Shown: positions 1-10,813 of the stretch, one piece after another | Layout: every line of letters starts with the position of its first letter | Position numbering within the stretch: position 1 is the first letter of the stretch | Source of the DNA: Candidatus Altarchaeum sp. | Lineage (GTDB): Archaea > Altiarchaeota > Altiarchaeia > Altiarchaeales > Altiarchaeaceae | Direction of reading: 5' to 3' | DNA length: 10,813 nucleotides | NCBI GenBank assembly: GCA_018260615.1 | Contig: JAGWDQ010000039.1 | Span: 1 to 10,813, forward strand | The notes under the pieces: generated by a model | Seen by the model: the letters and a program-made list of their open reading frames with translations, nothing else | Database searches by the model: none | Told to the model about the DNA's origin: nothing | Made by a program: the position numbers and the translations under genes

Positions 1-3
1 TTT

Positions 4-60
4 TAAATCACCTCGCTTGTGCTCGGAGATTTTAAAAACTTCGTTTTTAAAATACCCTGT
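4..60. repeat. Dispersed REP/MITE-like palindromic element, copy 1
   Basis: TAAATCACCTCGCTT-GTG-CTCGGAGATTTT (4-33) matches 10647-10676 at 27/30 nt. It is followed by a perfect hairpin TTTTAAAAAC-TTC-GTTTTTAAAA (30-52) and by CCTGT, as in copy 2. It lies just downstream of the btuD-like stop codon. Confidence 0.75.
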
Positions 61-105
61 GACTTTGTGGCTTTGTGTGAGCATTTTTTATTTTTTTATC
101 AGATT

Positions 106-867
106 TTATAAAATTTTCGGAAGAATATATAAAAATTTATCCCTCTTAATTTCAACATCAATTCCATAGACATTTTTTATATTTTCTTCGGTTAATACCT
201 CTTCGGGATTTCCTGTTGCCAAAATTTTTCCTTCATCCATTAATATCAGGAAATCGCAAAACATCGCTGCCAGATTTAAATCATGCAAAGCACAAACAAC
301 CATTATTCCCTGCTTTGTCAGTTGCTTAAATATTTTTAATGTCTCAATCTGATATTTTATGTCAAGCTGTGATATTGGCTCATCTGCGAATAAAATTTTT
401 GGCTCCTGTGCTAATGCCTTTGCTATTACCGCCCGCTGTTTTTCTCCGCCTGAAATTTCGGTAATTGATTTGTCCTTAAATTTTAAGGTATCGGTAAATT
501 TTAATCCGTTTTCAACAATTTCCCTGTCCTTCTTGCTTTCCTTTTGGAGCCGTTTCAGATAAGGAATTCTTCCCAACATAACATAGTCAAACACAGAAAA
601 GGGATAAAACGATGAATTTTGCGGAACATAAGCAATGACTTTTGCGATTTCCGCATAAGAAATTTCTGCTATATTTTTATTTCCGATAAAAATTTCACCT
701 TTTGCGGGCTTTAAAATTTTACTCATAAGTTTCAGCAAAGTTGTCTTTCCTGCCCCGTTAGGTCCTATAATTCCGTAAAATTTTCCATCCTCTAATTTAA
801 AGGTTATTCCGTCAATAATTTTTGTATTATTGTATTTAAAATGTAAATCATTAACAACAATTTTCAT
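106..867 (-). CDS. btuD: Cobalamin/iron-chelate ABC transporter ATP-binding subunit (BtuD/FepC/FecE family), 253 aa
   Basis: Walker A GPNGAGKTT, Q-loop YVPQ, signature ISGGEKQRAVIAKALAQ, Walker B LFADEP, H-loop ALHDLNLAA, and the C-terminal GNPEEVLTEENIKNVYG typical of this family. B12 specificity is inferred from the cobO/btuF context. Confidence 0.9.
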   Translation of the reverse strand: MKIVVNDLHFKYNNTKIIDGITFKLEDGKFYGIIGPNGAGKTTLLKLMSKILKPAKGEIFIGNKNIAEISYAEIAKVIAYVPQNSSFYPFSVFDYVMLGRIPYLKRLQKESKKDREIVENGLKFTDTLKFKDKSITEISGGEKQRAVIAKALAQEPKILFADEPISQLDIKYQIETLKIFKQLTKQGIMVVCALHDLNLAAMFCDFLILMDEGKILATGNPEEVLTEENIKNVYGIDVEIKRDKFLYILPKIL

Positions 868-1328
868 TTTGTGTAAAATTTTATGTAAAATAATTTTTAT
901 GAGTAAAATTTCAAAAACCTTAGAGGTTTTTGCAACTTTTTTTGATGATAACTTTTTTTACTAATCGGGGCTCAAAAAAAGTTATATGCTAAATCATTAA
1001 CAACAATTTTCATTTTGTGCAAAATTTTATGTAAAATAATTTTTATGAGTAAAATTTCAAAAACCTTAGAGGTTTTTGCAACTTTTTTTGATGATAACTT
1101 TTTTTACTAATCGGGGCTCAAAAAAAGTTATATGCTAAATCATTAACAACAATTTTCATTTTGTGCAAAATTTTATGTAAAATAATTTTTATGAGTAAAA
1201 TTTCAAAAACCTTAGAGGTTTTTGCAACTTTTTTTGATGATAACTTTTTTTACTAATCGGGGCTCAAAAAAAGTTATATGCTAAATCATTAACAACAATT
1301 TTCATTTTGTGCAAAATTTTATGTAAAA
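844..1328. repeat. 146-bp tandem repeat, 3 full copies + 47-bp partial copy
   Basis: Units start TAAATCATTAACAAC at 844, 990, 1136 and 1282 (period 146). The copies are identical except T874 vs C1020/C1166/C1312. There are no unique spacers. Confidence 0.97.
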
Positions 1329-1331
1329 ATT

Positions 1332-2354
1332 TTATGTAAAATATTCGTATTTCTTTTTTCTTAATAAATATATAAACAAAGGTGCGCCTACCATTGCTGT
1401 AATTGCTCCCACCGGAATTTCAACTGGTATTGCAATTGTTCTGGCAAGTGTATCACAAACAAGCATAAATATTCCTCCGCTCATCATTGAAAAAGGAATC
1501 AAAATTTTATGATTTGAACCAAATATAATCCTGACGACATGCGGAATTACAAGTCCGACAAATCCGATAATTCCGGCAACTGATACGGCAACTGATGTTA
1601 ATAGTGTTGCCAGCAAAATTAAAATTTTCTTCAGATTTTCCGTATCTATTCCGAGATGTTTTGCCTCTTCTTCTCCGAATAACACAGCATTCATATCCCT
1701 TGAAAAAAAATAAAACAAAAATGTGCAAACCAAAACTATCGGAAATAAAATTTTGACATCATCCCATCCACTATGCGCAAAATTTCCGAACAGCCAGGAC
1801 AAAATCCCGTGCAGTTTTTCTGATTCTGTAAGGGTCATCATAATCATAATGAGTGCTGAAAACAAAGTTCCTACGATAATTCCGGAGAGGAGTAATGTTA
1901 ATGTAGGCGTTGTGTTTTTCACCCTTGCAACATAGTATGTGATTAGCACTGCAAAAATTCCTCCGGAAAATGCAAATACTGAAACGGAAGAAAATCCGAA
2001 AAACAGGAAATCAACATAAAAAAATATGCCTGAAAATGTTGCAATTACTACTCCGAAAGCGGATCCGCCTGATATTCCCAAAAGGTATGGCTCTACCAGA
2101 GGATTCCTGAAAATTGCCTGTAAAACAACACCCGAAAGTGCGAGGGATATTCCAACGAGAATGTCTGCAATTATCCTTGGAAGACGGACATTGAATATTA
2201 TAAAATTTTCCGTATCGTTTCCATGCCCCGTTAGTATGTTCCAGACCTTTTCTACAGGATATTCTGCCGCACCAACTGATAATGAAACCAGGACAGCAAG
2301 TATGAGGATAAAAATCAGAACTATTCCTGATGTAAATAGGGAAAATTTTTTCAT
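1332..2354 (-). CDS. btuC: Cobalamin/iron-chelate ABC transporter permease (BtuC/FecCD family), 340 aa
   Basis: Motifs RLPRIIADILVGISLALSGVVLQAIFRNPLVEPYLLGISGG, GEEEAKHLGID, GIIGFVGLVIPHVVR and EIPVGAITAMVGAPLFIYLL, plus multiple hydrophobic helices. Confidence 0.92.
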   Translation of the reverse strand: MKKFSLFTSGIVLIFILILAVLVSLSVGAAEYPVEKVWNILTGHGNDTENFIIFNVRLPRIIADILVGISLALSGVVLQAIFRNPLVEPYLLGISGGSAFGVVIATFSGIFFYVDFLFFGFSSVSVFAFSGGIFAVLITYYVARVKNTTPTLTLLLSGIIVGTLFSALIMIMMTLTESEKLHGILSWLFGNFAHSGWDDVKILFPIVLVCTFLFYFFSRDMNAVLFGEEEAKHLGIDTENLKKILILLATLLTSVAVSVAGIIGFVGLVIPHVVRIIFGSNHKILIPFSMMSGGIFMLVCDTLARTIAIPVEIPVGAITAMVGAPLFIYLLRKKKYEYFT

Positions 2355-2382
2355 TTTAAATTTTATTTTTGTTTGCGTTTGT

Positions 2383-3852
2383 CTAAATTAAAAGCAAATA
2401 TTTTAAGGGAATCTTAATCACGAAGTCGTCAACTAACTCCAACTTACTGCTCCCAAAAACGAGCCCGTATTTTCCTTTAACTTTATTTTGCGTGTTCATC
2501 ACCTGCCTGATTTCTTCTTTATTAAATCCAACCTCAATAATAATTTTTGACTTGTCTTTTAGAGTCAAAATAAAATCTGCTCCCCCTTCGGAAATATCAT
2601 AAAACAAATCAACAGCCAGTTTATTCTTAAGACCTTCCACATAAATCAAAGCAAAATAATCTTCAAGCTTTTTTCCTTCTATTCCGGGCCAAAACTGATT
2701 ATCTAAAATTGCTGACCTCAAAGAGGATGTAATAAAAAGCAATTTCGGGGTCTTTCTTACCGGTCCATAAGTCATACCATAACTTTTAACTTTAATTAAA
2801 ACACCAGCCATTCCTAAGACCTCAATAAGCGAATCAAGGGTCTCAAATCTTTCTATTTTCAATGATTTTTTAATCTTTTCATAGCTAATAGTATCGGAGT
2901 TAGCCAAAAGATATAGTAAGTCGTAGATTTTTGCGATCGTCTGGGTTTTAAATTTTTCCATCCCTATAATATCTTTGGCAATAATGCTGTTTATCGCGGC
3001 CTTTATCATTTCCGTAGCTTTGACTTTGTTGGTAATTTTTATTGTAGAAGGTAATCCTCCATTTTCAAAAAATCCCTCTTCAACATTTGGCTGCAAATTA
3101 GCAAAAAATTTATCAATTTCCATTGCATATTGATTCAATCCAAGGTAAACTTCCCGGGCATCAGAAGAGTTAAAAATGATTTCATGAATTCCATCTTGCA
3201 AATTAGCAACAGGCAGTTTTTTATTGTATTTTAGAATTAAAAATTCACTAAACTTCATGGGAAAAACTTCCATAACGGTTGTCCTTCTATAAAGATCCGG
3301 ATTCATTCTCAAACTGATCGCCGAAGAACCAGTCGCAATAACAAATAAATTTTTATGTCCTTTTGTGCTGTCAAATAAAACCTTTAAGAAAAGTCCCCAG
3401 TTTTCATCGTAATGAACTTCATCAAGCAGAAGTAATAATTTTCTGTCTAATGAAACAAAGTTAAAGCCCTTTGCTTTTTCATAAAAATTAAAAAATTCAT
3501 TTAGTGAAATGTTGTTAAGTTTTAATTTACTTACATCTAAATAAAATATTTCTTCTAATTTGCCAATATTTTTTAAAATATTTTGATCATCCGGTTTTAA
3601 AAACCTTTCTATTTTATAAAGTTGCATTAATAATGTTGTCTTACCAGTTCCTCTAATTCCGGGTAAAATCCAGATTTTTTCATATTCTTCAAGTTGGTTT
3701 TCCAAAAATTTTTCAATAAGGATTTTAAATTTGGAAAAAATATCCCGGGTTGGCAAAAGATTTCTTTCTTCATCATAAATATATCCGTCTGCCTGCTGAG
3801 ATACAACATTCAACCAGTTTTGATAAAAAATTTTTATTTTTTCCTCATCCAT
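2383..3852 (-). CDS. AAA+ superfamily ATPase (AAA_14 + DUF4143-like C-terminal region, COG1373-type), 489 aa
   Basis: Walker A GIRGTGKTT, Walker B LLLLDEVHY, VIATGSSA, MEVFPMKFSEF, GGLP, and the C-terminal TPKLLFITSSL and GADFIL...IIEVG segments typical of this family. Confidence 0.85.
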   Translation of the reverse strand: MDEEKIKIFYQNWLNVVSQQADGYIYDEERNLLPTRDIFSKFKILIEKFLENQLEEYEKIWILPGIRGTGKTTLLMQLYKIERFLKPDDQNILKNIGKLEEIFYLDVSKLKLNNISLNEFFNFYEKAKGFNFVSLDRKLLLLLDEVHYDENWGLFLKVLFDSTKGHKNLFVIATGSSAISLRMNPDLYRRTTVMEVFPMKFSEFLILKYNKKLPVANLQDGIHEIIFNSSDAREVYLGLNQYAMEIDKFFANLQPNVEEGFFENGGLPSTIKITNKVKATEMIKAAINSIIAKDIIGMEKFKTQTIAKIYDLLYLLANSDTISYEKIKKSLKIERFETLDSLIEVLGMAGVLIKVKSYGMTYGPVRKTPKLLFITSSLRSAILDNQFWPGIEGKKLEDYFALIYVEGLKNKLAVDLFYDISEGGADFILTLKDKSKIIIEVGFNKEEIRQVMNTQNKVKGKYGLVFGSSKLELVDDFVIKIPLKYLLLI

Positions 3853-3889
3853 TTTAGATTTTATTATTTCTTTTAGATTATATTATTTC
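3852..3889. repeat. 19-bp tandem duplication directly upstream of the AAA+ ATPase start codon
   Basis: TTTTAGATTTTATTATTTC (3852-3870) and TTTTAGATTATATTATTTC (3871-3889) are 18/19 identical. A partial third echo AGATTCTATTA follows. Confidence 0.6.
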
Positions 3890-4008
3890 AGATTCTATTA
3901 TAGGTTATACTGTATTGCAATTCGGTCTCTATTGTAATAGATACTGTTCTTTATTTATTATGTTTTTATATCATTATTTATTATGTGTTTTGTGTTAAAT
4001 TTTTAAAT

Positions 4009-4980
4009 TTATTCATTATTTGTCCCGCAAACCCTGCAAAACGAATTTTTATGCTCAATTCTCGCTCCGCATCCTTTACATTTAATTTCGTCTTCTTTTG
4101 CTTCCTTTACATTTCCAAAAATTTCCTTAAAAATTTCATAATAATAAAGATGCTCTTTATCCCTTATAATTACTTCGTCTTCTTTTTCGTATGTCAATTT
4201 TCTTTGTATAAAATCCGCATCCTTAATTTTATCATCAAATATATCTGTAAGCATTGTCGTTCCGCTCCCATATTCGATAGGTGTCTTTTTTCTCCATACA
4301 AAGTCATTCGGAAGTAAATTTATGTATGCCTTTCTCAAAATCCATTTTCCAACATCGCCCTTTATTTTCATATCATCATCAATGGAAATCGCATATTTCT
4401 TTACTTCATCTGAAAGATAAGGAGTAAAAATTTTCATATTAAAAAACCTTCCGAAGTCGTTTGAAGAAAAGTGCATATTTTTCCACATTTTTTTCGCATA
4501 ATTCTCTCTTTCTTCCTTCTCCATTTTTATTAAAAAGTCATACCCGAAGAACAATTCATCCGCACCATCACCAGTCATCACACTATTTGTCCATTTCTTT
4601 GCAAATTTTAGGACTGTATATATCGCAACGCTATTCCTGATTTCCATCGGGTCAAATACGCCTAAAATTTTTATTGTTTCTCTTAAATTTTCAATTAAAT
4701 TTTCCTCGTCAATATTCAAAACATAATGTTCTATACCTAAAATCGGACACAACCTTTTAGCGTATTCCGCATCATCTCCGGTTTTAAATTTCAATGTCCA
4801 TGCCTTCATGTTGTTATTGTTTTTTGAAGCAATATAAGCCAAAACTGATGTATCAAGTCCCGCTGACAATAAAATCCCGTCACAACCATCGCTTATGTTT
4901 CTCTTTACTTCGTTTTCTAATAACTCCCTTAATTTTACAATTTCGGTTTCAATTCCCATTTTTTTATATCTAAAATCCAT
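4009..4980 (-). CDS. Asparagine-synthase C-terminal (synthetase)-domain-only PP-loop amidoligase with C-terminal Zn ribbon, 323 aa (start may be the second Met at 4959)
   Basis: PP-loop ILLSAGLDTSVLA, VMTGDGADELFFGY (AsnB SGEGADELFGGY-like), KWILRKAY...LPNDFVWRKKTPIEYGSG, and a C-terminal CKGC-x10-CRVC. There is no N-terminal Ntn glutaminase domain. Confidence 0.85.
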   Translation of the reverse strand: MDFRYKKMGIETEIVKLRELLENEVKRNISDGCDGILLSAGLDTSVLAYIASKNNNNMKAWTLKFKTGDDAEYAKRLCPILGIEHYVLNIDEENLIENLRETIKILGVFDPMEIRNSVAIYTVLKFAKKWTNSVMTGDGADELFFGYDFLIKMEKEERENYAKKMWKNMHFSSNDFGRFFNMKIFTPYLSDEVKKYAISIDDDMKIKGDVGKWILRKAYINLLPNDFVWRKKTPIEYGSGTTMLTDIFDDKIKDADFIQRKLTYEKEDEVIIRDKEHLYYYEIFKEIFGNVKEAKEDEIKCKGCGARIEHKNSFCRVCGTNNE

Positions 4981-5624
4981 TTATCCGAATAAATTTTAAT
5001 GTGTTCGGTAAAATTTTGGACATCGCTTTCAAGTATTTCAAGCCGCTTTTTAAATATTGGTCCGTCAATGACAAGCGTATGAAATTCTCCGTTTTCGCCG
5101 CATGGGTCTATGCCTGCTTCCGTTGTATCGCGGATAAAATTTTCCATTGTTTCCTTGTTTATGGTTCTTCCGGTTAAAAATTTTGCACCCTCAATGCAAT
5201 TAACAATTACAGCTTCAAATCCCAGAGACACAAATTTATTTAAAATTTCTTCCCTGTTTCTTTTCCACAGCGGTTCATAATAGTCCATGTTTAATTCCGC
5301 ACTTTTTTTCTTTATCCAGTCAAGATGTTCTTCCAGATCAATATCTCCTGCAATCATGCCAGTAATTCCTTTTTCCTTTAATTTCAAAACCTCTGAATTA
5401 AAGTCATTTTCGTAATTTTCCCATGATGTAACCTTCTGAATTACCGGAATTCTAATTGCTTCTGCCTGGGATTTTATTATTTCTCTGTTTATTCCGTGAC
5501 TTCTTCCGTCAACGGCAAAATTTAAGAGAAATTTGACATCCATGTTGTTTTTCATCGCCTCATAACATGCTAAATAACTGTCTTTTCCTCCGCTCCACGA
5601 ACAAAACCACATTTTATTTGGCAT
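4935..5624 (-). CDS. Diphthine--ammonia ligase-like (Dph6/DUF71/COG2102) PP-loop ATP-binding protein, 229 aa (start may be Met5 at 5612)
   Basis: SWSGGKDS PP-loop, RSHG, AGDIDLEEH, YEPLWKRNRE and GIDPCGENGEFHTLVIDGPIFK are family hallmarks. Confidence 0.92.
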   Translation of the reverse strand: MPNKMWFCSWSGGKDSYLACYEAMKNNMDVKFLLNFAVDGRSHGINREIIKSQAEAIRIPVIQKVTSWENYENDFNSEVLKLKEKGITGMIAGDIDLEEHLDWIKKKSAELNMDYYEPLWKRNREEILNKFVSLGFEAVIVNCIEGAKFLTGRTINKETMENFIRDTTEAGIDPCGENGEFHTLVIDGPIFKKRLEILESDVQNFTEHIKIYSDKWILDIKKWELKPKL

Positions 5625-5684
5625 TTTAAAAAATCTCGCAGATTTTTTAAAGATTGAAAATTCTCAAAGAATTTTCAGTATCTT
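5625..5684. repeat. Two adjacent perfect hairpins filling the cobO to Dph6-like intergenic gap
   Basis: TTTAAAAAATCT-CGC-AGATTTTTTAAA (5625-5651, 12-bp stem) and TGAAAATTCT-CAA-AGAATTTTCA (5655-5677, 10-bp stem, extendable by AAGAT/ATCTT). Confidence 0.85.
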
Positions 5685-5689
5685 AAATT

Positions 5690-6235
5690 TTAATATTCTA
5701 TTCCCTTTCTTCTTTCAGTTCCGTTATCGTAAGGATGCTTAACCTTTTCAATTTTACTCACATAATCCACAATTTCAATAAGTTCTTTCAGTTTTTCATC
5801 CGGACATCTTCCAGTCAGGATTAATTCTAATGTCTCTGGCTTTGAATTGAGCAAATCAAGAATTTCAGAAATGTTTAAATAGCCATCTCTTAAAGAGATT
5901 AAAATTTCATCCAAAATTAAGAGGTCATAATTCTTGGGATAAATTTCCTCCCCGATAAATTTTACCCCTTCCGGACAATCTCTTCTTGCATTTTTCGCTA
6001 ATTCGTCTTCGCTTTTGAAGGGATTAAGAACTTTGCAATATTTTGCATAAGCAAATACATCAACTCCAATTCCCTTCAGAATTTTAAATTCGGAATAAAA
6101 TTTTTCTATATCTTTATGAAAACTTATCCAGCAAACCCTTAAATTATTTCCTTTTGCTCTTACTGCCAGTCCGATTGCCGCTGTTGTTTTTCCTTTTCCA
6201 TCCCCAGTATAAATATGGGTCAAACCGTTTTCCAT
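5690..6235 (-). CDS. cobO: Cob(I)yrinic acid a,c-diamide / cob(I)alamin adenosyltransferase (CobA/CobO/BtuR type), ~181 aa from the likely start at 6235
   Basis: GLTHIYTGDGKGKTTAAIGLAVRA (inverted P-loop), YDLLILDE, LELILTGR and KHPYDNG...KGIEY. The ORF-track extension to 6388 overlaps the 88-aa ORF and lacks family motifs. The ATG at 6235 sits 10 nt after that ORF's stop. Confidence 0.9.
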   Translation of the reverse strand: MENGLTHIYTGDGKGKTTAAIGLAVRAKGNNLRVCWISFHKDIEKFYSEFKILKGIGVDVFAYAKYCKVLNPFKSEDELAKNARRDCPEGVKFIGEEIYPKNYDLLILDEILISLRDGYLNISEILDLLNSKPETLELILTGRCPDEKLKELIEIVDYVSKIEKVKHPYDNGTERRKGIEY

Positions 6236-6245
6236 TCTGATTTTT

Positions 6246-6512
6246 TTACTTTTGATTTTTATCATCCTTTTTATTTTTTGATTCGTCTGAAAGAAGCATT
6301 GACATATAAAAAGCAGCAACCGTATCGTTCTGTGCTTGAACAACATCTTCCTGAGTAAAATTTTTGCCTTCCTGCACTTTTGAAACAAACTCGCTAATAT
6401 TATTATGAGAAACCCGTAATGCCTGAACGACCTGTTTTGCTACTATCGTTTTAAATTTAGCGGATTCTTTTTCCTCATCATCTTCACATTCATTATCTAT
6501 TTTTTCCTCCAT
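6246..6512 (-). CDS. Hypothetical 88-aa soluble protein with an acidic N-terminus, embedded in the corrinoid operon
   Basis: The start overlaps the btuF-like 3' end by 16 nt and the stop lies 10 nt before the cobO start. It fills the gap exactly and has a natural-looking composition. I recognise no family. Confidence 0.7.
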   Translation of the reverse strand: MEEKIDNECEDDEEKESAKFKTIVAKQVVQALRVSHNNISEFVSKVQEGKNFTQEDVVQAQNDTVAAFYMSMLLSDESKNKKDDKNQK

Positions 6513-8533
6513 TTTAAGAAAACTATTAAAATTACTGCAAGGGCTATAAAAAGATATAAAAATAAATCATTATAATTTTTGTTAATGTCTTTTTTTGTTT
6601 CATTAGGTGTTTCGCCATAAGTTTCATTTTCAGTTATGTTATCTTTTTCAGCGGCAACTGAAATTTGTTCCGATGGAATATAACCTTCTTTTTCTGCTTT
6701 AAGAGTTAATGATGTCGTTGTAACTTTATATTCAATTTTTCCGTTATCGTTTGCTGTTTGTTCAACGCCGTTGATCGTAACTTTCGCGTTTGGAACCGGA
6801 TTTTTGTTTTCGCCAGTTACTGTGATAGTAATTGTATCCCTCTGCTTCACTTTTTCGGCAACATCTATTTTTAATTTTCCTATTGCTTTGACATCAAATA
6901 AAATGCTTGAGCCCTTGTAGTCATTTGCTGATGTAGAGGCATCTAAACCTGTTTGTATTATTTTAATTTGTTTTGTGACAATTCCATTTGCATCTGTCTT
7001 TAATTTTTCTCCGTAAATTTCAACTTCTGCATCCTGGACGGATTTTCCATCTTTTGTTGTTACTTTAAATTTAAATTCGTCTCCGTATTTCTCGCCTGAA
7101 ATCTTTGTTATGTTTAAAGTTCCAATATAAACATTAATTGTCTTTGTGAAATTTTTAAAGCCGGATTTTGAAATTGTTATTTCTGCACTTCCATAATCGG
7201 GAATTGTTAATGTTACATCTCCGTTTTCATCCGATTTAAATTTCCTTGCTTCGTTTTTAACTTTTATTGTTATCTCAACATCCTTAAAATTTCCACCTAA
7301 ATTTAATGTTTGTTTCAGACCAAAAATTTCTGAAATGTTAAAAATTTCCGGTGGAAAGACATTTTCTTTCGCATTCAATGGTTTGTTTTCGCTATCTGCA
7401 TAAACATATTTAGCGGGCGATGTTCCGTCCCCTCCTGAACTGCCATGTCCTGCAGAAATTTTTTCAGAAGATTTTTCCTTACATGTTCCGTTTTCACAAT
7501 ACTCTGTTTTACATTCTTTACCAAATACACAAATTTCATCATTTAATTTAAGACATATATGTATTGAAGAAATACATTTTCCTGATGTGCAATCAGCATT
7601 GTTTTCACAATATTTCGGAATATTTTTATATTGATATGAAATTATCATTCCCACAACACATTCCATAGCATCAATTACCCTCGGAGAATCCCTTGAAATA
7701 ATATCTTCGTTAATTTTATAAACATTATTATTTTTTACCGCTTTTAAAATTTTAAAATTAGGATTGTTTATTACTTCTCCATAATAATCAAATGAGTATC
7801 CTATATCTGGTGATGGATCTGAAACAATTATAATATCAGGGTCTCTGTGGATAAGTGTTTCAACAGAAACCGGTTGCCACTTATTTATATCAGAATAAGT
7901 ATTTATCCCGCCGGATGTTTCAATTATATCGTTTATAAAGGTGTTTTTTCCAGATACCCATAAAGGATTTATCCCTGCAATCTCTGCAACAGACGGAGTT
8001 GAAAAGATTAATGCTTTTTTTGTTTTCTTTACTTCTTCTGTTCTCTCTTTCATGTTGTTTATTAAATTTTCACCTTCATTTTTCTTTCCCAAATACTTGG
8101 CAATTGTTCTTATGTTGTAATACATTCCGTCAAAATTTTCAGATATATTAATTCTGATAATAGTAATATTTGCGTCCTGCAATAATTTAATATCATCCGG
8201 ATCTGTTAAATCATGAGCAAAAACCAAATCAGGTTTTAAGGAAATAATTTTTTCAATACTTGGAGTAACATAGCCACCAATTTTTGTTTTACTTTTTGCA
8301 TCTTCCGGATAATTACAAAATATTGTAACTCCTATAAGATAATCCTCCCCGTTTATAGCATAAATATCTTCTGTTATTGATGGTGATATCGAAATAACTT
8401 TTTCATAATGGACACATGAATTGTTTTTTAGATATGTTCCTTCATCACAGGTTATGTTTTCCCCCAATGAAATTTGAATAAATGCAAATACAATAAAAAT
8501 TCCAAATATTCCCAACAATAAATTTTTTCTCAT
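6497..8533 (-). CDS. btuF: BtuF-type substrate-binding protein fused to Cys-rich repeats, Ig-like stalk repeats and a C-terminal TM anchor, 678 aa
   Basis: N-terminal signal peptide. Residues ~44-298 carry KVISISPSITEDIYAI...IGVTIFCNYP...SIEKIISLKPDLVF...VSVETLIHRDPDII...SPRVIDAME (Peripla_BP_2/BtuF). These are followed by Cys-rich repeats, beta-rich repeats with [ST]D-x-NG-like turns, and the C-terminal LFLYLFIALAVILIVFL-KWRKK. Confidence 0.85.
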   Translation of the reverse strand: MRKNLLLGIFGIFIVFAFIQISLGENITCDEGTYLKNNSCVHYEKVISISPSITEDIYAINGEDYLIGVTIFCNYPEDAKSKTKIGGYVTPSIEKIISLKPDLVFAHDLTDPDDIKLLQDANITIIRINISENFDGMYYNIRTIAKYLGKKNEGENLINNMKERTEEVKKTKKALIFSTPSVAEIAGINPLWVSGKNTFINDIIETSGGINTYSDINKWQPVSVETLIHRDPDIIIVSDPSPDIGYSFDYYGEVINNPNFKILKAVKNNNVYKINEDIISRDSPRVIDAMECVVGMIISYQYKNIPKYCENNADCTSGKCISSIHICLKLNDEICVFGKECKTEYCENGTCKEKSSEKISAGHGSSGGDGTSPAKYVYADSENKPLNAKENVFPPEIFNISEIFGLKQTLNLGGNFKDVEITIKVKNEARKFKSDENGDVTLTIPDYGSAEITISKSGFKNFTKTINVYIGTLNITKISGEKYGDEFKFKVTTKDGKSVQDAEVEIYGEKLKTDANGIVTKQIKIIQTGLDASTSANDYKGSSILFDVKAIGKLKIDVAEKVKQRDTITITVTGENKNPVPNAKVTINGVEQTANDNGKIEYKVTTTSLTLKAEKEGYIPSEQISVAAEKDNITENETYGETPNETKKDINKNYNDLFLYLFIALAVILIVFLKWRKK

Positions 8534-8544
8534 CCTGTTCTTTT

Positions 8545-10260
8545 CTATTTTTCTATTATTATTTTTTCAATCAATTTTAGAATCTCAAGTAAATTTATGT
8601 CTTCTTTTCTTATACATTCTTCGGAATAATCGGAATAATTTTTTCCGGATAAATATTCCAACGCAGTTACAACATCAAATATGTCAATTAAATTATCATT
8701 ATCAAAATCACCTTCCACACACCATGAATAATTTTCCACACTCTTTCCTATTGTTGCATTAAGCAAAATAACATCTCCGTCCTCTGCACAATAATGTCCG
8801 CCGACACCGCACCAATTATTTGAATTTCCTCCGGGTCCCATACCTATTTCCATTGATGTCCAATTGGTTTCATTAATTTTGTGCATTTCAAATCCCCACC
8901 ACCAACTCCAATCAGATGGAGAGCAGGTATTGTTGATGCAATTTAAGAAGAATCCTGATGAATAATCAGTTGTTCCACTGAAATTTATTCCACTTGCATC
9001 TAAAATTTCCTTTCCGTTTGCATATTCATTAACTTTAACACATTTCTTTATGGTCTCATTATTTGGATATTTTATAACTAATCCAACGGTTATGTTTTTT
9101 GCTGGCGATTTACAAACTTTATTAACACCTTCATCAACACATTTGTTGCTTATACATTCTGAATTTGATAAACAATGACAAATGTTGGTACAGGAATAAT
9201 TAAAACCCGCAGAAATATCTTTATAATTTAGTCCCAAAGTGCAGGAATTATTATCTCCGGAATTTTCAGTTGCATTGATTGTTCCGTTAAATACCGCAAT
9301 ATCTATACTATTTTCACAAATTTTATTCGAAATGATTGTATTATTTGTAGATGAATTTATATAGATTCCATATTCAAAATTTCCCAAAATTGTATTATAA
9401 GCAATAGTATTATTTGTTACATTTTGGGGATAACACACATTATTTACGGGATGACATTTTGTCAAAAAAATCCCGTTTTTGTTGTTTTTTATTGTATTGT
9501 TATAAATTTCGTTAAAACCTGAACCATAATAAAGATATATTCCAAAATATGTGTTGTTATAAATAGTGTTATTTAAAATTTTGTTGTGATTAGGCCCTGC
9601 CCATCCAAAAATTATTCCCCACTTATTGTTGTAAAGATTATTGTTTCTTAATGTGTTATTTTGTGTTGCACTTCCATAAAATCCAATTCCTCCTTTGTTG
9701 TTATAACCGGTATTATTTTCTATTACATTGTTATTTCCAGGAGATGAATCTATTCCGTCAAGTTTTATTGAATAACATGTATTGTTTATTATTTTACTAT
9801 CGGATGCACCGGAAAGAGAAATTCCGCAGCTTGACATGTGATGAACCATGTTATTTATTATTGTATAATTTTTCATACTTCCGCCCATTGATAAAGGAAC
9901 AGGAATAATTCCATTGCTAAAATTACTTATTTCAAAATTTTTTATAGTGATATTTTCTTTATTATTTGTAATAATTCCAACAGTATACACATCTCCTAAA
10001 TAGTTAATTTCATGCCCTGTTAAATTGTATCCGTTTCCATCTAATATTATGTTATGTGCATTCACTATTAAACCATTTCCCTGACATGTTAAACTACAAT
10101 TCAAAACACAACTTTCATTAACATAATCTCCGCATTTATAAATTGTATTTGTATTTGCACCGATACATCCGCAGTCCGCATTTACATAAGATGCAAACAA
10201 AACAAATAAAATTCCGATTATTCCTGTTTCAATTGCCCCTTTTTTAAATTTTATATCCAT
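8545..10260 (-). CDS. Secreted surface protein: right-handed beta-helix (NosD/CASH-like) + Cys-rich linker + DUF4430/transcobalamin-C-terminal-like domain + dockerin-like tail, 571 aa
   Basis: Signal peptide ending ...YVNA|D; IILDGNGYNLTG and repeated I-x-NN-T/GI-x-L units. Residues ~389-500 read GFFLNCIN...WWWGF...HYCAEDGDVILL (DUF4430-like by eye), and residues ~514-571 read GDFDNDNLIDIFDVVTALEYL (dockerin-like). More than 20 N-x-S/T sequons. Domain calls are by motif recognition only. Confidence 0.8.
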   Translation of the reverse strand: MDIKFKKGAIETGIIGILFVLFASYVNADCGCIGANTNTIYKCGDYVNESCVLNCSLTCQGNGLIVNAHNIILDGNGYNLTGHEINYLGDVYTVGIITNNKENITIKNFEISNFSNGIIPVPLSMGGSMKNYTIINNMVHHMSSCGISLSGASDSKIINNTCYSIKLDGIDSSPGNNNVIENNTGYNNKGGIGFYGSATQNNTLRNNNLYNNKWGIIFGWAGPNHNKILNNTIYNNTYFGIYLYYGSGFNEIYNNTIKNNKNGIFLTKCHPVNNVCYPQNVTNNTIAYNTILGNFEYGIYINSSTNNTIISNKICENSIDIAVFNGTINATENSGDNNSCTLGLNYKDISAGFNYSCTNICHCLSNSECISNKCVDEGVNKVCKSPAKNITVGLVIKYPNNETIKKCVKVNEYANGKEILDASGINFSGTTDYSSGFFLNCINNTCSPSDWSWWWGFEMHKINETNWTSMEIGMGPGGNSNNWCGVGGHYCAEDGDVILLNATIGKSVENYSWCVEGDFDNDNLIDIFDVVTALEYLSGKNYSDYSEECIRKEDINLLEILKLIEKIIIEK

Positions 10261-10295
10261 TCTTGCTTTTTTAAATTTACCCTTTTTATTTTTTT

Positions 10296-10349
10296 ATTAT
10301 TTATATATTATTTTTATATATTATTATTTATTTATATTATTGGTTAATT
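10296..10349 (-). promoter_or_regulatory. Candidate archaeal-type promoter region for the corrinoid operon (reiterated TATA-like boxes)
   Basis: The minus strand reads AATATAAATA...AATATATAAAA...AATATATAAATA about 35-90 nt upstream of the ATG at 10260. The very AT-rich background lowers specificity. Confidence 0.35.
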
Positions 10350-10366
10350 TAACCAACTTAATATAA
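10350..10366. promoter_or_regulatory. Perfect 8-1-8 inverted repeat TTGGTTAA-T-TTAACCAA, candidate transcription-factor operator
   Basis: Exact dyad symmetry centred on 10358, in the intergenic region upstream of the operon's first gene. Confidence 0.55.
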
Positions 10367-10452
10367 TTAGGACTAAATAACTAAATATTTAAATTTAAAT
10401 TTTACCTGATTTCGTAATTTAATGCGTAATTTAATGAATAAATTTATTAAGT

Positions 10453-10536
10453 ATGATTCTTGCCGACCTTCATTTGCACAGCAAATACAGCAGAGCAACA
10501 AGTCCGTTGATGAATGTTATTGATTTAAGAAGATAA
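10453..10536 (+). pseudogene. 5' remnant (27 codons) of an endonuclease Q / PHP-domain gene
   Basis: Manual translation gives MILADLHLHSKYSRATSPLMNVIDLRR*. ADLH[IL]HSKYSRATS is the characteristic N-terminal PHP motif of EndoQ/TIGR00375-type proteins. No recognisable continuation in any downstream frame. It is absent from the ORF track. Confidence 0.8.
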
Positions 10537-10646
10537 TTGATAAAAGTATTTAGAAATTAAAAGAATCTTGGAAAAGTCGTTAAGTTGACAAACATATATT
10601 TTCGGTAGTGATTAAGAAGTAAGGTTCTTAAAAATAAATTCCTGGA

Positions 10647-10711
10647 TAAATCACCTCGCTTACACTCGGAGATTTTTGAAAATTACAGGTTTTCAAAAAT
10701 GCCTGTAATTT
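10647..10711. repeat. Dispersed REP/MITE-like palindromic element, copy 2
   Basis: TAAATCACCTCGCTT-ACA-CTCGGAGATTTT matches 4-33 (27/30). It is followed by the hairpin ATTTTTGAAAA-TTACAGG-TTTTCAAAAAT (10672-10700) and by CCTGT. Confidence 0.75.
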
Positions 10712-10813
10712 AAATGTAAATGTTAACATCCAACCTTACATGTTTATCACTACTATATCCCATTAGCACGAAAATTAAGCACTAAAAAAACAGGTATTTT
10801 TTCTAATTTTTTT

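What the first reader, a model, noticed from the sequence alone, without database searches (positions are those of the whole stretch)
4009..4980. Glutaminase-less asparagine-synthase-like enzyme with a Zn ribbon inside a B12 salvage operon: candidate corrinoid amide-repair enzyme
Seen: only the ATP-pyrophosphatase (synthetase) domain is present, with a variant PP-loop SAGLDT and a C-terminal CxxC-x10-CxxC. It overlaps the Dph6-like gene, which suggests translational coupling. Established: AsnB-type synthetase domains adenylate a carboxylate and convert it to an amide, and canonical corrin amidation uses CbiA/CobB and CbiP/CobQ, which belong to a different family. Inference: this protein may use ammonia to amidate carboxylated (hydrolysed or incomplete) corrinoid side chains, a role I do not know to be described for this family.
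Basis: partly seen in the sequence, partly recalled or inferred. Interest (0 to 1): 0.75.

Follow-up and report, generated by a model that had tools for sequence, protein, structure and literature searches.

The report
Glutaminase-less AsnB-like corrinoid amidoligase candidate
A short relative of asparagine synthetase, encoded in a vitamin-B12 uptake operon, is probably an undescribed ammonia-using enzyme that amidates the B12 ring, and it occurs almost only in microbes that lack the normal, complete enzyme for that step (CbiP/CobQ).

Summary
Window 4009-4980 (- strand) encodes a 323-aa protein with only the AsnB synthetase (PP-loop) domain, SAGLDT, and a C-terminal CxxC-x10-CxxC. It overlaps the upstream Dph6-like gene by 46 nt, inside a BtuF/CobO/.../BtuC/BtuD cluster.

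- **Neighbour:** it carries the published 'DUF71-B12' signature (de Crecy-Lagard 2012).
- **Family:** the AsnB-like protein belongs to a conserved family of about 320 aa with an invariant Zn ribbon.
- **Context:** 36 of 80 genomic loci lie beside DUF71-B12 and/or late cobamide genes. Cobalamin riboswitches head five of eight bacterial operons tested. Single loci place it next to CbiA or CobQ.
- **Phyletic pattern in corrin producers (CbiC+):** the family occurs in 1 of 14 genomes with full-length CobQ and in 58 of 67 without it. The latter include 16 Bathyarchaeia with CbiA but no CobQ, and 37 of 37 genomes, apparently Nitrososphaeria, whose CobQ lacks its glutaminase half.
- **In-operon swap:** a Thermodesulfovibrio operon has CobQ where related operons have this gene.
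- **This genome:** it has CobO, CbiB, CobD, CobU-like, CobS and CobT, but no CbiA, CbiP, CbiC or CbiZ was found.

Best reading (0.55): an NH3-dependent, adenylating amidoligase for corrinoid side chains that replaces CbiP. No biochemistry exists. The scan reached the same reading earlier on another genome (e1-731450).

The parts
4009..4980 (-). AsnB-like synthetase-domain-only protein with a Zn ribbon (P0001, 323 aa): candidate corrinoid side-chain amidoligase.
4846..4866 (-). PP-loop S39-A-G-L-D-T-S45, the ATP pyrophosphatase motif. The family consensus is SGGLDTS.
4555..4575 (-). T136-G-D-G-A-D-E142, aligned to AsnB SGEGSDE. D138 is invariant where AsnB has the catalytic Glu (E348 in E. coli, E364 in human).
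4285..4287 (-). K232, the equivalent of ASNS Lys-466 / AsnB Lys-449, which contacts the phosphate of the acyl-adenylate. Invariant in the family.
4027..4080 (-). C-terminal Zn ribbon, C301-x2-C304-x10-C315-x2-C318. Invariant in the family and absent from AsnB.
4935..5624 (-). DUF71-B12 subgroup PP-loop ATPase (P0002, Dph6 paralogue). It overlaps the AsnB-like gene by 46 nt (4935-4980).
5079..5099 (-). G176-E-N-G-E-F-H182, the DUF71-B12 signature. It has His where Dph6 has Glu.
5690..6265 (-). CobO/CobA-type ATP:corrinoid adenosyltransferase. The start is uncertain (Met at 6265 or 6235). This enzyme catalyses the step that precedes CbiP in the canonical pathway.
6497..8533 (-). BtuF-like substrate-binding protein with a long C-terminal extension of Ig-like/CarboxypepD_reg domains.
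1332..2354 (-). BtuC/FecCD-type ABC permease.
106..867 (-). BtuD-like corrinoid ABC transporter ATPase.

Best explanation
P0001 is an ammonia-dependent PP-loop amidoligase acting on corrinoids. By analogy with the AsnB synthetase domain, it binds ATP at the SAGLDT loop and adenylates a free acetate or propionate side-chain carboxylate of a corrin. The likely substrate is adenosyl-cobyrinic acid a,c-diamide or a partly amidated corrinoid taken up by BtuFCD and adenosylated by the adjacent CobO. Free NH3 then displaces AMP to give the amide. It has no glutaminase domain. The enzyme would thus supply cobyric acid for CbiB and fill the CbiP/CobQ step, alone or together with the translationally coupled DUF71-B12 enzyme. 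Shown here: the domain content, the conserved adenylation residues, the operon and riboswitch context, and the phyletic pattern. Inferred: the substrate, the positions amidated, the nitrogen donor, and how the work is divided with DUF71-B12.
For: (1) Chemistry. The model has the AsnB synthetase fold (TM 0.76 to ASNS). The family conserves the PP-loop, D138/D141/E142 (= ASNS E364/D367/E368) and K232 (= K466). Asp-400 of the aspartate alpha-amino pocket has no acidic counterpart (F171-S-S).

(2) Context. 36 of 80 genome loci of the family have DUF71-B12 adjacent and/or B12 genes within 6 kb. On the tree, 28 of the 36 rows in the half that holds P0001 are B12-linked. The gene sits in late-pathway operons in L010, L012, L014-16, L104 and L112. 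Cobalamin riboswitches head the operons in 5 of 8 bacterial loci tested. None of the 80 loci contains CobQ. One locus is a three-gene module of DUF71-B12, AsnB-like and CbiA. Another has the gene 107 bp from CobQ.

(3) Phyletic pattern. Of 19 CbiC+ Bathyarchaeia, 16 lack CobQ but have this family; a permuted CbiA was confirmed in one and the same ~520-550-aa ORF is present in the others. The one genome that has CobQ and neither PP-loop gene is G108. In 60 further CbiC+ Thermoproteota, 0 of 12 with full-length CobQ have the family, against 37 of 37 with a glutaminase-less CobQ. Combined: 1 of 14 versus 58 of 67, Fisher p = 1.6e-8.

(4) Displacement. The Thermodesulfovibrio yellowstonii operon carries CobQ where related operons carry this gene.

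(5) Pathway hole. The window's own genome has CobO, CbiB, CobD, CobU-like, CobS and CobT, but no CbiA, CbiP, CbiC or CbiZ was found.
Against: There is no biochemical or genetic test. The phyletic counts come from a few large clades, so they represent few independent events, and most genomes are incomplete MAGs. The Nitrososphaerota sampled keep a CobQ synthetase half alongside this gene and show no local B12 context, so 'replacement' may be partial there. Two genomes have both full-length CobQ and the family (G001, G182). T. yellowstonii has DUF71-B12 together with CobQ, so the partner's role is not simply 'half of CbiP'. A pure salvager such as this Altiarchaeum, which has no CbiA, would need under-amidated corrinoids from outside, and their availability is unknown. 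44 of the 80 loci show no B12 context.
Confidence: 0.55

Rival explanations
1. The protein works in cobamide salvage but not as a side-chain amidase. Together with DUF71-B12 it would provide a CbiZ-independent route for remodelling cobamides or cobinamide (the 2012 proposal for DUF71-B12), or it would act on the aminopropanol linker or the lower ligand.
For: DUF71-B12 and CbiZ anticorrelate in bacteria (PMC3541065). All but one of the bacterial carriers sampled here lack CbiZ. The window's genome has CbiB but no CbiZ was found. Activase-like radical SAM genes co-occur in some clusters, and L012 adds an AhbD/NirJ-like one.
Against: PP-loop enzymes adenylate carboxylates or oxo groups, and no amidohydrolase is known in the fold (a reviewer's point). 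The family co-occurs with CbiZ in 14 of 49 carrier genomes and in the same operon in L010 and L012. This reading does not explain the complementarity with CobQ in de novo producers, or the DUF71-B12/AsnB-like/CbiA module. CbiB, CobD, CobT and CobS are present alongside it, so none of those steps is vacant.
Confidence: 0.2
2. It is an ammonia-dependent asparagine synthetase (Asp + NH3 + ATP gives Asn) that merely happens to lie in the operon.
For: The best sequence and structure matches are AsnB/ASNS. D138, D141, E142 and K232 are retained.
Against: Scores are far below the AsnB equivalog cut-offs (148.8 versus 499; 123.6 versus 267.1). The same genome has a full-length AsnB. Conserved B12 operons and riboswitches span both domains of life. 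The Asp-400 equivalent is lost and the catalytic Glu is invariably Asp. The invariant Zn ribbon is absent from AsnB.
Confidence: 0.05
3. It amidates, or ligates an amine to, a non-corrinoid carboxylate (another cofactor, peptide or metabolite). On this reading the B12 linkage reflects co-regulation only, at least in the clades without B12 context.
For: 44 of the 80 loci have no B12 genes nearby, including all Nitrososphaerota and some Asgard and Bathyarchaeia loci.
Against: Archaeal pathway genes are often scattered. Six of the sampled carriers whose own AsnB-like locus lacks DUF71-B12 (four with no B12 context at all) still have a DUF71-B12-type gene elsewhere in the genome. The family tracks the state of CobQ even where it is unlinked.
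Confidence: 0.12

Closest known systems
Asparagine synthetase B / human ASNS, C-terminal synthetase domain (PF00733; PDB 1CT9, 6GQ3)
   Same: The fold matches (TM 0.76, 24-25% identity). It has the PP-loop, a GxGxDE motif, and the Lys that contacts the acyl-adenylate phosphate. The presumed chemistry is the same: carboxylate adenylation followed by attack of NH3.
   Different: It has no N-terminal Ntn glutaminase domain. The catalytic Glu is Asp. The Asp-400 (E. coli D384) pocket residue is missing. It has an extra invariant C-terminal Zn ribbon. It scores below the AsnB equivalog cut-offs. Its genomic context is cobamide, not amino-acid, metabolism.
Cobyric acid synthase CbiP/CobQ (EC 6.3.5.10; TIGR00313)
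   Same: The proposed pathway step is the same (amidation of corrin side chains b, d, e, g). It occupies the same place in late-pathway operons. The two are close to mutually exclusive when CobQ is full-length.
   Different: There is no homology. CbiP is a DTBS/MinD-type P-loop enzyme that, from general knowledge, activates carboxylates by phosphorylation and draws NH3 from a fused triad glutaminase. This protein is a PP-loop adenylating enzyme with no glutaminase.
DUF71-B12 subgroup of COG2102/PF01902 (de Crecy-Lagard et al. 2012, PMC3541065)
   Same: It is also a stand-alone PP-loop ATPase found in btuFCD/cbiB clusters of archaea and bacteria. Here it is the overlapping neighbour (P0002, signature GENGEFH).
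   Different: It has a different fold subfamily (Dph6-like). It was predicted to substitute for bacterial CbiZ. That paper mentions AsnB only as GAT-II + AsnB_C + DUF71 fusions and does not report this stand-alone AsnB-like partner.
Beta-lactam synthetase and carbapenam synthetase (PDB 1JGT, 1Q15)
   Same: These are AsnB-derived synthetase domains that have been recruited to a non-asparagine substrate.
   Different: They keep a dead N-terminal domain and form intramolecular lactams. Identity is only 17-20%.
NH3-dependent NAD synthetase NadE and QueC
   Same: These are small PP-loop enzymes that amidate a cofactor carboxylate with free ammonia.
   Different: The relationship is distant (E about 1e-3), with different substrate-binding regions.

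Membership tests
AsnB, glutamine-hydrolysing asparagine synthetase (EC 6.3.5.4) | N-terminal Ntn (class II) glutaminase domain with Cys-1 | tested here: not met
   The protein starts at the synthetase domain. NF006949 matches model positions 205-514 only and TIGR01536 from position 227.
AsnB, glutamine-hydrolysing asparagine synthetase (EC 6.3.5.4) | Score at or above the curated equivalog cut-off | tested here: not met
   148.8 bits against a cut-off of 499 (NF006949), and 123.6 against 267.1 (TIGR01536).
AsnB, glutamine-hydrolysing asparagine synthetase (EC 6.3.5.4) | [quoted passage not shown] | tested here: inconclusive
   E364 is replaced by an invariant D138 and D367 is kept as D141. D400 has no acidic equivalent (F171-S172-S173), and the alignment of this stretch differs between the E. 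coli and human templates.
Pfam PF00733 Asn_synthase (PP-loop synthetase domain) | Domain match above the gathering score; SGGxDS-type PP-loop; Lys-449/466 equivalent | tested here: met
   139.7 bits against a cut-off of 21. The loop is SAGLDT and K232 is invariant.
AsnB-C-only + Zn-ribbon family ('asparagine synthase-related protein', ~305-350 aa) | Single domain; the invariant residues S39 G41 L42 D43 T44, G137 D138 D141 E142, K212, R216, K232 and E236; a C-terminal CxxC...CxxC | tested here: met
   Alignments A1 and A2. P0001 scores 483 bits to the family profile, against 114 bits for the genome's other AsnB-C-only paralogue.
CbiP/CobQ cobyric acid synthase | DTBS/MinD-like ATPase domain plus GATase_3 domain (homology) | tested here: not met
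   P0001 has no PF01656 or PF07685 match. The claim is functional analogy only.
CbiP/CobQ cobyric acid synthase | Catalyses ATP-dependent amidation of adenosyl-cobyrinic acid a,c-diamide | not testable with these tools
   This needs an enzyme assay or complementation.
DUF71-B12 (for the neighbour P0002) | GE-x-GE-[FY]-H signature in place of the Dph6 EGGE/DxE motif; a second DUF71 copy beside the true Dph6; B12 gene cluster | tested here: met
   P0002 reads GENGEFH. The genome's Dph6 on contig C81 reads GEGGEYE. All 31 DUF71 ORFs in the B12/AsnB-like loci for which this region is present carry His (one more is cut off by its contig end).

The most novel reading that the evidence does not exclude
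A PP-loop, adenylating, ammonia-dependent enzyme (AsnB-like, with or without DUF71-B12) is a non-orthologous cobyric acid synthase. It would be the missing CbiP of Bathyarchaeia and of many corrinoid salvagers. It would also be the partner of the glutaminase-less CobQ found in all 37 such CbiC+ genomes sampled (apparently ammonia-oxidising Nitrososphaeria), so a key step of environmental B12 production would run on a previously unrecognised enzyme.
Probability: 0.5. Interest if true: 0.8.

Novelty: new variant of a known kind. Interest (0 to 1): 0.72.

Why it matters
CbiP/CobQ is commonly treated as a core marker when cobamide producers are predicted from genomes (general knowledge). If this AsnB-like family does that job, whole lineages now scored as lacking the step (16 of 19 CbiC+ Bathyarchaeia sampled) would be complete producers. 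The role of the truncated CobQ in the Nitrososphaerota sampled would need re-examination. It would also explain why many salvagers keep CbiB without CbiZ, a question left open in 2012, and would add a second, mechanistically different (adenylation rather than phosphorylation) solution to corrin amidation. The hypothesis is directly testable with one purified protein and a known substrate.

Tried and rejected
- **Complex prediction.** Complex prediction of P0001 with P0002, using alignments A2 and A3, gave no verdict (score 0.15). It counts neither for nor against binding.
- **Fused forms.** A search for longer homologues of P0001 (567-2000 aa) found none at E <= 1e-30. This is weak evidence.
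- **Radical SAM partner.** An activase-like gene of about 245 aa lies beside the pair in L010, L012 and L014-16, but it is absent from the window and was not found in the genome by tblastn. It is therefore not an obligatory partner.
- **Literature.** Eight full-text searches found no paper that links an AsnB-like protein to corrin amidation or to B12 clusters, apart from the 2012 DUF71 paper. Subscription journals are not covered.
- **Thermodesulfovibrionales sample.** Nine CobQ+ and six CobQ- genomes all lacked the family; only G018 (CobQ-) has it. This is compatible with the hypothesis but adds little.
- **Unavailable genomes.** Whole-genome searches of the records behind L111-L113 were not possible because they are not held. 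Absence of the family from T. yellowstonii outside the operon is therefore untested.
- **PF07685 (GATase_3).** As a CbiA/CbiP marker it is too unspecific, since it matches in all control genomes. TIGR00313, TIGR00379 and NF004921 were used instead.
- **Pocket inspection.** The AF2 model's active-site pocket could not be inspected because no coordinates are available in the script box.

Full report
**1. What is in the window**

All long ORFs lie on the minus strand. From high to low coordinates they are:
- a NosD-like beta-helix protein (8545-10260);
- a 678-aa BtuF-like binding protein with C-terminal Ig-like domains (6497-8533);
- a small acidic ORF (6246-6512);
- CobO (5690-~6265);
- a Dph6-like PF01902 protein (4935-5624);
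- the AsnB-like ORF of the finding (4009-4980);
- an AAA_14/DUF4143 ATPase (2383-3852);
- BtuC (1332-2354) and BtuD (106-867).

The protein has the synthetase domain only: PF00733 at E 2.4e-40, and the AsnB model matched from position 205 onwards. It carries SAGLDT at residues 39-44 and C301-x2-C304-x10-C315-x2-C318. It overlaps the upstream gene by 46 nt. Closest homologues are named Candidatus Altiarchaeum / Altiarchaeales.

**2. The neighbour is already in the literature; this protein is not**

P0002 carries GENGEFH. De Crecy-Lagard et al. (2012, PMC3541065) defined a 'DUF71-B12' subgroup of COG2102 by this motif, ENGE[F/Y]H, where Dph6 has EGGE/DxE. They showed it clusters with btuFCD (75 of 102 genes) and cbiB (18 of 102), and cautiously proposed that it substitutes for bacterial CbiZ. 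A 2016 review still lists its function as unknown.

The window's genome has a separate true Dph6 on contig C81 (225 bits, GEGGEYE).

The 2012 paper mentions AsnB only as GAT-II + AsnB_C + DUF71 fusions in a few archaea. It does not report a stand-alone AsnB-like partner. No other paper in the searchable library makes the link.

**3. The family**

P0001 has thousands of homologues of about 305-350 aa, at 42-94% identity among the top hits. They occur in Altiarchaeales, Bathyarchaeia, Nitrososphaerota, Asgard archaea, Hadarchaeota, Methanosarcinales/Methanophagales, Dehalococcoidia, Clostridia, Desulfobacterales, Omnitrophota and Nitrospirota.

In 61 sequences the following are invariant:
- the PP-loop residues S39, G41, L42, D43, T44;
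- G137, D138, D141, E142;
- K212, R216, K232, E236;
- all four Zn-ribbon cysteines.

Only P0001 and its Altiarchaeum relative P0016 have Ala for the second Gly of the PP-loop in alignment A1.

Against ASNS, the motif S362-G-E364-G-S-D367-E368 aligns with T136-G-D138-G-A-D141-E142, and Lys-466 aligns with K232. The adenylation machinery is therefore intact. Asp-400, one of three acidic residues lining the aspartate alpha-amino pocket (PMC6748925), falls in a stretch that reads F171-S-S with no acidic residue. This argues against aspartate as the substrate, but the alignment there is not secure.

The genome also encodes a full-length AsnB (629-aa ORF on C82). A different AsnB-C-only paralogue lies on C53. 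It has 28% identity, no Zn ribbon, and only 114 bits to the family profile, against 483 bits for P0001.

**4. Gene neighbourhoods**

In closely related Altiarchaeum contigs the order is BtuF, radical SAM, CobO, DUF71-B12, AsnB-like, a small ORF, BtuC, BtuD, CbiB.

A bacterial-type contig has TonB-dependent receptor, TonB, DUF71-B12, AsnB-like, radical SAM, CobU, CobT, CobS, CobD, CbiB, CbiZ, BtuF.

Archaeal contigs place the pair among BtuCDF, CbiB, CbiZ, CobT, CobD, CobZ, CobS and CobY. Another bacterial contig has CobO, CobC, CobU, CobT, CobS, CbiB, CobD, AsnB-like, DUF71-B12, BtuFCD and a TonB-dependent receptor.

Survey of 80 loci fetched from species genomes:
- 23 have a DUF71 gene within 150 bp, and both gene orders occur.
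- 31 have B12 genes within 6 kb.
- 36 have one or the other; among loci with at least 4 kb on both sides the figure is 20 of 43.
- All 31 DUF71 ORFs in these loci for which the motif region is present carry the His signature; one more is cut off by its contig end.

On a maximum-likelihood tree the half that contains P0001 has 36 rows, of which 28 are B12-linked, including all the bacterial groups. A Nitrososphaerota clade of 18 rows shows no B12 context.

Cobalamin riboswitches (RF00174, 49-114 bits) head the operons that contain the gene in L010, L042, L045, L065 and L073. That is five of the eight bacterial loci scanned.

Membership in the cobamide regulon is therefore well supported.

**5. 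Which step?**

*The window's genome (87% complete).* It has CobO, CbiB and CobD (C66), CobT (C144), CobS (C96) and a CobU-like gene (C79). No CbiP/CobQ, CbiA, CbiC or CbiZ was found. This is the canonical late pathway with one hole, the amidation step between CobO and CbiB. The two PP-loop genes lie directly behind cobO.

*The 49 carrier genomes.* A CobQ match over the curated cut-off occurs in only 2, and CbiC in 10.

*Bathyarchaeia class sample (151 genomes).* Nineteen have CbiC.
- Only two have canonical CobQ (G108, G182).
- Sixteen of the other seventeen carry the AsnB-like family, and fifteen of those also carry a DUF71-B12-type gene.
- G108, which has CobQ, has neither gene.
- In G182 the AsnB-like gene lies 107 bp from CobQ on the same strand.
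- The family is present in 17 of 19 CbiC+ genomes and in 21 of 132 CbiC- genomes (p = 3e-10).

The ORF of about 505-550 aa beside CbiC in the CobQ-less genomes is a circularly permuted cobyrinic acid a,c-diamide synthase. This was confirmed in G175 (NF004921, 499 bits). It sits in a cluster with HemA, HemB, HemC, the CysG N-terminal domain, a CbiX-CbiC fusion, CbiD, CbiG, CobD and CbiB. CbiA is therefore present, and it is specifically CbiP that is missing.

*Sixty further CbiC+ genomes of the same phylum.*

| CobQ state | Genomes | With the AsnB-like family |
|---|---|---|
| Full-length | 12 | 0 |
| N-terminal synthetase half only (~290 aa, no glutaminase) | 37 | 37 |
| None found | 11 | 3 true members; 3 more have only a divergent AsnB-like gene |

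Combining both samples gives 1 of 14 against 58 of 67 (Fisher p = 1.6e-8). These counts reflect a handful of clades, so the number of independent events is small.

*In-operon evidence.*
- In Thermodesulfovibrio yellowstonii the operon (receptor, DUF71-B12, CobT, CobS, CobQ, CbiB, CobD, CobU, BtuF) carries a 493-aa CobQ. Related operons (L045, L112) carry the AsnB-like gene instead.
- None of the 80 AsnB-like loci contains CobQ.
- In one Bathyarchaeial genome the three genes DUF71-B12, AsnB-like and permuted CbiA form an isolated module between unrelated genes.

**6. Mechanism proposed**

The steps are inferred from family chemistry:
1. ATP binds at the PP-loop.
2. A corrin side-chain carboxylate is adenylated, with K232 and the D138/D141/E142 cluster playing the roles of their ASNS counterparts.
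3. Free ammonia attacks and releases AMP. There is no glutaminase domain.

In two Bathyarchaeia a CN-hydrolase gene lies divergently next to the gene and could be an ammonia donor, as in NadE. This is speculative.

The product would be cobyric acid, or an intermediate towards it, for CbiB.

How the work is divided with DUF71-B12 is open. The two genes are tightly coupled, yet DUF71-B12 also co-occurs with CobQ. The Nitrososphaerota sampled have the AsnB-like gene with a truncated CobQ and no DUF71-B12-type gene.

In a pure salvager such as this Altiarchaeum, the substrates would have to be imported under-amidated or deamidated corrinoids.

**7. Rivals**

- A CbiZ-like remodelling role (the 2012 idea for the partner) fits the bacterial CbiZ anticorrelation. 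It is chemically awkward, it does not explain the CobQ pattern, and the family co-occurs with CbiZ in 14 carrier genomes and in two operons.
- A plain NH3-dependent asparagine synthetase is unlikely, given sub-threshold scores, a full-length AsnB in the same genome, riboswitch control and the Zn ribbon.
- A non-corrinoid substrate in the unlinked clades cannot be excluded.

**8. Verdict**

It is a new functional variant of a known enzyme kind, resting on consistent but purely comparative evidence. An earlier report of this scan on another genome (e1-731450) reached the same reading. I tested the claim independently here.

Noticed in passing
Loci of G200-G408, G027, G030, G042, G043, G045, G048: Forty-three CbiC+ genomes have a CobQ of about 290 aa that matches only the N-terminal synthetase half of the model (positions 1 to ~250) and has no fused glutaminase domain: 37 in the phylum sample and 6 Nitrososphaerota named in their record titles. 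All of them also carry the AsnB-like family.
   Followed up: partly
L110:7216-8727 (-), L038:11022-12554 (+): Bathyarchaeia have a circularly permuted cobyrinic acid a,c-diamide synthase, with the GATase_3 domain first and the ATPase domain second (NF004921, 499 bits). The standard TIGR00379 and TIGR00313 models barely detect it.
   Followed up: partly
window 2383-3852 (-): An AAA_14 + DUF4143 ATPase gene lies between the AsnB-like gene and btuC. It is absent from the otherwise syntenic Altiarchaeum contigs L014-L016, so it looks like an insertion.
   Followed up: no
L014:6021-6752, L010:8954-9838, L012:5910-6653: A small activase-like radical SAM gene (about 245-295 aa, no curated family) recurs beside the PP-loop pair in B12 clusters. 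It is missing from the window, and tblastn did not find it in the genome.
   Followed up: partly
L012:4847-5908: An AhbD/NirJ-like radical SAM/SPASM gene, from a family that modifies tetrapyrrole side chains, lies inside an archaeal B12 salvage cluster next to CbiZ and the PP-loop pair.
   Followed up: no
L107:7865-8617 (+); L109:5601-6350 (-): A carbon-nitrogen hydrolase (PF00795, ~250 aa) is divergently adjacent to the AsnB-like gene in one Bathyarchaeial genome (L107). A 249-aa ORF in the same position in a second genome (L109) was not scanned. It could be a stand-alone ammonia donor, as in NadE.
   Followed up: no
window 6246-6512 (-): An 88-aa acidic ORF with no family match is 57% identical over 61 aa to a 133-aa ORF that follows the AsnB-like gene in L014. 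It is a conserved small protein of the cluster that has moved position.
   Followed up: no
window 6497-10260 (-): The BtuF-like binding protein has an extension of about 370 aa with Cys-rich and CarboxypepD_reg/Ig-like domains and a C-terminal membrane anchor. A NosD-like beta-helix protein precedes it. The same pair is present in L014 and L016.
   Followed up: no
G000:C53:~16850-17640 (-): The genome has a second glutaminase-less AsnB-like paralogue (SAGIDS, SGQGADE, no Zn ribbon, 28% identical to P0001). Its function is unknown.
   Followed up: partly
L111:9001-13318: In Thermodesulfovibrio yellowstonii, DUF71-B12 sits directly behind a TonB-dependent receptor, in one operon with a full-length CobQ. 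DUF71-B12 is therefore not simply a CobQ substitute.
   Followed up: partly

What the first reader, a model, noticed from the sequence alone, without database searches (positions are those of the whole stretch)
4009..10260. Candidate undescribed 'capture, repair, activate' corrinoid scavenging system
Seen: six tightly packed co-oriented genes (gaps or overlaps of 11, -16, 10, 65 and -46 nt) encode two large surface proteins, an orphan, an adenosyltransferase and two amidoligases, with the cognate ABC permease and ATPase downstream. Established: BtuFCD imports corrinoids and CobO/BtuR adenosylates them. Inference: a surface lectin-like/transcobalamin-like catcher hands corrinoid to a stalked BtuF, and imported, partly hydrolysed corrinoids are re-amidated and adenosylated. 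The usual salvage genes (cbiZ, cbiB, cobY/cobU, cobS, cbiP) are not in this window, so the module looks aimed at ring side-chain repair rather than nucleotide-loop rebuilding.
Basis: inference. Interest (0 to 1): 0.8.

Follow-up and report, generated by a model that had tools for sequence, protein, structure and literature searches.

The report
Archaeal vitamin B12 capture-and-salvage operon
A groundwater archaeon that fixes carbon with a B12-type cofactor but cannot build its ring carries one operon to catch, import and activate scavenged B12 precursors, including a surface protein with the fold of the B12-binding half of human transcobalamin and two ATP-using enzymes of untested function that probably restore amide groups on the ring.

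Summary
In detail: six co-oriented minus-strand genes with the stated spacings, then btuC and btuD.

The genome is Candidatus Altiarchaeum. I found no corrin-ring synthesis genes, CobQ/CbiA or CbiZ, but it has the corrinoid protein of acetyl-CoA synthase.

- **Capture:** supported. Residues 383-510 of the first protein have the transcobalamin beta-domain fold (Z 13.9, next unrelated 7.2).
- **Activate:** an ordinary CobA.
- **Repair:** partly known. The Dph6-like gene carries the DUF71-B12 signature predicted in 2012 to act in B12 salvage. I found no paper on its AsnB-like partner. That partner sits among cobamide genes in 39 of 81 copies compared, across archaea and bacteria. Four of those operons are headed by a cobalamin riboswitch.

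The chemistry is untested. This scan had already flagged the enzyme pair in at least 21 other genomes.

The claim that the module is separate from nucleotide-loop rebuilding is not supported. cbiB, cobD, cobU, cobT, cobS and cobC are in the genome, and cbiB-cobD follow btuD in relatives.

New here: a palindrome found exactly twice in the genome, upstream of this operon and of cobT.

Verdict: a new variant of a known kind.

The parts
10340..10356 (.). 17-nt palindrome TTGGTTAATTTAACCAA, 80-96 nt upstream of the operon start codon; candidate operator
   Evidence: The exact pattern TTGGTT-N5-AACCAA occurs only twice in the 2.23-Mb genome: here and 59-75 nt upstream of cobT on contig C144. In two same-genus genomes it occurs once each, upstream of the beta-helix gene. 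It is absent from 1.6 Mb of other fetched loci.
8545..10260 (-). Secreted 571-aa surface protein: signal peptide, parallel beta-helix, Cys-rich linker, transcobalamin-beta-like module and dockerin-like tail
   Evidence: Beta_helix 95 bits and NosD 81 bits. The N-terminal hydrophobic stretch is read directly. Only four full-length relatives were found, all Altiarchaeales, and three of them carry two copies of the C-terminal module. Dockerin similarity is weak (PDB phmmer E 0.3-0.6; no Pfam hit). Cohesin-domain genes exist in the genome.
8731..9114 (-). Transcobalamin beta-domain-like (DUF4430-like) module, residues 383-510 of the 571-aa protein
   Evidence: AlphaFold2 model from 51 sequences, pLDDT 88.6. 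Foldseek's top 18 matches are transcobalamin, haptocorrin, intrinsic factor and 3U7Z; best E 3.4e-6, TM 0.79 by target. VIA-align over 48,161 chains gives Z 13.9, 13.7, 13.6, 13.2 and 12.8 for those same five, then 7.2. There is no Pfam hit by sequence.
6497..8533 (-). BtuF-like substrate-binding protein on a Cys-rich linker and Ig-like stalk, with a C-terminal membrane helix
   Evidence: Peripla_BP_2 115 bits and CarboxypepD_reg 46 bits. NCBIfam ranks PGF-CTERM SBP (130 bits) above BtuF (92) above IsdE (76), all below their cut-offs. It is the only Peripla_BP_2 gene in the genome. The C-terminal hydrophobic helix followed by KWRKK is read directly.
6246..6512 (-). 88-aa ORF of unknown function, conserved within the genus
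   Evidence: No Pfam or NCBIfam family and no usable Atlas hit. tblastn finds it at 82% and 58% identity in two Altiarchaeum contigs, in one of them at a different place in the operon.
5690..6235 (-). CobA/CobO/BtuR-type ATP:corrinoid adenosyltransferase
   Evidence: PF02572 164 bits. TIGR00708 scores 128.5 bits, below its 167.75 cut-off. The P-loop GDGKGKTT is read directly.
4935..5624 (-). DUF71-B12 PP-loop ATP pyrophosphatase (paralogue of Dph6)
   Evidence: PF01902 164 bits; below the Dph6 equivalog cut-off (118 vs 197 bits). It has the motifs SGGKDS and ENGEFH-T, the DUF71-B12 signature of PMC3541065. The genome's true Dph6 (EGGEYE) is on contig C81.
4009..4980 (-). Glutaminase-less AsnB-like PP-loop enzyme with a C-terminal CxxC...CxxC zinc ribbon; overlaps the DUF71-B12 gene by 46 nt
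   Evidence: PF00733 140 bits; the AsnB equivalog scores 149 vs a 499 cut-off. It belongs to a family with 3169 homologues of about 320 aa. Invariant residues include SxGLDTS, FDPMEIRN, TGDGxDE and the four cysteines. It aligns to residues 208-511 of E. coli AsnB, PDB 1CT9.
2383..3852 (-). AAA_14/DUF4143 ATPase gene, an insertion in the operon and probably not part of the system
   Evidence: AAA_14 81 bits and DUF4143 31 bits. Window 2361-3890 corresponds to only 35 bp in the same-genus contig L104.
1332..2354 (-). BtuC-like FecCD permease
   Evidence: FecCD 332 bits; the best NCBIfam hit is BtuC PRK09535, 275 bits.
844..1328 (.). 146-bp tandem array (3.3 copies) repeating the btuC-btuD junction
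   Evidence: Tandem Repeats Finder: 99% matches, score 963. The same-genus relative has a single copy of the junction.
106..867 (-). BtuD-like ABC ATPase
   Evidence: ABC_tran 109 bits; the best NCBIfam hit is the corrinoid ABC transporter ATPase PRK09536, 245 bits.

Best explanation
This is the corrinoid (vitamin B12 family) capture, import and salvage operon of a Candidatus Altiarchaeum genome. The organism needs a corrinoid for its acetyl-CoA pathway, and no gene for making the corrin ring was found.

Proposed course, with my estimate for each inferred step:
1. A secreted beta-helix protein with a transcobalamin-beta-like module binds corrinoid at the cell surface. It may be held there by its dockerin-like tail (inferred, about 0.6).
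2. It passes the corrinoid to a BtuF-like binding protein. That protein stands on an Ig-like stalk and is anchored by a C-terminal helix (inferred).
3. BtuC and BtuD import the corrinoid (family assignment shown; substrate inferred from context, about 0.85).
4. CobA adenosylates it (family shown).
5. Two ammonia-dependent PP-loop enzymes, DUF71-B12 and a glutaminase-less AsnB-like protein, adenylate free carboxylate side chains of incompletely amidated or partly hydrolysed corrinoids and convert them to amides. This would yield cobyric-acid-level substrates in an organism without CbiA or CobQ (inferred, about 0.4).
6. The product feeds cbiB-cobD, which probably lie directly downstream across the contig break, and then cobU, cobT, cobS and cobC elsewhere in the genome.
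7. A genome-unique palindrome upstream of the operon and of cobT probably serves as a shared operator, in place of a riboswitch (inferred, about 0.5).
For: **Domain assignments:**

**No ring synthesis found.** Own genome (87% complete):
- a single TP_methylase match
- no CobQ/CbiA-type GATase_3 above 30 bits
- no CbiZ

In the phylum, CobQ is in 0 of 61 genomes and CbiC in 0 of 61.

**Corrinoid demand:** two CdhD-family genes and two B12-binding-domain genes.

**Loop-assembly genes present:** cbiB, cobD, cobS, cobC, cobU and cobT. In same-genus contigs the order is duf71-asnC-btuC-btuD-cbiB-cobD. The end of contig C66, which carries cbiB-cobD, overlaps the window's start by 28 nt.

**Capture module:** transcobalamin beta-domain fold.

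**DUF71-B12:** signature motif present. Homologues are fused to CobA, CobT, BtuD or BtuF domains.

**AsnB-like family:**
- 39 of 81 copies compared have cobamide genes within 7 kb.
- In the 80 fetched loci, DUF71 is nearby in 26, CobS 20, CobD 16, BtuD 16, CbiZ 13, BtuF 13, BtuC 13, CbiB 11, CobC 11, CobT 9 and CobU 8.
- Four Dehalococcoidia operons that hold both PP-loop genes are headed by a cobalamin riboswitch.
- In the phylum, orthologues are in 6 genomes, all among the 7 that have CbiB.
- Of 21 genomes where the pair is adjacent, none has CobQ. Fourteen have CbiB, and 10 of those have neither CobQ nor CbiZ.

**Palindrome:**
Against: - No activity has been measured for either PP-loop enzyme, and no ligand for either surface protein.
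- The AsnB-like family is not confined to B12 contexts. 42 of the 81 copies compared show no cobamide gene within 7 kb. Seven of 50 carrier genomes also have CobQ. A Nitrososphaeria clade places the gene behind gatCAB.
- Lacking CobQ is expected of any salvager, so that absence does not single out amidation.
- The transcobalamin-like module occurs in 37 of 61 genomes of the phylum, most without btuF nearby. Structural look-alikes are fused to SCO1/SenC copper proteins. PDB 3U7Z is annotated only as a putative metal-binding protein.
- The BtuF-like domain scores below the BtuF equivalog cut-off, and its best solved relative is labelled an iron-binding protein.
- Co-transcription is untested, and a 1.5-kb insertion plus a tandem array interrupt the operon.
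- The C39-C66 junction lies in a repeat that also matches two other contig ends.
Confidence: 0.7

Rival explanations
1. The PP-loop enzymes do not amidate the ring. Instead they supply CbiB with its substrate by a CbiZ-like remodelling route, as proposed for DUF71-B12 in 2012: removing or exchanging the nucleotide loop of cobinamide or pseudo-B12.
For: PMC3541065 reports that genomes with CbiB have either CbiZ or DUF71-B12. Here CbiB is present without CbiZ or CobQ. Ten of 14 CbiB-positive genomes with the adjacent pair likewise lack both. The pair is embedded among loop-assembly genes.
Against: CbiZ lies in the same locus as DUF71 in 9 of 13 CbiZ-containing loci. It lies directly upstream of DUF71 in a same-genus relative, so the two are not simple alternatives. 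By established knowledge of the family, PP-loop enzymes drive ligation through an adenylate, not amide hydrolysis. Seven of 21 genomes with the adjacent pair have no CbiB.
Confidence: 0.15
2. The transcobalamin-like module binds something other than a corrinoid, such as a metal ion or another cofactor, or is only a structural surface domain. On this reading the beta-helix protein is an adhesin or cell-envelope protein that happens to head the operon.
For: The module is in 37 of 61 genomes of the phylum, against 12 with FecCD and 7 with CbiB. In 11 of 21 loci of other genera it sits beside an ECF-type transporter of unknown substrate (DUF6580, CbiQ, fused ATPase). Atlas look-alikes are fused to SCO1/SenC. 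There is no sequence match to PF14478. The fold alone shows no function.
Against: Every strong structural match is a cobalamin-binding beta domain or its bacterial DUF4430 homologue, with a wide gap to the next fold. The gene is followed by btuF in the three same-genus assemblies that cover the junction and in another family, G052. In G029 the module gene is divergent from btuCD-cbiB-btuF-duf71-asnC-cobT. The conserved palindrome lies upstream of this gene and of cobT. No corrin-ring synthesis marker was found anywhere in the phylum, so wide distribution of a corrinoid catcher is plausible.
Confidence: 0.2
3. The AsnB-like protein is a housekeeping ammonia-dependent asparagine synthetase or another unrelated amidoligase, and its position in B12 clusters is incidental.
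For: It has the AsnB synthetase fold. About half of the copies compared show no cobamide neighbour. A Nitrososphaeria clade places it after gatC-gatA-gatB, genes of tRNA-dependent amide formation. About 20 of 50 carrier genomes show no CbiB, CbiZ or CobQ.
Against: The genome already has a full-length 629-aa AsnB. The gene overlaps DUF71-B12 by 46 nt here and is adjacent to it in many phyla. It lies inside riboswitch-controlled cobamide operons. B12 context is interleaved throughout the family tree, with at least 7 changes forced by well-supported branches, rather than confined to one clade. It tracks CbiB across the phylum.
Confidence: 0.07
4. The transporter imports heme or an iron-siderophore rather than a corrinoid.
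For: The binding domain's best solved relative is annotated as an iron-binding protein (100 bits). Heme-binding proteins score close to BtuF. All NCBIfam hits are below their cut-offs.
Against: BtuF outranks IsdE and the siderophore binders in NCBIfam. The permease and ATPase hit the corrinoid models best. The genes are interleaved with cobA and DUF71-B12 and followed by cbiB-cobD in relatives. Homologous btuFCD sets lie behind cobalamin riboswitches in Dehalococcoidia. This is the only transporter of the class in a genome that needs a corrinoid and shows no way to make one.
Confidence: 0.05

Closest known systems
BtuFCD importer with a BtuR/CobA adenosyltransferase (E. coli btuCED-btuF and btuR; Bacillus subtilis btuFCDR operon)
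   Same: It has a class III binding protein, a FecCD permease, an ABC ATPase and a CobA-type adenosyltransferase in one transcription direction.
   Different: There is no riboswitch. The binding protein is extended by a Cys-rich linker, Ig-like domains and a C-terminal membrane helix. Two PP-loop enzymes and a secreted capture protein are added.
DUF71-B12 subgroup of DUF71/COG2102 (de Crecy-Lagard et al. 2012, Biol Direct 7:32, PMC3541065)
   Same: It has the PP-loop and the ENGEFH motif in place of the EGGE-x-E motif of Dph6. It is clustered with btuFCD and cbiB, and the genome has a separate true Dph6.
   Different: The paper proposed a CbiZ-like role and reported anticorrelation with CbiZ in bacteria. 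Here CbiZ and DUF71-B12 often share an operon. The family also has a constant AsnB-like partner that the paper does not link to B12.
Beta domain of transcobalamin, haptocorrin and intrinsic factor, and prokaryotic DUF4430 (PDB 5NO0, 5NP4, 4KKJ, 2PMV, 3U7Z)
   Same: Same fold over about 100 residues, rmsd 1.6-2.0 A, Z 12.8-13.9. The PDB title of 5NP4 shows that the isolated human beta domain binds cyanocobalamin.
   Different: Sequence identity is only 12-21%. There is no Pfam PF14478 match and no alpha-toroid partner domain in this protein. The module is fused to a parallel beta-helix and a dockerin-like tail, and is duplicated in relatives.
Extracellular cobamide relay of Bacteroides thetaiotaomicron (BtuJ, BtuH, BtuG to BtuB, then BtuFCD; review PMC13616437)
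   Same: The logic is the same: a surface-exposed capture protein encoded with the importer hands cobamide on to the transporter (abstract).
   Different: The capture proteins are unrelated in fold. There is no outer membrane or TonB step. The host is an archaeon and there is no riboswitch control.
CbiA/CobB and CbiP/CobQ corrin amidotransferases
   Same: The proposed net reaction is the same: ATP-dependent conversion of corrin carboxylates to amides. There are two enzymes, as in the canonical pathway.
   Different: The folds are unrelated. Established knowledge of the two families is that PP-loop enzymes activate by adenylation, whereas CbiA/CbiP are P-loop enzymes that activate by phosphorylation. 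There is no glutaminase domain here, so free ammonia would be the donor. The activity is not shown.
Asparagine synthetase B family (E. coli AsnB 1CT9, beta-lactam synthetase, CarA)
   Same: The synthetase domain aligns over 284 profile positions at E 3e-40, with the PP-loop and the arginine of the IR(A/N)S motif conserved.
   Different: The N-terminal glutaminase domain is absent. The SGEGSDE motif reads TGDGADE. A C-terminal four-cysteine ribbon is added. The protein scores far below the AsnB equivalog cut-off.

Membership tests
DUF71-B12 subgroup (PMC3541065) | PP-loop SGGKD plus an ENGE(F/Y)H motif replacing the EGGE/D-x-E motif of Dph6 | tested here: met
   SGGKDS and ENGEFH-T are read in the translation. 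The second copy on C81 has EGGEYE.
DUF71-B12 subgroup (PMC3541065) | Physical clustering with B12 transport or cbiB genes, alongside a separate Dph6 in archaea | tested here: met
   It is flanked by cobA and btuCD, with cbiB next in relatives. Dph6 is on C81 at 225 bits.
Diphthine-ammonia ligase Dph6 | Score above the NCBIfam equivalog cut-off, and the catalytic Glu188 motif | tested here: not met
   TIGR03679 scores 118.4 bits against a 197.3 cut-off. His replaces Glu in the motif.
Asparagine synthetase B (glutamine-hydrolysing) | N-terminal class II glutaminase domain fused to the synthetase domain | tested here: not met
   The 323-aa protein aligns only to residues 208-511 of 1CT9. PRK09431 scores 148.8 bits against a 499 cut-off.
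Asn_synthase PP-loop superfamily (PF00733) | Synthetase domain with an SxGLDS-type PP-loop | tested here: met
   PF00733 scores 139.7 bits. SxGLDTS is invariant in 24 family members.
BtuF (vitamin B12-binding protein) | Peripla_BP_2 fold encoded with BtuCD-type permease and ATPase genes | tested here: met
   PF01497 scores 115 bits. FecCD and the ABC ATPase lie in the same operon.
BtuF (vitamin B12-binding protein) | Score above the BtuF equivalog cut-off | tested here: not met
   PRK03379 scores 91.8 bits against a 234 cut-off.
BtuF (vitamin B12-binding protein) | Binds cobalamin or other corrinoids | not testable with these tools
   This needs a binding assay. Only context supports it.
Transcobalamin beta domain / DUF4430 | The beta-domain fold | tested here: met
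   Z 13.9 with rmsd 1.9 A over 100 of 105 residues of 5NO0; Foldseek E 3.4e-6.
Transcobalamin beta domain / DUF4430 | Sequence membership in Pfam PF14478 | tested here: inconclusive
   There is no hit at E up to 10 for the module, and none among 50 remote homologues. Atlas features point to DUF4430 at a score of 0.85, which is only a lead.
Transcobalamin beta domain / DUF4430 | Corrinoid binding | not testable with these tools
   This needs a binding assay.
Dockerin | Paired calcium-binding loop-helix repeats recognised by Pfam, plus a cohesin partner | tested here: inconclusive
   One DxDxDN-type loop plus helix is read directly. PDB dockerins match at E 0.3-0.6, and there is no Pfam hit. Three cohesin-domain matches exist in the genome.
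CobA/CobO/BtuR adenosyltransferase | PF02572 domain with a P-loop | tested here: met
   164 bits over the full profile, with GDGKGKTT present. The TIGR00708 equivalog cut-off is not reached (128.5 vs 167.75).
Cobalamin riboswitch-controlled operon | An RF00174 aptamer in the leader | tested here: not met
   No Rfam match in the window at E up to 1, apart from a chance miRNA hit. Bacterial counterparts do have the riboswitch.

The most novel reading that the evidence does not exclude
The DUF71-B12 and AsnB-like PP-loop pair would be a glutaminase-free, adenylate-based route for amidating corrin side chains. It would stand in for CbiA/CobQ in corrinoid scavengers of many archaeal and bacterial phyla, letting them use cobyrinic-acid-level or hydrolysed corrinoids. 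In Altiarchaeum it would be wired to an archaeal surface relay built from a transcobalamin-beta homologue. The whole set would be controlled by a protein-operator B12 regulon (the TTGGTT-N5-AACCAA site shared with cobT) instead of a riboswitch.
Probability: 0.3. Interest if true: 0.8.

Novelty: new variant of a known kind. Interest (0 to 1): 0.6.

Why it matters
Altiarchaeum is a dominant carbon fixer in cold anoxic groundwater, and its acetyl-CoA pathway needs a corrinoid. None of 61 genomes of its phylum shows the two corrinoid-synthesis markers tested, CbiC and CobQ. Its primary production would therefore hang on scavenged corrinoids, and this operon would be the entry point.

The function of DUF71-B12 has been open since 2012. 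Seeing that it travels with a fixed AsnB-like partner, in genomes that keep CbiB but lack every known source of cobyric acid, gives a concrete two-enzyme assay to run.

A prokaryotic transcobalamin-beta module fused to a beta-helix offers a handle on how B12 carriers evolved.

The genome-unique palindrome shared with cobT is a testable lead to how archaea, which lack B12 riboswitches, regulate B12 genes.

Tried and rejected
Neighbourhoods came from the search for related loci, the genome search and my own ORF calling, BLAST clustering and Pfam scans of cluster representatives.
- **C-terminal module by sequence:** searches against Pfam and PDB gave nothing.
- **First structure model:** a four-sequence model was unusable (pLDDT 38.8) and I did not search with it. 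A 51-sequence alignment from the exhaustive protein search solved this.
- **The 88-aa ORF:** no family, no Atlas neighbour, and only a low-confidence helix. It stays unexplained.
- **Riboswitch in the window:** none.
- **DUF6580 and B12:** I tried to tie the DUF6580 ECF-type transporter, which sits beside the module in other Altiarchaeota, to B12. There was no PDB relative and no riboswitch in the three Chloroflexota loci found. Its substrate stays unknown.
- **Rejected: 'never together with CobQ' for the AsnB-like family as a whole.** Seven of 50 carrier genomes have CobQ. It holds only for the 21 genomes where the pair is adjacent.
- **Rejected: DUF71-B12 as a plain CbiZ substitute**, because the two share operons.
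- **Rejected: loop-assembly genes are absent from the system**.
- **Not done:** a base rate for CobQ among matched genomes without the pair.

Full report
**What is in the window**

The window is an entire 10,813-bp contig (G000:C39) of a 2.23-Mb, 33% GC assembly that is 87% complete. Close homologues of its proteins are named Candidatus Altiarchaeales or Altarchaeum in public records. This agrees with earlier notes on the genome.

All substantial genes lie on the minus strand. The six genes of the finding have the stated coordinates and spacings of 11, -16, 10, 65 and -46 nt. Pfam and NCBIfam assign them as follows:

| Gene (minus strand) | Assignment |
|---|---|
| 10260-8545 | Parallel beta-helix/NosD protein |
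| 8533-6497 | Peripla_BP_2 binding protein with CarboxypepD_reg domains |
| 6512-6246 | 88-aa ORF, no family |
| 6235-5690 | CobA/CobO adenosyltransferase |
| 5624-4935 | Diphthamide-synthase-like PP-loop protein |
| 4980-4009 | Asparagine-synthase synthetase domain, no glutaminase domain |

A FecCD permease and an ABC ATPase follow. Their best NCBIfam hits are the corrinoid models.

The finding omits two things. A co-oriented AAA_14/DUF4143 gene (2383-3852) is a 1.5-kb insertion compared with a same-genus contig. A 146-bp tandem array lies between btuC and btuD.

**What the host can and cannot do**

The genome has two CdhD-family genes, which encode the corrinoid iron-sulfur protein of acetyl-CoA synthase. 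It also has two proteins with B12-binding domains.

I found no means of making the ring:
- one TP_methylase match only
- no CobQ/CbiA-type amidotransferase
- no CbiZ

Across 61 genomes of the phylum, CobQ and CbiC are each found in none.

The nucleotide-loop genes are present: cbiB and cobD on C66, cobS on C96, cobC and cobU on C79, and cobT on C144.

In same-genus contigs the order is duf71, asnC-like, btuC, btuD, cbiB, cobD. Contig C66 ends 150 bp upstream of cbiB, and its last 28 nt overlap the first bases of the window. That overlap lies in a repeat that two other contig ends also match.

That is an effect of the assembly, so the conclusion drawn from it does not hold.

**The capture protein**

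Residues 383-510 of the 571-aa protein match no Pfam family or solved structure by sequence. Full-length relatives exist only in Altiarchaeales. Three of them carry the module twice.

An exhaustive search found 66 remote homologues. None of the 50 I scanned matches DUF4430 in Pfam. A model built from 51 sequences is confident (pLDDT 88.6).

Two independent fold searches agree:
- Foldseek's top 18 matches are beta domains of transcobalamin, haptocorrin and intrinsic factor, plus the bacterial DUF4430 structure 3U7Z. The best E is 3.4e-6.
- An exhaustive alignment to 48,161 chains gives Z 13.9, 13.7, 13.6, 13.2 and 12.8 for these same five, then drops to 7.2.

The 'transcobalamin-like' reading is therefore supported at the level of fold. 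Ligand binding is not shown.

The protein has an N-terminal signal-type hydrophobic stretch and no C-terminal anchor. Its last 55 residues contain one dockerin-type loop and helix, which is weak evidence. The genome does encode cohesin domains.

**How far the module's B12 link reaches**

The module occurs in 37 of 61 genomes of the phylum.
- It precedes btuF in the three same-genus assemblies that cover the junction and in G052.
- In G029 it is divergent from btuC-btuD-cbiB-btuF-duf71-asnC-cobT.
- In G030 it is adjacent to a DUF71 gene.
- In 11 of 21 loci of other genera it sits beside a DUF6580 membrane protein, with a CbiQ-type T component in 6 loci and a fused double ABC ATPase in 7.

That last layout is an ECF-type transporter. 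I could not tie its substrate to B12.

Genomes with FecCD (12) and genomes with Pfam-detectable DUF6580 (6) do not overlap. This fits two alternative importers served by one kind of catcher, but the numbers are small.

**The binding protein**

The BtuF-like domain (residues 46-276) is followed by a Cys-rich linker, about three Ig-like domains and a C-terminal hydrophobic helix with a basic tail. It is the only Peripla_BP_2 gene in the genome.

By sequence it cannot be told from heme binders with certainty. Context argues for a corrinoid.

**The two PP-loop enzymes**

The 229-aa protein has SGGKDS and ENGEFH-T. This is the signature that de Crecy-Lagard and colleagues used in 2012 to separate DUF71-B12 from Dph6. 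The true Dph6, with EGGEYE, is on C81. Longer homologues are fused to CobA, CobT, BtuD or BtuF domains. This part is a known prediction, not an undescribed family.

The 323-aa partner belongs to a well-conserved family of about 320 residues (3169 homologues; 573 confirmed genome loci). Invariant features are the PP-loop, FDPMEIRN, TGDGxDE and a four-cysteine ribbon. I found no paper that links this family to B12.

In the 80 best loci I clustered the neighbouring genes and annotated cluster representatives. The recurrent neighbours are:

| Neighbour | Loci (of 80) |
|---|---|
| DUF71 | 26 |
| CobS | 20 |
| CobD aminotransferase | 16 |
| BtuD | 16 |
| BtuF | 13 |
| CbiZ | 13 |
| BtuC | 13 |
| CbiB | 11 |
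| CobC | 11 |
| CobT | 9 |
| CobU | 8 |

Further points on the family:
- Four Dehalococcoidia operons that hold both PP-loop genes begin with a cobalamin riboswitch.
- In a tree of 81 family members (the 80 loci plus the window's own gene), the 39 with B12 context are interleaved with the rest. The bacterial sequences form one clade nested among archaeal ones.
- Within the phylum, orthologues occur in 6 genomes, all among the 7 that have CbiB.

**What the pair does**

Of 50 genomes that carry the family, 7 also have CobQ. In none of those 7 is the gene adjacent to DUF71. Of the 21 genomes where the pair is adjacent:
- none has CobQ
- 14 have CbiB
- 4 have CbiZ
- so 10 keep CbiB without any known source of its substrate, cobyric acid

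The window's genome is of this kind.

Both enzymes belong to families that adenylate a carboxylate and pass it to ammonia. This is established for AsnB and Dph6. The only free carboxylates in the pathway are the corrin side chains. I therefore favour ammonia-dependent amidation of incompletely amidated or hydrolysed corrinoids, at about 0.4.

The 2012 alternative, a CbiZ-like role, is weakened because CbiZ shares an operon with DUF71 in 9 of 13 loci and in a same-genus relative.

Three caveats apply:
- Absence of CobQ is expected of any salvager.
- Half of the family shows no B12 neighbour.
- One Nitrososphaeria clade places the gene after gatCAB.

**A candidate operator**

The palindrome TTGGTTAATTTAACCAA lies 80-96 nt upstream of the operon's start codon. 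The exact pattern TTGGTT-N5-AACCAA occurs only twice in the genome. From base composition I expect about 0.3 chance occurrences (my own estimate).

The second copy lies 59-75 nt upstream of the cobT start codon on C144. In two same-genus genomes the pattern occurs once each, upstream of the beta-helix gene. It is absent from 1.6 Mb of other fetched loci.

This supports the beta-helix gene as the head of the operon, and co-regulation with cobT. The regulator is unknown.

**Verdict**

- 'Capture' is strengthened.
- 'Activate' is ordinary.
- 'Repair' is a plausible but untested extension of a 2012 prediction.
- The contrast with nucleotide-loop rebuilding is wrong.

This scan had already flagged the PP-loop pair in at least 21 other genomes. 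The Altiarchaeum-specific parts are the beta-helix/transcobalamin-beta protein, the stalked BtuF and the operator.

Noticed in passing
window 10340-10356; G000:C144:2260-2276: The exact pattern TTGGTT-N5-AACCAA occurs only twice in the 2.23-Mb genome, upstream of this operon and upstream of cobT. It is unique in two same-genus genomes, again upstream of the beta-helix gene. It is a candidate operator of an archaeal B12 regulon.
   Followed up: partly
window 2361-3890: The AAA_14/DUF4143 ATPase gene is a 1.5-kb insertion between the AsnB-like gene and btuC. The same-genus contig L104 has 35 bp at this place.
   Followed up: partly
window 844-1328: A 146-bp unit is repeated 3.3 times at 99% identity and reiterates the btuC-btuD junction. 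The relative L104 has a single junction.
   Followed up: partly
window 1-60 and G000:C66 end: The contig starts in a repeat element that is shared with the ends of C66, C63 and C127. Synteny with relatives suggests that C66 (cbiB, cobD) joins here.
   Followed up: partly
L142, L143, L146, L147, L153 and 8 of the AsnB-like loci (e.g. L062:4444-5016); G000:C145:5597-6124: A DUF4443 regulator with a PH0730-like winged-helix N-terminus recurs beside both the transcobalamin-like module genes and the AsnB-like genes in several phyla. It is a possible corrinoid-responsive regulator.
   Followed up: no
L138-L156 (other Altiarchaeota genera): Small signal-peptide proteins that consist of the transcobalamin-like module plus a C-terminal membrane helix or a dockerin-like tail sit beside an ECF-type transporter (DUF6580, CbiQ, fused double ATPase) of unknown substrate.
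   Followed up: partly
61 genomes of the phylum: CobQ and CbiC were found in none of 61 genomes. CbiB is in 7 and FecCD in 12. The phylum as sampled appears unable to make corrinoids, although Altiarchaeales are described as acetyl-CoA-pathway autotrophs.
   Followed up: partly
L019, L021, L022, L024, L033: In Nitrososphaeria the AsnB-like gene directly follows gatC-gatA-gatB, in genomes that also have CobQ. This may be a different role or a different ammonia supply for the same family.
   Followed up: no
L018:2964-3728 and 8 other AsnB-like loci: A radical SAM protein of about 254 aa recurs in these cobamide clusters. In one Altiarchaeum contig it lies between btuF and cobA. Its function was not examined.
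   Followed up: no
window 7440-7620 and 9120-9200: Both surface proteins carry a similar Cys-rich linker of the type C-x-S-N-S-x-C-x-S-N-K-C between their main domains.
   Followed up: no
P0191, P0193, P0195, P0196: DUF71-B12 homologues are fused to Peripla_BP_2, ABC ATPase, CobT and CobA domains. These are gene-fusion links to B12 uptake and salvage.
   Followed up: no
G000:C53:16848-17636: There is a second glutaminase-less AsnB-like gene (388-aa open frame). Its relatives score about 110-130 bits against the family profile in many genomes of the phylum. It is a distinct paralogue of unknown role.
   Followed up: no
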